In this document: one piece after another, positions 1-64,000 of the stretch | Position numbering within the stretch: the stretch's first letter is position 1 | How the letters are laid out: each line of letters begins with the position of its first letter | Source: Rebecca billardiae RCC1528 | Lineage: Eukaryota > Protista > Haptophyta | NCBI GenBank assembly: GCA_965240325.2 | Contig: OZ251222.1 | Span: 186,001 to 250,000 of the forward strand | Length of the DNA stretch: 64,000 bases | Reading direction: 5' to 3' | The notes under the pieces: model-generated | The model's input: the letters and a program-made list of their open reading frames with translations, nothing else | Told to the model about the DNA's origin: nothing | Databases searched by the model: none | Program-made: the position numbers and the translations under genes

Positions 1-471
1 TACCCACATATCGGAACGAATTTGAATATATAGTGAGCCACATCCACGGTCAATATAAAGTGGGTAACCGTCGTTCTATATACGGGTAATTGTCTATATA
101 CAAAGTGGGTAATCTGCTCGATCTTGCTGTAGTTTGTTGGAGGTATCCGCGCACAGCATAGAGCCCCACTCTTTGCTTCATAAAATGGTTCGGTCGGGTG
201 TCAACGGTTGCCAATAAGTCATTCCGATCGCATGTCGCCATCTAGCCACCATAACCATCAAGTAACGCTTCGCAAAATCTCTATGTGACACTAGTGGCGC
301 GGCGCGCGCGCGCTCGGCCGCGCGACGGCACGCGGAGTAGGTTTTGAGGTCGAAACTTTTGCTCCGCCCCGATGGGACGCATTTATAGCGTCGATTCTGG
401 GTGAGAGACGAAATCTAGGACGCCATTCTGAGTGCGCCAGAACATCGCCCCAGTTGGGAGGGACCCACCTA
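1..471 (-). mobile_element. End of a non-autonomous TIR element related to the element at 39921-41856; runs off the window
   Basis: The reverse complement shares collinear blocks with 39920-40300 (AGCAAAAGTTTCG, GCGCGCGCGCGCCGCG, CACATAGAGA, ACTTATTGGC, AACTAC-GCAAGATCGA, ATTACCCA). Probable terminus TAGGTGGGTCC versus TAGCCTGGTCC. Confidence 0.6.
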
Positions 472-692
472 CTGCGCAGCTGTTCTGAGTGTTCACAGCG
501 CGGCGCAATGACCAATGTCCCTGACGGCCGACCCGCCCGACGCCCCGTCTGCCGTCATCATTCGACATACAGCCGCCGATCCAGATTGCAGACTCCAGTC
601 GTACGGATTAGCTGAGTTACACTAGCTAGTTTGGAGAGCACCTTGAGGACCGTTGGCCGTGGGAAGTCCTCTCGCCGTGCACGCGCCATCGG

Positions 693-2381
693 CTACACGT
701 TTCCCCAGCAGACATACTTGGTCTCGAGGTACTCCTCGATGCCGAGCCGGTGGCCTGTCACGTGATCGAGGGCGCGCGCGACCGCGAGACGGTGTCATCC
801 GGTGAGGCGCGCGCGCGACGCAGCGCGCGCTGCTCGTGCGAGCCCCACGCGGGTCGCGAGCTCCGAGGTGTCAAGGCGCGGGCGCGGCGTTTGCCCACCT
901 TCGCGCCCCAGCCCAGATTCCTTGAAGCCTCCGAAGGGCGCCACCTCGGAGCTGATGATCCCCTCGTTCACTCCCACGATGCCGGCCTCGAGCGCCTCCG
1001 CAAAGCGCCACGCCCGGCTGATGTCCGACGTGCAAAAGTACGCGGCCAGGCCGGCGCGCGTGTCGTTGGCGAGCTCGAGCGCCTCCGCGTCGGATGCAAA
1101 GGTTGTGACTGGGATGAGCGGTCCGAAGGTCTCCTCGCTCCAACACCGCGCGCCAGCGTCCACGCCGCTGATCAGCGTGGGCGCGGCGAAGCCCGCGCCT
1201 TCAGACGCACTGCCGGCCGCGCGCAGCGCGGTCGCCGCTGGCTCGTCAAGGCCACCACACACAAGGCGGCCGCCGCGCGAGATGCAATCTTCGACGTGTG
1301 CCTTGAACTTGTCGTAGCCGGCCGCGTTGATGAGCGGGCCGATGGTGACGCCCTCCTCGAGCCCGTGCCCGAGCCGCTCCTGCTCCAGCAGCGCTCGCAC
1401 ACGCTCGCACAAGTCTGCGGCCACAGACTCGTGCACGAGCACGCGCGCGGGCGCGACGCACACCTGGCCGGCGTTGCGGACCTTGCCGATGACGAGCGCG
1501 CGCGCGGCGACCGCGAGGTCGGCGTCGGCGAAGACGACGAAGGGCGCGTTGCCGCCAAGCTCGAGAGCGACGCGCTTCACCTGCGGCGCGCACTGCGCGG
1601 CGAGCCGCTTGCCCACCGCCGTCGATCCGGTGAACGAGAGCATGCGTACGCGAGAGTCCTCGCACAGGGCGGCGCCCACCTCCGCGGCCCGCGCGCGAGA
1701 GCACGTGACCACCTTGAGCAGGCTAGCCGGCGCGCCCGCCTCCTCGAGGAGCAGGGCCTCAAGCGCGAGCGCCGTCAGCGGGGTCGCCTCCGCCGGCTTG
1801 AGCACGACGGGGCACCCGGCTGCGAGTGCGGGCGCCGCCTTGCGCGTCACCATCGCACAGGGGAAGTTCCACGGCGTGATGGCGGCCGCGACGCCGATCG
1901 GCTGCTTGAGTACGAGGAGGCGCCTGTCTGCTGTCGGCGCTTGAAGGATCTCACCGTGCACGCGCCGGGCCTCCTCGGCGTAGTACCGCACAAACGACGC
2001 CGCGTAGTCGACCTCCTTGCGAGCCTCACCGAGAGGCTTGCCCGACTCGAGGGTCATGATCGCCGCGAGGCTCTCGCGCTTGTCGAGGATGGCAGCGTAC
2101 CAGCGGTACAAGATGTCGGCACGATCGCCAGCGGTGCGCGAGCGCCATGCGGGCAGCAGCGCGTGAGCGCCGTCCACGGCCGCGACCGTGTCCGCGCGCG
2201 TGCTGTCCGGCACGTGTGCCACCGGCACGGCGGACGGACGCGCTGGGTCGACGACCTCGTACATGCCTGCGCCCGCAGGAGAGCTCACGCGAGCGAGAAG
2301 TTGCTGCGCGGCGGCCGGAAGCATGGCTGATGAGCTCGCCGTCGTGGTGAGAGCGAGAGCCGTGAGGATCGAGACGGGCAT
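693..2381 (-). CDS. Succinate-semialdehyde dehydrogenase (ALDH5/GabD family), 2 exons (2381-899, 754-693), ~514 aa
   Basis: Motifs ITPWNFP, LKPAEATP, SFTGSTAVGK, LELGGNAP, RNAGQVC and EETFGP. Removing GT-AG intron 755-898 restores the GabD-like C-terminus REGHRLGIEEYLETKYVCWG. First ATG at 2381. Confidence 0.92.
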
Positions 2382-3251
2382 GCGACCCAATGCCGCGCGC
2401 ACGTCCGCCCTCCGAGCGGAAGTCCCCTTGCTCCGAGCTTATTAATATTTTTGTTTACCCGTACAGCGCCGGGAGACTCACGGGAGACTCACTCAACTTT
2501 AATGGTCGGTCCCGGGCGCAAGGTTGGTGCGCAGGCGACAAGAATTGGCTCACATTTAGCGTCTCGGAGATCTCCTTCGGACACTCCGCGGGTTGGTTGC
2601 GCTCCGCTGCCGCCCGCGCGCGCTAAAATTCATTCTTTAAAATAGGGTTTTCAGTGCACGAAGAACCAAGCGAAGAACATGACTCCAACGGGCAAAAAAG
2701 AGCAAAATCAACAGATTTGCGGAGCTTCCCGTAGGCTATGAAGGGCACGGTGCAGGCGAGTGATGCGGGCGCTCCATGGCCATGTCGGCCGTCGCGGATG
2801 GCGTCAACGCACGCCACATGCTCAAGACACATGCTCACTCGCACACACTTGGGTTGGGCGGGGCGAGACCGCGCTCGCGCAGCCGATCGACACTCAACGA
2901 CGCTTGTGCGTTGCGACTGCTTTGACACAGCGAACGGCAGGGTGCAGACTCGAGATGTGAGGGTCATGCGGGCTTGGACTCGTAGCCAGTACCCACTGGC
3001 GGCAGCCTGCATGCCGCGCGTACTCGTCCGGACGCGAACTCGTACATCGAGCGGCCAAACTGCTGCGCGAGTCGCCGCCCCAAGTCACAAGCTCGCCATG
3101 GATCGCAGAGCCCGCGTAATCTCGGCGCTGTACGGTTACGGCCGGCATGCAGATCTAAAACGGGCCGACGACGACGACACCCCGAGACATTTTCAATTTT
3201 GAACGCCGTCAAGAGCGGGAGCAGGCTGATACTGCGCGCTTGCACGCGGCC

Positions 3252-4130
3252 ATGCAGGCGGACGGCGACCTCACAGCTGACGAGCTGCGCCGCGCGAGCG
3301 CGCCCGAGCTGGCCCAGGTGTTGCACTTCGTTCACTGCTTCAAGGATCGCCTTCTCCTACCGGCGGCTTCACCGACCGACCTCGTCCTCGCGGTCGCGGG
3401 CGATGACGTGAGTGATCAGGGGGATTTCCTAGCTCTTTCGTCGCCTCAGGCGAACATGACTTTCGAGCTCCATCGCGCGCTGCTCCGGAAGCTGCCACTC
3501 GTGTCCTCGGAGTACGACTGCCGGCGCGAGGTCGTTACGCGAACCAACTGGCAGCGTGCACTGCACGCCGCACTGCGCACGACGATTGGCGAGGATCTGC
3601 CCAAGTGCCCGTGCGCATGCAGCGAGCACATCTCCGATGACGACTTTGAGCTGATGGACCTGTGCGCCATGCAGCGTGTGCGTGTGCTGTGCGCGCTAAG
3701 CGATGCAGTCGTCGAGCATCGCTTCGCCCGCGAGATCGGCAAAGGCCAGTGGCCTGCGGGCGCGCGCACTCTGCCATGCGACCAACGCGAGGGCTTGCAC
3801 CTCGGCGGCGACGCCTGGTACTTCTCGGGGCCGCACGGCGCGCGACCCGCGCTCGTCATGCTCGGAACCGACACGAGCTTAGCCGGTGTGCCGCCGGAAA
3901 AGCTTGTCAAATGCGCGGAGATCAGTGCCCTCGAGCCTCGCACCGCCGAGCAGTCTCGCGTTGGTGAGGTGCGGCGCATGCGCCTCATCTCCGTCGAGGA
4001 TGAGGAGTTTCGAGCGGCCTGCGCGCGCCCGAAGGCGGCGCTTCTCGTTGCAAGCGAGACCATGGGCGAGTACGATACACCAGCAACTTCTCCACTTCCC
4101 CAAGGTGCGTCTGATTGCTCTGAAGACTGA
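3252..4130 (+). CDS. DDT/WHIM1-domain chromatin protein
   Basis: ELAQVLHFVHCFKDRLLL...FELHRALLRKL resembles a DDT domain; NWQRAL and LCAMQRVRVLCALSD resemble WHIM1. First ATG at 3252. Confidence 0.6.
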   Translation: MQADGDLTADELRRASAPELAQVLHFVHCFKDRLLLPAASPTDLVLAVAGDDVSDQGDFLALSSPQANMTFELHRALLRKLPLVSSEYDCRREVVTRTNWQRALHAALRTTIGEDLPKCPCACSEHISDDDFELMDLCAMQRVRVLCALSDAVVEHRFAREIGKGQWPAGARTLPCDQREGLHLGGDAWYFSGPHGARPALVMLGTDTSLAGVPPEKLVKCAEISALEPRTAEQSRVGEVRRMRLISVEDEEFRAACARPKAALLVASETMGEYDTPATSPLPQGASDCSED

Positions 4131-4612
4131 CCAGACCCCACACTCCACACACAGATGACAGAGTCACTCAGTCAGGCATTATTCATTATTCAATCATTAT
4201 TATTGAAAGTAACGCGGGGCAGGAGCCGAAGCACGGACAGTTACTCGGCTAGCTTAAGCTCATTCGTTATCCGATTCGCACCGTATGACAGTGACAAGGA
4301 CGACGGGCGGCGGCGCTCCGCGCGCTCACGGCCCTGGCGGCTGGGCGGCTGGCCGGCGCCGGGCCGGCGGGCCGCGAGGCGCGAGGCGGCCGCCGAGCCC
4401 GCTCATCTAGGCCGCTCGCAGGCGGACGGCTGAATGAATCTTCCGACGGCGCAACCATCGGCGACGGCTGCATGGGCGTTGACAGTTGGCGGGCGTCAAT
4501 CTCGCCTGCCTGAGCAAGCTGTGTGCGTCTCTTATTCCGCGCATGGCGGTCAGTAATACAAGTAAATAAGTGAATTACGGACGTCCACCAGACCACCACT
4601 CATCGGCCCACG

Positions 4613-5923
4613 ATGGCGGCCCTTCAGTGGGCACTCGTCTTAGTGGCCTTGCTGTGTTTTGATGGTGGCGCCGCAGCAGCGAGAACCGCTGCTGACACCA
4701 ACCAGCTCTGGGCGACAATCCACATCGGCCCGATGAAGACGGCTACGACGACGATCCAAAAAGCGCTCCTGGAAAACACGACGCTGCAGCGTATCGCTGT
4801 CGCCGAGGACAGGGTGGATGTTCCCTTTTCCGGCGCGCGAAGAGGTGAGCGCATGGAGAGCCTCTTTCCAAATGCTCGGCGGGAAGGAGCATTGCGGCAT
4901 ATCGGCTTGGCGGCAGCGCTCGCCACATTCAACCACACTCACGGCCTCCGACGTCTACACATACACCGCCAGGAGTGGGCAAGCTTTCAGAAGCAGGTGG
5001 ATGGCGCGAGGCGCGGCTTGCGTCACTTGCTGCTCTCAAGCGAATCATTTGGGCGCACCTTCGTCCCCCCCAAGCCATTGCTGGCAGCGCTGCGCCCCGC
5101 TTACCACGCCCACGTCGTGCTCGTCTACCGCCCCTTCTTCGAGTGGGTCCTCTCCATGTACGGGCAGCAGTACAGAACAGACGGGCACTCCCTCGCGGTG
5201 CCCAGGGAATTCGGCGCAGCTGCGCAGCGACACGTGCCGTTCGTCACGTGGATCAGCTCTGCAGCTGGACGCGAGCGCATCTCGACGCACTCGATTTGGG
5301 GCGTGCACGAGCGCTGGGCCAAGGCTGCTGCCCGCGGCGCGGGCGGGAGCGTGTCTGTGCTCAGCTTCCGCAGCGCCTCTGGGCCGCTGCTGCAGCGCTT
5401 CGTGTGCGGGCACATGCACGCACCCCATGCCTGCAGCTGGTTGAAACACGAAGCCGATGGCCAGTGGCTCGCGGCGCAGATCGCGCACAGGGGCCAGTCG
5501 TCCGTGCGCTCAGCGGTGGGTGATATTGTTTTTGCCGCTGCTCAGCGCGGCATCATGCGCGCTGCGCCTATGGACTTGGCAATGCGCGAGATAGTGGACA
5601 CGGCCGTGCACGCCTTCCACAAAGGCATGGTCCGCGCAGAGACAGGTGCCCGGTTGGAGCTGCCGCTCACGTGCTTGCCCGATGCCGAGCTTCAGTGGAT
5701 CTGGGAGTGGTCTCTTCGCCAGGAGAGGCGCTTTGCCCCCGACTCCCCGCCGGAGCAGCTGCGCGCGGAGTTCGACGAGAGTCGTCGGGAGATGGCCTTC
5801 TGCTCGGGTGACGCGAACGTGGCCTTGCTCAGTGGCGGCTCTGGCTGGGCTGCTGCGCTGCGTACATTATTCCCGATGGCGACGTTTCCTGGTATGGTCG
5901 CCACCCGGCAGTCGCCACCGTAG
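4613..5923 (+). CDS. Secreted/luminal protein with a sulfotransferase-like P-loop motif
   Basis: 436-aa ATG ORF with a signal peptide (MAALQWALVLVALLCF) and motifs IHIGPMKTATTTIQ, LLLSSESF and VYRPFFEWVLSMYGQ. Confidence 0.65.
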   Translation: MAALQWALVLVALLCFDGGAAAARTAADTNQLWATIHIGPMKTATTTIQKALLENTTLQRIAVAEDRVDVPFSGARRGERMESLFPNARREGALRHIGLAAALATFNHTHGLRRLHIHRQEWASFQKQVDGARRGLRHLLLSSESFGRTFVPPKPLLAALRPAYHAHVVLVYRPFFEWVLSMYGQQYRTDGHSLAVPREFGAAAQRHVPFVTWISSAAGRERISTHSIWGVHERWAKAAARGAGGSVSVLSFRSASGPLLQRFVCGHMHAPHACSWLKHEADGQWLAAQIAHRGQSSVRSAVGDIVFAAAQRGIMRAAPMDLAMREIVDTAVHAFHKGMVRAETGARLELPLTCLPDAELQWIWEWSLRQERRFAPDSPPEQLRAEFDESRREMAFCSGDANVALLSGGSGWAAALRTLFPMATFPGMVATRQSPP

Positions 5924-6189
5924 CGCACGAGCCCGAGGCCATCCGGACGCGGCGGCTCAAGGCCGTGCTCAAGCCATTCGACGATCGCGGTTCAGGCTAT
6001 GCTCTGCCACCAACGCCGACTTCGTGTCGACGATCGGGCACTGCCGACGACGAATCAGGAGACCTGCGCCGTCCTACCTGTGTCGTTAAATCATAGAATT
6101 CAGAGTAAGCTAGGCTTCGCATATATATAATCAGCCGACGAGCGCCACCTTACTGATTGCCTGAGACACGTGTATTTGCCACCCCCCCT

Positions 6190-6345
6190 GGGGGAGCCAA
6201 TGACGGGGCAGCCAGGGGCCGGGGCCCCAGCCGGGAGCCAATGAGAGGGCAGCCCCCAGGGGCCGAGAGCCAATGAGAGGCGAGGGTGGCAAACGCCCTC
6301 TGCGGCCGTCGCGCGCGGCTGGCGCAATTGTCTATAAGTAGGCGG
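6190..6345 (+). promoter_or_regulatory. Three AGCCAATGA (CCAAT) boxes followed by TATAA inside the left element end
   Basis: AGCCAATGA near 6195, 6236 and 6268; CTATAAG near 6332. Confidence 0.35.
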
Positions 6346-6360
6346 TAGCACTAGCTCACC

Positions 6361-6944
6361 GCCGGTCCGGCTGCCGCCGGGCAGTCCGGGGCCCGGCGGC
6401 CGCGGCGCCGGCCGCCAGAGGGGGCGGGGGCGGCGGGGCCGGGACGAGGGACGAGGGACGAGGGACGAGGGACGGCCGCCCGAGTCCGGGGCGCGAGTCC
6501 GGGCGGGGGCGCACGATGGCGGCGCGCCGCCATCGTGGCGCCAGCCCGCGCCCGCCGCCATCGCCGCCCGCCGCCGCACTCGCCGGTCCGGCTGCCGCCG
6601 GGCAGTCCGGGGCCCGGCGGCCGCGGCGCCGGCGCCAGAGGGGGCGGGGGCGGCGGGGCCGGGACGAGGGACGAGGGACCGGAGGGACGAGGGACGGCCG
6701 CCCGAGTCCGGGGCGCGAGTCCGGGCGGGGGCGCACGATGGCGGCGCGCCGCCATCGTGGCGCCAGCCGCCGCGCCCGCCGCCATCGCCGCCCGCGCCGC
6801 CGCTGACTCGCCGGTCCGGCTGCCGCCGGGCAGTCCGGGGCCCGGCGGCCGCGGCGCCGGCGCCAGAGGGGGCGGGGGCGGCGGGGCCGGGACGCCAGGG
6901 ACGAGGGACGAGCCACGAGGGACGAGGGACGGCCGCCCGAGTCC
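6361..6944 (+). repeat. 220-bp GC-rich satellite, left block (~2.6 units)
   Basis: Unit starts GCCGGTCCGGCTGCC at 6361, 6582 and 6810. Each complete unit carries a 26-bp perfect palindrome; units carry (GGGACGA)n. Confidence 0.95.
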
Positions 6945-9369
6945 CACCACGACGATTCCCCCACGGGGACGGCGGTCATTTTCGTGAGAATCTCAAACGA
7001 CTGTCCGTACCCGCATTTAAAAGGCACCAGCCTGAACCCTAAACAACCCGATTGTTAAAGAGGCGGCTCCTTTGGTAGGATACAACTCCAGCGGCTTGAA
7101 CAAGCCGCCTTTCAATCTGCCTGCCCAGTTCTCGATCGGCCGCGCCCCGGGGGCCCCCGGCCCGGGCGGCGGAAGGAGGCTCGGGGAGGGAGGGGAGGAT
7201 CAGGGCGGGAGCTGCCTCAACGTCAGGCGGCGGTTGGAGAGAAGGCGGCGGGGCGAGCGGCGCGGCGCAGGGCAGGCGCACACACCGCCCACACCGCCCG
7301 CATGGCGGGCGCGCGCGGGGCCGGTGGCACGGCTGCAGCGCGCGCGCACCGCAGGCCTTGATGTGCCCGAGCACACACACACTCGACGTCGCGCACGGTG
7401 CTGCAGCCGACCGACACCCAGCTCTGCGGATGTCTGACCCACGGCATCACGTACTGCACGAACACGTCGCGGCCCGTTAGCAACGCCTCGCGGAAGCCAT
7501 CGTACCGTGTGCCCTGCGACTTGTAGAACTGGACGTTGTGCGGCAGGCCGATCGTCGCCATCACCTGCGCGCGTGCTGGGCCGGACGGCGCGACAGCGCG
7601 GGCGGTGGCGCGCGCGGGGGCGAGGCCAAGTCAGCAGGCATAAATATACAACTCCGGGCGCGGCGCGCGAGCCCCGCTGCCCCGAGCAAGGCGCGGGGGC
7701 GCAGCGCGCGCCGCGCGCGGCACGCCCACGCAGCATCGGCGTGACACGCTTGGCGTGCGTCGAATCCAAGCGTTGCTGCGGGCTGCCGCGCTCGCAGTTT
7801 AATCAGTACATCACCACGTTGCCATCGTTGCCATCTAGCACAGCGCGAAGCTGCACCGCCCGCCGGCGGAGGCTGTGCCCACCCTCGTCGCGCGGTACAG
7901 CAAGATCCTGTGGTCCGTCCAACCCCAGTGACCCGTCCCCCACATCCGCGAGCAGCAGCACGCGGCGATCTTCGGGAGGCTGCTCACGCGCGTCGCAGCG
8001 CACTACCGAGCCGTGGACGCGACCAAGCGGACCGATATCCAGGTCGAGGCCAGCGCGCTCGACGTCACTGCCATCGGCCTCGTTGCTGAGGACCGCCAGT
8101 GTGTTGGCTGCGCGAGCTCGAGCTCCTATCTCATGTGCCGCTTGCCGCTCTGCGGCGCCGGCTGAGACTTCTTCGCGATCGCGTCTCTCACGGCGATCAA
8201 GCAAGGGCACGTGCTCGGCAGCTGGCGAGAGCAACACAGCGTCCGCGAGGTCAGCTGGGTTCTAGCTGCCAACGGCTTGCGCCCGCGCAACACCTGACCG
8301 CAACGAGCGTCTGCCGGCACGCCGGTGTGGACGCTCGACTTCCAGCACCATTTCAGATGCCATCAAGTCTAGGGAGCAGGCCGTGTGTAGCGAGTGCTAG
8401 AATAAGGCAGACCGCTAGCTGCACTGCGCCCAGCCGCGAGCGCAGTGGTGCCCGTACGCGGCGCTGCGGCACGCACGCGGTGTGCGCGAGCGCTGCGCGG
8501 GCCACCGGCGTGGCCCCGCTGCCCGGGCCGTCCACTCGGCCGCGTGGCGCGCCGCACCCGGCCGTCGCATGGACCCGGCGAGTGCCAGAGCCGGCGAGCA
8601 GTCGTCTACGCTACATCACGGGCCAAGCAGTGGGTAGTCGCGAGCACGATGGACCAAGACGATCTTGCGATGTGGGCGCAGCGACGGCAACCTCACTTGG
8701 CACGCATCGGCGGCCTGAGCCGCCGGAGTGAACAAAGTCACAGACAAGGGGATGCGTGCGCGGATGCGTGCGTTGGGCTCGGTGCATTCGCGCGTACATT
8801 CTGACACCCACGCCAGCTTCCTCTTCTCCTCCGGCGCACACTGCTTGGGCAGCGCGGGCGCCGTGTGGCGCGAGCACCACGAGCTCACAGTCTGGCTGAC
8901 TCGCGCGGCGTCGTGCCGTCTGCACGCACATGTGGCGCACACTACCTCGGGCGGTTCGAGCAATCCATGCGCGCACGCGAATACGCCATGGACGCCGCGT
9001 CTCTCCCCCGCCCGTTCGGCCCCCGCGCGGCCCTGACTCGACTCGCACCCGTCCGCCGAGACCCAGCCCACTGCCCGCCGACTACCGAGGCTTTGGCAGC
9101 GGCTCTCGCGCCGGGGCGCCCTTTGCCGGGACGCTCCTTGTGGAACGCGAAGGTCGAGGGGTAGGTGAATAGGGCGGGCGGAGGTGATTCGAGGAATTGA
9201 AGGAACGACTTCATCAAGTGCCACTAATGATTTGCACCCGCGCGAAATACGTACTTACATTACTCCGACGGTACCGCGAGTAGCTTTGTGAAATAGAGAT
9301 CGGGACGGAAACCGCCGATTCGAACTTCTCCAAAATGTCCGCCCCTCCCACCCGGGAATCGTCGTGGTG
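6945..9369. mobile_element. 2425-bp TIR element inserted into a satellite unit at CC|GG with no TSD
   Basis: Termini CACCACGACGATTCCC and GGGAATCGTCGTGGTG, with the imperfect IR extending ~70 bp. Removing it exactly restores the unit sequence CGAGTCC|GGGGCGCG. Confidence 0.85.
7839..8297 (+). pseudogene. Decayed reading frame inside the 6945-9369 element
   Basis: One frame reads as protein-like sequence with GC3-rich codons (PTLVARYSKILWSV*...IREQQHAAIFGRLLTRVAAHY...*DFFAIASL), interrupted by in-frame TGA at 7929 and 8163. Confidence 0.35.
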
Positions 9370-10762
9370 GGGGCGCGAGTCCGGGCGGGGGCGCACGATG
9401 GCGGCGCGCCGCCATCGTGGCGCCAGCCCGCGCCCGCCGCCATCGCCGCCCGCGCCGCCGCACTCGCCGGTCCGGCTGCCGCCGGGCAGTCCGGGGCCCG
9501 GCGGCCGCGGCGCCGGCGCCAGAGGGGGCGGGGGCGGCGGGGCCGGGACGAGGGACGAGGGACGAGGGACGAGGGACGGCCGCCCGAGTCCGGGGCGCGA
9601 GTCCGGGCGGGGGCGCACGATGGCGGCGCGCCGCCATCGTGGCGCCAGCCCGCGCCCGCCGCCATCGCCGCCCGCCGCCGCACTCGCCGGTCCGGCTGCC
9701 GCCGGGCAGTCCGGGGCCCGCCGGCGGCCGCGGCGCCGGCGCCAGAGGGGGCGGGGGCGGCGGGGCCGGGACGAGGGACGAGGGACGAGGGACGAGGGAC
9801 GGCCGCCCGAGTCCGGGGCGCGAGTCCGGGCGGGGGCGCACGATGGCGGCGCGCCGCCATCGTGGCGCCAGCCCGCGCCCGCCGCCATCGCCGCCCGCCG
9901 CCGCACTCGCCGGTCCGGCTGCCGCCGGGCAGTCCGGGGCCCGGCAGCCGCGGCGCCGGCGCCAGAGGGGGCGGGGGCGGCGGGGCCGGGACGAGGGACG
10001 AGGGACGAGGGACGAGGGACGGCCGCCCGAGTCCGGGGCGCGAGTCCGGGCGGGGGCGCACGATGGCGGCGCGCCGCCATCGTGGCGCCGCAGCCCGCGC
10101 CCGCCGCCATCGCCGCCCGCCGCCGCACTCGCCGGTCCGGCTGCCGCCGGGCAGTCCGGGGCCCGGCGGCCGCGGCGCCGGCGCCAGAGGGGGCGGGGGC
10201 GGCGGGGCCGGGACGAGGGACGAGGGACGAGGGACGAGGGACGGCCGCCCGAGTCCGGGGCGCGAGTCCGGGCGGGGGCGCACGATGGCGGCGCGCCGCC
10301 ATCGTGGCGCCAGCCCGCGCCCGCCGCCATCGCCGCCCGCCGCCGCACTCGCCGGTCCGGCTGCCGCCGGGCAGTCCGGGGCCCGGCGGCCGCGGCGCCG
10401 GCGCCAGAGGGGGCGGGGGCGGCGGGGCCGGGACGAGGGACGAGGGACGAGGGACGAGGGACGGCCGCCCGAGTCCGGGGCGCGAGTCCGGGCGGGGGCG
10501 CACGATGGCGGCGCGCCGCCATCGTGGCGCCAGCCCGCGCCCGCCGCCATCGCCGCCCGCCGCCGCACTCGCCGGTCCGGCGGCCGCCGGGCAGTCCGGG
10601 GCCCGGCGGCCGCGGCGCCGGCGCCAGAGGGGGCGGGGGCGGCGGGGCCGGGACGAGGGACGAGGGACGAGGGACGAGGGACGGCCGCCCGAGTCCGGGG
10701 CGCGAGTCCGGGCGGGGGCGCACGATGGCGGCGCGCCGCCATCGTGGCGCCAGCCCGCGCCC
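9370..10762 (+). repeat. 220-bp GC-rich satellite, right block (~6.3 units)
   Basis: GCCGGTCCGG recurs at 10131, 10351 and 10571 (period 220). Units are near-identical. Confidence 0.95.
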
Positions 10763-10914
10763 GACCGCGCGGGCACGCGCCGGCCGCCCGGCCCCGCGCA
10801 TGGCTCCGCAGCGGGCCTACGGAGACGGTGAAGCCGAGCGCGATGGCGCACGGGAGGCGACGCGGCGCACGGGGCTGCACGCACGCGGCGCCGCGGCGGC
10901 GGGCCGGCCGCGGG

Positions 10915-11923
10915 CCGCGCGCACGGCGCGCGCGGTGGACAAATGGCGGCGGCGGGCGGCGGCGGCGGCAGGGCAGGCGATCATTGCAAGAACCGAATAC
11001 TGTAGCGACCCGTGACGAGCAGCTGCGCCGCGGCCGACTCACCCGTGCCGCCCGTGCGGCGCGGGCGGCACTCGCCGGCGCACGTGGTGGAAGGACAGGC
11101 GCGCGTGGTGGACAAATGGCGGCGGCGGCGGCGGCGGCGGCTCGCGGCGGCGGCGCGTGCGCAGCGACCAGGCGCACGGGGGCCGGGCCACGCGCGCGAG
11201 GCGGCGAGGCGGCCGCGCCGCGCCGCCAAGGCCGCGCTGCGCCGCGGACGCCCGTGCCAGCCGCGCGGCGTCGGGCAGCACTCATCGGGGCGGGCGCGGA
11301 CCGCGCGCGCGGCGCGCGCGGTGGACAAATGGCGGCGGCGGGCGGCGGCGGCGGCTGGGCAGGCGACCATCGCAAGGACCGCACGGCGACCAGTGACGAG
11401 CAGCTACGCTGCGGCCGACTGACCCGTGCCGCCCGCGCGGCGCGGGCGGCACTCATCGGTCGGGGGAGCCGCAGGCGGCGCGCGCGCCGCGTGCGCGCGC
11501 GGTGAAAGGACAGGCGCGCGCGGTGGACAAATGGCGGCGGCGGGCGGCGGCGGCGGCTGGTCAGGCGATCATTGCAAGGACCGAATACTGTAGCGACCCG
11601 TGACGAGCAGCTGCGCCGCGGCCGACTCACCCGTGCCGCCCGTGCGGCGCGGGCGGCACTCGCCGGCGCGCGTGGTGGAAGGACAGGCGCGCGTGGTGGA
11701 CAAATGGCGGCGGCGGCGGCGGCGGCGGCTCCAGGCGGCGGCGCGTGCGCAGCGACCAGGCGCACGGGGGCCGGGCCACGCGCGCGAGGCGGCGAGGCGG
11801 CCGCGCCGCGCCGCCACGGCCGCGCTGCGCCGCGGACGCCCGTGCCAGCCGCGCGGCGTCGGGCAGCACTCATCGGGGCGGGCGCGGACCGCGCGCGCCG
11901 CGCGCACGGTGGACAAATGGCGG
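10915..11923 (+). repeat. 588-bp-offset direct duplication built on a GTGGACAAATGGCGG motif (6 copies)
   Basis: Near-identical text at 10981/11569 and 11012/11600. Motif at ~10935, 11108, 11321, 11523, 11696 and 11909. Confidence 0.85.
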
Positions 11924-14099
11924 TAAGTGTCCGATATAAAATGGCGGATGCGCGCGCGGCATTTGGGGTAGGCACTGGACGGAAGCGCGTCAGCGCGCCC
12001 GTGCGCCGGCCCCGGAGGCATGTTGGCCGCCCGCCTCGTCGCGCAACACTTGACGCGCGGCGTGCGCGGCATGAGCGACCTGGCATCGCCGTCCCTCGCC
12101 GGCTGTCCCTTGTCCCTTGTCCCTCTGTCCCTACCTCGCCGTCCCGGGTCGGGAGTCGGCCGGGCCCCACAGCCAAGGACACCGGACATCGTCTCCCGGA
12201 TTCATTTTCTTTTTCGGCTCTTCTTTTCTTTTCTTTTCTTCCCTTTTCTTTTCTTTTCTTTTATTCTCTGCCAATACGGTTTGGCGCTTTTCGGCCAACT
12301 CAACAGAAGGATGTTCTGTTGAGTTGGCCGATCGGCGAGGGGGGGGGGTGGGCTCGACAACAGGGCCCAGGCTCTGTTGAGTTGAGCTTGGAGGCCAGCT
12401 GGACTCGACAGAAGAATGCTCTGTTGAGTCGGTCGGACGTTGGCGGCCTCTCGACAGAGCCCTGGTCTGTTGAGTTGATCGTTGGTGGACACCGGTGATG
12501 GGGGTGCCTTGGGGCGCACCGACGGCGTAAAGGCGCTGCGGGCGCTGCGGTGCGCGCGACGGCGGCGTTCCCGGTGGCGCTGCTGTTGGAAGCTACTGCG
12601 CCCCTCTCCACCTCGCGCGCTTCGCTCGTCGTCGCCGTCTCCGCACCTGCTACCGGCATGCACGCGTGCGCAGCGCCTCGGACGCCCGTTGACGGCGCGC
12701 GCCCCGGCAACCGCCCATCACCGGCGGCGGCGAGTGCTGTTGCGGTTGGATGGAATCGGATGGTCTGCTGATAGTTGGACCAACCAACCAACGCCCTCGG
12801 TGGGCTTGGGCTTTGGTGTACGGAGCGTTCGGTGGAACTTGAGCCTCGGCACATTTCCCAGCGAAGTGGCCCACCTCGACGTGGCTGGCACGCTCGTCAC
12901 GCGCTCCCGAGCGCTCGTTTCGCGGTGCCGCAGGCCTTGGGCAGACCAGTCAGACATGGCGCGACCGCATTACCGGGCCATGTGCGCACCACATCCGCGC
13001 TACGTGGCCTGCGCTCTGGACGACTGGGAGTCAATGCCCGGACCCACTGCATTCCACTGCCCCGCATGCACCCCGAGTCACCGTCAGAAGGCGTCGACGA
13101 GCGCAGAGCGGGTGCGCGGGAGTTCAACCAACTCGTGTACCTTCTTGCAAGCACCAGTGGCGAGGTCGCACGCCCAATCGTGACCAGCCGTGGAACTTGA
13201 GCCGGTCGGCAGCAAAACCACCGTGTGGCGGCCGAGATGAAGTAGCAGCGTGCAACTGCAAGGAGGAGGCGCGGTGCGTGTCCGCGGCTGGCGAGAGGCG
13301 TCCGGACCGTGATGTTCTCGGCCGCGTCCGCGCGCTTCCCGCCGCCGCAGGCCCCGTGTACGCCCGTCGTCGCCCTCGCCGCGTGGGGCGTGGGCGCCCA
13401 CCGAGCTCAAGTTCCATGGCAAGGAAGTACTGTACTGATCTACAGTTTACTATGATACAGTACGTAGTAAGATTTAACGTGCACACTTGGTTCAACAGTA
13501 CGTAGTGATCTTGACAATGTGGCCGTGCACGCGGCAACAGGGCTCAGGCGGCCCAGTTGTCGAGTGCAGGCGTGTGTGGCTTGCGATGGCAGCCAGCCGT
13601 CAGCCGGGGCGCCACGCCCACGGTTCGCTGGTGGGCTGGCCCGATGGCGTCGCAGAGCTCACGCGTACGGGGGAGGAGGGCATCGACGAGGAGACGACCA
13701 AGGGCGAGAAGCAGCCGGGGGCACGCAGCACGGGGCTCGGAGCATGCCGCCAGCACGCGTGCCTCCACACCGTCGCACGTCACCCTTGCTCGTAGCTGTG
13801 CGCTGTGCTGCACTCATCTCACCATCGCCCATGCTACGGGCGCGGCCGGGTGGTGGACATCTACCTGTCGGCGCAGCACTGGCATCGGTGGTCGCCAGAC
13901 ACTTCTCGACTTGCTCTGCGCGTGACAGCAAGGAGACGGCAGCGCCACAGCTGTGTGAGCAGATGTCAGGTGCTGCTCTGCTCAGTGAGGCTGATAGACT
14001 GAGCACGCATGGCGGGCGCTGGCATTCCCCCGCATCCATGAGCCCAACAGGTGCATAGCCGTGCCCAGGAGCGCAGGACCAACCGCCCGGTGCTGCTTC

Positions 14100-16400
14100 A
14101 AACACCTGCGCCCCACGCTGCAGGCAGGATGAGGGGCGCTCGACTCTACGCCGCACGCGGCGGCAGCAGCTGGGCCGCTGGGATGGTCCTGCGCGGATGA
14201 CGGCGGTCGCCGCGGCTGACAGCTTGGTGTCACTGGTTCGACGGGCCTGGACGACGGACGCGCCGAGCACGGTGACGCTGTTCGATGCGCCCACGGCACT
14301 GCCCAGCGCGCTGGAGGCGTCGCCATCTGGTGCTGCTGTGCCTGCGCCCAGCTTGGGCAGCAGCAGCTGCGCTCAACTCCCCGCCGCGGGCAGCGGCAGG
14401 GATGGTGCCACGGCGGGCGGCGGCGGTCGACGTAGCTGTCAGCTCGGCGGTGCACGCCCGAGGGGCGCGGGCGCTGGACGCACCGAGCGCGGTGACGCTG
14501 CTCGCCTCGACCATCGCGCTGGAGCCGCTGCCATCCGGTGCTGCTGCGCCCGCGCCCAGCCGGGGCATCAGCAGCTGCGCTCAACTCCGCGCCGTGTGCG
14601 GCAGCAGCAGCAGGGATGGTGCCACGGCGGGCGGCGGCGGTCCACGGAGCTGTCAGCTCGGCGGTGCACGCCCGAGGGGCGTGGGCGGTGGGCGCATCGA
14701 GCGCCGTGACGCTGCTCGCCTCGCCCATCGCGCTGGAGCCGCTGCCATCCGGTGCTGCTGCGCCCGCGCGGGCAGCAGCAGCAGCGCTCGACTCCGCGCC
14801 GCGTGCGGCGGCAGCAGCAGGGATGGTGCCACGGCGGGCGGCGGCGGTCGACGGAGCTGTCAGCTCGGCGGTGCACGCCCGAGGGGCGTGGGCGGTGGGC
14901 GTACCGAGCGCCGTGGCGCTGCTCGCCTCGCCCATGGCGCTGGAGCCGCTGCCATCCGACGCTGCTGCGCCCGCGCCCAGCCGTGGCAGCAGCAGCAGCG
15001 CTCGACTCCGCGCCGCGTGCGGCAGCAGCAGCAGGGATGGTGCCATGGCGGGCGGCGGCTGTCGACGCAGCTGTCAGCTCGGCGGTGCACGCCCGAGGGG
15101 CGTGGGCGCTGGGCGCACCGAGCGCCGTGACGCTGCTCGCCTCGCCCATCGCGCTGGAGCCGCTGCCATCCGGTGCTGCTGCGCCCGCGCCCAGCCGTGG
15201 CAGCAGCAGCAGCGCTCGACTCCGCGCCGCGTGCGGCGGCAGCAGCAGGGATGGTGCCACGGCGGGCGGCGGCGGTCGACGCAGCTGTCAGCTCGGCGGT
15301 TCACGCCCGAGGGGCATAGGCGCTGGACGCACCGAGCGCCGTGACGCTGCTCGCCTCGCCCATCGCGCTGGAGCCGCTGCCATCCGGTGCTGCTGCGCCC
15401 GCGCCCAGCTTGGGCAGCAGCAGCAGCGCTCGACTCCGCGCCGCGTGCGGCGGCAGCAGCAGGGATGGTGCCACGGCGGGCGGCGGCGGTCGTCGTAGCT
15501 GTCAGCTCGGCGGTGCACGCCCGAGGGGCGTGGGCGCTGGACGCACCGAGCGCCGTGACGCTGCTCGCCTCGCCCATCGCGCTGGAGCCGCTACCATCCG
15601 GTGCTGCTGCGCCCGCGCCCAGCCGTGGCAGCAGCAGCAGCGCTCGACTCCGCGCCGCGTGCGGCGGCAGCAGCAGGGATGGTGCCACGGCGGGCGGCGG
15701 CGGTCGTCGTAGCTGGAAGCTCGGCGGTGCACGCCCGAGGGGCGTGGGCGCTGGACGCACCGAGCGCCGTGACGCTGCTCGCCTCGCCCATCGCGCTGGA
15801 GCCGCTACCATCCGGTGCTGCTGCGCCCGCGCCCAGCCGTGGCAGCAGCAGCAGCGCTCGACTCCGCGCCGCGTGCGGCAGCAGCAGCAGGGATGGTGCC
15901 ACGGCGGGCGGCGGCGGTCGACGGAGCTGGAAGCTCGGCGGTGCACGCCCGAGGGGCGTGGGCGGTGGGCGCACCGAGCGCGGTGCCGCTGCTCGCCTCG
16001 CCCATGGCGCTCGAGCCGCTGCCATCCGACGCTGCTGCGCCCGCGCCCAGCTTGGGCAGCAGCGGCTGCGCTCGACTCCGCGCCGCGTGCGGCGGCAGCA
16101 GCAGGGATCGTGCTACGGTGGGCGACGGTGGTCTCTAGAGCTGAAAGCTCGGCGGTGTGCGCCTGAGGGCCCTGGGCGGCGGGCGCATTGAGCGCGCTGA
16201 CGCCTCTCGCCTCGCCTGGCGCGCTGGAGACGCTCCCATCCGATGCTGCTGCGCCTGCGCCCTGGCGCGCTGAGTGCGGCTGCAGCATCAGGGATGGCGC
16301 CACGGCGGGCGGGCGGCGGTGGATGCAGCTATCAGCTCGGTGCTGCACGCGCGAGGGGCCTGGGCGGAAGGCGCGCGCAATGCAGTGACGCTGATACACG
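14100..16400 (+). repeat. 214-bp tandem array (~10 units), degenerate at both edges
   Basis: Equivalent positions at 14860, 15074, 15288 and 15502 (period 214). Confidence 0.93.
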
Positions 16401-17219
16401 CAAGCCCGGCGGCGCAGACCCGAGTCGTAGCCCGGCAGGTAGGCGGCACAGTAGTAGCGTAGTTTTCGTCAGCATCGATGAGTCAATCGATCAGCATCGA
16501 TCACGCGCATCATCACTGGCTACGACATCAGCGCATCCCGGCCTACACGGGACGGAGGCGGAGTGGCGTATATATATATATATCGCGTCGATCAGACTGA
16601 CGCAGTCCGCGCGCAACTGAGCATCATCAGCAGGCAGTCCGACCGGGCCGTCTCCCGATCCGCGGCCACCGTTCGTCCGACGAAGTCACATCACCACATG
16701 ACCACACCGTCACAGCGCAGATATATATATATCCGGAGCATACATATACGCAGTCGTGATGCCTGATGGCGCCACGGTTGTGCTGGCGGCTCACAGTCAC
16801 ACTCGATCAGTCGTCGCGTCCGGGTATAATAATAAGTGCGATGAAGCAGTACTTAGTATGAGTATAGTCTGCTGCGCTGATGGCTTAGCAGTCGTCGATC
16901 TGCTTATTACGACTACTGCTGTTCTTAGTCTTACGGGACTATACGGCTCAATAAACTCAATGATGTAGCAGCGCGCAGTAGTCGACATCACTCATCAGAG
17001 TAATAAGCTCAGTGACTAAGCTGACGACGATGATGAGGCGACTACGTGACGCGCGCGGTACTAGATCCGCGCCGACCGTCAGCTTATAGGCGTCATATTC
17101 ATCCGGGCACCGTGCTACACTCCGGCGCGACACGGTCAGCTGGTCAGCAGCTAGTAGAGTCGTAGTTTATAACGACCGGTCGTCGGCGTGCCAAGCAGTA
17201 CTCAGCACCGCCCGACCAC

Positions 17220-20200
17220 CGCCGCCGGCCTGGCTGTGGCACCTCCCTGCTGCTACCACCGCATGCGGCGCGAAGCCTCCTGAGCGCAGCTGCTGCCAGC
17301 TGCAGCCGTGCAGCGGCGCCGTGGCGCGGGCGCAGCGGCATCGAATGGCAGAGGCTCGAGCGCGCTACGGAACGAGGCGAGCGGCGACACCACGCTCGGT
17401 GCGTCCAGCGCCCACGCCTCTCGGGTGGGCACTGCCAAGCTTTCAGCTGCTGCGGCCGCCCGCCGTGGCACCATCCCTGCTGCTGCCGCCGCACGCGGCG
17501 CGGAGTCGAGCGCTGCCGCTGCTGCCCAAGCTGGGCGCCGGCGCAGCAGCGTCGGATGGCAGCGGCTCCAGTGCCATGGGCGAGGCGAGCAGCGGCACCG
17601 CGTTCGGTGCGCCCACCGCCCACGCCCCTCGGGCGTGCACCGTCGAGCTGACAGCTGCGTCGACAGCCGCCGCCCGCCATGGCACCATCCCTGCTGCTGC
17701 TGCCGCACGCGGCGCGGAGTCGAGCGCTGCTACTGCTGCCACGGCTGGGCGCGGGCGCAGCAGCACCGGATGGCAGCGGCTCCAGCGCCATGGGCGAGGC
17801 GAGCAGCGTCACCGCGTTCGGTGCCTCCAGCGCCCACGCCCCTCGGGCGTGCACCGCCGAGCTGACAGCTGCGTCGACAGCCGCCGCCCGCCATGGCACC
17901 ATCCCTGCTGCTGCCGCCGCACGCGGCGCGGAGTCGAGCGCTGCCGCTGCTGCCCAAGCTGGGCGCCGGCACAGCAGCGTCGGATGGCAGCGGCTCCAGT
18001 GCCATGGGCGAGGCGAGCAGCGTCACCGCGTTCGGTGCCTCCAGCGCCCACGCCCCTCGGGCGTGCACCGCCGAGCTGACAGCTCCGTCGACCGCCGCCG
18101 CCCGCCGTGGCACCATCCCTGCTGCTGCCGCCGCACGCGGCGCGGGGTCGAGCGCTGCTGCTGCTGCCACGGCTGGGCGCGGGCGCAGTAGCACCGGATG
18201 GCAGCGGCTCCAGCGCGATGGTCGAGGAGAGCAGCGTCACCGCGTTCGGTGCCTCCAGCGCCCACGCCCCTCGGGCGTGCACCGCCGAGCTGACAGCTCC
18301 GTCGACCGCCGCCGCCCGCCATGGCACCATCCCTGCTGCTGCTGCCGCACGCGGCGCGGAGTTGAGCGCTGCCGCTGCTGCCCTGGCTGGGCGCGGGCGC
18401 AGCAGCGTCGGATGGCAGCGGCTCCAGCGCCATGGGCGAGGCGAGCAGCGTCACGGCGCTCGGTGCGCCCACCGCCCACGCCCCTCGGGCGTGCACCGCC
18501 GAGCTTCCAGCTACGACGACCGCCGCCGCCCGCCGTGGCACCATCCCTGCTGCTGCCGCCGCACGCGGCGCGGAGTCGAGCGCTGCTGCTGCTGCCACGG
18601 CTGGGCGCGGGCGCAGCAGCACCGGATGGCAGCGGCTCCAGCGCCATGGGCGAGGCGAGCAGCGTCACGGCGCTCGGTGCGCCCACCGCCCACGCCCCTC
18701 GGGCGTGCACCGCCGAGCTTCCAGCTCCGTCGACCGCCGCCGCCCGCCGTGGCACCATCCCTGCTGCTGCCGCCGCACGCGGCGCGGAGTCGAGCGCTGC
18801 TGCTGCTGCCACGGCTGGGCGCGGGCGCAGCAGCGTCGGATGGCAGCGGCTCCAGCGCCATGGGCGAGGCGAGCAGCGTCACGGCGCTCGGTGCGCCCAG
18901 CGCCCACGCCCCTCGGGCGTGCACCGCCGAGCTTCCAGCTGCGTCGACCGCCGCCGCCCGCCGTGGCACCATCCCTGCTGCTGCCGCCGCACGCGGCGCG
19001 GAGTTGAGCGCTGCCGCTGCTGCCCTGGCCGGGCGCGGGCGCAGCAGCGTCGGATGGCAGCGGCTCCAGCGCGATGGGCGAGGCGAGCAGCGTCACGGCG
19101 CTCGGTGCGCCCAGCGCCCAAGCCTCTCGGGCGTGCACCGCCGAGCTTCCAGCTCCGTCGACCGCCGCCGCCCGCCGTGGCACCATCCCTGCTGCTGCTG
19201 CCGCACGCGGCGCGGAGTCGAGCGCTGCTGCTGCTGCCACGGCTGGGCGCGGGCGCAGCAGCACCGGATGGCAGCGGCTCCAGCGCGATGGGCGAGGCGA
19301 GCAGCGTCACGGCGCTCGGTGCGCCCAGCGCCCACGCCCCTCGGGCGTGCACCGCCGAGCTGACAGCTGCGTCGACAGCCGCCGCCCGCCATGGCACCAT
19401 CCCTGCTGCTGCTGCCGCACGCGGCGCGGAGTCGAGCGCTGCTACTGCTGCCACGGCTGGGCGCGGGCGCAGCAGCACCGGATGGCAGCGGCTCCAGCGC
19501 CATGGGCGAGGCGAGCAGCGTCACGGCGCTCGATGCGCCCACCGCCCACGCCCCTCGGGCGTGCACCGCCGAGCTTCCAGCTCCGTCGACCGCCGCCGCC
19601 CGCCGTGGCACCATCCCTGCTGCTGCCGCCGCACGCGGCGCGGAGTCGAGCGCTGCTGCTGCTGCCACGGCTGGGCGCGGGCGCAGCAGCGTCGGATGGC
19701 AGCGGCTCCAGCGCCATGGGCGAGGCGAGCAGCGTCACGGCGCTCGGTGCGCCCAGCGCCCACGCCCCTCGGGCGTGCACCGCCGAGCTTCCAGCTGCGT
19801 CGACAGCCGCCGCCCGCCGTGGCACCATCCCTGCTGCTGCCGCCGCACGCGGCGCGGAGTTGAGCGCTGCCGCTGCTGCCCTGGCCGGGCGCGGGCGCAG
19901 CAGCGTCGGATGGCAGCGGCTCCAGCGCGATGGGCGAGGCGAGCAGCGTCACGGCGCTCGGTGCGCCCAGCGCCCAAGCCTCTCGGGCGTGCACCGCCGA
20001 GCTTCCAGCTCCGTCGACCGCCGCCGCCCGCCGTGGCACCATCCCTGCTGCTGCTGCCGCACGCGGCGCGGAGTCGAGCGCTGCTGCTGCTGCCACGGCT
20101 GGGCGCGGGCGCAGCAGCACCGGATGGCAGCGGCTCCAGCGCGATGGGCGAGGCGAGCAGCGTCACGGCGCTCGGTGCGCCCAGCGCCCACGCCTCTCGG

Positions 20201-20780
20201 GCGTGCACCGCCGAGCTTCCAGCTGCGTTGACCGCCGCCGCCCGCCGTGGCACCATCCCTGCTTGTGCCGCCAATGCGGCGCGGAGTCGAGCGCTGCTGC
20301 AGCTGGGCCCCAGCTGGGCGCAGGCACAGCAGCACCAGATGGGAGCGGCTCCAGCGCGCTGGGCAGTGCCGTGGTCGCGTGGAGTGACGTCAACGCGCTC
20401 GACGCGTCCGTCGCCGTGGCCCCTCGAGCGAGCGACACCGAGCTGTCATCTGCGGCGAACGCCGTCATCCGCAGCGGGACCATCCCAGCAGCTGCTGCCG
20501 CATGCGGTGCAGATTCGCCGAGCGTGGCTGCTGCTGGTGTTGGCCCGGATGGGCGCGGGCGCAGCATCATCAGTTGCCAGCGACCCCATCGCGGTGGACG
20601 CGATGGGCTAGGTCGCTACTTTCGGCGCGCCATTGCCCAGGCCGTTCAAGCGAGCACCACCGAGCTGATAGCTGGAGCGACTGCCGCCGCCCGTCGTGGT
20701 ACTGTACTGCTGCTTGCTGCTGCAGCATCAACAGCGCCGCTACTACTATTACCAGCAGCGCTGGGCGCGTGTATCCGAAG
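17220..20780 (-). repeat. 214-bp tandem array (~16 units), inverted relative to 14100-16400
   Basis: Equivalent positions at 17679, 17893 and 18107. Same unit on the opposite strand. Confidence 0.93.
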
Positions 20781-22905
20781 CAGCACCGTACTGTATTGAT
20801 GGCCCTGCCGTCTGAGTAGGGGAACATGCCAGTAGCTCGCATGCACCAGGATTGCAGTCCATGCCAGTACTGCCTCGCCGAGTAGAGTAGTAGGACCTCA
20901 TCTGCTCACACAGCTGTGGCGCTGCCGTCTCCTTGCTGTCACGCGCAGAGCAAGTCGAGAAGTGTCTGGCGACCACCGATGCCAGTGCTGCGCCGACAGG
21001 TAGATGTCCACCACCCGGCCGCGCCCGTAGCATGGGCGATGGTGAGATGAGTGCAGCACAGCGCACAGCTACGAGCAAGGGTGACGTGCGACGGTGTGGA
21101 GGCACGCGTGCTGGCGGCATGCTCCGAGCCCCGTGCTGCGTGCCCCCGGCTGCTTCTCGCCCTTGGTCGTCTCCTCGTCGATGCCCTCCTCCCCCGTACG
21201 CGTGAGCTCTGCGACGCCATCGGGCCAGCCCACCAGCGAACCGTGGGCGTGGCGCCCCGGCTGACGGCTGGCTGCCATCGCAAGCCACACACGCCTGCAC
21301 TCGACAACTGGGCCGCCTGAGCCCTGTTGCCGCGTGCACGGCCACATTGTCAAGATCACTACGTACTGTTGAACCAAGTGTGCACGTTAAATCTTACTAC
21401 GTACTGTATCATAGTAAACTGTAGATCAGTACAGTACTTCCTTGCCATGGAACTTGAGCTCGGTGGGCGCCCACGCCCCACGCGGCGAGGGCGACGACGG
21501 GCGTACACGGGGCCTGCGGCGGCGGGAAGCGCGCGGACGCGGCCGAGAACATCACGGTCCGGACGCCTCTCGCCAGCCGCGGACACGCACCGCGCCTCCT
21601 CCTTGCAGTTGCACGCTGCTACTTCATCTCGGCCGCCACACGGTGGTTTTGCTGCCGACCGGCTCAAGTTCCACGGCTGGTCACGATTGGGCGTGCGACC
21701 TCGCCACTGGTGCTTGCAAGAAGGTACACGAGTTGGTTGAACTCCCGCGCACCCGCTCTGCGCTCGTCGACGCCTTCTGACGGTGACTCGGGGTGCATGC
21801 GGGGCAGTGGAATGCAGTGGGTCCGGGCATTGACTCCCAGTCGTCCAGAGCGCAGGCCACGTAGCGCGGATGTGGTGCGCACATGGCCCGGTAATGCGGT
21901 CGCGCCATGTCTGACTGGTCTGCCCAAGGCCTGCGGCACCGCGAAACGAGCGCTCGGGAGCGCGTGACGAGCGTGCCAGCCACGTCGAGGTGGGCCACTT
22001 CGCTGGGAAATGTGCCGAGGCTCAAGTTCCACCGAACGCTCCGTACACCAAAGCCCAAGCCCACCGAGGGCGTTGGTTGGTTGGTCCAACTATCAGCAGA
22101 CCATCCGATTCCATCCAACCGCAACAGCACTCGCCGCCGCCGGTGATGGGCGGTTGCCGGGGCGCGCGCCGTCAACGGGCGTCCGAGGCGCTGCGCACGC
22201 GTGCATGCCGGTAGCAGGTGCGGAGACGGCGACGACGAGCGAAGCGCGCGAGGTGGAGAGGGGCGCAGTAGCTTCCAACAGCAGCGCCACCGGGCGCGCC
22301 GCCGTCGCGCGCACCGCAGCGCCCGCAGCGCCTTTACGCCGTCGGTGCGCCCCAAGGCACCCCCTTCAGCCATCACCGGTGTCCACCAACGATCACTCAA
22401 CAGACCAGGGCTCTGTCGAGAGGCCGCCAAGGTCCGACCGACTCAACAGAGCATTCTTCTGTCGAGTCCAGCTGGCCTCCAAGCTCAACTCAACAGAGCC
22501 TGGGCCCTGTTGTCGAGCCCACCCCCCCCCCTCGCCGATCGGCCAACTCAACAGAACATCCTTCTGTTGAGTTGGCCGAAAAGCGCCAAACCAATTCTAT
22601 GATTTAAAGACACAGGCACGAGGGCGCAGCTCTCCTGATTCGTCTGTCGAAGTACTGAATGGAGTTAATGGAGGATGTCGGAGCGCGTTGGCCGCGGGTG
22701 AGGGAGTCGTCGTAACCGATGCTGATCACACGGTCACTGAGGTAGTAGGCGCCCGGGGATGCCGCTGTTTTGCAGTCGTCGTCGGCCTTGGTCATCATGT
22801 AGTTGCCCGTGTCGTCGTCGTCCGAGGCTGTTCAAGTTGATGCCGTAGTGCAGGTAGTGGATGTGGTCGCCCGGGCCGGTGTGCGCGGCCTAGTGGCCTT
22901 GCCGA

Positions 22906-23033
22906 GTTGAGGGAGTAGTCGCCCTTGCCGTTGAGGAAGTCGTCGTCCTTGCCGTTGAGGAAGTCGTCGCCCTGGCCGCAGAGGAAGTCGTCGCCCTTGC
23001 CGTTGAGGAAGTCGTCGTCCTGGCCGCTGAGGG
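22906..23033 (-). repeat. 24-bp minisatellite (5 units; one frame reads NGKGDDFL)
   Basis: GCCGTTGAGGAAGTCGTCG(C/T)CCT repeated with period 24. Confidence 0.8.
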
Positions 23034-23336
23034 TGCCTGCGCTGCCCAACCGGGCGCGTCTGGCGCGCCAGCGCCGCGCGCGGCTCTACGCCAGCGACTG
23101 CGGCGCGGCGGCAGCCAGGTCACGGGGGGGGTCGCCGAGGGACGCGGTGCGAGCCTGCTTGGCCGGCTTGGCGTCGCTCCCGCCAGCGGAGGAGGGCCCA
23201 TCCTCCTCCGCCGGCGTGGACGGCTCGGTCGCCGCGCGCTTGCCGGCTGCCGCGGCGCCGGGGGGCAGGACCAGGCGGTAGTGGGTTGTCTCTGCTCCTT
23301 TTGTTCATTTTCATTTCTTGGAGACAGACCAGCTGC

Positions 23337-23430
23337 CTTGTCCCTCCGGACTCGAGGGACAGCCAGCCCTTGTCTCACCGGACTCGAGGGACAGCCAGCC
23401 CCTTGTCCCTCCGGACTCGAGGGACAGCCC
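23337..23430. repeat. Three 32-33-bp subterminal direct repeats (CCTTGTCCCTCCGGACTCGAGGGACAGCC)
   Basis: GGACTCGAGGGACAGCC at 23348, 23380 and 23413. Confidence 0.85.
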
Positions 23431-23518
23431 AGCCGGACAGGCAACGGGGGTGGCTCGCGCCGACCAATCAGCGGCCCGGAAATCCGTCTGGGACAGGTGG
23501 GTGGCAAATGCACGTGGC

Positions 23519-24613
23519 TTATGACTGATTGATGCCGCCAGTGTGATCATCCGCCACAGATTCGTCTTCCGAGGTCGTCTCCTCGCCTTCCACTGACCCG
23601 TCTGCGTCGCCCTCGGCCACGCGGGCATCCCCGACGCTTGCGCCTGCAGCAACCTCGCACACATCGAGGACGCACAGGTAGAACGGCCCGAACCCGTCAG
23701 AGCTGTCTGGCAGCACAAACCAGCCGCCGGCGGGCGTTGGCTCGCCGAAGGGGAGGTCAGCGGGCGCGCGTGCGCGCACGCGCTCCGAGTACCGCCGAAG
23801 CACGGCGCGGATCACGCCGTCGTTCTCACGCTCGTCCAGCGCGCACGTGCTGTACACGACTGTCGCCGGGGCGCGTGCCGCTTGGAGTGCACCACACAGC
23901 AGCTTGAGCTGGCGATCTGCATTGGCCTCGGGCGTGCGCACGGTCCAATGCACGAGCTCGGCTGGGTTCTGGAGCAGGTGTCGGTCCGTGGAGCACGGCG
24001 CGTCGACGAGGACTTTGCTGAATCGCCTGGGGAAGCTGGTGAGCACGGTGGCGTCATGCTGGGTCACGCGCACGGCGGCGCTGTGCTCGCGCGGCAGGTA
24101 CTGCGCCAAGACCTTGCGAAGCCGTGCGCATCGGTCAGGCGAGACATCGTTGCACTGCAGCTGCCCACCTGCGTGCGGCTGCAGCCGCTGAAGCGCGGCG
24201 ATGGCCTTGCCGCCCGGTGCCGCGCACACGTCGAGCACAACGTCCGTGGGTCCAACCCTCAGCGCCTCGACAGCGAGCAGCGACGCGCCGTCGAGGAGGT
24301 AGTGCTCAAGCAAGCCCGAGCCATCACCGCGCGGCGGCGGGAAGCTAGTACCAGGCGTACAGCGGTAGCAGCTCAACGCGAGAGGCAGCGGCTCGCCTGC
24401 TGTGAGCGCCGAATCCTCCTCAAGCTCTGTGTGCTCGCAGAACCGATTGACGAGGCGCACGTGCGCCGGCGGAGCGAGGAGCGCCGCGCGGAGCTGCTGC
24501 CATCGTTCGGGACCAAATTGGCGGGCAAAGTGGGCGTCATATTCGGCGGCGACTACCGGCAGCGGGCGCTGTTTGGGCGCCTTGGCGGCCTGCGAGCGAG
24601 ACGGGCGTGGCAT
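23519..24613 (-). CDS. NOL1/NOP2/Sun-family RNA m5C methyltransferase, NSUN3/NSUN4-like
   Basis: Motifs YLLDGASLLAVEAL, VLDVCAAPGGKA, KVLVDAPCS, VYSTCAL..END.VI and FGPFY. First ATG at 24613. Confidence 0.9.
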   Translation of the reverse strand: MPRPSRSQAAKAPKQRPLPVVAAEYDAHFARQFGPERWQQLRAALLAPPAHVRLVNRFCEHTELEEDSALTAGEPLPLALSCYRCTPGTSFPPPRGDGSGLLEHYLLDGASLLAVEALRVGPTDVVLDVCAAPGGKAIAALQRLQPHAGGQLQCNDVSPDRCARLRKVLAQYLPREHSAAVRVTQHDATVLTSFPRRFSKVLVDAPCSTDRHLLQNPAELVHWTVRTPEANADRQLKLLCGALQAARAPATVVYSTCALDERENDGVIRAVLRRYSERVRARAPADLPFGEPTPAGGWFVLPDSSDGFGPFYLCVLDVCEVAAGASVGDARVAEGDADGSVEGEETTSEDESVADDHTGGINQS

Positions 24614-24701
24614 CACTCGGGAGCGGCTGGCGGTCCTCACTCGAGCGCGCGCGCTGGTCAGAAAGCGTGGCGGGAGTCGTCAGACCTCCCCTGAATCGAG
24701 T

Positions 24702-27019
24702 CCCCTTACGTATTCAGAGAACATCTCTGTGAGAGAACATCTCTGGGCAAGCCCCGCCAGAGATGTTCTCTGGCCGGCAGCCGCCAGAGATGTTCTTTCA
24801 CAGAGAACGTTTTCGGAGCGCGCCACTGACCGTCTCGGCGGGCTGCCCTGCTGGGCTCCGACGACGGCTCCGCTACTCGCGTGCGACGCTCTCCGCCAAG
24901 CGCGATACCGGCCCGCCCACCGCGCGTTGAAGCGCGCTGGTGCACGAGCTCGCATGTTGAGCGCCATGGACGCTCTACGTAGGGCAGCGGCTCGCTCGCT
25001 CGCGCCTGTGGTGCCGCGCGTGCACGCGCGCGCGCATGCTCAAGAGCCGCCGCCCGACAGGGCACATGCACGCACGCGAGAGCACTGCCTTGATGCTGAC
25101 GAGCGTGGTGGCTCGCATCTCGCAAGACGAGACGATTCCGATGCTTGCTTTCACCGCCTTGCAGCCCTCTCGCGCGTGGCCGCCACAAGCACCCGCGTGC
25201 GCAGCACTGAGCAGCGCGGCGCAACACGTCGCGTGTGCTCTTCGCGCGCTGCCGTCCATCTCCCGACGCAGAGGGCTCGAGCCTGTGTGCGCGCCTTGCC
25301 CTGCAGATGTGCGCATGCTCGCTGAACAGATCCTTGGGGGCGCCGAGCAGTCTGCGCCCACGCCGCCGACTGATGAGGGCGGTGCAGGTTGGGGGATCAG
25401 CTTGAGAGTTGGCCTCGCGCCGCTGCTGCAGAGCCCAAGTCTCCTGAGACGCAGCCCTGGCGGCGCTGGCCAGGGGCGCGCACAGCGCGCGCTCGTGCGG
25501 CTGTGGATGCGGCCGTGGAGGTCGAAGCCGCATATGCGTAGCCGCGAGAGAGCGCGCGGCGCCCTCTCACGCGGCGCGCCTCGCTCGCGCCACGTTCGCC
25601 TCGTCTCAGGCTAGCGCGTACGCGCACGCGTGCGCGAGCGCCAGCCGTGCGCGCAGCCAACTGTCATCAGCTCGCGCGGGCGCGGGCCGCTGTGCGGTCG
25701 GCGTGAGCCAGGCGAGCCGCCGGGCAAGCCATCGGATGAGTTTGAGATGCCCTTGACGTGTATACTGCTTCTCGCATCGTCGCGCTCGCCCCACCCCCGC
25801 GCCCCCGCGCCCGTGCTGTCATGTGACGATGCGTACGCAGCTTGTGCTACAGTACTTACAATGTGGCGGCCCAGCGCACACAAGTCTTGGAACACCTGAT
25901 ACGAAAGGAGCGCGGCGCGAAGCTTGCGCACGGGACCCTGAGCAAGCTCGTGCTAGGCGAGGTCACTTGCTTAGCACCGATGAGCTCTCAACCTTGCCCG
26001 GCGGCTCGCCTGGCTCACGCCGACCGCACAGCGGCCCGCGCCCGCGCGAGCTGATGACAGTTGGCAGTGCCCACGGCTGGCGCTCGCGCACGCGTGCGCG
26101 TACGCGCTAGCCTGAGACGAGGCGAATGTGGCGCGAGCGAGGCGCGCCGCGTGAGAGGGCGCCGCGCGCTCTCTCGCGGCTACGCATATGCGGCTTCGAC
26201 CTCCACGGCCGCATCCACAGCCGCACGAGCGCGCGCTGTGCGCGCCCCTGGCCAGCGCCGCCAGGGCTGCGTCTCAGGAGACTTGGGCTCTGCAGCAGCG
26301 GCGCGAGGCCAACTCTCAAGCTGATCCCCCAACCTGCACCGCCCTCATCAGTCGGCGGCGTGGGCGCAGACTGCTCGGCGCCCCCAAGGATCTGTTCAGC
26401 GAGCATGCGCACATCTGCAGGGCAAGGCGCGCACACAGGCTCGAGCCCTCTGCGTCGGGAGATGGACGGCAGCGCGCGAAGAGCACACGCGACGTGTTGC
26501 GCCGCGCTGCTCAGTGCTGCGCACGCGGGTGCTTGTGGCGGCCACGCGCGAGAGGGCTGCAAGGCGGTGAAAGCAAGCATCGGAATCGTCTCGTCTTGCG
26601 AGATGCGAGCCACCACGCTCGTCAGCATCAAGGCAGTGCTCTCGCGTGCGTGCATGTGCCCTGTCGGGCGGCGGCTCTTGAGCATGCGCGCGCGCGTGCA
26701 CGCGCGGCACCACAGGCGCGAGCGAGCGAGCCGCTGCCCTACGTAGAGCGTCCATGGCGCTCAACATGCGAGCTCGTGCACCAGCGCGCTTCAACGCGCG
26801 GTGGGCGGGCCGGTATCGCGCTTGGCGGAGAGCGTCGCACGCGAGTAGCGGAGCCGTCGTCGGAGCCCAGCAGGGCAGCCCGCCGAGACGGTCAGTGGCG
26901 CGCTCCGAAAACGTTCTCTGTGAAAGAACATCTCTGGCGGCTGCCGGCCAGAGAACATCTCTGGCGGGGCTTGCCCAGAGATGTTCTCTCACAGAGATGT
27001 TCTCTGAATACGTAAGGGG
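24702..27019. mobile_element. 2318-bp foldback (Mutator-like) non-autonomous element with 1027-bp TIRs and a 9-bp TSD
   Basis: Arms 24702-25728 and 25993-27019 are near-perfect inverted copies around a 264-bp spacer. TSD GAATCGAGT at 24693-24701 and 27020-27028. Confidence 0.93.
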
Positions 27020-27206
27020 GAATCGAGTTCAGCATGGCTTCCGCCCAGGCCGGCCACTGGTCTTGAGGCTAGCCTTGTGATTGGTCGAGAAGCCTCGCTC
27101 GTCGAGCGTTCAGTACACGGAGCGGCCAACACCCTTTGCCTTGGGCGTCACTCACGCCGCTTCAGGAGGCTGGTGGCTGGACCTGGGCTAGGACCAGCCG
27201 CGCACG

Positions 27207-28086
27207 ATGATCGGCTACTACCTGTCGATGATCATATCGTGCGCGCCAGCCGTCTGCATGCACGCATCCAGGCACTTCTTTGCCCGCCCAGTCCGCTGAG
27301 CCCTCGCCCGCCCCTGCCACCCCACCGCGTTCCGTCAATGCAGCACGCTGGCTGGCACCATCTTGCCCGCGTACAAGTCCTACAAGGCATTGCGGACAAA
27401 TGACGAGGAGGAGACGCACAAATGGCTCAAGTACTGGGTCGTCTATGCGCTCTTCATTGCCGTTCAGTATCTCGCCGACTCCGTCCTGTGTTGGTGCGCG
27501 AACGCGCACGCGCGGGCATGCGGCGCACACGTGCGGCGCACAGGTGCGTGTGCAGTGCCTCCAGATTCACGCTGACTGTGTGGCATGCCCTCGGCGCCTG
27601 CGAGCAGGGTACCGCTGTACTACGAGGCGAAGATCGGCTTCACTTTGTGGCTTCAGCTGCCACAATTCAACGTGCGCGCGCATGGCTGCTGTCGCGTGAC
27701 TGCCACCGTGCGCTGCGGCTGACGGCCCTGGCTGCACCCCGCGCTGCGCCCTACTCTGCCGCAGGGGGCGGCGCTGTTGTACGCATTCGTGGAGCCACTA
27801 CTGATGGAGAAGGAGGAGACGATCGACTATGCCATTGCCAACTCGGGCAAGATCGTCAAGGAGCAGAGCAGCAAGGTGATCAGCAGCGTGACAGAGAAGG
27901 CAGGGTCGCTCAGCTCGGAGGTACGCCCTCGCACCGCGAGCGCCTGTACCCGGAGCGCGACGGTGCGGCGCCAGACTCATGACGCCAGGCTCATGCGCCA
28001 TACCTGGCCGTGCGACGCTGCGCGCGCGTCGCGAGCAGGTCATCAAGCGCACGAACAAGGCGAAGCCAAAGGCCGGTGCCGATTAG
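27207..28086 (+). CDS. HVA22/TB2-DP1 (REEP/Yop1) ER-shaping protein, 5 exons, 149 aa
   Basis: Exons 27207-27238, 27344-27493, 27608-27671, 27765-27920 and 28039-28086, all with GT-AG introns and in frame. Product contains PAYKSYKAL...KWLKYWVVYA...WVPLYYEAK...LWLQLPQFNGAALLY. Confidence 0.92.
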
Positions 28087-29904
28087 GCACAGCCTGTACC
28101 GCCAAGTACCCGTGTGACTGTACCTGTAGGCAGCACATCGCAGCACCGACGGGCACACAGGGCAGGCCGCACGCCCTCACTCCTCAGACTTCAGCAGTGG
28201 AACGTCTGGCGCGTCGTCGAGCTCTGGCAACCGTTGACCCTGCTTCACGGAGTGCTTCACGGAGAGCACCGGCAATTGTGCGGTGCATTGCTGATTCGGC
28301 AGCTGCGTTTGCGGCAGGCGCCGCTGGCAGGTCAGCCCGGATCCGCGGCTCACGCCGCCACGGCACGTTGAGTGTCAAGGCACACCGTGCTGCCATGACT
28401 GACCGCCCATGAGGCAGCATGATTGTTTCGTCTGCCAGACGAGACTCTGGCCCAGTCTGGAACCCGGGTGGCAGCGCGGCCGCCTCGGCGGCGCGCGGGC
28501 CCGGGGTCCGCGTGGGGCGGCCGGTGCTGCCCGGCGGTGGGAGTGCCGGCTACTGGCTGCCGGCGCGCCCCGCGGTCCGATACTTACTTATGGCGCACGG
28601 CCCCCCCCGAAAGGTCTGAGCGTGAGCGAAAGCCGGGGGGGGGGCGGCGCACGTGCTCCGCAAAATCAAAAAGAGGATGCGCGCAGGATTTTGGGGATTT
28701 TTCGGTAGGTGGCCACCGCGTATGAGTCGTGGATATCGCTGCCGCAATGATTGCGTTTGTAGTATAGATGCTAATTTTAACGATAGTAACACTTAGGGGA
28801 ATGCAGGGTGGAATAGCACATAACACCAGCCGTGTGTTAGAACATTCCGTCATAGTAAGATGCCTGAATTGTAAGAGCCTGAAACAGCTCGCCAACCATA
28901 GAAACGATAGGTTGGGTCGTCAGCTTTGATTCACGCGCTTCTGAAAAACAGCGTTTTAGATTAGACGCATCCCTCTTCTCTTAAGAGAACTGCGCTAGAA
29001 TAGTGTGGTGAGTGTGTCCTGGACAGCCTGAGCGGAAAGGTCAATAATCACGGTTGTGATTCAAGATTCCTCACCCCGTATTGCCAACTGATTCAAAGCC
29101 AATGCGGGTATGAATCGACGCGTTTGTGCTCTATCTGCGATCAATAAGAGCTCTCTGATTCAAATCGGTGTACGCTGTCCTGGACAGACTCTGATCAATA
29201 ATGATGATCGGCACGAAAAGTTGCGCGTGACGGCTCGGTGACGACGATCCAACGGCAAAGTGCCGCGGGTGCGGCGGCGTCGGTGCGGCGGAGGCGGAGG
29301 CGGAGGCGTCGGGGGAGGCGGCTGAAGGGAGCGAGGGCGATGGTGGCGGCGCAGTCGAGGGAGGTGCGCCGAATGGCATGTCCGTCCTCACCCTCGCCGG
29401 CGGCGGCCGCCCGCGTGCCGCCGCCGCCGCGGCTCCGCGGCTTGCTGGCGACCGGACTAATGCACGGGTGATGCGACCGGACGCGCCGATGCTGCGCGCG
29501 TACGGGGTGGCGCAGCTGCTGCTCGAGGTGATCGCGCACTGCGCGCTCGACCCCGCCGAGCCCGCCGCATGCGCCACCCTCTCCGCAGGCTGCGTCGCAA
29601 ATCTGACCTATCCGGTCGACAGGCGTCTGCACTCGGACCGCGCGGCGGTGCGGTCGCGAGGCCGAGCGCGGGAGCCTGGGCGGCGGCGGGCGCGCGGCGG
29701 GGCATGTGCTGCCCGAGAGGCTGGCGCACTCGCCCAGCGCCGCCGCGCACACCGCCGCCGACCTCGCGCGCACGACCTCCGTCAACTCCTCCGTCAGCGG
29801 CGGAGAGCGCGTCGCGTCACGCCGCCCACGCGGCTGGTCGCTGCCGCCCAGCCGGTTCGTCATCCGAGCGCAGTCGCCCGGCGGCGGCGGGGCGGATCGG
29901 AGGC

Positions 29905-29983
29905 GGCGGCGTCGGAGGGCGGCGTCGGAGGGCGGCGTCGGAGGGCGGCGTCGGAGGGCGGCGTCGGAGGGCGGAGCGGAGGG
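29905..29983 (+). repeat. 15-bp minisatellite GGCGGCGTCGGAGGG (~4-5 units)
   Basis: Direct reading. Confidence 0.75.
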
Positions 29984-31044
29984 CGGCGGCGCGCCGCCGC
30001 CGCCGCCCGACGGGCTGCCGCGATCGCCGCTCGCCGCCGCGATCGCCGCCGCCGACGGCAGCGGCGGCGCGCGGGCGCCCGCAGCGCGCGCCGGGCCGGT
30101 CGCCGCCTGGGTGGTGGGACCGCCGCTGGGGGGCGGGGCGGGCGGAGGAGATGGCGGTGGCGAAGGAGGACGCGGTGGTGGACGTGGACGTCACGCAGTC
30201 CGGGCTGCACTGGCTCATCCACCTCCTCTCCGCACTCGACCCGCCGCCGTCACCGACGGCGCAGCAGCTGGCGGCGGCGCGACGGACGGTGGCGGGCGCG
30301 GCCGCGGCCGAAGCGGGCGCGCGCCGCGCGCGCCGCTGCGGCGGCGTGGAGCGGCGGGAGCTGAGCGGCGCGCTGCTGCACACGCAGTCACGCTGCGCTT
30401 ACGTGCTGCAGGACGCTGTGCGAGCGCGCCACCGCCGACGCCGTCGCGCCGCCGCTGCCCCCGCCGCACCGGCACCGTCCGACCGTCCGACCGTGTCGTC
30501 ACAAGCCGCGGCTGCTGCTCACATTCACAAGCTGCGTGATCGGTGACTCTGAGCACTAGCCACTAGGGCCGTGCGCCCCCAACTTCGTTGTTCACTACCC
30601 GAAGATCGGCGTAGCCGATCATTATATTATTATTACCGTACTGGCCGTCGTCACTAGACACTAGTCCGTAGTGTCGACCGCGGGCACTACTGTCCGTATC
30701 CGCGTACTGTACTCCGTAGCTACTGTATGTAGTAAGTTGTAACTGATCGGACTTGAGTGATTGAATGAGCAGTCTACGTTGACTACATCATCAGTCACTT
30801 AACTTGACTTAATATAAGTATACTGCCACTGTATCATAGTCAGTACATATATATATAGAGTAGCATGTGATGAATGCGAACGACGAATAATAATAAGCGC
30901 ATGTGAGTCAGCGCCAGTAGTCGCCGCGGCGGCGGGCGGGAACCGTGATGATATGATCGAGAGAGAGAGCCGAGACGAGCAGAGAGAGTAATTAGTAAGA
31001 GAGTGAGAGAGAGCCAGATTGAGTGAGAGAGTCAGAGAGATCCA

Positions 31045-31048
<4 letters not shown>

Positions 31049-31107
<59 letters not shown>
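31049..31107. repeat. (AG)n microsatellite
   Basis: Uninterrupted AG run. Confidence 0.95.
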
Positions 31108-31111
<4 letters not shown>

Positions 31112-32228
31112 CGGAGAGAGAGAGACGGAGCTAGAGAGATTACGACTCGTCCGTCTGACCGGCTGAGTCAGAAAAATAAACCGGCCGACCCGGCGCTAAT
31201 AAGTCGTCATCGTCATCAGTTCCGCATTATTATTCGGCTGGCCGACTAAATAAGGCTAATAAAGCCGCTAGTCGTGCATATACTTTAGCTAGTAGTACGG
31301 CTAGTAGAGTCTAGAACTTTATCAGTAACGAGTAGGCTGTCGTGTACTAGCTACTCATAGCTAGTATCATAGTTGTATTAGTAGTCAGTTATCGAGTAAT
31401 CGACATGATATTGTCCGACATCAGCAGGATCGTCATCATAGTACTTATCGTATTTTTGTACGTACATCGTAGTACAGTAGTAGTGACTACTTTGTTAGCA
31501 GCGCCTTCAGCTCCGCTGTCACGGGCGCTGATGTGTGTCTCACTCAGTGAGACAGTGATAGTGACTCACTAATGTCACTGATGTCTGCACTTATGACCGA
31601 CCGGGCGACTGACGTCGACGAGTCTGACGTCGTAGCAGAATTCAATAGCCTAGATAGCTTACTGACTTCTACGGCAGGCTCAGCCCGAGTCAGCGGCGCG
31701 ACCGACGTCGCGGGCGTCGGCACGGCCCGGCCCGGCGCGGCCCGCGGCCCGGGGCCGGACTGCGAGCGGCTGAGCCGCCGAGCGCCGGGCCGGCCGTGGA
31801 TGGACTCACGCCACTCACGGGCACCACGTGACGTCGTCAGCGGTGCTGACTCGGTGCCGCCGGGTGGCCGTGCTATAGATAGGCCTGCCAGTGACCGCGT
31901 ACTACTACTGGTGGCCCGGATACGCAGCGCGACCTGCGCCTGCGCAGCCCTGCGGTACTACTGGTACTGGTAGCCAGCACTCCGGGTCACCGCGGAGTCG
32001 GAGCACACACACTGCACAGGCTGTACTGACACTGTACATACAGACTACCTGCTCACTCAATTCGACGCGAGGTAAATATGCTATATCAGTGCACTTACGC
32101 TGCTCCGCCCCGCCGTGATGGCACCGCAGACAGAGACCCGCGCCACTCGGTCGCCGCCCGCCGCCGGCCCGGCGGCGGGCGGACTCCGTCCGGACCGAGC
32201 CGCGCGCTCAACTTGAAGTTGATAACGC

Positions 32229-33171
32229 CTAACAGGCTAACTCGGGTAAGCAGTAACCGCCGCCCGGACACGGACTGAGTCTGAGCCATGGCTCAGTAAG
32301 CGTCGGATGGGTGGCCATACGTGAAGGCGGCACTCTGCATCTCACGGAGTCCGAGTCCGCGCTCTGCACGCTCGCACCCGAGGGAGGGCGGATGTAGAAG
32401 CTGAATCTGGCGCCGTCGTCCCATGGCAGGCCGCCGCAGCTGCGCCCGGCCGCCGCGACTAGCATGCACGCAATGATCGAGTAGGCGTTCGAGTCGGTCG
32501 TGTGTTTGCTGCGCGTGCTGATCGTGGACTGTACGCGCACGCCGCGCTCACGTCGGCGGCGACGACGACGATCTCGGTGCGGAGCGTGAGCGACGGCATG
32601 CACTCGAGAGTTGGATGATGGCGTCGACCGCGATTGGCCGACTGCCTTCGGCAGCATGGCATGGGCCAGCAGAAGCATCACCCACTCTTGGCACTTAGCT
32701 TGCGCGAGGCAAGACCCGGGAGCGAATCGACGCGAAACGGCGAGCCGCTCCGTCACTGATCGTGGAGGCCGCGTGCTGTGTGCGCGCCCGCAGTAAGGCG
32801 AGCTGCCGCTGTGGATCAGACGCTAGAAAGCAGGCCGTCATCGCAAACGGCGCGCTCATGAGCAGCCGCTGGTGGAACGGGATCGGGCGCATCGACAACA
32901 GCCGCTGCCGCCACCCTTCAGCCGTCCGGAAGGAGTTGTAGTCGGGCCCCGTTGTCCGCGGCACGATGCACAGGCCCACAGTCAATCCCAGCAGCGTCGA
33001 GGCCTGCGCCCTCAGATCCGCATCGTGGCGGACATCGCCGAGCACCTTCAGAGGTGATTCACGCAGCTTGGCGAGGGTAGCCCGGGGATGCGCGTAAGGC
33101 CGGTAGCCCTCCGTGTGCTCCGCCCCCGCCGGCACGAACGAGACGCACGCAAGCGCGACGAGCACCAGCAT
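32229..33171 (-). CDS. Hypothetical secreted protein; two overlapping frames need an unresolved intron or frameshift near 32760-32790
   Basis: Signal peptide MLVLVALACVSFVPAGA at ATG 33171. Protein-like sequence continues in ORF 32229-32756, but no clean splice pair was identified. Confidence 0.4.
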
Positions 33172-33572
33172 GGCCCTCGTCTCGAAGACGAGCCTCGAAG
33201 ACCGTTGGTTTGGCGCTGGTGAGCACACAGGGGCGTTCCCCGCATCGGTCATACGCCAAATTGAACCGTCTTCCTATTGGAACGGGCTTCGTCCATTTGA
33301 AGCGGGTACATTGAATACGAAAAAAGGCAAAGCCCCCCCAGGGGGGGCTTTGCTTTTCGGGAGCGTGTGGCAGGATCCCGGGAACGCCCTTGAATGGCTT
33401 GCGCCTTGCAGAGTTGCAGAAGCGGGCGGCGGGCAGCCGGATCTGCGCTGCGTTCTGACCGGCGCAGCGCTCTCGCGTCCGGTGCAACCGCAACCTTCAA
33501 CCTGTGCGCGTCACGCTCTCGAGCGAGCAGCCCTCGTCATCGCGACGACATCCCGGGAGGGCTGAACCAACG

Positions 33573-35081
33573 ATGACGACGCATGGGCCCGCGGCCGGGC
33601 AGCCGGCGTCGAGCACTATCTTCGTGGCTGACCTACCAGCCGGCGTCCAGGAGTCTGACCTGTCGCTCACCTTTGGCAACCTCGTCGGCTACGCGTCCTC
33701 GCGGCTGCGAGTTGACCGGCAGAACCGCGTCGTGGGCTTTGTTGAGTTCCACTCGCCGGCCGATGCATCCGCGGCCATGCAGCAGATGGACGGGCGCCCC
33801 GTGCAAGGCGGGCAGCAGCCCATGAAGATGCAGTTCGCCAAGGCCCAGCGGACTGGCCCCACCCAGGGGGCGCCGCCGGCCAAGCGCGCGCGCGACGACG
33901 ACGTGGGGCCAGGCATGCGGCCGCCGCCCAGTGCGCGGGGAGGCAGCTACATGGACACCGGGTACGACGCGGAGCCCGTCCCTTCGCGTGGGAGCCTCGG
34001 CTCGACGGCGAGGGGCGCGTTCGCCGACCACCTGCCGCAGCCACCTCAGTATCCCCAAGAGACGATGTCTCCTGGTGCCGCGCCCGGCCTGGGCGGCGGC
34101 ATGATGGGCGGCGCGCCGATGCCGCTGCACCCCGCACGCGCCCACATGGTGGGCGGGCCGGCGGACATGCTGGGGGCCAACCTGCCTCCGGACGCGAGCC
34201 CGACGCTGTACGTCGACAACGTGCCCCTCGACGCGACTGTGCGCGAGCTCTCGCACATCTTCCGCCCATTCCCCGGGTACCACTCGGTGCGCATCATTCA
34301 CAAGGAGCCCAAGCGACCCGGCGACCCGAAGCGCGTCCTCTGCTTCGTCGAGTTCAGCAACAAGTTCCACGCGACGGCCGCCCGCAACACCACGCAGGGC
34401 TACCGGATGGACGTGGGCGACGCGCGCGGCCTCGGCGTCGAGTTCGCAAAGGTCAGGGGATCTGACGGAGGCGCAGCCGCGCCTGGTAGCGGCCAGCGTG
34501 CGCAGCCGCCGCTGCCGCCACTGCCGCCGAACGATGCGCACGACAGCTTGCGCGCCGTTGACCGTGGCAACGGTGGCAGCCGCCGGGACGACCGATACCG
34601 GCGCCACCACAGCCCAGACAGCCGGTCGTGGAGCGGCAGCGAGTCGCGCGATCGCGGCGATCGCGATCGCGATCGTGGCCGCGACCGTGACCGTGACCGT
34701 GACCGCCGGCGCGCCGACCGCCGCCGACGCGACGACCGAGACGACGAGCGCGGCAGCTTCGACGAGGGCCGCCGCTCGAGCGGCGATCGGAGACGGCGAG
34801 AGTGGGGCAACCGCACCGACTACGCCGATGAAGAGGAGGCGGATCGCGATCGCCGCCAGCGAGCTTCGCCGGGCGAGGTCGAGCCCGAGCTGCGCCGCCG
34901 TGACAGCCACGACGGTGATGTCCCGATGGACGGCGAGGGTTTGGGCCCGGGAGACCTCCCCACCGCAGACGAGGGCGAGGTGCTTCCTGGAGCGCTGCCG
35001 TTCCGCCTGGACGAGGACCAGGAGACGACGCCGGCGCTTGGCGGCGGCAGTGGTGACGCTGCTGCCTCCGAGTGGGACTGA
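33573..35081 (+). CDS. Two-RRM RNA-binding protein with an RD/RS-rich tail; RRM2 resembles plant nuclear speckle RNA-binding proteins (NSR)
   Basis: RRM1 TIFVADLP...VGFVEF; RRM2 LPPDASPTLYVDNVP...RELSHIFRPFPGY...LCFVEF...QGYRMD; DRDRDR tract. Confidence 0.88.
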   Translation: MTTHGPAAGQPASSTIFVADLPAGVQESDLSLTFGNLVGYASSRLRVDRQNRVVGFVEFHSPADASAAMQQMDGRPVQGGQQPMKMQFAKAQRTGPTQGAPPAKRARDDDVGPGMRPPPSARGGSYMDTGYDAEPVPSRGSLGSTARGAFADHLPQPPQYPQETMSPGAAPGLGGGMMGGAPMPLHPARAHMVGGPADMLGANLPPDASPTLYVDNVPLDATVRELSHIFRPFPGYHSVRIIHKEPKRPGDPKRVLCFVEFSNKFHATAARNTTQGYRMDVGDARGLGVEFAKVRGSDGGAAAPGSGQRAQPPLPPLPPNDAHDSLRAVDRGNGGSRRDDRYRRHHSPDSRSWSGSESRDRGDRDRDRGRDRDRDRDRRRADRRRRDDRDDERGSFDEGRRSSGDRRRREWGNRTDYADEEEADRDRRQRASPGEVEPELRRRDSHDGDVPMDGEGLGPGDLPTADEGEVLPGALPFRLDEDQETTPALGGGSGDAAASEWD

Positions 35082-36338
35082 CAGGCCTGTGCTCGCACGG
35101 TCACTTGTCCGATACTACAGTTAGCACTGCCACTTGCCAGGCTGACGCTACCCGGCGAGGCCGGTCGGCGTGGCCGGTCTGGCCTCTTGCCCTGGGAGTG
35201 GCAGCCTGCTGGGTCTGCAGGGTCAGCGGCTCACGGACACCTGGCTGGACGCGCGTCCTGGATCATGATTGGCATCAACCATTGAGCCGTACGTACGGTG
35301 CCCTACGGTGGCCTCACACGGATTTGACTGACAGTCCGGTACGGTCTGCCAGATACTAGATAGTCGTACAGTAGCCCGATATCGCGGTACTCGGAACGGT
35401 AGGGCCTGGCTCGGGCCCGCCCGCGGCCGTCACGCCGGCGGCGGTAACCCCCGGCGGCGGGCGCCGGACGGACTGGCGCCCGCGGCTTCCGCATTGCTCA
35501 TACTGCACGTTAATAAACGTAGTATATATATATAGTAAACTGTAATTCGCATCGGCGCGTCATCGTCACCATCATCGTCGATCACTCGTCGACGTACGTA
35601 CGATCATCATGTCATCATCGGGCGGCGCAGCACTCTGACGACTCTTAACTGACTCATATCGCTCGGTAGTCGGTTGAGTGTTGGGACTCACCGGTTGGGG
35701 CGCGCGGGTCCGAGGCCCCGCCAGCCGCAGCCCCGCCGACGCGCCCGACGGTACTTAGGACGGTGCCCGGCTCCGGCGATTCGGTCATTCGGACGATACG
35801 ATTGTTGCCCGCCGCACCCGGGCGTGCCGGGTGCCTGGGCGGGCCGCCGGGCCTGGGTAGTGGGTGCCGCACGCCGCACTGCCTGGTCATGGTGACCTCA
35901 AGAGTCAGGTGACACGGGCACGGCCACGGGTGCGGTAGCTAACAACTACGGTAGTTAGCTCAGTCAGAATACTAGCCGTACTAACTAGTAGTACAGTATC
36001 AGCCCTATAGGCTATAGAGTATACTCAGAATAAGAGGTCTACGCACACACAGCCAGCTCTGAGCTCAGGCCAGCAGGCGAGATTAGCCTTCAGTAACTAG
36101 CTTGTAACAAAGTAATCTAAGTACGTATGTACAAACCCAAGAAACTATCGCAGCAAATCGCCACTGCTTTGGTACCCGTCCACGACGAGCACATAAACGT
36201 TGCGAGCGCCACCGCGCCACGGCGGCGGCGATTTCTTATTACGACAGTCAGTATTCATCATTTGCTGTCTATTGTAACAGACAGAACAGTAAGTGTAACT
36301 AACTACTACAGTATTGTGCGTCCTTGACAGTTGACAGC

Positions 36339-37502
36339 ATGGGCGCCGGCCACGTGGTCCCGTTGGTCGTGGCGCTCGGGCACGTCGCGGTGCCCCCGGC
36401 GCTCGACAGGGCGGATGCCGTGCTCCGGCACGCACGCACGGATGCGCTGCAACGAGGCTCGCCGGCCCTCAGCGTCGTCTCGCTGAACGTCCTCTCGCCC
36501 GCCTTTGCCAGAGCTGAAAGCTACCCGCACATCGCCAGCGAGCAGCTCGAGTGGCACACTCGATGCAAGCAGATTTGCGCGCAGATAGCGAGCTGCGAGG
36601 CGGATGTCGTGGCTCTGCAGGAAATACGAGTCTCTACATTTGAGCTCGACTTTAGTCCGCTCTTGGAGCTGGGATATGCGGCGTCTGTGCAAGCCGACGA
36701 CAAGCGACGTCCATACGGCTGTGCCACCCTGTACGACTGCTCGCGCTTCCTGCTCGAGCGCGAAGAGTCGCGCTCACGCGTGCAGCTCTCAACGCTTCGG
36801 GACGTCCACTCGCGTGGAAAGTCGGGCGAGCGTCGCATGTACCTCGCAAACGTGCACTTGCAACGCGGGTCGTGTGACGAGGCCACGCGGCTGCTGCAGC
36901 TGCGCTCTCTCTTCAAGCATCTTGCCGAGCACCGGGCCGCGTCGCTTGGACGTGCGCCGGCAGACGTTGGGCGCGCCGCACCTGGCGAGTGCGCGATCAT
37001 CTGCGGTGACTTCAACTCCGGGCGACGCACCGCTGTGTACCAGCTCATGCGTGACGGCGCGCTTCGGACCTTTCCGCCAACCGGCAAGCAGCGGCGGCAC
37101 TCAGATGGCAGTCCTGCGCGAGGCCGGCCATACAAGACGGGCTTCCTGCGCATGAAGGACGCGTACCGCGCGAAGCCGCCAGCATGGGGCCCGTTCGAGA
37201 TGACGCACACCAGCGGCGCGCTGCTCGACTACATCTGGGTTTCCGACAACTGCGAAGTTGTCGCGTCCATGCCGTGTGCATGGCGGCGACAAGACGCGCG
37301 CACCCTCTTTGGGCGCGGGGGTGCAGCCTCGACCTCGGCAAGTGGACGGGTGGGTCTGCGTATGCACCCGCGTGCAAGAGCGGCTTTGCCATCGGCTGAC
37401 GGTCAGTACGCTTCGGACCACCTGGCACTGGGCTGTGTGCTCCAGTTCGGAGTTCCGCGGCGCGAGTCGGCGGAGTCGGATGACCGATGTAACGACTTGT
37501 AA
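36339..37502 (+). CDS. Endonuclease/exonuclease/phosphatase, CCR4/nocturnin/angel-like
   Basis: Motifs SLNVLS, DVVALQE, ANVHL, ICGDFNS, LDYIW and SDHLAL. First ATG at 36339. Confidence 0.88.
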   Translation: MGAGHVVPLVVALGHVAVPPALDRADAVLRHARTDALQRGSPALSVVSLNVLSPAFARAESYPHIASEQLEWHTRCKQICAQIASCEADVVALQEIRVSTFELDFSPLLELGYAASVQADDKRRPYGCATLYDCSRFLLEREESRSRVQLSTLRDVHSRGKSGERRMYLANVHLQRGSCDEATRLLQLRSLFKHLAEHRAASLGRAPADVGRAAPGECAIICGDFNSGRRTAVYQLMRDGALRTFPPTGKQRRHSDGSPARGRPYKTGFLRMKDAYRAKPPAWGPFEMTHTSGALLDYIWVSDNCEVVASMPCAWRRQDARTLFGRGGAASTSASGRVGLRMHPRARAALPSADGQYASDHLALGCVLQFGVPRRESAESDDRCNDL

Positions 37503-37603
37503 GTCGTAGTACTAGTAGCCGCCTTCTAGGATCTGAAATAACTGAATATCATTACTGTCGACTATACGACGCGGCGGTTGAGTATTCGTCGTCCGACAGT
37601 ACT

Positions 37604-38461
37604 GACCCGTTGCACGGGTGAGTAACCGTGAGCGTATGAAAAAACGACAAGCGTATGAAATCTCGCGGTTTTGTCGCTCGCGCTGCCGCATGGCTGACGT
37701 CCGCGCCGATCCGAGCGCAATGGTGCATTGCGAAGCCGATTCGCAATGCACCAATCCAATCCGCATGTCAATCGACCCAACCGTCGCTGAGAACGAACGA
37801 CAAAACCCAGGGCAGGTGTCCACCACGAAGCCACGCCGCGCGCGCGCTGGCAGCGTGAGCCGGCGCGGTTGCAAAGGGTTGCCCAAAGGCAGAGAGATCA
37901 GCCAATGCGGCTACCTTCGGCAAGCACGCCACCTCAGCGTCAGCATCGGGTGGGGCCGTGAGGATACATGCCCTTGGATGCGGCTCCAGCCAAACGGCTC
38001 TCGACGCGGGGAGCCGCCATCGGCCGCGAGCGCGTACACGGATACACGTGCTGTCCTCGTGAACGAGGATTCAGGAGACGAGGCGCGGCCCGCGATGCGC
38101 AGGCAAGACCTAGGGAGTGGCTCACGCTTTGATCGCGGGTACGGGTACAGAAGGCGTGCGCACGCAACCACACCGCCTTCGTGAAGCGCGTGGGCAAGCT
38201 GCTGAAGCTCTCACGATGCGCGCTTACTTCTCATCTCCGTGCGCTCGCCGACCGCTCACGCTGCCTTCCGCGCGGCGGACCTGGGAAACCTGCCACCTGG
38301 CGCGCACGACGCAGCGCGTAACGCGGAAGGTGGTAGATCTGCTGCCACGCTCCCGCTGCCGCCGCCGGCGGCGGCAGCGGCATGCCCACGATGCGGCGAC
38401 GGTGCTGATGACTATCACTGCCAAAGTGTCGTTTTTTCGGCGCTCACGCGTGCAACGGGTC
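37604..38461. mobile_element. 858-bp MITE with a 4-bp TSD (TACT)
   Basis: TIR GACCCGTTGCACG / CGTGCAACGGGTC plus inner IR GTGAGCG..GAAAAAACGACA. TACT flanks both sides, and the empty site with a single TACT is at 39082-39085. Confidence 0.9.
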
Positions 38462-38465
38462 TACT

Positions 38466-38720
38466 ATACATATATATATACGCATATCTATCGTCTATCA
38501 ATATCTATCTATCTTTCGATCGATCTATCTATCTATCTATCTATCTATCTTTGAATAATCTATCTATATTGATCTATATATCTATCTATCTATCTATCTC
38601 TGCTATCGATCTATCGATCTATCGATCTATCGATCTATCGATCTATCGATCTATCGATCTATCGATCAGTATCGATCTATCGATCTATCGATCTATCGAT
38701 CTATCGATCTATCGATCTAT
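38466..38720. repeat. (TA)n/(ATCT)n/(ATCGATCT)n compound microsatellite; second copy at 39086-39410
   Basis: Direct reading. Confidence 0.92.
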
Positions 38721-39142
38721 GTTTCCGACAACTGCGAAGTTGTCGCGTCCATGCCGTGTGCATGGCGGCGACAAGACGCGCGCACCCTCTTTGGGCGCGG
38801 GGGTGCAGCCTCGACCTCGGCAAGTGGACGGGTGGGTCTGCGTATGCACCCGCGTGCAAGAGCGGCTTTGCCATCGGCTGACGGTCAGTACGCTTCGGAC
38901 CACCTGGCACTGGGCTGTGTGCTCCAGTTCGGAGTTCCGCGGCGCGAGTCGGCGGAGTCGGATGACCGATGTAACGACTTGTAAGTCGTAGTACTAGTAG
39001 CCGCCTTCTAGGATCTGAAATAACTGAATATCATTACTGTCGACTATACGACGCGGCGGTTGAGTATTCGTCGTCCGACAGTACTATACATATATATATA
39101 TATACGCATATCTATCGTCTATCAATATCTATCTATCTTTCG

Positions 39143-39180
<38 letters not shown>

Positions 39181-39374
39181 GAATAATCTATCTATATTGA
39201 TCTATATATCTATCTATCTATCTATCTCTGCTATCGATCTATCGATCTATCGATCTATCGATCTATCGATCTATCGATCAGTATCGATCTATCGATCTAT
39301 CGATCTATCGATCTATCGATCTATCGATCTATCGATCTATCGATCTATCGATCTATCGATCTATCGATCTATCG

Positions 39375-39410
<36 letters not shown>
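38721..39410 (+). repeat. Tandem duplicate of the EEP gene 3' end and downstream microsatellite, lacking the MITE
   Basis: 38721-39085 equals 37239-37603 (offset 1482), then continues directly into the microsatellite. Confidence 0.92.
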
Positions 39411-39920
39411 CGAGTGTATAGCAGCTGCACCGCGGCCGACGGCGACGCTCACTCAGTGCGTCTCACGCGGACGGCGCAGTCCTCGGGACATGCATCACTC
39501 GCGAATTAATACTGCTATTAAAGTCGCGCGCGCGCAGACTCTCAACTGCTGGTGAATAATTATAATAATAAAATGTTTAGTACGGACTACTGCTGTCTGC
39601 TACAGTATAGAGTAGCTACAGCTGAATCGATACATCAGTAGAGTAGTTAGTACATTGCTGTTCTCGGTCCGGGAGTCGGTCCGGACGAAGTTCGTCTCTT
39701 TAATAATTTCGTATATCGGATATGACCGTTCCGAGGGCACTCAGTAGCTAGTCGTCTCGGAGAGTGATGACGAGAGGTCCCGTGACCCGTTCACCGTTGA
39801 TGACGAGGCGGCCGTTATGATATATATACATATCTATAATATACTGCTGTTGAACCGATTACCGCGAACTTGCGTAATATAGTCTGCCTATGGCTATGAT
39901 CGGCACTCCGCACTCACACT

Positions 39921-41856
39921 AGCCTGGTCCAAACGCACTGGAGCACTTTCGGGGATTTTATCGCCAAATGAACGCGGGCCCCTAGGCACGCGCTCACACC
40001 CGGAAACAGCGTAACAAATGGGCCCAGCCCGGGCGCAGCAAAAGTTTCGGCCTAAAAATCGCATCCGTGGCCCGTCGTGAGCGTGCGCGCGCGCGCCGCG
40101 GACAACTACGGACACATAGAGAATCGTCAGTCCGAATGTGGGTAAGTACTTAGCCGAAATGAGCCCAAACGCACGAACTTACTTATTGGCGTACGTCGAG
40201 GCGAGCATGAACCCTGGTACAGGCCATTAGGATGGGCTGTGGTCTGTGCGCAAGTGGCCGTACTCAACTACTGCAAGATCGACTATATTACCCATTTATA
40301 CCCGCATATTATGGGAAATGTACCCGCATAAGTATGAGTTCTGGACCTGTATAATTAAAATGCCACTATGTCGTTACATATTCGCCATAGGTGGGTAGCT
40401 GTCCCAGGCTGCACGATTAGTGCGGCGCTCGGGGTGCAGTGGTCGGACGAGGCTCCGCCTGGCCTTCCGCGCACTCCTGCAGACAAGAAGAGGGCCGGAC
40501 TCCCACCCGGCCAGGCGTGCGGCAGTCGGTCAGGTGCTGGACCTGGTCTGGAGACCATCTCCTGCGTGGCGACTGGCCGATCTGCGGCACAACGCGCGCC
40601 GCCGTGAGCCACACGGCAGGTTCGCAACGGATCCGGATCGCGTGTCCATGGCGGCGTGCATCGAGTCATTCAAGCTGTCAAGTCGCGTGCCACGCCCGCC
40701 CTTTCACTTGGGGCATCCGTACTGCCTACAACGACGACATGTGCGTCCTTAGACGAGGCATAATCGCGGTTCTAGCTGCTCGTCCAAGGGTCAGATCGCA
40801 CGTCCTTGCTCGCCCGACAGCCTCAACGGCGGACTGATGTGATCCGCGGGTGACGATGCGACCGCTTCGAGTGCGCCTACGGCCACCACCGGGGTGGGGA
40901 TCGTTCATGGGCACCCTCCGCGTGCCATGACATGCTCTGGCCGTGCGTGGTGACTTGACCCACCGCACGTAAACGGGGAAGACACCCGAGCACGTGCTTC
41001 CGAGCCACCCGAATGGCACAATGTGCCACCCATGGACACCAAACACGTGCCAAAGCGCGAGCCTTGCGTGCTGGAGTAGCCGCGCGACACCAAGGAAGAC
41101 GTATGAGCGCTCTCAACCATCTTCAAGCGACGACTCCGTCGACTCTGCCTCGCAGACCGCGGTACGATCCTCGACCTTGTGCTCGCAGCAAAGGCCATGA
41201 CGGTAAAGCAGCACCCAGGCGATGGGAGTCAGCCGGCAGCCACTACACTGCGACTGTACACACCCCGCCCCGCAAGGCGAGCCATCCTGCTCGCCACCAG
41301 CCCGTCATACAGCTCCACGAGGAGCACAAATCGACAGCCGCCGCTCAGGACGGCCCATGCGCAAACGTGACGGGACTGGCCGGATGAAGCGTTGGCGATG
41401 CGCAGCGCGCCCAACGCTGGTGGTGGCATCGAGTACATGCTAGGGGTAGGCGGTGGCCCACACGAGCCGTCGCGTGGCCCGCATATTACCCGAGGTGGCC
41501 CGTCTCGAAGGCGCCGCGCAACCCAGCAGGTGAGCGTTCGACGCGCGCCGTCAGGCGAGAAGTCGACCTGGCGACGGACCGCGGGCGGCGGAAGCAACGC
41601 AGACATGTCGCTCAAGGTGTGCACGCACACCACCGGGGCACCCGAACGATGTGTCCAGCACTACACCTGACATGAGGCGGCGCAGTCGTCCAGTCGAGGC
41701 TCTCGAGCCCCTTCCCGACCTTCGTCGCGGCGAGCCGTCGGACGGCCGGTGGCGATTTTTGACGAGCGCGACGAGCGACGAGAAAAATCGGGAGAAATCA
41801 GGCGCCCAAAATCCGAAAAGGCTTTTGCACTGGCGAAAATCGGGATGGACCAGGCT
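39921..41856. mobile_element. ~1.94-kb non-autonomous TIR element
   Basis: TIR (T)AGCCTGGTCCA / TGGACCAGGCT(A). Flanking direct repeat ACTCACACT at 39912-39920 and 41857-41865 (9-bp TSD, or 7-bp CTCACAC if the termini are TAG..CTA). Confidence 0.85.
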
Positions 41857-41924
41857 ACTCACACTGTCGGACTGACGTGTAACGACGACGCCGCAGCCTA
41901 TATTACTGCTACTACTAATAAGTA

Positions 41925-44900
41925 CTAGCGGCACAACACCTTGGTGCGCACGTCGTCCGGGATCGACGAGTGAATCGACGACGGCGGCGGTCCTGCGTAA
42001 TCGACGGCGCCTGTGTCGTCCGCCACCCACATTGCCAGCCCGCGCACCAACTGCTTGAGCGCGGTGTCCGCGCCTTTCCAGTGCTTCGCGCAGAATGCTA
42101 CGAGCAGCTTGGATGCATCCATCCCCTCGTCAGCCTCGGGCAGATTTCGGCTCTGTGCCCAGAGCGCGTCCACCTCGGCCCAGGCGTCGGTGAGGCCGAG
42201 CGACTTGAGCGCCCACGCGAGCAGGCCGAGCAGCGCGCATGAGCGCTGTGGCAGGTCCAGCCGCACCATCATCGGGTCCATCGGCGACGAGAGCACGAGC
42301 GTGACGAGCTCGCACAGCAGCGGCTGCATCGGGCCGAGCTCGGCGATGGGCAAGGGGCCATCGGGCACGGGTCGCCGCGTGCTGGCCAGGCGGCTCGCCG
42401 TCTCCTGGCACTGCCGCACGAGCGAGTTGATGTCCTTCTGCGCGACCGGCTTGGTCAGGCACGACGTCATGCCCACGTCGAGGCACTTCTGGTGCTCCGC
42501 GTGCAGCGCGTTGGCGGTGAGGGCGAGCACGGGCAGCTCGGCGGCCCACGGCGTGACGTTGGACTGCATCAGCCGGAGGATGCGCGACGCCTGCCGCCCG
42601 TCGAGCACGGGCATGTTCAGGTCCATCAGCACGAGGTCGAGGTACCGCCCCGCCGCGAGCTCGTGGTGCGCGAGCACGATCGCCTCGAGCCCGTTGTGCG
42701 CCTCGAGCACGACGTTGCCCTTGAGGAACATCGAGACGACGATGCGGTTCATGTCGTCGTCCTCCACGAGCAGCACGCGCAGCGGGCGCGGCTCGTTTGC
42801 GCCCGGGCTGCTCGGCGGCTCGGCGGCGGAGGCCGCGGCCGCGGCGGCCTCGGAGGCCTGCGAGATGGCGGTGCACGCGGCCTGCGCGCCGCATGACAGC
42901 GCTGCGGGCTTGGCGGTCGGGCCGCGGCCGCAGAGCCGGTTGTACAGCGGCGGCGTCTGTGGCTGCGCGTCCTCGAAGGTCTGCGCGCGCGCGGGTGCCG
43001 CACGCGCATGCGCCGGGTCACGGCGGCGAGGTCAAAGGGCTGAGCTCGCGGCGGCGAAGGCGCGCAGAGGCCGTGCGGCGGGCCGCCCGCCCCCGCCCCC
43101 ACGCACGCGCGCGCGCGCGCGAAGAGGAGAGAGCAAGGGAGAGAGCGAGAGAGAGAGGGCGAGACGCCGTGCGGTGCCAAGGGCGGGCGTTCCAAGGGCG
43201 CTCGCGCGCGCGCGCTCGCGCGCGCGGCCTCGCCCGCGCGCGCACCAGCATGTCCAGCTCGAACGTGAAGGCCGTGCCCACGCCGGGCCGGGAGTCGACG
43301 GTGAGCGTGCCGCCCATCGCGTCGACCAGCTCCTTGCACACCGTCAGCCCGATCCCCGTCGCCGTCGTCATCCCGACCGACATGGTGTTGACCGCCTCGC
43401 CCGGCACCGTGCCAAACAGTTGGAACACGTGCTCGAGCGCGCTCTTCGGGATCCCCACGCCCGTGTCGCGCACGCACATGGAGAGCGTGCGTGGCACGCA
43501 GCGGCTGCGCCGGCGCGGGGGCAGGGGCGAGCGCGGCGGGCGCGGCTCAGCGCGAGCGCGGCGCTGGGCCCGCCGCGCGCGCCGAGCGGCCGCGCGGCGG
43601 CGCGGGGGAAGGCGCGCGACGCGGCCGCGCGGCCGCGCGCGCGCGCACCGGGGTGCGTAGAGGCGCGCGCGCTCGTCCAGCGCGGGGTAGCCAGGATCCG
43701 ATGGATCGATCAGCCAGGTGCGGACGTTGATCGTGACGGAGCCGTGCTTCGTGTACTTGATGCCGTTGCTCACCAAGTTGGTCAGGATCTGCTGGATGCG
43801 CTGCCCGTCGCCCAGCACCGTCTTGGGCACGTTCTCGGAGATGTCGACGGTGAAGGAGACGTTCTGCTTGCGCTCATTGCCGTCGAGCAGCACGCGCCGG
43901 CAGTGCGACGCGACGATCGCGATCGTGTCGCGCACGGCAAACTCGGCCTCGGAGAGGACAAACTGGCCGTGCTGCACCTTCGACATGTCCAGCACGTCGC
44001 ACACGAGCATGAAGAGGTGCTCCGCCGACCTGCGCCGCGCGCCGCCGCAGCCGGGGCGACGGAGGGGGCGCGCGTGCGGAGCCGAGGCGCGGTCAGCAGT
44101 CGCTCACCGCGCTCAGCCCGCGCTCGGCTCGCGGCCGGCGCGCTCGCGCGCGGCGCGCGGCGCGCGGCGCGCTGCGGCGGCGGCCCGCCGCACCGCTCGT
44201 GCCCCGTGCATCCCGCGCGGCACCGGGCGCCGCGCCGCGTCGCGCGCACCTCAGCGCGTGCTCCAGCTGCGTCGAGAGCTCCTCGCGCGAGTACTGCGTG
44301 CCCGACTGCGCGGTCGCCAGCTGCAGCATGCCGATGAGCGCGGACAGCGGCGTGCGCATCTCGTGGCTCATGATCGCGAGGAACTTGTCCTTTGAGTCGT
44401 TGAGCGCCTCGACGTGCGCTCGGCTCGCCTCGGCGAGGAGGAAGTCGCACTCGGCGGTCATGTCCGCGCCGAGGCAGATCAGCCCGGTCACCAGGCCCGC
44501 GCCGTCGCGCGTGACCGAGGCTGTGATCAGCAGCAGCGTCGCCTTGCACGACGCCGCGCCCGCCGACGACGGCGGCGCGTGGTCGGTGCTCGACGCGACG
44601 GTGCCCTCGTCCGCCTCGTTCGGGTCGAGCTCGAACTCGAGCTGGAACGTGACCGAGCTACTGTCCGCGCGCGCCTGCCCCGCGCCTGCCGGCGCGTCGT
44701 CGAGCGAGACCAGCACCGTGCGCAGCGCCGTGTACGCCTCGCGCCGCGACTTGTCGGTCAGCTTGGGCAGATCCCAGACCTGCCGGCCCTCGGCGACCGC
44801 GGGCTCGATGTGCGAGAGCGCGGCGCACCGCCGGTTCCACACGGTCACGGTGGCGGAGGCGTCGGTGACGATGATCGGCACGCCCGACACCGCGATCATC

Positions 44901-45916
44901 GCGCGCAGGTCGTCCTGCATCATCCGCCGCTCCGCCTGCACCGTGTGGAACTGGCGGTGCAGCGCCTCCGACGCGTGCTTCACCTGCGCCTGCACGATCG
45001 ACATGGTGACAAAGGCCTTGGCGATCACGTCGCTCACCGAGTAGAGCACGAGCTCGGCGTGCGAGTCGATGAAGCCCAGCTCGGCCGCCAGCCAGATCAC
45101 GGGGAACACGTGCCACCCGACCACGACGAACGCGCCCAGCAGCACGACGTTGCGGTCCACCGAGTTCTTGTCCGCCGCGCGGAGCGCGGCGATCAGGCCG
45201 CGCGAGAGGTGGGTGAGGCAGAACTGCGAGATGGCGAGGAGCACGAGGGATGCGACGATCGGGAGGGGCAGCGTGCCGTACAGCCCCAGCTGTATGCACA
45301 TGTACGTCTGGAAGATGCGCCAGCAGTTGCGCTGCGGCGTGTCGTCCGCGAGGGTGTTGAGCAGCGTCGTCATCATCGGCATCGTGTGGTCCCAGACGAG
45401 GAAGCGCAGGAGGAGCATGCGCCGGCCCATGAAGTCGTAGACGTAGGGAGACGGCGCCACCAGCCGCGACGCGTAGGACAGAAGGCACACGAGTACGAGG
45501 CTCGTGCTCAGCCGCACCGAGCTGTTGAGGACGACGCTCGGCCACAGCGCAATCAGCACGAGGTTGACGAGCAGCAGGGTGGACATGGCCACGATCACGT
45601 GCACCACGACGTGCAGCTCGGCGTCGGCGAGCGCGTCGTAGTGGAACGCCGTCGCCGTGCCCGCGGGCGCGTACGCCTCCCCGTAGAGCACGGCGAGCGC
45701 GAGCACGTGCGACACACACACGCTCGCCGGGTGCGTGACGCGGCGATAGATCGTCGCGGACAAGTCGGTGCGCGAATAGGCGCCGGCGAGAGCGAGCATC
45801 GGGAGCACTCCCATCACGAGAGCGCTCATCCAAAGCCCGCGCACGACGACCAAGACGCCCACGCGCATCTCGTCGCCGCACGCCTCCACTGGAACGCCGC
45901 CTCCGGCGTGCACCAT
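41925..45916 (-). CDS. Histidine-kinase rhodopsin: rhodopsin-PAS-HisKA-HATPase_c-REC, 4 exons (45916-44250, 44029-43649, 43504-43246, 42980-41925), ~1120 aa
   Basis: Rhodopsin motifs LRFLVWDHTMP (TM3), WHVFPVIW (TM6) and DVIAK (TM7). Kinase motifs SHEMRTPL, NLVSNGIKYT, DTGVGI and TGIGL. Receiver motifs VEDD, LMDLNMP, LTANA and TKP. Three GT-AG introns join in frame (3363 nt). Confidence 0.93.
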
Positions 45917-46392
45917 GACGTGAGGAGGAGGAAGGGTGCCCGCCTCCGGTCGCTCACTTGGCGATTGGCGAAGCGGTGTGAATACTATATGAAATCGTGG
46001 GTGCAAGAAGTAGAAAGTTAAAAAGTGGAGGAGGAGATCTCGTGCTCACGAGATACGGTCCTGGTAAATGTACGAGCGAAACGACGGCAATGATTTAACG
46101 TCATACCAATGTTGATGCGGTTATTTGGTTATCATGAGATAATGTCGCAATACACAAGTAATTAAGGTTCAAGCAAACTCGAGGGATCCGAGTTGCGTCA
46201 AAAAGCTACCGGTTCGCAAACGTGTGCTACTCCTGCTTCATTATTTGAAGTGCCGAAGCGACACGAAATTTCCTCATAATATTATCTCCCGGGTTTTTCC
46301 GACAGAACGCTCCGTTTTCTAAGGCCCGAAAATGCTAAAAGGCCAAAAAATCAATAATAAAGCACGTTCGTGTGCGTCCGCCATTTGCCGGA

Positions 46393-47751
46393 ATGGGCGC
46401 CAACGCGCAGCCGCTGCTCAACCCGCCAGACGCCGCGCCGCGCGACAAGCGGACCACGGTGCTGGCGTGCTTCTTCGCCGTCGGCGCCGGCTCGTGTATC
46501 ACCTTCAACTCGGTCGTGATGGCGGTGGCCTACTTCCGCGAGTTCCTCGGCGAGGGCGTGCTCGCCAAGCTCGCGCTCGCGCACAACTCGGCGCTGCTGC
46601 TCTCCATGGGCAGTCTGATCGTCGCCGCCTCAAAGAACCCGTCTCTCGCCGTGTATCAGATCGTACTGCGCGGCTCGCTGCTCTTCGCCGTCGGCTTCGA
46701 TGCCGTCGTGCTGCAGGCCGCGTGGCGACGTCAGCCGATCCACGAGGCGCCGTTGCTGGTCGCCGTCGCGCTCAACGGCGTGGCGACGGGGCTTGTGCAG
46801 GGTCTCGGCGCGTCGCTCGGCGGGCTGTTCGACCCGTACTCGTTCTACAAGGGCTGCGGCGCCATGCAGCTCAGCGGCGCAGCGTTCGGCGTGCTCGTCC
46901 CCACGCTCACGCAGCTCGCTCTCATCCCGATCGCCGCGCGCGCGCGCACGAGCGAGGAGCTCAAGGACGCGTCACGGCTCGGCGCGGTCGTGAGCTGCGC
47001 GATCGCGGCGGCGGTGGGCCTCTCGGCGACCGTCGCCGTGGGCGTGCTCAAGTCCACGCAGATCTGGCACGCCGTCGCCGAGCAGTGTCTCGCCGGGATC
47101 GAGAACGAGTGCGGCCCGCGGCCGCCGGCCGGCTCGGAGGCGCGCATCAACCCCGCGGTGGACACGATCGGCAAGTGCATCAACACGGGCTCGAAGCGCG
47201 TGCTCTGGACGCGGCTGCACCAGATGTCGATGGTCATGGTCGCGCAGATGATCATCGAGTTCTCCTTCGTCGCGCTCCTGCTGATGGCCCCCGCCCTGCC
47301 CGTGCGCGGCGGCTCGTTCTGGCAGCACTTCCTCGCGACCGCCTGCTTGATTGTCGCCAACGTCGGCAGCTTCGCCGGGCGCATGACCGCGACCACGAGC
47401 GGGCTTGGCGAGCCTTCGGGGCTGGCGCGCTTCGGGAGGCATGGCCGGACGGTCCTGCTGAGCGCGCTCGTGGGATTCGCGCCCATCCCCGCCGTCGCGA
47501 TCCACGTGTACAAGCACGCCGCGCTGAGCGGGGGCGGGGCGCTCTCGGCGTGGTGGCTGCTCGCGTGCTTCGCGCTCGCGTCGACGGTCATCGGCTTCAC
47601 GCTCATCTCGCTCATGCAGCTCTCGCAGAGGCTGTGCAACCATAGCATGGCGACGCCGTGCGAGATCACGGCGCAGTTCATCTGGATCTCGCTCAACGTT
47701 GGCGCCCTCGGGGGAACCGTCCTCGCGCTCGCCATGGCGCATGGCCACTGA
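46393..47751 (+). CDS. Multi-pass membrane transporter, equilibrative nucleoside transporter (SLC29/ENT)-like
   Basis: About 11 hydrophobic segments with a central loop; FFAVGAGSCITFNSV..AVAYF, ANVGSFAGR and LNVGALGG resemble ENT motifs. First ATG at 46393. Confidence 0.65.
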   Translation: MGANAQPLLNPPDAAPRDKRTTVLACFFAVGAGSCITFNSVVMAVAYFREFLGEGVLAKLALAHNSALLLSMGSLIVAASKNPSLAVYQIVLRGSLLFAVGFDAVVLQAAWRRQPIHEAPLLVAVALNGVATGLVQGLGASLGGLFDPYSFYKGCGAMQLSGAAFGVLVPTLTQLALIPIAARARTSEELKDASRLGAVVSCAIAAAVGLSATVAVGVLKSTQIWHAVAEQCLAGIENECGPRPPAGSEARINPAVDTIGKCINTGSKRVLWTRLHQMSMVMVAQMIIEFSFVALLLMAPALPVRGGSFWQHFLATACLIVANVGSFAGRMTATTSGLGEPSGLARFGRHGRTVLLSALVGFAPIPAVAIHVYKHAALSGGGALSAWWLLACFALASTVIGFTLISLMQLSQRLCNHSMATPCEITAQFIWISLNVGALGGTVLALAMAHGH

Positions 47752-48010
47752 CTGAGACTTGATGACGATTGACGGCTGATCTGAATGAATATACGCCGTA
47801 GCCTGCGGTCTGAGGGCGGGCAGTCTGCTGGGCGTCTGGTGGCGATCACCTCAAGTGAATGCTATCGTCAGACTACGTCCGATTGGAATCATCATTGCTG
47901 CGCAGAGCCGACAGAGCAGCAGCTGACTCATTGTCAATCAGAATATATCGTCATCATCATAATTCATATCCCGCGCCGCCGCGTCTGCCGCTGACTCGCC
48001 CCGCTGACTG

Positions 48011-49380
48011 CTACAGCTCCGCCTTAAGCTCGCCCGCCCCCGAAGCCTCCGAGCCTGCCGCGTCGGGGAGCACTGGTGGCACGACACCCTGCACGCCATG
48101 CGCGCCACCCCACATGCTTGTCCGTGACACGTCCATGCGCTTGAGCCGGCCAGCGATCGCACCTAGCTCGGTCGGCAGGGTGCCGTCGAGCGACGTCGAG
48201 GCGAACAAGGCCTCCTTGAGCTTGGGCATCAAGCCGATCTCCGTCGGCAGGGTGCCGGTGAGAGCATTTTGAGTGGAATTCCTGCCTCAGCGCGCACACA
48301 GCATTGGAGGGGGCGAATGACGATGATCAACATAGACGCAGTCAGATGCTCTCCAACGGTCGCTGGTGGGCAATGGAACGGGCGAGCAAGAACACGCGCG
48401 CGCAGCGTGAGCGCGCACATGCCCACGAGCCCGGCCATGACGCCCAGCTCGGTCGGCAAGGTGCCTGCAAGCGAGTTGGTGTTCAGGCCGCTGCGGGCGC
48501 CACCCGGATGCAGGGGGCGGCAGGCGCCAGGTGCAGGGGAGCGGGCGCATCGATGCTATTGTAATTGCAGCGGCAGCAGGCTGAGGGACTTGGCGCGGCG
48601 GCGCCGGTCGCTCAGCACGGCGCGTACATGGTCACGAGGGCAGTGAGCAGACCGATCTCCGTGGGGACAGTCCCTGCGAGCGAGTTGTAGTGTAGGCCGC
48701 TGCGCGCACAGCGGCCCAGGGCATGCAGGCCGACACATCGCAGCAGGCGCGTTCACACATGGATGCGCCGGGCAAGATGCGCGTGCGTGTCAGGGGCACA
48801 AATGGGAACCGTACGCGCGGCTCGCACGCGCTTCTGTGGGCGTACATGGCGGACAGTAGCTTGAGATTCCCCACCTCCGTCGGCACGGTGCCCACGAGCA
48901 GGTTGTAGTGCAGACCCCTGCGAGGCGAGCAAGTTGTCCCAGGGCGCATGCTCGCATGGGCGCGCGTGCCAGCAAGCGCATGCAGCGCACGCACGCAGCG
49001 CACAATGGCGCAGGGCGAGCGCGTACAGGTACGTCAGGCTCGTCAGCGTGCCAACCTCTGTCGGCACAGTGCCCTCGAGCGAATGACCGAGAAAGTGTCT
49101 GTGCGGGTGTGGCATCCAAATGCGGCATCCATATGCCGGACGAGATCCATGTGGTGCAGCCGCGCGCGCGGACGCGAGCGCCGTACGTCCGTCAGCCAGG
49201 TGCGCTCGCGTCCGCGCGCGCGGCGCGCTGACGACGCAGCACGGCGTTGGGCACGGACAGTCGGTCGCATGCTGACGGCTCGGCGAGGCATCCAGTGTAC
49301 GTCTCGTTCTCCTCGAGCAGGGCACCCACCGCGAGCTGCGCCAAGGCGAGCAGCGCGATGAGCGGGCGGCAGGGCGCCAT
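48011..49380 (-). CDS. Secretory-pathway plant-type LRR protein, 6 exons, 226 aa, C-terminal KAEL
   Basis: Exons 49380-49259, 49098-49027, 48917-48846, 48699-48628, 48490-48419 and 48281-48011. Repeats NxLxGTxPTExGxLxxL; signal peptide MAPCRPLIALLALAQLAVG. Confidence 0.88.
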
Positions 49381-49443
49381 CGTGGATTCGTGGCACAGGT
49401 TTGCTGAGAGCCTGAGATGCCGTGGTGGTGTGGTGAGCCAACG

Positions 49444-50937
49444 ATGGAGTCGGCCGCACGTTGGCGCCTGGGCGTGATCGTGGCGGTGTTGCTGGCGACA
49501 GCCCCGGCGAGAGGTGCCCCCATCGACGTAAACGCGACGATCGATCGTGCGCGACGGTACATCCTCTCTTCCATCGATCCCGCCGACGGCCGCTTCTGCT
49601 ACAACGCCGAGCTGTCGCGCAGGGACTCGACGCGCCGCGTGTGCAAGAACCACGACTACAACCTCCTGCGCCACGGGGGCACAATCTACGCGCTGGCCAC
49701 GCTCGCGGACAAGCGCGGCGCGCAGCTCGTGCCCACTCGCGCGGTCGAGCCCGCCGTGCGCTACCTGCTCTCCGAGAAGCAGATGCGCGCGCCCGTCGGC
49801 CACGAGAGCGTGCTCGCGATGTGGGAGCGCAAACGGGAGTACACGATCGCCAAGCTCGGCGGCGCGGGCCTGGCGCTCGTCGCGCTGACGAGCGAGCTCG
49901 CGCGCCGCGCCGTGCCCTCGCTCGGCACCGACCCCCGGCCCCAGCGCCTCGGCGACTTCGTGCTCCTGCTGCAGCGCGCCGACGGCTCGTTCCAGACACA
50001 CTACTACGAAGGGCTCTGGCGCCGGGACCGAGCGCGCCGGCTGCGGCGAGACGCAGCCGGCGGCGGCTTGGGCTCGATGCTCGGCGGGCTGTTCGGGCGC
50101 GCGGCGGACGCGCCGTCGGAACCGAGCGCGCCCACCACGCCGCCCTCGCGGGAGCCCACCGTCATGGTCGGCCACAGCGCCCGCACCGTCGGCCTGCACG
50201 GCAAGACGGCCACCGAGCCCACCTCGCTCTACTACCCCGGCGAGGCCGTGCTCGGCTTGATCCGGCTGCACGGCCGCACGGGCGCGGTGCGCTTCCTGCG
50301 CGGCGCGGCGCGCGCGCTGGCGTACCTCGCGCGCGCTCGCGCGGACACGCGCACGCCCAGCCTCCCCGCCGACCACTGGGCGCTGATCGCCACGAGCGAG
50401 CTGCTCAGCCTGGACGAGCGCACGCAGCGGCAGGCGTTTGGGGGGCTGCCGCCCAGCGCGCGCGGCGCGGTGCTCACGCACGCGGAGCGGCTGGTGCGCG
50501 CAATCGTGAGCTCGCTGGACAAGCACAACGTGCGCTCGCGCCCGGCGCCGGTGGCGACTCGACTCGAGGGCCTGCTGGCGATCCGGCCGCACGTGCGCAC
50601 TCTGAGCGTGCGCGCGCAGCTGGAGCGCGCGGTGCTGAGCCACGCGCGCGCGCTGTGCGCCGGCCAGGTGGCGGACGGCGGGCCCCTGGACGGCGGCTGG
50701 CGCGCGAAGCTCCCGGCGGAGGTGCTCGGCCTCGCGGACACGCCGGCGCCGCCGGCGCTGCCTCAGCGGAGCCCGACGCCGTCCAAGTCGGCGGCGGACG
50801 GCAGCGTGCGCATCGACTTTGTGCAGCACGCTCTCTCAGCGCTGCTCGGCTTTGAGGCGCTGCTGCGCGAGCGCCGAGCGGCGGACGGGGCGGCGGGGGT
50901 GGAGAGCACTGCGCTGGCGGAGCTTGCGCGTCGGTAG
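49444..50937 (+). CDS. Secreted hypothetical protein with a probable (alpha/alpha)6-barrel, bacterial-like family
   Basis: Intronless ORF with a signal peptide and motifs GRFCY, YNLLRHGGTIYAL, KLGGAGLAL, YYPGEA, DHW and RIDFVQHALSA. Confidence 0.7.
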   Translation: MESAARWRLGVIVAVLLATAPARGAPIDVNATIDRARRYILSSIDPADGRFCYNAELSRRDSTRRVCKNHDYNLLRHGGTIYALATLADKRGAQLVPTRAVEPAVRYLLSEKQMRAPVGHESVLAMWERKREYTIAKLGGAGLALVALTSELARRAVPSLGTDPRPQRLGDFVLLLQRADGSFQTHYYEGLWRRDRARRLRRDAAGGGLGSMLGGLFGRAADAPSEPSAPTTPPSREPTVMVGHSARTVGLHGKTATEPTSLYYPGEAVLGLIRLHGRTGAVRFLRGAARALAYLARARADTRTPSLPADHWALIATSELLSLDERTQRQAFGGLPPSARGAVLTHAERLVRAIVSSLDKHNVRSRPAPVATRLEGLLAIRPHVRTLSVRAQLERAVLSHARALCAGQVADGGPLDGGWRAKLPAEVLGLADTPAPPALPQRSPTPSKSAADGSVRIDFVQHALSALLGFEALLRERRAADGAAGVESTALAELARR

Positions 50938-51485
50938 CCACGGGTGGCGCCAAGCACGCTGCTGCGCCGGTCCACACAATGCTGCGCCGGCCTGGTGGCT
51001 GGTCCAGTGGTTCCTGCGCGGCGCACGACGTTGCAGCTAACCCGTCGCCTACCGCTGCACCCTGCTGGGCACGACACCGATGATGATGATGTCGACTATT
51101 AAATATAGTCCGGGGCCCACGACGACAAGCTGAAGCTTATTGCGCAAACGCGGCATCAATGAATGCAGGCGGCGGTAGTGATGATGACGATGCATCATAT
51201 AGAGAGAGAGAGAGAGAGAGAGAGATCGAGAGAGACGACTATGATACGGCCCGCCGGTGAGTATACGTGACTGTCGTCAGTCTGTCGTGAGCGCGCGGCG
51301 CACTGCAATTGCATAAGTCTGTAGTAAGACTGCTCTGTACAGTCTGTAGCGTCGGTAACGGACGGTAAGCGGTGGGCCGGATCGTTGTCATCGCGACGGC
51401 CGGCGGCTGCCTACTCGCGGAGCTCGTTGCCTCAAGGCTTGAGGCTGCGATATGTGCTCGTGCGCGCATGGCGCCCGGCACGTGG

Positions 51486-53372
51486 CTACGGCGTGCTCCC
51501 CCGCGCCGAGCGGCCCAATCGCGCCGGCGGGGCCACGTGCTGCTGCGAGATGACACGCACGCCGGCCATGGGACGCGGAGGCCGCGGTCGCAGGACGGGG
51601 GTCACCGCTTCAAGGCACTCTTCGCACAGCTGGACGGACGAGACGTCCGCGCGCGTGAGGTTCGCGAGGAGCCACAGCCGACGCGGCGCTTGCGCCGCGC
51701 CGCTCGCCGGCCGCTCGGCCGAACCTTCCCACAGCGGCGAGAGAAGGTTGGCGCGCGGCCGCGTGGCTGCCAGGTGGACCCGGCCGTCCGGCTCGGCGCC
51801 CCACTCGCACAGCGAGACGGGGAGCGAGGCCCAGTGCGCGCGGTCGAGCGAGGAGTACGCCACGAGGCGCACGCCCGCCCCGGCGATCTGCTCGGGCGAG
51901 TGCGCGGCGTACAGCAGGCTGACCCACACCTCGAGCTCGCCGTGCGCGCAGCCAGCGGCCGCGTCATCGCTGTCGGCCGCGGCCGCGCCGCCGAGCTCGC
52001 AGAACCGCCACACGTCTCGCATCAGCTGGCCGCCGCCGACGAGCGCGACGGGGACAAGGGGTAGCGTGGAGCGCGACAGGAAGAGCGCGAGCCCGTCGTC
52101 GTCCACTACCGCCGGCGTCGCCAGCGCGGGGAGCCGCCACGCCGGGTCGGACGAGAACGCGTCGGCGGGCGCGACGCTCGCGAGCCGCGCGCCGTCGAGC
52201 ACGAGCAGCAGCGCGGCCGGACCCTGCACGTCGAGCCGGCTGCGCTCGTCGTGCGAGAAGGCGAGCGGGGAGAGCCGCGCGCCGCGGATCAGCGGGAACG
52301 TCATCGCCAGCGGGTCTTGCTCGGCCCCATCCGCCTCCGCGCCCTCCCCGACCCACGGGTTGTGCACCCCCAGCGGAATGGTCACAGGCTGAGGCCGGGG
52401 GCACGCGCGGCTGTGCGCTGCGCAGCCCACAGACATGGGCTCGGCGGTGCGCACGCCGGCGAGCATGGCGAGCTGCCGAATCGCGACCGGGCTCAGCGGC
52501 AGCTGCGCCACCGCCGGCGTGCTCCCGTTCGACGCGTTCGCCGCGCTGATGTTCGCGCACAGCGCCTGCAGGGTGCACGGCGACGCGCCGACGGTGCGCA
52601 CCAGCCGCTCGGCCGCGCGCCGCCGTCCGCGCAGCGAGAGCAGCGGGCCAAAGAGCTCGGAGCCGCTGCCGAGCGTGAGGACGAGGTCCGAATAGGTCGC
52701 GCGCGCGTCAGGGAACGTCAGCGGCAGCGACGCGACCGCCGCGCGCGCGCCCTCCGCGCCATCGAACGCGTTGGTCATCAGGTCGAAGCGAACGAAGCGC
52801 TCGTTGAGCCAGCAGCTGTCGTCTGCCGGGGACACGCGGCACCGAGTGCCCGCGGCGTTGCAGTGGCGGAAGTGCCCCGGCGCGCGGCCTTGGCACGGTA
52901 TTCGCCCCGTGTTCACCACGCTGGCGTACGGCACGCGCGCGCGCTCCGTGTAGTACGAGCCGTAGCTCGTGTGCGGAAATCGCAGGAGGGTGTGCCGCGT
53001 CGTCAGCCCGTCGCCCTCCTCGCGCTGGTCGCTCAGCAGCTCGATCGAGGCCGCCTCGATCTCGAGCGAGTCGATCTCGAGCTCGCCTGCGAGGCTGGCG
53101 CCCTCAACGACGACGGCTGGCGCGTCGTCGGCTTGCCTGCTGTCGTGCCCCTGGGGAGGCCGACGCGCAGCCCGCAGGGCGCGCCCAGGAGCTCCTGCGC
53201 CCCGGCTCACCGCGCGCACCACGCCGTGAAACTCGACAATCGCCACGGGGATGACGAAGAGGAAGAGGGCAACACCAAAGATGACCGTAAAGATCGCGAG
53301 CGCGCCGACTAGCGCCAGGCACCTGCGCCTCCACTTCGAGTGACGAGGTGCCTGGCGCTCGTCCGTCGCCAT
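51486..53372 (-). CDS. Hypothetical type II membrane protein
   Basis: Long ORF with GC3-rich codons. ATG 53372 (MATDERQ) is followed by a basic patch and one TM helix. No family recognised. Confidence 0.65.
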   Translation of the reverse strand: MATDERQAPRHSKWRRRCLALVGALAIFTVIFGVALFLFVIPVAIVEFHGVVRAVSRGAGAPGRALRAARRPPQGHDSRQADDAPAVVVEGASLAGELEIDSLEIEAASIELLSDQREEGDGLTTRHTLLRFPHTSYGSYYTERARVPYASVVNTGRIPCQGRAPGHFRHCNAAGTRCRVSPADDSCWLNERFVRFDLMTNAFDGAEGARAAVASLPLTFPDARATYSDLVLTLGSGSELFGPLLSLRGRRRAAERLVRTVGASPCTLQALCANISAANASNGSTPAVAQLPLSPVAIRQLAMLAGVRTAEPMSVGCAAHSRACPRPQPVTIPLGVHNPWVGEGAEADGAEQDPLAMTFPLIRGARLSPLAFSHDERSRLDVQGPAALLLVLDGARLASVAPADAFSSDPAWRLPALATPAVVDDDGLALFLSRSTLPLVPVALVGGGQLMRDVWRFCELGGAAAADSDDAAAGCAHGELEVWVSLLYAAHSPEQIAGAGVRLVAYSSLDRAHWASLPVSLCEWGAEPDGRVHLAATRPRANLLSPLWEGSAERPASGAAQAPRRLWLLANLTRADVSSVQLCEECLEAVTPVLRPRPPRPMAGVRVISQQHVAPPARLGRSARGSTP

Positions 53373-53657
53373 CGTGTTGAGGACTTCGATTGACGAAGAC
53401 TGAATAATTTTAACGCACGTTAAAACAAATAAACTGTAGACTGCTGAATCAAAAGTCGTCGACCGAAAATTGGACGATCGCGACGAAAATCCGCCGACAA
53501 CTGGTAACTTACGTATGGACGACGAAAATATCATCCGGCGGCTGCCGCGGCCGCACGACTGACGGCGTCAACGAACCTGGTACTTACAATTTGATGATAC
53601 GGTTTGAGCCGCTTCGACGGTCAAGCATCATCGGCGTGCGTACGTGATGGAGCTGCG

Positions 53658-55520
53658 CTACCACTCGCTCTCGACGTAGTCCTTGAGGAAGACGCCGTGC
53701 ACCGGCTGGCCGCTCGCGACGCCCGAGAAGACTGGATCGCACACGCGCGCCGCAGCGTCGATCTCGTCCAGGGGCGTCTGGAAGTTGTGCGTGCGCGCCG
53801 TGTTGAGCGCCTTGTGCACCGGGTTCTCGTCGTTGATCCACCCGGTATCGACGGCGGTCATGTAGATGCCGCTCGCCGCGTAGTCGCTCGCGGACGTGCG
53901 CGTCATCATGTTGAGCGCGGCCTTGGCCATGTTGGTGTGCGGGTGGCAGGGCGTCTTCTGCCGATAGAACTTGCCCTCCATGGCGCTCACGTTCACGATG
54001 AACTTGGGGACGGAGGGCGGCGTGCGCTCCATCACGCCCTTCAGCCGCGAGTTGATCACGAACGGCGCGAGCGTGTTGATCGCCAGCACCTCCGCCGCCT
54101 CCGTCGACGAGACGTCCGCCAGCCGCAGCAGCCACGAGTTGGTGCGCCGCAGGTCGAGCTGCTGCCCGTTCACGTCGCACGCGCCGACGGGGAAGGCCTC
54201 GCTCGACATCGCGTCGGCGCCCGCGCTCGCGCCAGGCTCCGCGCCGCGCACGGGGTCGCGCGGCGAGGGCGCCTCGGCCGCCGTGTCGCTGCCAGCCCCG
54301 GGCGGCGCGGAGCCGCTGGGCGAACCCGCGCCACCGCCCGCCTCGCGCGGCGGGGCGGCAGGCGCGCCGGCGTCAGCCCCGGCGCCTGTGCCTGTGCTCT
54401 CATCGCCGCCGGCTGGGCGTGAGGCGAGGTGCTCGATGGTGCTCGCCGCGGGCTGCACGGCGGCGATCGGGGCGTGGCCGCCAACCAGACGCAGGTGCTG
54501 ACACCCGCTCGCGCCGCCCGCGCTCTCGTGCAGCGCGAGCAGTGACCTCGCCGCCCGCGGTAGCTCGGCCGAGGGCAGCTGCTCGCGCGCCAGTAAATGT
54601 GAGTAGTAGGCGGCGGGCCTGCGGATGGTCTGGCACGCGTTGTTGATGATGACGTCGAGGCGGTCGCACGTGCGCGAGACGTGCGCGCACAGCTGCTCCA
54701 GCCCCGCGATGTCGCGCAGGTCGATCCCGCAGATCTGCAGCCGGTGGCCCCACGCGTCAAAGTCGGACGCGGCCGCGAACCGCAGCGCCGCGTCGTGGGG
54801 GAACCGAGTGGTCGCGAGCACGCGCGCGCCCGCGCGCAGCAGCTTGAGCGTGATGTGGAAGCCGATCTTGATGCGCGCGCCCGTCACGAGCGCCACGCGC
54901 CCGCTCAGCTCGGCCGTCTGGTGCCGCTTCTCGAAGTTGAGCGCGGCGCACGCCGGGCAGAGCGAGTCGTAAAAGTGGTGCAGCTCGGTGAATCGGCCCT
55001 TGCACGTGTAGCACACGCGCGACGAGGCGTGCAGCCGCGCGGGCTCGGCGGCGTCGCGGGCGGCGCCGTCGCCCGCCTCGTCCGCCCCGTCCGCCGCGCC
55101 CTCGCCGAGCGCGCCGCCTCCGGGCACGATCAGAGGCACGAGGCCGTCGTCGACGGCGCCGTCCGGCACGAGCGCGCACGGCGCTTGCTTCTCGAGCTCC
55201 TTGAGCTTTGCCAGCCGCTCGGCGCGCAGCCGCGTCTTGTTGAGGGTCTTCCGATCTCTCGCCACCTCCGAGGCCACGCGCCTCGCGCGCTCGCGCCGCC
55301 ACGCACGGTTCTGCTGGTACGCGTCCGCGTCCTGCCCGTAGAAGAGCTTCCCGCGCATGTCCTCGAGGAAAGGGACGAGCGCCTTGCGCAGCGGGCGGCA
55401 GCGGGACGAGCGGAACTCGTCGGTTGGGTGCTCGTCCGGCCCGACAAGCCGCGCGAGAACGCTCACCGCCGTGGCCAGCTCGTCGTCGCCGATTGGCTGC
55501 GCACCGGCGTTCGCATCCAT
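53658..55520 (-). CDS. Short-chain dehydrogenase/reductase with an N-terminal CxxC..CxxC module
   Basis: CYTCK...YDSLCPAC; VALVTGARIKIG; IINNACQT; IVNVSAMEG; HPHTNMAKAALNMMT; VDTGWI. First ATG at 55520. Confidence 0.88.
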   Translation of the reverse strand: MDANAGAQPIGDDELATAVSVLARLVGPDEHPTDEFRSSRCRPLRKALVPFLEDMRGKLFYGQDADAYQQNRAWRRERARRVASEVARDRKTLNKTRLRAERLAKLKELEKQAPCALVPDGAVDDGLVPLIVPGGGALGEGAADGADEAGDGAARDAAEPARLHASSRVCYTCKGRFTELHHFYDSLCPACAALNFEKRHQTAELSGRVALVTGARIKIGFHITLKLLRAGARVLATTRFPHDAALRFAAASDFDAWGHRLQICGIDLRDIAGLEQLCAHVSRTCDRLDVIINNACQTIRRPAAYYSHLLAREQLPSAELPRAARSLLALHESAGGASGCQHLRLVGGHAPIAAVQPAASTIEHLASRPAGGDESTGTGAGADAGAPAAPPREAGGGAGSPSGSAPPGAGSDTAAEAPSPRDPVRGAEPGASAGADAMSSEAFPVGACDVNGQQLDLRRTNSWLLRLADVSSTEAAEVLAINTLAPFVINSRLKGVMERTPPSVPKFIVNVSAMEGKFYRQKTPCHPHTNMAKAALNMMTRTSASDYAASGIYMTAVDTGWINDENPVHKALNTARTHNFQTPLDEIDAAARVCDPVFSGVASGQPVHGVFLKDYVESEW

Positions 55521-55724
55521 GGCCGCACGTGGCGAGTGCACCTCCACCTCGCGCCCAGCCAAGCTCAAAGCCGGACTCAGCTATCCAGCTTGTGAGCAAG
55601 GGTGGTGGCGGCACCGGCGACGGCGTTCGGCGTCGGCCGTCGCTCCGCGTCCGAACGCGACGGCCGGGTGCCCGAGCGGAGATACTCCTGTCGGCACCGT
55701 GTGCCTGCGGCGTCGCTTCGCGCC

Positions 55725-56477
55725 ATGGCTGGGTCCATCAGCACGCTCGCCAACACCGTCATCCTGACGAGCATCGTTGCGTTCACACTGGCTGGCGCTC
55801 CGGTCGAGCCCATCTTGCGCATCGCTCGGCGTGCGTGGGCGAGATTGTGCCAGCTGCGGGACCGCGAGGTGCATGTGCTGCTCGGAAGGTACAAGCAGTC
55901 TCAAATCGTCTTTGCAGCCCTTGACCTCGGCATGTTTGATCTGCTCTCCTTCCGCGGGCCTGCCTCAGCGGCAGACCTGGCCGAGGACATGGCTGGCGAG
56001 TCGCCACCCTCCACCGGGGCAATCGCTGCCCTCCTCGAGGCGCTCGTCGCTCAAGGGCTCGTCGTGCGCTCGCTCCCAGACTCATCTGGCGCCGGTGGAG
56101 GCTGCCTGTACGCAAACGCGCCCGCGACGAGTCGGCTGCTGTGCCAGGCGAGTGCATCCAACATCCTGGCCGAGGCGATGCTGCTGCAGGCGGAGTACCC
56201 GCTCTGGTCCGAGCTGGCGGAGGCCGTGCTTGCGTGCCCGGAGGGCGTGATCGCGGTGCCACGTGAGGCCCAGTCGAGCGACAGCCCCCCGCCATTTCGT
56301 GCGCGTGACGATCCAGCCCCATTTCTCGGCATTGACGAGCAGCCCTCCGCCGTGCCGGCGCACGCCGCATCGATGAGCATAGAGCGCGTGATGCAGATTT
56401 GGGTGCGTCATCGCCAACACCTGCAGGTCCAACAGCAGAATAACGACGACGGCGACGACACTGATGCTGAGACTTAG
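55725..56477 (+). CDS. Protein with an O-methyltransferase dimerisation (winged-helix) domain only
   Basis: SQIVFAALDLGMFDLL..GPASAADLA...LLEALVAQGLV...YAN...W..LAEAV. No SAM-binding DxGxGxG domain before the stop. Confidence 0.65.
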   Translation: MAGSISTLANTVILTSIVAFTLAGAPVEPILRIARRAWARLCQLRDREVHVLLGRYKQSQIVFAALDLGMFDLLSFRGPASAADLAEDMAGESPPSTGAIAALLEALVAQGLVVRSLPDSSGAGGGCLYANAPATSRLLCQASASNILAEAMLLQAEYPLWSELAEAVLACPEGVIAVPREAQSSDSPPPFRARDDPAPFLGIDEQPSAVPAHAASMSIERVMQIWVRHRQHLQVQQQNNDDGDDTDAET

Positions 56478-56761
56478 CGCGCGCCAATGACACCACACGT
56501 ACTTTGAATATATGTATATATGTATATATATACATATATATATATTATTATTAAATAATATATATATATATAGTTATTACGGCATTATGATTATTCATCC
56601 GCGCGGAGTTATATGTAATATATCGTCGTCATCATCATCTTTTAGTCTTTTACATTAATTTATTAATTATTATTCGATGACTTCATCAGCTACTTGATCA
56701 CAGCAGTGTGCTGTAAATATTATAATGCGCGCGCGGGTAAATATAGAGTCGTCGTCATTCG

Positions 56762-58153
56762 TCAATCCGCCTCATTAGCATCGGACCTCAACGCAGGCAC
56801 TGGCGGGAGATCGACGACCCGCGGCACCTGGTAGACGAGGTAGAGGATGAAACCGGCGACAATCATGCCGAGCACAAGGAAGCAGAAGCAGCAGACGAGC
56901 GCGACAGTTGCCTGCCCCAAGCCTCCGGTGACGACGCCCGTGAAGAAGCGTGCAACCTGCCGCGCCCAGATGCCGAGGCTCGGGCAGCAGGGTGGGCTGC
57001 CGCAGATAGCCAGGTTGCACCCCGGCACGCATGGGCACGAGCACTGGCAGCCAGGAAGGTGCGTACGGCGCTCAACAGGGCCCCGGAACGCCACGTGCAA
57101 ATATCCCACGTTGCTGCCGAGCTCGTACGCCGAGATCGAGGGGAAGACGAGGTGGCGCGGGAGTGGCAGCGCTGGGGCGGGTAGCCAGAATTGCCCGACG
57201 ACCGGGTCGTTCTCTCTCGGCTCGGCATGCTGCGCGAGCATCAGCCGCACCTTCACAGGCTCGTCGGACGCGTAGGGCAGCGGCCCTGAAGACCAGTCAA
57301 ACTGGGGCGTGCGTGTCTCGTACTCGACGTGCGTGTATCGCTTCTCGGTGCCGTGCTCGACGATCACGTAGGTCGATGGTGGCAGCCCGAACGGCGCGTC
57401 CTGCGCCACGGACGCGGACATCTCGGCCATCTCAACGAAGACCAGCATCGAGATCGACTTGGAATAGTAGCGGCCGCTGAGGTACAGGTCAGCCTCGCGG
57501 TTGAGCGCGACGTCGAGCGTGCGCTCCATGAAGCCCACGCCGAGGGATTTCGCCTCCTGCCGCATCACATCCTGCACGGTGACGATGCGCTCGAGCGGGG
57601 CGAGGGCGTGGCTGTCGGGCTTGATCTGCCGTCCCTTCATGTAGAAGATGGGCCGCGCCTCGCGCACCTCCGTGTGCTGCGGGTTGACAAAGTCGCGCGC
57701 GTCGCGGCGCACGAGCGCTTCGGCGAGGATCTTGCGATATGCGACGTTCGCCTTCAGCACATCGACAAGCGTTGGCTCAGGCTCTTGCGCCGTGTCGGCA
57801 TCGCCAGCAGCGCCCGGCTGGCCACGGCTGCGGCGCGCTGTCGGCTTGGGATAGATACGCATGAGTGGCGAGACCGACGTCAGGAGCACCTGCGGGTGAA
57901 TCGGCTCGTGGCCGTCGTATACGTTGACCCGCACCCTCACCGTCTCGTACACCGCTGGGACGCGCGGATGGACGGCATTGGCAGCTCGAGAGCCGATGCG
58001 CTCATCCGGCGTCAGGACGACGTCGGCGGTGCGCAGGGCGCGCTCCAACTTCCGCCCGTCGCGCGCGTTTCGATCGGCGGCAAGGTGGCCCAGTCGCTGC
58101 CGAGTAGGCTGTCGAGGCGCCTCGTCGAAGCCCGTGACGATCACGTTGGCCAT
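56762..58153 (-). CDS. C2-domain protein with a Cys-rich linker and C-terminal membrane anchor
   Basis: STYVIVEHGTEKRYTHVEYETRTPQFDW...VKVRLM...NDPVVG...GYLHVAF is C2-like; hydrophobic C-terminal helix. Confidence 0.7.
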   Translation of the reverse strand: MANVIVTGFDEAPRQPTRQRLGHLAADRNARDGRKLERALRTADVVLTPDERIGSRAANAVHPRVPAVYETVRVRVNVYDGHEPIHPQVLLTSVSPLMRIYPKPTARRSRGQPGAAGDADTAQEPEPTLVDVLKANVAYRKILAEALVRRDARDFVNPQHTEVREARPIFYMKGRQIKPDSHALAPLERIVTVQDVMRQEAKSLGVGFMERTLDVALNREADLYLSGRYYSKSISMLVFVEMAEMSASVAQDAPFGLPPSTYVIVEHGTEKRYTHVEYETRTPQFDWSSGPLPYASDEPVKVRLMLAQHAEPRENDPVVGQFWLPAPALPLPRHLVFPSISAYELGSNVGYLHVAFRGPVERRTHLPGCQCSCPCVPGCNLAICGSPPCCPSLGIWARQVARFFTGVVTGGLGQATVALVCCFCFLVLGMIVAGFILYLVYQVPRVVDLPPVPALRSDANEAD

Positions 58154-58375
58154 CGCGCGAGGCCCGGCGCGGTGTGCGCCCGTCGCGCCGCGCGGGCCGC
58201 GGCCGGGTCACGCCGGTTTCAATCAGTTTATTCAGTCGGCGTTCGACGACGAATTTTGAGCGCGCCTGCCGTTTTCGTCGCTTGTTCCGAATTTCCGGTT
58301 GCTGTTGATCAGGAATGTTGATGAGCTGGTCAGCAGCGGGGCGCGCGGCGGACGTGACTCGTGTCGTGATCGAGG

Positions 58376-59098
58376 ATGGCCGGCGCTGCGATCGTGCTCG
58401 TCGGTGTGGCGGCTGTGGCGGCAGCCGGTGGAGCATGCAAGCTTTCCGCTGACTTTGCGTACGACGACATTGATGCAGGTGTTGGTGCCTGTGCGGACGC
58501 CGCTGGCTCCTCGTGGTCGAGCGCCGCGGAGCCGGCGCTCCCTTTTGGAAAACGCTGCGAGCTCCACGCGCTCAAGTACTCGCCGAATTGCACGTGGATG
58601 CACGAGGAGACCCGCGCAATCGGCTGCCCGTGTGGTGCGCTGGACGGGCTCAAGGTCAAGTACGGCCGATCGAACCGGAATGATCTCGACACGTACGACG
58701 TCAAGCTGCGCTGCGCACGCACGTGGGGCAAGTGGGCCGGGCTCAAGTTTGTGCACCGCGACCAGCTCACCGCGGACTCGGCGACATGCCCCGACGGAGA
58801 GTCCGTCACGGGCGTCGAGGTGACGTACTCGCGGTACGAGCGGAAGGACCTCGACTTGTACGACTTCAGGCTCAAGTGCGGCGGCACGTGGCTCGACCAC
58901 CCGCTTGAGCTGCACCCCCACCGGCCAGGCACGCAGCCGAACAACTGCACGACTGCACGGCTCGAGTGCCCGGTCGGCGAGGGCGCTTGCGGGCTTGAGG
59001 TGGCGCGCGCACGGCAGGAGGACGGCGATGTCGACGAGCTCGACGTACGCTTGCGCTGCGCGGCGCGCTTCTGCCCGGGGCCTGCCGCCAATGCTTGA
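58376..59098 (+). CDS. Secreted Cys-rich protein with a threefold internal repeat (beta-prism/VMO-I-like)
   Basis: Signal peptide; three CP.G...G..V...R....D.D..D..L.C repeats. Confidence 0.7.
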   Translation: MAGAAIVLVGVAAVAAAGGACKLSADFAYDDIDAGVGACADAAGSSWSSAAEPALPFGKRCELHALKYSPNCTWMHEETRAIGCPCGALDGLKVKYGRSNRNDLDTYDVKLRCARTWGKWAGLKFVHRDQLTADSATCPDGESVTGVEVTYSRYERKDLDLYDFRLKCGGTWLDHPLELHPHRPGTQPNNCTTARLECPVGEGACGLEVARARQEDGDVDELDVRLRCAARFCPGPAANA

Positions 59099-59714
59099 CA
59101 CCGCGCTGAGCCGAGTGGCCGGCGCGCCGTAGTACACGGTACTGACTGACTACTGACTGACGTCGTAGCTAGTGAGTAGTGTCTAGTAGTTCAGAATGAT
59201 AACTCCGAAGATAGTTACTGCTGCATGTAAGTGAACCGCTAGGCGCTACGTCGCAGTGAGTAAGTCGTAGTTATTATCACAGCGCAGGATCGCCCGCCAG
59301 CCACGACCGTAAGCTAATTCGGCGAACCCATTAAAAAAATCGATAACCGCCGAGTGGCCCCCCCTCGCCGGCAGTTGGACGCGGCCGGCGGACGGCCGGA
59401 GTCGAGTTGATCGTGAGCGTCGCGATGTCGTCGAAATCGCCCATCGCGCGACGAACGTCGCCAGCTGGCGTCGGCCTGGGACCGAGCGGCTTGGCTGGGC
59501 CGCGATGGTGCGTGCGCTTCAGCTGTGCAATACAGTTCCCCGCATTTGCGGCGCGGCGCAGGAATCGCTCCGCCGCATCCATCGTCCACCTGCACCCCGT
59601 TTGCACGCGCGGCCATGATTTGAACATTCGCGCGCGCGGAGGCGGGGATAGCGCCGAGCCCCTTGGAGATGCGGGTCTGGCGAATAAGTGGCGATGGGCG
59701 GGATCGGAGTGTAG

Positions 59715-60879
59715 ATGCCCAAAATGCGCATCACGTATCCTGCATCTGACGCGTTCACCATGCACGCGCGCCCTTTCTGCTGCTCGCCTGCATGTGGCCG
59801 CATCTGCCCGCCGCCGCGGATCGCCGCGCGCGCAGACACTTGGCGTGAAAGAAGGGCGGGGAGAAGGACGTGCGAGGTCTAATGCCGCATACGAAGGGCC
59901 CCTCGATGCATTTTCACCGGTACACCAACCAGATCACACAGCAGAGCGTGCTCGCGCGGCAGAAGCGCACTGTTTGTGGAGCTCGCGCGAGGCGGTCGAG
60001 GCGGCATGGCAGGCGATGTGTGGGTCTGGTAGCGCTCTGGCGACGGCGATGAACGCGTTGCACGTCGCGCTCCTCGCTATCTGCATGTCCGCGTGCAGCG
60101 CCGCCCTCTTCGTCGCGCAGGTGCGCAAGATTCATGAGCGGCTGCGGCGTGACTCGGCGACGTGACCGGCAGGGGCCGCAAGCGGCTTGACTGCTGCGTT
60201 CCTGCGCGAGGCACTGTGTGCGCCCGAGTTCGTCGCGCTCGGCGGTATGGAGGTGGTGGAGCAGAACGTCCGCTCGGTGTGCACCGTCGCCTGCAGTACC
60301 GTTCCTGGGAACCCAGCCTTCCTCGGCCTCGACGCACGCGGCGAGGCGTGCCGAACAGACTTGGTCTGCTCGTTCAGCGCGGTCATCTCGCTCAAGTTCA
60401 TGCACAACGGCGAGGTCGTACTTGCTCTCGTCAACCTCACCACGGCCGTGTCCGAGCCCAACGTGCAGCCCGTGACGACCGTTGCCGCTCGGCGGGACGG
60501 TCCGGCATCCCGTGTCACAGCTCAGCCGCTCTGTGCCCGGACCGCGCGGGCCGCGCGGCTCGCCGCCGTTGAAGCTCCGCCGCCGCCGCAGCAGCCAGCG
60601 CAGCAGTCGGCGGTGCGACGGCTGCCGCCGCTGCCGCCGGCGCCGCGGCTCGCTCGCTGCACGAGACAGACAGAAGTCGGCGCGCGCCACCAGTCGTCGC
60701 AGCGGTCCGTACCGGCGCGATCCTCGCGTGAGGCCATCATGAGAGCTGACGGGGACTCTCACTCGCCGCCGGGTCAACTGGCAGCGGCCGCGGCCGCGGC
60801 AGGGCGGGTCACCGGTGGCGCGGGTGCCAGTAGCTACCGCCCGGGTGCCAGTAGCTACTGGCACCCGGGGCCTAGCTAG
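59715..60879 (+). other. Possible fragmented or spliced gene of unknown function
   Basis: Protein-like stretches in different frames (e.g. 60187-60500 FLREALCAPEFVALGGMEVVEQNV...). No consistent model was built. Confidence 0.3.
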
Positions 60880-63701
60880 TATCTATAGTATAGCTACTGG
60901 CACCCGCGCGCCCGGGCCCGGCCGCGGCGTCACGCAGTCAGCACGGCTCAGCACACTACCGGTTACTCCGCGCGCGGCGGACCGGTCCGTGGACGTCAAG
61001 TTTCTGCCGGACTACGCGGCTGACCGCCCGATCGGCCGGCCCCGCGGCGGAGGCGGCCGCGGGCGCGGAGGCTGACCGGAGGCGCGGAGCGGGTCGGGCG
61101 CAGCTGACTCAGCAGCCTCCGCGATGACTCTCACGACGTACGGTCCTACTGGTCGATAACACGACGACTCTAACTTGGTCAGGCGACTGCTACCCGTGAG
61201 CCGCGCCGGCCCGGGCCGCGCCGGCGCGCCGCCGGGGCCCGGGCGCGGCTGCTGCCACGAGTCACGACTCAGCGCCGGACGATGACCGGGACCGGGACTC
61301 AGTCCGACAGCTGCGTGGCAGGCCGTGACCGACGTGAACGGTGAATCCGACTCCGAGCTTTGAAGCACTTCATCACTGCTCGTCCGACTGGATGGCGCGG
61401 CTGCTCGCTGCTCGTGCGCCGCACCGCCGCCACCGCCTCCGCCGCGCTCTCGTGCGCGGAGGCTTGGCGCCAAGTTCTTCGCGCGCGAGCTCGAGCTTGC
61501 ACGCGCCTGGGACGCGCGCCCGCACGCCGCACGTGTCACCTCGTGCGCAGTAGCCAGGTCCGCTTCGAGCCGCCCAAGCTCCTCCGCGCCTTCCTCGCGC
61601 GCGGCAGCGCGCTCGGCCACGTGCGCGCGCGCCTCACGCCGAGAAGCAGCGGCAAGCGCGAACGCAGCGGTTTGCCGAGCAGGCTTGCTCGCGGCGGCAT
61701 CGGCCGAGGCTGCGCGCCACTTGGCCTCGGCCACGCCGAGCAGCACCCTAAGTGCAGCCATCGTCTCGGCGGCCGCCGCCGTCCGTTCGGCTGCTGCAGC
61801 GCGCTCCGCGTGCAGCTGCTTCTCGAGTCTCGGCACGGCGCTCAGCTCGCAGCTCTTGCGCACGTTCGCCTCCGACAGTTCGGCAACGTGGATCGCGAGC
61901 AGGTCGGCGCTGCCGTCCACGGCAGCAATGCTTGCCGCCGAGAGCTGCGTGCCGTGCGGCGGGCGCCGCGGCGCGGACGTGCGGGCGGCGGGCGATGAGC
62001 AATGGGCCGGGCCAGCGATCGGCGTCTCGTCGACGAGTGCGGGCAGCTGGTGGCGAGCTCCGGCTTGCACGGGCAGCAGGGAGGTGGAAGGGTGAGGGCA
62101 GCGGGCAGTCGGCACGGCCAGGCGGCGGTAGTGACACGACGGCGGTCAACACGGAGGGGTCGAGCCGCGGGCACGTGGTCTCGGCAGCTGCCGCGCGGGC
62201 AGCTGGGTCATGCGGGGCGGCGCTGCAGGTTGCACCCGCCGTGTGAGGCGTCGAGCCGCATCCGCTCTGAGGGCTCGATCTGGGCGGCGGACACGAACGC
62301 CGTAAGCGGCGTGCTGCAGGCGGGGCCGCGAGAGGCGGGGCCGCAACAACTTCCGCCGTTATCGCCGGGCGGCGACGCCTAGTCGCCGCCCTCCTCGCGC
62401 GCCATCGCAGTGATCTGACCCCACACGCCTGGCATCATCGCCTCGGAGAAGTGCCGCTGCCGCGCAGCTCCAAACTCGAGCGGCGTGCGTGCTCGGAGCA
62501 GCAGCCGGCTGCGGATCAGGCTTCAGTCGAATGCATACGCACCTGTGGCTGCCGTGCATGGCCTCCTCACCGAGGAAGAAGGGTGTTCTGTGGCCATCCA
62601 TAAAAAAAGGTGCGCACTGGCGCCCGAGCCGCCCGCGCGGCACGCGACCTCAACTGCACCTGTTCCGATCTCGAGCTGTGGGCAGGGCGGGGTGTCTTGG
62701 ATCGATGGGGAGACGCTCGGGGAAATTCGTCGGGGTAGTCTGGGACTGCGCGCGCACGCTCCCCGCCCTTCAGCGCGCCGCGCGTCGCCATGCTGAATTT
62801 CCGCGAGCGGGCGGGTGCAGGGGGGGCCCGTAACGACATCTTTTCCGAAATCTTGCGCTGTGTTACTCATCACTTAATTACTGCTGCTGCTGACGATATT
62901 AGTGCGCCGAATTTGAGTATTCCGTGTCACGGCGTCGTGATGACTAGTATATACTCTCGACGACAGTGCGTCATCATTAACAGCAGCCGGCTGCTACGCA
63001 TGCTCACGGGCCGCTGGCAGCACGCCAGCACTCGGTCCGTCCGCCGACCCGCGTCGGCGGACTCAGACGCGGTGACGTGGCCGCACGGTCGCGGCGTATG
63101 ACGCGGGCACGGGGCAGCGCTCGGTCAGTATCGATATCTGATACTACGGATACCACCCGTCCCAGCCCCATACGTCAAGGCTCGAGTCGAGTCCGTGGTA
63201 TTGAAAAATACCCGCAACTAGTCGTGCGTGGCGGCCATCATGTCTAATAGTCCGGGCGCTCATGACATTCCATGGAATGTCATGAGCCCGCTGAGCCGAA
63301 GACGGGCTCACGTGCGCAGGGTTCACTCACTGGGACGCGGGTGGCCTGACGGACGACACTCTGAGCAGCCTGACGGCTCGGGCTTGCCGGCGCGTTGCAT
63401 ACCACGTTGTTAAATGTATACCGACCGTTTGCCGCCCGGCCGTGACGGCGTGACGCGGCAGCGCGAAGCGCCGCGCGCGCGCGCACTCTAAGTTATTACT
63501 CTAAGACGACCCGAAGACACGAACTTTGGGTCGCCCGCCACGTGCGAGCGGTCCGGTCCGACCAAGCCTGTGCTGCCTTCGAGCGGCGGCGCCCACATGC
63601 GTGCTGCTCCAAGGCGCGAAGAAGGCGATGCGGACAGTGGAGGACGGCGCTCGGGGCAAAGTGGGGCGCACTGCCTATGCGCAGCGGGTCTGTCTGCTAG
63701 C

Positions 63702-64000
63702 TTACTGCGGCGAGCGCCGGCCGAGCGACAGCAAGACGTGCACGAACTGCGCCGCCATAGCGGTGAGCACGAGCCAAAAGAGGGAGACCGGCTGTCGAAG
63801 CAGCTTGCTGGGCTCGCTGGCAAGCATGCGCATCGCCGACGCACGAGACTGGGCTTTCGCACACGCGCCCACCGACGCGCGAGCGTCGGCGACCACAGCG
63901 CGCACGTCCACGTGCTCTCGGAAGAGGGTGCGGACGTGCTCGACGGCCGCCGCGTCGGAGTCGGCCATCGGGTCGACGCGCAGCACGTGGCCTTCCGGAT
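63702..64000 (-). CDS. 3' end of a gene that runs off the window; C-terminal hydrophobic helix
   Basis: The frame is open to the window edge with GC3-rich codons and ends ...SLFWLVLTAMAAQFVHVLLSLGRRSPQ*. Confidence 0.5.
   Translation of the reverse strand, partial: PEGHVLRVDPMADSDAAAVEHVRTLFREHVDVRAVVADARASVGACAKAQSRASAMRMLASEPSKLLRQPVSLFWLVLTAMAAQFVHVLLSLGRRSPQ

Follow-up and report, generated by a model that had tools for sequence, protein, structure and literature searches.

A predicted rhodopsin-PAS-histidine kinase-receiver gene of a pavlovophyte haptophyte, a side branch of the known histidine kinase rhodopsins

Do the open reading frame fragments found on the minus strand between positions 41925 and 45916 of a 64,000-nucleotide stretch of DNA (the window) form one gene for a light-sensing hybrid histidine kinase, and, if so, is the encoded protein of a new kind? 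The original prediction held that three GT-AG introns join the fragments into a single 1120-aa frame. The frame, the splice sites and the alignment of relatives agree with this predicted gene model, the parts of which are listed below.

45916-45914, minus strand: ATG start codon of exon 1
44250..45916, minus strand: exon 1, aa 1-555 plus 2 nt; rhodopsin, PAS and the first half of DHp/HisKA
44030..44249, minus strand: intron 1, 220 nt, GTGCGCGC..CGGCGCAG, 87% GC, within HisKA
43649..44029, minus strand: exon 2, second half of DHp and the N-terminal part of HATPase_c, including the N box
43505..43648, minus strand: intron 2, 144 nt, 92% GC, in frame and stop-free, in the ATP-lid region of HATPase_c
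43246..43504, minus strand: exon 3, the rest of HATPase_c (G1, F and G2 boxes)
42981..43245, minus strand: intron 3, 265 nt, 80% GC, phase 0, at the boundary of the kinase and the receiver linker
41925..42980, minus strand: exon 4, linker, receiver and C-terminal helical domain; stop codon TAG at 41927-41925

Joining of the four minus-strand exons (45916-44250, 44029-43649, 43504-43246 and 42980-41925) yields 3363 nt, i.e. 1120 codons and a single terminal stop. An in-frame stop lies upstream of the ATG (46048-46046), in a 5' flank of 48% GC. Each intron has GT..AG borders, beginning with GTGCGCGC and ending with GCGCAG; GC-rich ends and low-complexity sequence are all that the three introns share (mean column identity of 62% in a gappy alignment). 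The DNA is 70% GC, so that long ORFs are cheap and the length of an ORF by itself says little. The exons have a GC3 of 0.93-0.96 (0.96 in exon 1) against a GC2 of 0.37-0.51, while the GC content of the introns is flat (0.75-0.96 at all three positions); codon periodicity is thus confined to the exons. Two full-length relatives, a D. lutheri protein of 1133 aa (P0151) and the 1060-aa P0154, align without gaps through all three junctions, and the junction at intron 1 (..EHALR|SAEHLF..) matches the conserved LRSAEHL of both. Intron 2 is spanned by the HATPase_c profile, positions 1-41 of which fall in exon 2 and positions 37-109 in exon 3.

The D. lutheri protein (KAG8466379.1; KFE25_002135), recorded as a hypothetical protein / histidine kinase and so far uncharacterised, has the same domain order as the window protein and is its positional orthologue. 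The two loci share the order HVA22, unknown gene, RRM gene and HKR (histidine kinase rhodopsin), although in D. lutheri the HKR gene lies in the opposite orientation with respect to the genes around it. The proteins are about 40% identical over Rh-PAS-HisKA, compared with 60% for a neighbouring gene. The D. lutheri gene displays the same intron style (GTGCGCGC..GCGCAG) but contains only two introns, the counterpart of intron 1 being absent. The position and phase of the other two are identical in both genes: intron 2 lies at YAPR|ACVP there and YAPR|RCVP here, and intron 3 at LATL|GFYD there and LDML|TFED here. The splicing of the four exons is therefore predicted from gap-free relatives, two shared intron positions and phases, and exon-limited periodicity. 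Public sequencing runs were looked for, as RNA over 41700-46200 and as any kind over exon 1, and none was listed.

The locus is also overlapped by ORFs of 250-770 aa on the other strand and in other frames; none of them had a Pfam match, and they were taken as chance ORFs driven by GC content. No Rfam family was found across 40-48 kb, and no second copy of the rhodopsin-kinase gene within the window. The protein itself was absent from a collection of 15 billion proteins (exhaustive search of representatives), in which the best match had 40% identity, and it was not retrieved there with the D. lutheri protein or with a stop-free frame of 650 aa, confined to exon 1 so as to admit full-length candidates, as the query. 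The neighbouring gene and the closest homologues indicate a host of the Pavlovophyceae (Haptophyta), so the earlier description of the host as a probably non-green alga was right.

The sensor part of the protein is encoded entirely by exon 1.

45674..45877, minus strand: two predicted membrane helices, aa 14-46 and 63-81, before the canonical seven (AF2, pLDDT 58-97)
44981..45627, minus strand: seven-helix microbial rhodopsin core, helices A-G, aa 98-312 (Pfam, Foldseek)
45395..45397, minus strand: Val174 at the counter-ion position D85 of bacteriorhodopsin, in helix C RFLVWDHTMP (HMMER alignments to RYIDW)
45017..45019, minus strand: retinal Schiff-base Lys300 (SDVIAK), DVIAK aligning with DxxxK of solved rhodopsins

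A scan of the exon pieces detected Bac_rhodopsin of Pfam at aa 131-303 (E 3e-11, 43.6 bits). The predicted fold is close to those of bacteriorhodopsins in the PDB (Foldseek; TM by target of about 0.8, rmsd 2.5-3 A), and the enzyme rhodopsin Rh-PDE (7d7q) was among the top matches. In sequence the domain is very divergent (best E-value against the PDB, 3.5e-5). Compared with solved rhodopsins, helices C and G retain R171, W175, T178, W268, P272, W275, D296 and K300; of these, D296, which occupies the position of D212 in bacteriorhodopsin (BR), and K300 are almost invariant in an alignment of 21 sequences. The D85 position carries Val throughout the clade of the window protein, including D. lutheri KAG8466379.1, which also has the DVxxK motif, and M, E or Q in representatives of the green-algal HKRs. 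A non-carboxylate at this position together with the His of W-x-H-T in helix C is common to the window protein and green-algal HKR representatives, as seen in those of C. eustigma and Mesostigma. Since BR D85 is replaced by Val and D96 by Leu, D296 and R171 are the only charged partners left, which suggests that the domain is a sensor and not a pump. With the primary counter-ion missing, the Schiff base need not be protonated and absorb in the visible. We infer that the protein binds retinal and that its activity depends on light.

Nine transmembrane helices are predicted in total (AF2), the first of them with a pLDDT of 58-79. Lys and Arg number three in loop 47-62 and are missing from the N-tail and from loop 82-97, a distribution that fits a predicted topology with the N-terminus outside and the C-terminus inside. 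In the alignment, the second of the two additional helices corresponds to the one in a Mesostigma HKR. The reading of the N-terminal hydrophobic stretch as a cleavable signal peptide (LALAGA|Y) was provisionally set aside in favour of the nine-helix reading; its orientation would clash with the next helix being an extra helix of type Ib.

The rhodopsin core is followed by the modules of a hybrid kinase.

44462..44980, minus strand: cytosolic extension of helix G, aa 313-345, and PAS, aa 346-485 (AF2; Pfam PAS marginal)
44363..44365, minus strand: phospho-accepting His518 in the H box SHEMRTPL (Pfam, motif)
42417..42776, minus strand: receiver domain, aa 838-957 (Response_reg E 2e-16; DD 843-844, D889, T924, K946)

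In the AF2 model (mean pLDDT 82) the rhodopsin fold runs through helix G, as a single helix (285-343), into the beta-sheet of the PAS, and then into DHp. The Pfam scan detected Bac_rhodopsin, PAS, HisKA, HATPase_c and Response_reg, the PAS being marginal (23.2 bits at a cut-off of 22.6). Exon 1 closes with a match to positions 2-31 of the HisKA profile, and all the kinase boxes are intact (N, aa 640-649; G1, 696-702; F, 710-715; G2, 733-738). The phospho-acceptor of the receiver is D889 (42621-42623), and this domain aligns with receivers of the hybrid kinases Chaetomium HK3, Sln1, GacS and CKI1 (VIA-align Z 20). K300, H518, the N, G1, F and G2 boxes and D889 all lie exactly where the original prediction had placed them.

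The PAS lies directly upstream of the kinase and, in profile comparisons, is specifically similar to PAS-A of phytochromes. When a profile of the clade alone was compared with the PDB, all 11 matches were to plant phytochromes (A, B or C) and fell within residues of about 615-740 (E 1.8e-7 to 1.8e-3); the similarity is to the first PAS of their output module, with the preceding helix and the last strands. A wider PAS profile matched phytochromes with an E-value of 1e-20 and reached PAS2 and the H-box region. As a single sequence the window PAS had no PDB match, so the link to phytochromes rests on profiles. The sensors of the two photoreceptors differ, being a bilin-carrying PAS-GAF-PHY core in phytochromes and a retinal membrane domain here. 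Moreover, the output module of phytochromes contains two PAS domains, whereas the window protein has one, joined to a kinase with all catalytic residues.

Beyond the receiver, the protein ends in a helical region.

42015..42347, minus strand: C-terminal helical bundle, aa 981-1091, with no assigned role (AF2, five helices, pLDDT of about 80-92)

The bundle is conserved in P0151 and P0154. No Pfam match was obtained for the C-terminal 171 aa, even at E 10, and no Pfam Hpt in the exons or in these 171 aa. A fused HPt domain, with the phospho-His motif HxxKG as in unorthodox hybrid kinases of the ArcB/BvgS/RpfC type, had been considered because of the motif KHWKG (H1069), and this reading was dropped since the His is not kept in P0151 or P0154, Pfam was blank and hhalign of the C-terminal alignment against 11 HPt domains gave a probability of 0.3%. 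Matches to REC-HPt proteins in AFDB cover both domains, with TM <0.5; the fold searches of the C-terminus were dominated by the receiver domain. A protein-atlas feature search on the C-terminus returned only sub-threshold matches. The bundle may be a degenerate HPt-like tail that serves as output; neither an HPt domain nor a partner was found. Guanylate_cyc was absent from every exon, while the same scan detected the cyclase in green-algal representatives, which bears out the earlier statement that the protein has no cyclase.

How does this architecture compare with known HKRs? HKR1/COP5 and 2c-Cyclop (COP6) of Chlamydomonas and the 2c-Cyclop of Volvox are enzyme rhodopsins that likewise carry HisKA-HATPase_c-REC and one or more extra N-terminal helices. 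In contrast to the window protein, they have (i) eight transmembrane helices, not the nine predicted here, (ii) a guanylyl cyclase, often with SAM, after the receiver, and (iii) no PAS between the opsin and the kinase. Their eight-helix "type Ib" topology, shown for Cop5 and the 2c-Cyclops, places the N-terminus in the cytosol, whereas the loop charges here fit an outside N-terminus. In canonical HKR representatives HisKA follows the rhodopsin domain after about 30-40 aa, with no PAS. In 2c-Cyclop, light has been shown to control a His-to-Asp transfer that requires ATP (PMC6284317).

The absence of a cyclase, which had been put forward as a novelty, is already known. HisK-RR rhodopsins of Ostreococcus, Micromonas, Guillardia and others have been tabulated outside the cyclase row (PMC7693036), and according to a review the cyclase is present in only some HKRs (PMC12558739). 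The Rhod-HK of Ostreococcus tauri (Ot-HKR, a "noncanonical HKR") consists of a rhodopsin, a histidine kinase and a receiver and is cyclase-less, as here (PMC7693036, PMC13739731). It has been treated as a hybrid kinase (PMC4343026), which in the published model feeds an HPt protein and a response regulator (PMC4343026, PMC7693036, PMC13739731). Its host is a green (prasinophyte) alga, and it was compared here by its published description; in P0133, a representative of cyclase-less Rh-HK-REC, the scan found no PAS. Nor are HKRs confined to green algae: putative ones are reported in the cryptophyte Guillardia theta (PMC7714340).

The order Rh-PAS-HK-REC itself is also represented, unnamed, in public collections: by D. 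lutheri KAG8466379.1 (the precomputed Pfam domains of which record no PAS) and by the dinoflagellate or environmental-protist proteins P0136 (Ansanella granifera), P0038, P0019, P0130 and P0028. Dinoflagellate transcripts are among these entries. The dinoflagellate and environmental-protist proteins resemble the window protein over a stretch that starts at helix F/G, takes in the PAS and reaches HisKA, but they differ from it in the residue at D85 (E or Q) and in much higher Pfam scores for the PAS, and their rhodopsins form a distinct, well-supported clade. In a maximum likelihood tree of 19 rhodopsins, built without a pump outgroup and with an unresolved backbone, the window opsin falls in a separate pavlovophyte clade of five members (support 100/99) and not within the clade of the green-algal HKRs (97/94). 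The claim of a new enzyme-rhodopsin architecture thus stands in part: we found no paper on a PAS-bridged or a haptophyte HKR, and the PAS insertion is on that ground a variant, as yet undescribed, of a known family and not a new class, while proteins of this order are already deposited. The gene product is an uncharacterised side branch of the known HKRs and not a wholly new kind of photoreceptor. What looks undescribed is the small pavlovophyte clade, with its nine predicted helices, Val at the D85 position, PAS of the phytochrome output type and C-terminal bundle without a conserved His.

On this evidence the locus is probably a functional nuclear pavlovophyte gene for a membrane-bound retinal photoreceptor with hybrid histidine kinase activity, a divergent member of the HKR group. 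Light would be absorbed by the retinal that K300 of helix G binds, and the movement of helices F and G would pass along the unbroken extension of helix G (285-343) to the phytochrome-type PAS (346-485) and from there, through a second long helix (487-519), to the DHp helix with H518. This would make the CA domain phosphorylate H518 faster or slower, and the phosphoryl group would move from H518 to D889 of the fused receiver, which would pass it to a separate HPt/response-regulator pair or control the C-terminal helical bundle. We infer the sign of the regulation from the characterised Cr2c-Cyclop1, in which light inhibits kinase-dependent output; the protein would presumably act as a dimer with a downstream partner. 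To our knowledge, kinase-level data on HKRs are essentially limited to green-algal cyclase fusions, and we know of no reported structure of a rhodopsin-kinase junction.

The opsin-like domain might instead be light-blind, a nine-helix anchor or a sensor of another kind, with a ligand or cofactor of the PAS as the true input of the kinase. Its weak conservation and the loss of the D85 counter-ion would fit this, as would P0136, in which a His is aligned with the retinal Lys position, so that Rh-PAS-HK proteins can evidently lose this Lys. However, K300, D296, R171, W175, W268, P272 and W275 are kept throughout the clade. The PAS lacks a LOV-type Cys motif and resembles PAS domains of the phytochrome output module, which lie outside the bilin-binding sensory core. 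Characterised HKRs, moreover, bind retinal in spite of the absence of a D85 carboxylate (PMC8818676 and our alignment). We consider a light-blind opsin unlikely.

It is distinctly unlikely, too, that the kinase integrates two inputs, with retinal reporting light and the PAS a second signal (a metabolite, the redox state or a partner protein). PAS domains often bind ligands, the low-complexity PAS loop 430-458 (about 30 aa, clade-variable, pLDDT <50) could be a regulatory or docking site, and canonical HKR representatives manage without a PAS; on the other hand, no cofactor motif was recognised in this PAS, and its nearest solved homologues are PAS-A domains of phytochromes, which, as far as we know, do not bind a cofactor. 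We regard it as very improbable that the locus belongs to a multigene family as a silent or decaying paralogue, or that the model is wrong in detail, e.g. with intron 2 retained, its 144 stop-free nucleotides preserving the frame. The lower identity to the syntenic D. lutheri counterpart than that of a neighbouring gene could reflect decay, but every catalytic motif is preserved, the 3.4 kb are free of frameshifts and stops, all exons are strongly codon-periodic and the intron positions are common to the annotated D. lutheri orthologue.

Within the preferred reading, that of a retinal photoreceptor kinase, it is conceivable, if tentative, that the pavlovophyte proteins constitute an enzyme-rhodopsin subfamily in which a nine-helix opsin with a non-carboxylate at D85 was grafted onto a phytochrome-type PAS-kinase-receiver, retinal replacing the bilin sensor. 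Such a subfamily could have a distinct photochemistry, e.g. UV/blue bistable.

HKRs are the least understood enzyme rhodopsins, and the locus adds a compact (1120 aa), cyclase-free one from another algal supergroup. Its opsin-PAS-kinase joint could reveal by what route a retinal switch in the membrane acts on a soluble PAS-DHp module and whether sensors of different photoreceptor classes swap on one output module. The protein is also a possible scaffold for light-controlled phosphorelay in optogenetics, the value of which hinges on retinal binding and light-dependent kinase activity. We know of no phytochromes in haptophytes, which makes these genes candidate players in the light signalling or phototaxis of pavlovophytes.

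The gene on the minus strand at 45916-41925 of the window could be reproduced as four exons which, as the original prediction had proposed, are joined across three introns into one 1120-aa frame. The joined exons comprise 3363 nt, i.e. 1120 codons and a single, terminal stop.

Exons and predicted introns of the histidine-kinase rhodopsin (HKR) gene
45916-44250, minus strand, exon 1
44030-44249, minus strand, predicted intron 1 (220 nt)
44029-43649, minus strand, exon 2
43505-43648, minus strand, predicted intron 2 (144 nt)
43504-43246, minus strand, exon 3
42981-43245, minus strand, predicted intron 3 (265 nt)
42980-41925, minus strand, exon 4

Strong codon periodicity was observed in all four exons (GC3 of 0.93-0.96, GC2 of 0.37-0.51). 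The introns, with a GC content of 80-92% throughout, displayed none, and the GC content of the flanks falls to 48-56%. The restriction of periodicity to the exons carries weight, since the GC-rich DNA of this region yields long ORFs in many frames; no family matches were obtained for the ORFs overlapping the gene in other frames. At the sequence level, the presence of one four-exon gene, joined by predicted splicing, was confirmed.

No public sequencing runs turned up for the locus, and it is comparison with relatives that backs the predicted splicing. An exhaustive search of representatives revealed only four proteins matching below E 1e-30. The cluster of the best match includes Diacronema lutheri KAG8466379.1 (P0151, 1133 aa), and another includes P0154 (1060 aa), which groups together with a Pavlovales sp. 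CCMP2436 fragment. Both full-length proteins aligned with the gene model without a single gap over any of the three junctions (LRSAEHL, YAPRxCVP and L(D/A)xL|xF). Mapping of P0151 to its own genomic locus identified two introns, identical in position and phase to introns 2 and 3, while intron 1 is absent from this orthologue and restricted to the lineage of the window. All three introns of the window gene start with GTGCGCGC and end with GCGCAG. One of the D. lutheri introns has the exact GTGCGCGC..GCGCAG form and the other begins with GTGAGCGC, which looks like a strongly biased, lineage-typical splice-site context. The gene's own product was absent from the protein collections searched (representative and D. 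lutheri-query searches, exon 1 frame).

Introns of the D. lutheri orthologue (locus L001)
8058-8239, intron
8502-8609, intron

A Pfam scan of the four exon translations detected all five of the expected domains.

Pfam domains encoded by the minus-strand gene
Bac_rhodopsin, aa 131-303, E 3e-11
PAS, 23.2 bits (cut-off 22.6)
HisKA, profile positions 2-31, stopping at the exon 1 boundary
HATPase_c, interrupted cleanly by intron 2, with profile positions 1-41 encoded by exon 2 and positions 37-109 by exon 3
Response_reg, E 2e-16

The retinal lysine K300 (45017-45019), the phospho-accepting H518 (44363-44365) and the receiver D889 (42621-42623) lie exactly where they had been placed before, and the N, G1, F and G2 boxes were all found, as were the receiver DD, T and K residues. 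The earlier account of what the gene encodes was right.

The opsin domain was analyzed using an AlphaFold2 model of the protein (21-sequence alignment, mean pLDDT of 82). Nine membrane helices were predicted (aa 14-46, aa 63-81, then A to G), together with a B-C beta-hairpin and a helix G unbroken to residue 343. In a Foldseek search the model resembled type I rhodopsins, bacteriorhodopsins (BR) among them (TM by target of about 0.8, rmsd 2.5-3 A), with the eight-helix enzyme rhodopsin Rh-PDE among the top matches. HMMER aligned RFLVWDHTMP with the R-Y-x-D-W-x-x-T-x-P motif of solved rhodopsins. The equivalents of BR R82, W86, T89 and P91 (helix C), of W182, P186 and W189 (W-H-V-F-P-V-I-W of helix F), and of D212 and K216 (helix G) are preserved, and the D85 and D96 positions are occupied by Val174 and Leu185. 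Asp is also missing from the D85 position of the aligned green-algal HKR representatives (M, E or Q), several of which share the His of W-x-H-T with the window opsin.

The loop charges are consistent with a nine-helix topology of the opsin, N-out. At the end of the first hydrophobic segment (aa 14-46; 45779-45877) stands LALAGA|Y, in which an aromatic residue follows an AXA-like motif and which is conserved in relatives as ALIGAY and MLAGSS. Instead of forming a ninth membrane helix, this segment could act as a signal or targeting sequence. If predicted correctly, the nine-helix N-out opsin would differ from Cop5 and the 2c-Cyclops, which have eight helices and an N-in topology (PMC6284317). 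In the ML tree of opsin domains (19 sequences), the window opsin was basal in a five-member clade (support 100/99) that also holds the D. lutheri and CCMP2436-like proteins. Distinct from this pavlovophyte clade were the clade of green-algal HKRs and a second PAS-bearing clade with a dinoflagellate sequence. The Rh-PAS-HK-REC transcript of the dinoflagellate Ansanella granifera (P0136) has a His (ADATVH) aligned at the retinal Lys position of helix G and, judging from this alignment, may encode a lysine-less opsin kinase.

In the AlphaFold2 model, residues 346-485 adopt a canonical PAS fold that contains a low-complexity, disordered loop (430-458), and a helix (487-519) then leads into the H box. 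A clade-only PAS profile, built from five pavlovophyte-clade sequences, matched 11 PDB sequences, all of them plant phytochromes A, B or C (E from 1.8e-7), and these matches fall on the first PAS of the phytochrome output module. The wider family profile reached E 1e-20 at the same PAS, and a second stretch extended to PAS2 and the H-box region. The link to phytochromes is a profile-level one, since the window PAS sequence alone matched nothing in the PDB. Otherwise, the nearest counterparts of the PAS-kinase part are protist hybrid kinases with multiple PAS domains, several of them equipped with HPt domains.

The receiver is similar to the receivers of hybrid kinases in phosphorelays (Z 20). 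The next 110 aa or so form a predicted helical bundle (pLDDT of about 80-92) that is conserved in both full-length relatives. This bundle is possibly a degenerate HPt-like one. REC-HPt proteins were its matches among AFDB clusters, and the alignments covered both domains, but with TM <0.5. Neither a Pfam match nor profile similarity to HPt domains was found, and the bundle has no conserved His, the KHWKG of the window protein not being common to the relatives.

The suggestion of a non-green host was also right, since an NSUN4-like neighbour and the HKR relatives point to a pavlovophyte haptophyte. The NSUN4-like methyltransferase exon (23522-24640) matched itself in the collections (100%), followed at 57-60% identity by Pavlovales sp. 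CCMP2436 and by D. lutheri KFE25_002142, a gene seven locus tags away from the HKR gene of that species. Three further D. lutheri HKR neighbours were matched at 27.3-34.5 kb.

Microsynteny with D. lutheri JAGTXO010000008.1
27342-27926, HVA22/TB2
32785-33057, unknown ORF
33582-34454, RRM protein

Relative to these three, the HKR gene is inverted. The shared neighbours identify the window gene as the positional orthologue of KFE25_002135, and the window as DNA of a pavlovophyte haptophyte distinct from both CCMP2436 and the D. lutheri strain. A divergently oriented single-exon ORF of 459 aa (46372-47751, plus strand), with many hydrophobic segments and no Pfam match, is the neighbour of the HKR gene on the far side of an intergenic stretch that is richer in AT. 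Elsewhere, a 2-kb stretch (10001-12000, and 9214-12182) of up to 82% GC and strong AT skew is covered by ORFs of 500-975 aa that overlap one another in several frames of both strands.

The proposal of a candidate new enzyme-rhodopsin architecture was overstated, as cyclase-less HKRs have been published and Rh-PAS-HK-REC proteins are already present, unnamed, in public collections. HKRs are an established enzyme-rhodopsin family, only some of which contain a cyclase (PMC12558739). HisK-RR rhodopsins of Ostreococcus, Micromonas, Guillardia and others have been tabulated outside the cyclase row (PMC7693036), Ostreococcus Rhod-HK has been modelled as a hybrid kinase signalling via an HPt protein (PMC4343026), and putative HKRs have been reported from a cryptophyte (PMC7714340). 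A recent survey set canonical and noncanonical HKRs apart and listed 17 uncharacterised rhodopsin clusters (PMC13739731). No description of a PAS-bridged or a haptophyte HKR was found in the openly searchable literature. The window gene is best placed among the HKRs, as a variant distinguished by its pavlovophyte clade, a PAS linker of the phytochrome type, nine predicted helices, the lack of a cyclase and a helical tail without a family. There are good grounds to infer that its product functions in a light-regulated phosphorelay.

Follow-up and report, generated by a model that had tools for sequence, protein, structure and literature searches.

Histidine kinase rhodopsins (HKRs) are known from green algae, and the coupling of the seven transmembrane helices to the kinase is poorly understood. 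To our knowledge, the rhodopsin is joined to the kinase without a PAS domain in the green-algal HKRs described. In these proteins, among them Chlamydomonas COP5/HKR1, Ostreococcus Ot-HKR and 2c-Cyclop, rhodopsin, HisKA, HATPase_c and receiver (REC) domains form one chain. They are light-controlled two-component kinases (reviewed in PMC12558739). No description of an HKR with a PAS domain, or of an HKR in a haptophyte, was found in the searchable literature.

The window, which is the whole stretch of 64,000 nucleotides analysed here, was found to contain a gene that encodes the same domains in one chain, in which a PAS domain separates rhodopsin from kinase. The gene was delimited from open reading frames, Pfam matches and splice sites read from the sequence, and the following features were assigned:

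41925..46006, minus strand: whole gene with four exons (46006/45916-44250; 44029-43649; 43504-43246; 42980-41925)
45008..45526, minus strand: microbial rhodopsin core, helices B-G (PF01036 Bac_rhodopsin, 43.2 bits; ORF residues 161-333)
44888..44992, minus strand: helical linker from the end of TM7 to the PAS N-cap helix (helix in the AlphaFold2 model, model residues 2-19)
44456..44899, minus strand: PAS domain (ORF residues 370-517), assigned as a divergent sequence to the phytochrome-PAS-A-like/multi-PAS-kinase subfamily of PF00989
44543..44629, minus strand: disordered insert of low complexity in the loop that joins strands G and H (ORF residues 460-488, model residues 106-134)
[quoted passage not shown]
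44030..44249, minus strand: intron 1 (220 nt, GTGCGCGC...GCGCAG, 87% GC), which interrupts HisKA
43246..44029, minus strand: exons 2-3, with the remainder of the DHp and HATPase_c (PF02518, 83.2 bits)
43505..43648, minus strand: intron 2 (144 nt, in frame, 92% GC), within HATPase_c
42981..43245, minus strand: intron 3 (265 nt, 80% GC)
42417..42773, minus strand: receiver domain (PF00072, 59.2 bits), with the Asp in LMD919LNMP and the T and K motifs ALTAN and LTKP
41928..42416, minus strand: C-terminal tail, conserved in the family (kept in P0003, P0180 and P0181), with the motif LLG.LAWAL

The first in-frame ATG is at position 45916 on the minus strand, and the product predicted by splicing is ~1100-1150 aa long, with the Pfam order rhodopsin-PAS-HisKA-HATPase_c-REC followed by the tail. 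The spliced product was collinear with P0298 from Diacronema lutheri (38.8% identity over 1105 aa, gap-free at the exon junctions), an alignment that validates the predicted four-exon model. The clusters containing orthologues carry the names Diacronema lutheri and Pavlovales sp. CCMP2436, and the Diacronema orthologue has the accession KAG8466379.1.

Within SDVIAKAF in the last rhodopsin helix is the Schiff-base lysine, K330 (positions 45017-45019). The HisKA match (PF00512, 39.7 bits) includes the phospho-acceptor H548, and the N box (NLVSNGIKYT), G1 box (DTGVGIP) and G2 box (GIGLTVCKELVDAMGG) of HATPase_c could all be read from the spliced product. With receiver D919 also present, the hybrid histidine kinase is predicted to be catalytically complete. 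By the sequence features that define the type, namely Schiff-base lysine, complete HisKA/HATPase_c and receiver Asp in a single chain, the gene is predicted to encode a histidine kinase rhodopsin. Unlike the green-algal HKRs, it has a PAS domain between rhodopsin and kinase, lacks a cyclase, ends in a conserved tail that is not an HPt domain, and comes from a haptophyte (Pavlovales-type) host. The tail had no Pfam match at E<=5. An HPt assignment was considered and rejected on this ground and because hhalign against an HPt alignment returned a Prob of 0.06%.

The preliminary description of this locus had quoted a PAS peptide from positions 44456-44899, and the minus-strand translation is identical to it, with 148 codons and no stop. 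This stretch lies between the PF01036 and PF00512 matches. The Pfam PAS score (PF00989, 22.7 bits against a cut-off of 22.6) is borderline for a single sequence, with the N-terminal half alone aligned. However, structure prediction, a check that had been suggested at the outset, gave a canonical PAS topology of a five-stranded antiparallel sheet with flanking helices (AlphaFold2 on a 57-sequence alignment, pLDDT 86.9); an earlier model from a 4-sequence alignment (pLDDT 51) was discarded. The best alignments of the model with solved PAS domains reached Z 12-13, including ARNT PAS-B (VIA, Z 13.2, rmsd 2.3 Å over 102 residues), and 740 chains scored at Z>=8. It is therefore confirmed that the region encodes a genuine, single PAS domain. 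The low-complexity insert of ~30 aa noted previously corresponds to the G-H loop, where 29 residues are disordered in the model (pLDDT ~55) and have no secondary structure. An insert is also present in P0003, a sequence from a JGI record that we take to be a transcript assembly. Insert length differs between orthologues, and the PAS domain, when measured between the VPI proline and the DxT aspartate, is 138 to 167 residues long in the window gene and its orthologues.

The lengths of the linkers on either side of the PAS domain are fixed in the window gene and its orthologues, whereas the insert is variable; the upstream linker of P0140 is the exception. K330 and P377, the latter in the VPI motif of the PAS, lie 47 residues apart in the window gene and in three of its orthologues, as against 40 in P0140. 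On the other side, the DxT motif and the phospho-acceptor His are 33 residues apart in the window gene, P0001-3, P0010 and the non-rhodopsin kinase P0065. This spacing is 33, 23 or 20 depending on the kinase group and shows no clean heptad periodicity, and the claim made for it is limited to invariance inside the group of the window gene. A coiled-coil linker leading from TM7 to the PAS domain had also been noted. The AlphaFold2 model bears out the part concerning a helix that enters the PAS core, and this helix is presumed to be continuous with TM7.

The preliminary description had further noted a resemblance of this PAS domain to the PAS of the phytochrome output module. When the window PAS was used alone in a phmmer search of PDB, no phytochrome was detected and only noise was returned. 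A profile of the HKR PAS family, built from four sequences including that of the window, was then searched against 177,635 PDB sequences. All 11 sequences matched below E=1 were plant phytochromes, and all matches fell on PAS-A of the output module (residues ~615-740), with E-values of 4.4e-6 for 8isk_A, 2e-4 for phyA and 0.04 for phyB. The match spans the N-cap helix, the PI..VD..G.V..WN..A.L.G motif and the C-terminal RD...VG...DxT strands. Phytochrome PAS-A scored <=30 bits against the family profile and PAS-B scored negatively. The resemblance is thus beyond chance when the family profile is used.

In a search of 1.84 billion proteins, the same profile found 186 significant matches, mostly multi-PAS proteins of Paulinella, Phytophthora and dinoflagellates, in which single units of multi-PAS kinases scored up to 53 bits. 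No eukaryotic-type phytochrome was among the best 150 of the 186, and the sole phytochrome among them was of bacterial type, with 19 bits per domain. P0067, considered as a route to plant and algal phytochromes, was rejected because its PAS_2-GAF-PHY-PAS-PAS architecture is of bacterial type and it has a single close relative. A profile of the multi-PAS repeats (A3) aligned with the HKR PAS in hhalign at a Prob of 99.2% (E=1.5e-19). In PDB, A3 gave 95.4 bits on phyB PAS-A, 38.5 bits on PAS-B and <=42.5 bits on other PAS domains. Plant phytochrome PAS-A (PDB 8isk, 8f5z and 7rzw) shares a subfamily with the window PAS but is much nearer to the multi-PAS kinase repeats (95 bits) than to the window PAS (<=30 bits).

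These triangles of scores support placing the window PAS in the subfamily that holds phytochrome PAS-A. This subfamily also takes in the tandem PAS repeats of protist multi-PAS hybrid kinases, as well as a few archaeal kinases. The link to phytochromes, judged from sequence, is therefore one of subfamily and is not exclusive. In a PAS tree, a long branch separated the HKR PAS clade from the 51 remaining PAS units (98/95). An ESM Atlas feature search returned generic bacterial PAS clusters as neighbours and carried no information on the subfamily. Foldseek and VIA searches of PDB with the PAS model gave a canonical PAS fold and did not single out phytochromes, so structure fails to discriminate between PAS subfamilies.

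The kinase part has other relatives. HK-REC is ~30% identical to many bacterial hybrid kinases, and its NCBIfam matches are to kinases of the TorS/LuxQ/BarA type. In PDB, the HK core matched generic histidine kinases at 98-60 bits and bacteriophytochrome kinases at ~25 bits (E about 1e-4), and plant phytochromes were absent from its matches. Neither a PHY nor a PAS_2 domain was found in any of the 120 top HK-REC relatives. The HK-REC part resembles that of ordinary hybrid kinases. The window gene also differs from plant phytochromes in having no PAS-B partner and no PAS_2-GAF-PHY module, and in its predicted bona fide hybrid kinase, whereas plant phytochromes have a degenerate HK-related domain. 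Upstream of the PAS, where the bilin module would be, no GAF or PHY match was found by Pfam and PF01036 is present instead; a single PAS, not a tandem PAS-A/PAS-B pair, lies between TM7 and the DHp.

The multi-PAS kinases of Phytophthora, Paulinella and dinoflagellates supply the best relatives of the PAS unit by unit and also have a hybrid kinase output. However, they lack a rhodopsin and have numerous PAS repeats in tandem, the DxT motif and the His are 20 residues apart in them as against 33, and in the HK tree, which has a weak backbone, their HK cores form a clade (100/99) separate from the window kinase. Multi-PAS hybrid histidine kinases have been reported in Guillardia, Emiliania and Albugo (PMC6324907).

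The nearest non-rhodopsin relative is P0065, a GAF-PAS-HK-REC-HPt kinase from a JGI record, probably of metatranscriptome origin. Starting at the helix before the PAS and continuing into and across REC, P0065 is collinear with the window product (29% identity over 640 residues); it has a loop insert at the equivalent PAS site, and its HK core is sister to that of the window gene (94/85 in the same weakly resolved tree). It differs in its N-terminal sensor, a GAF of the diguanylate-cyclase type in place of the rhodopsin, and in its recognisable C-terminal HPt. The P0065 PAS by itself matches phyB PAS-A at E=2.9e-6. As the PAS-HK-REC block is common to both, the window gene is best read as a putative sensor swap onto a PAS-HK-REC chassis, where the swap could have gone in either direction. 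The proposal that a rhodopsin had been grafted onto a phytochrome-type PAS-HK-REC module thus holds for the placing of a sensor on a PAS-HK-REC chassis. It does not hold for the phytochrome-type character of that chassis, given the generic HK-REC relatives, the lack of PHY or PAS_2 in all 120 and the single PAS.

Overall, we consider it probable, though well short of certain, that the PAS stands in series between rhodopsin and hybrid kinase, that the gene arose by a sensor swap on a shared PAS-HK-REC chassis, and that its likeness to phytochromes comes by way of the multi-PAS-kinase pool. The PAS and kinase were most likely drawn from a pool of protist PAS-kinases and not from a phytochrome, and phytochrome PAS-A and the HKR PAS would then share descent from the multi-PAS-kinase pool. 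A non-phytochrome multi-PAS kinase has been proposed as the source of the PAS-PAS-HK end of phytochromes (PMC4422448).

Two other origins were weighed. The PAS-HK-REC block could have been taken from a phytochrome, for example of prasinophyte or cryptophyte type, with the bilin sensor exchanged for a rhodopsin. Prasinophyte phytochromes do have PAS-PAS, HK and REC (PMC4525182), but the window gene has one PAS and no pair, and no phytochrome turned up in haptophyte transcriptomes (PMC4525182). In PDB the family profile has no significant match other than PAS-A, a match that includes the pre-PAS helix, and the P0065 PAS matches phyB PAS-A too; yet the best 150 of the 186 protein matches include no eukaryotic-type phytochrome, and PAS-A stays at <=30 bits where multi-PAS units reach 53. 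As the nearest HK-REC relatives also lack PHY and PAS_2, and no phytochrome kinase in PDB is as close to the HK core as generic kinases are, this origin is highly improbable. Alternatively, an ordinary PAS might have been inherited together with a bacterial-type hybrid kinase, and the phytochrome matches would be an accident of PDB content. The ~30% identity of HK-REC to bacterial kinases, the TorS/LuxQ/BarA-type matches and the generic PAS neighbours in the Atlas and structure searches are in keeping with this. However, among the 114 hybrid kinases nearest in HK-REC (those with names being bacterial), no PAS scored above 6.3 bits with the HKR PAS profile, while A3 scored up to 51 bits on PAS domains of the same set. 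The hhalign match to the phytochrome-PAS-A-like profile (E=1.5e-19) also stands against it, as does the finding that, with hundreds of PAS domains in PDB, phytochromes alone fell below E=1. We regard this explanation as improbable, with a small chance of being correct.

For the sensor swap with the PAS in series, the invariant linker lengths on either side of the PAS suggest a mechanical relay from retinal to kinase. Isomerisation of the retinal would shift TM7, and this motion would pass through the upstream helix of fixed length, with 47 residues between lysine and PAS core, to a PAS dimer. The PAS output would leave by the DxT motif and the fixed 33-residue helix to the phospho-acceptor His, switching autophosphorylation and phosphotransfer to the receiver, and the G-H insert would be a tolerated surface loop. 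The domain identities, the membership of the PAS subfamily, the collinearity with P0065 and the invariance of the linkers are shown by the analysis; we infer that the relay is dimeric, in which direction light regulates the kinase, and that no cofactor is bound. The PAS might instead provide a second sensory input, responding to a small ligand, redox state or a partner protein and gating the kinase jointly with light, a role also compatible with the chassis ancestry. Ligand binding is frequent in PAS domains, PAS-A and PAS-B of plant phytochromes have roles in protein-protein contacts, and the PAS model is structurally close to the ligand-binding ARNT/HIF PAS-B and TodS PAS1. Against this, inspection of the PAS sequence by eye showed no cysteine motif of the LOV type and no haem-histidine context like that of FixL, and the conserved lengths of both flanking linkers suit a pass-through relay. 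We consider a second input rather unlikely.

None of the HKRs described in searchable papers has a PAS along the route to the kinase; here, one of the phytochrome-PAS-A subfamily lies in series between retinal and DHp. With the PAS in series and linker lengths conserved on both sides, the coupling is open to linker-register and PAS-deletion tests. A census of eukaryotic histidine kinases does not include the rhodopsin-PAS-kinase family and gives Emiliania huxleyi only 3 histidine kinases (PMC6324907). The family adds protist, non-phytochrome relatives of phytochrome PAS-A, and bears on the multi-PAS-kinase origin of the plant phytochrome C-terminus (PMC4422448). More tentatively, and with the balance against it, the phytochrome-PAS-A-like PAS may be a general eukaryotic adapter that joins unrelated sensors to histidine kinases through helices of fixed register. 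These sensors would be the bilin-binding PHY type in Archaeplastida phytochromes, the retinal-binding 7TM domain in haptophyte kinase rhodopsins and GAF in P0065. If so, the phytochrome output design would have its first retinal-based counterpart in the haptophyte genes, which would offer a natural template for swapping photosensory inputs.

The PAS stretch was found to be free of stop codons on the minus strand, with a translation equal to the peptide quoted in the preliminary description, and sits within a 637-codon open reading frame (ORF). Pfam placed HATPase_c and receiver domains in the next two ORFs downstream, and three introns were read from the DNA.

Features of the rhodopsin-PAS-kinase gene
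Residues 161-333 of the 637-codon ORF, minus strand: Bac_rhodopsin (Pfam, 43 bits)
44456-44899, minus strand: PAS, PF00989 (Pfam, 22.7 bits; cut-off 22.6)
Same 637-codon ORF as rhodopsin and PAS, minus strand: HisKA (Pfam)
44030-44249, minus strand: intron
43505-43648, minus strand: intron
42981-43245, minus strand: intron

All three introns start GTGCGCGC, finish GCGCAG and have a GC content of 80-92%. One is in frame and lacks a stop, so that it is not recognised by ORF finders, which translate straight through; in the relatives P0001 and P0010 gene callers read through an intron in just that way. The spliced product was collinear with two proteins: one of 1133 aa from Diacronema lutheri, at 38.8% identity across 1105 residues, and a 1060-aa member of a cluster naming Pavlovales sp. 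CCMP2436. As both alignments are gap-free at every splice junction, the locus is read as an intact haptophyte rhodopsin-PAS-HK-REC gene. Catalytic motifs are retained in both the kinase and the receiver of the spliced product.

Upstream of the rhodopsin stretch matched by Pfam are two hydrophobic segments (45500-45900, minus strand). RFLVWDHTMP is the motif of helix C, and the usual counter-ion position is presumably not Asp, going by an alignment by eye to bacteriorhodopsin. About 160 residues follow the receiver (41928-42416, minus strand); this tail, with the motif LLG.LAWAL.LLG, is conserved in the relatives P0003, P0180 and P0181 and had no match in Pfam. An HPt domain was considered here and was not detectable by Pfam or by hhalign similarity to HPt domains. 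Elsewhere, a 2-kb block (10001-12000) has 82% GC, far above the window mean, and a strong AT skew (0.30).

The PAS domain of the preliminary description is real: besides the Pfam match, an AlphaFold2 model built with a 57-sequence alignment (pLDDT 86.9) gave an N-cap helix and a canonical PAS core, which aligned with solved PAS domains at Z 12-13. In the model the insert of ~30 aa is a disordered 29-residue loop between strands G and H, the length of which is not constant across orthologues.

The window PAS sequence alone matched nothing relevant in the PDB. A family profile (the window PAS and three relatives, 38-42% identical) was compared with 177,635 PDB sequences, and the only matches below E=1 were 11 plant phytochrome sequences, all on PAS-A of the output module with its preceding helix (8isk_A, 4.4e-6; phyA, 2e-4; phyB, 0.04). 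The phytochrome likeness noted earlier thus holds, and is judged to be beyond chance.

The trimmed family profile was run exhaustively with HMMER against 1.84 billion representatives, and only 186 proteins were matched at E<=0.001. Among the best 150 of these, only Pavlovales-type relatives carry the same rhodopsin, most of the others contain many PAS repeats (among them a Paulinella micropora protein of 4799 aa, a kinase from Phytophthora fragariae and proteins from dinoflagellates), and the sole phytochrome is a bacterial-type PAS_2-GAF-PHY-PAS-PAS protein. Two archaeal kinases were also matched. Scored unit by unit, the many-PAS proteins reached 25-53 bits, versus 17-30 bits for plant phytochrome PAS-A. 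The nearest relatives of the PAS of this histidine kinase rhodopsin (HKR) are, on these comparisons, not phytochromes.

In the P. micropora protein (P0006, EP00808 P004539), HMMER reports 59 stretches of the phytochrome-PAS-A-like type, and the first 1200 residues by themselves give 651 bits with PF00989. P0018 and P0014 were called as neighbouring genes that overlap on a single contig of 4.9 kb (L004 13-4802, JGI 3300039353); they are probably one multi-PAS kinase transcript broken by a frame shift.

A control profile from multi-PAS kinase repeats (A3), in which 4 of 6 rows are P0018/P0014 repeats, was also used. On phyB in the PDB (E=5e-39) it scored 95 bits for PAS-A, to which those repeats are close, and 38 bits for PAS-B; every other PDB PAS scored <=42.5 bits. 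The HKR PAS matched A3 by hhalign (Prob 99.2%, E=1.5e-19). Across 114 hybrid kinases of generic type (those with a name are bacterial), the HKR PAS profile gave <=6.3 bits for any PAS and A3 up to 51 bits. These scores together define, at the level of sequence, a distinct phytochrome-PAS-A-like subfamily that includes the HKR PAS as a divergent member. The HKR PAS forms a clade of its own in the PAS tree (support 98/95); its placement relative to multi-PAS repeats and eukaryotic phytochromes is by profile scores.

The kinase-receiver part was searched using orthologue P0003. Family fragments ranked first, followed by hybrid kinases ~30% identical (named ones bacterial) with HAMP, CHASE, PAS and HPt domains, and neither PHY nor PAS_2 occurred in the top 120. 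Against the PDB, generic kinases were on top for the HK core, bacteriophytochrome kinases were borderline, at E about 1e-4, and no plant phytochrome appeared. The phytochrome-type HK-REC of the preliminary description was therefore not recovered.

The closest relative without a rhodopsin is P0065 (a JGI record), a complete GAF-PAS-HK-REC-HPt ORF collinear with the window protein from the pre-PAS helix to REC (640 residues, 29% identity). Its PAS has the loop insert at the same position and alone matches phyB PAS-A (E=2.9e-6). However, it has an N-terminal GAF, of diguanylate-cyclase type, in place of the rhodopsin, and ends in HPt whereas the window tail is not detectably HPt. The two HK cores are sisters in the HK tree (94/85), and multi-PAS kinases form a separate clade (100/99) that includes P0140. 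The latter (Logan contig, 1072 aa) has a 7TM domain invisible to Pfam, then PAS and HK, and its last helix carries a lysine within FGDVYLKAG.

Of the graft proposed earlier, a sensory input placed on a PAS-HK-REC chassis is supported by the collinearity and sister kinase of P0065, and phytochrome descent of that chassis is not supported. Li et al. detected no phytochrome in haptophyte transcriptomes (PMC4525182). In the proposal of Buchberger and Lamparter, a multi-PAS kinase that was not itself a phytochrome gave rise to the PAS-PAS-HK end of streptophyte phytochromes (PMC4422448). The HKR and phytochrome PAS domains probably both descend from a multi-PAS-kinase pool, and this common descent would account for their likeness.

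The Schiff-base lysine is exactly 47 residues from the proline of the PAS 'VPI' in the window protein and three orthologues, which are only about 40% identical; the spacing in P0140 is 40, seven fewer. From the DxT aspartate of the PAS to the phospho-acceptor histidine there are 33 residues in the window protein, the orthologues, P0010 and P0065. PAS length itself differs by tens of residues, owing to the loop insert. As the helical connectors before and after the PAS are fixed in length while its loop varies, the PAS may be a pass-through relay between retinal and kinase, in which a signal would pass from retinal to TM7, through the connecting helix to a PAS dimer, and by the signalling helix to the DHp.

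Green algae are known to have histidine kinase rhodopsins (PMC12558739), and a census of eukaryotic HKs lists just three in Emiliania huxleyi (PMC6324907). A literature search found no description of an HKR with a PAS, nor of a haptophyte HKR. The present analysis adds the assignment of the PAS to a subfamily, together with the P0065-type chassis.
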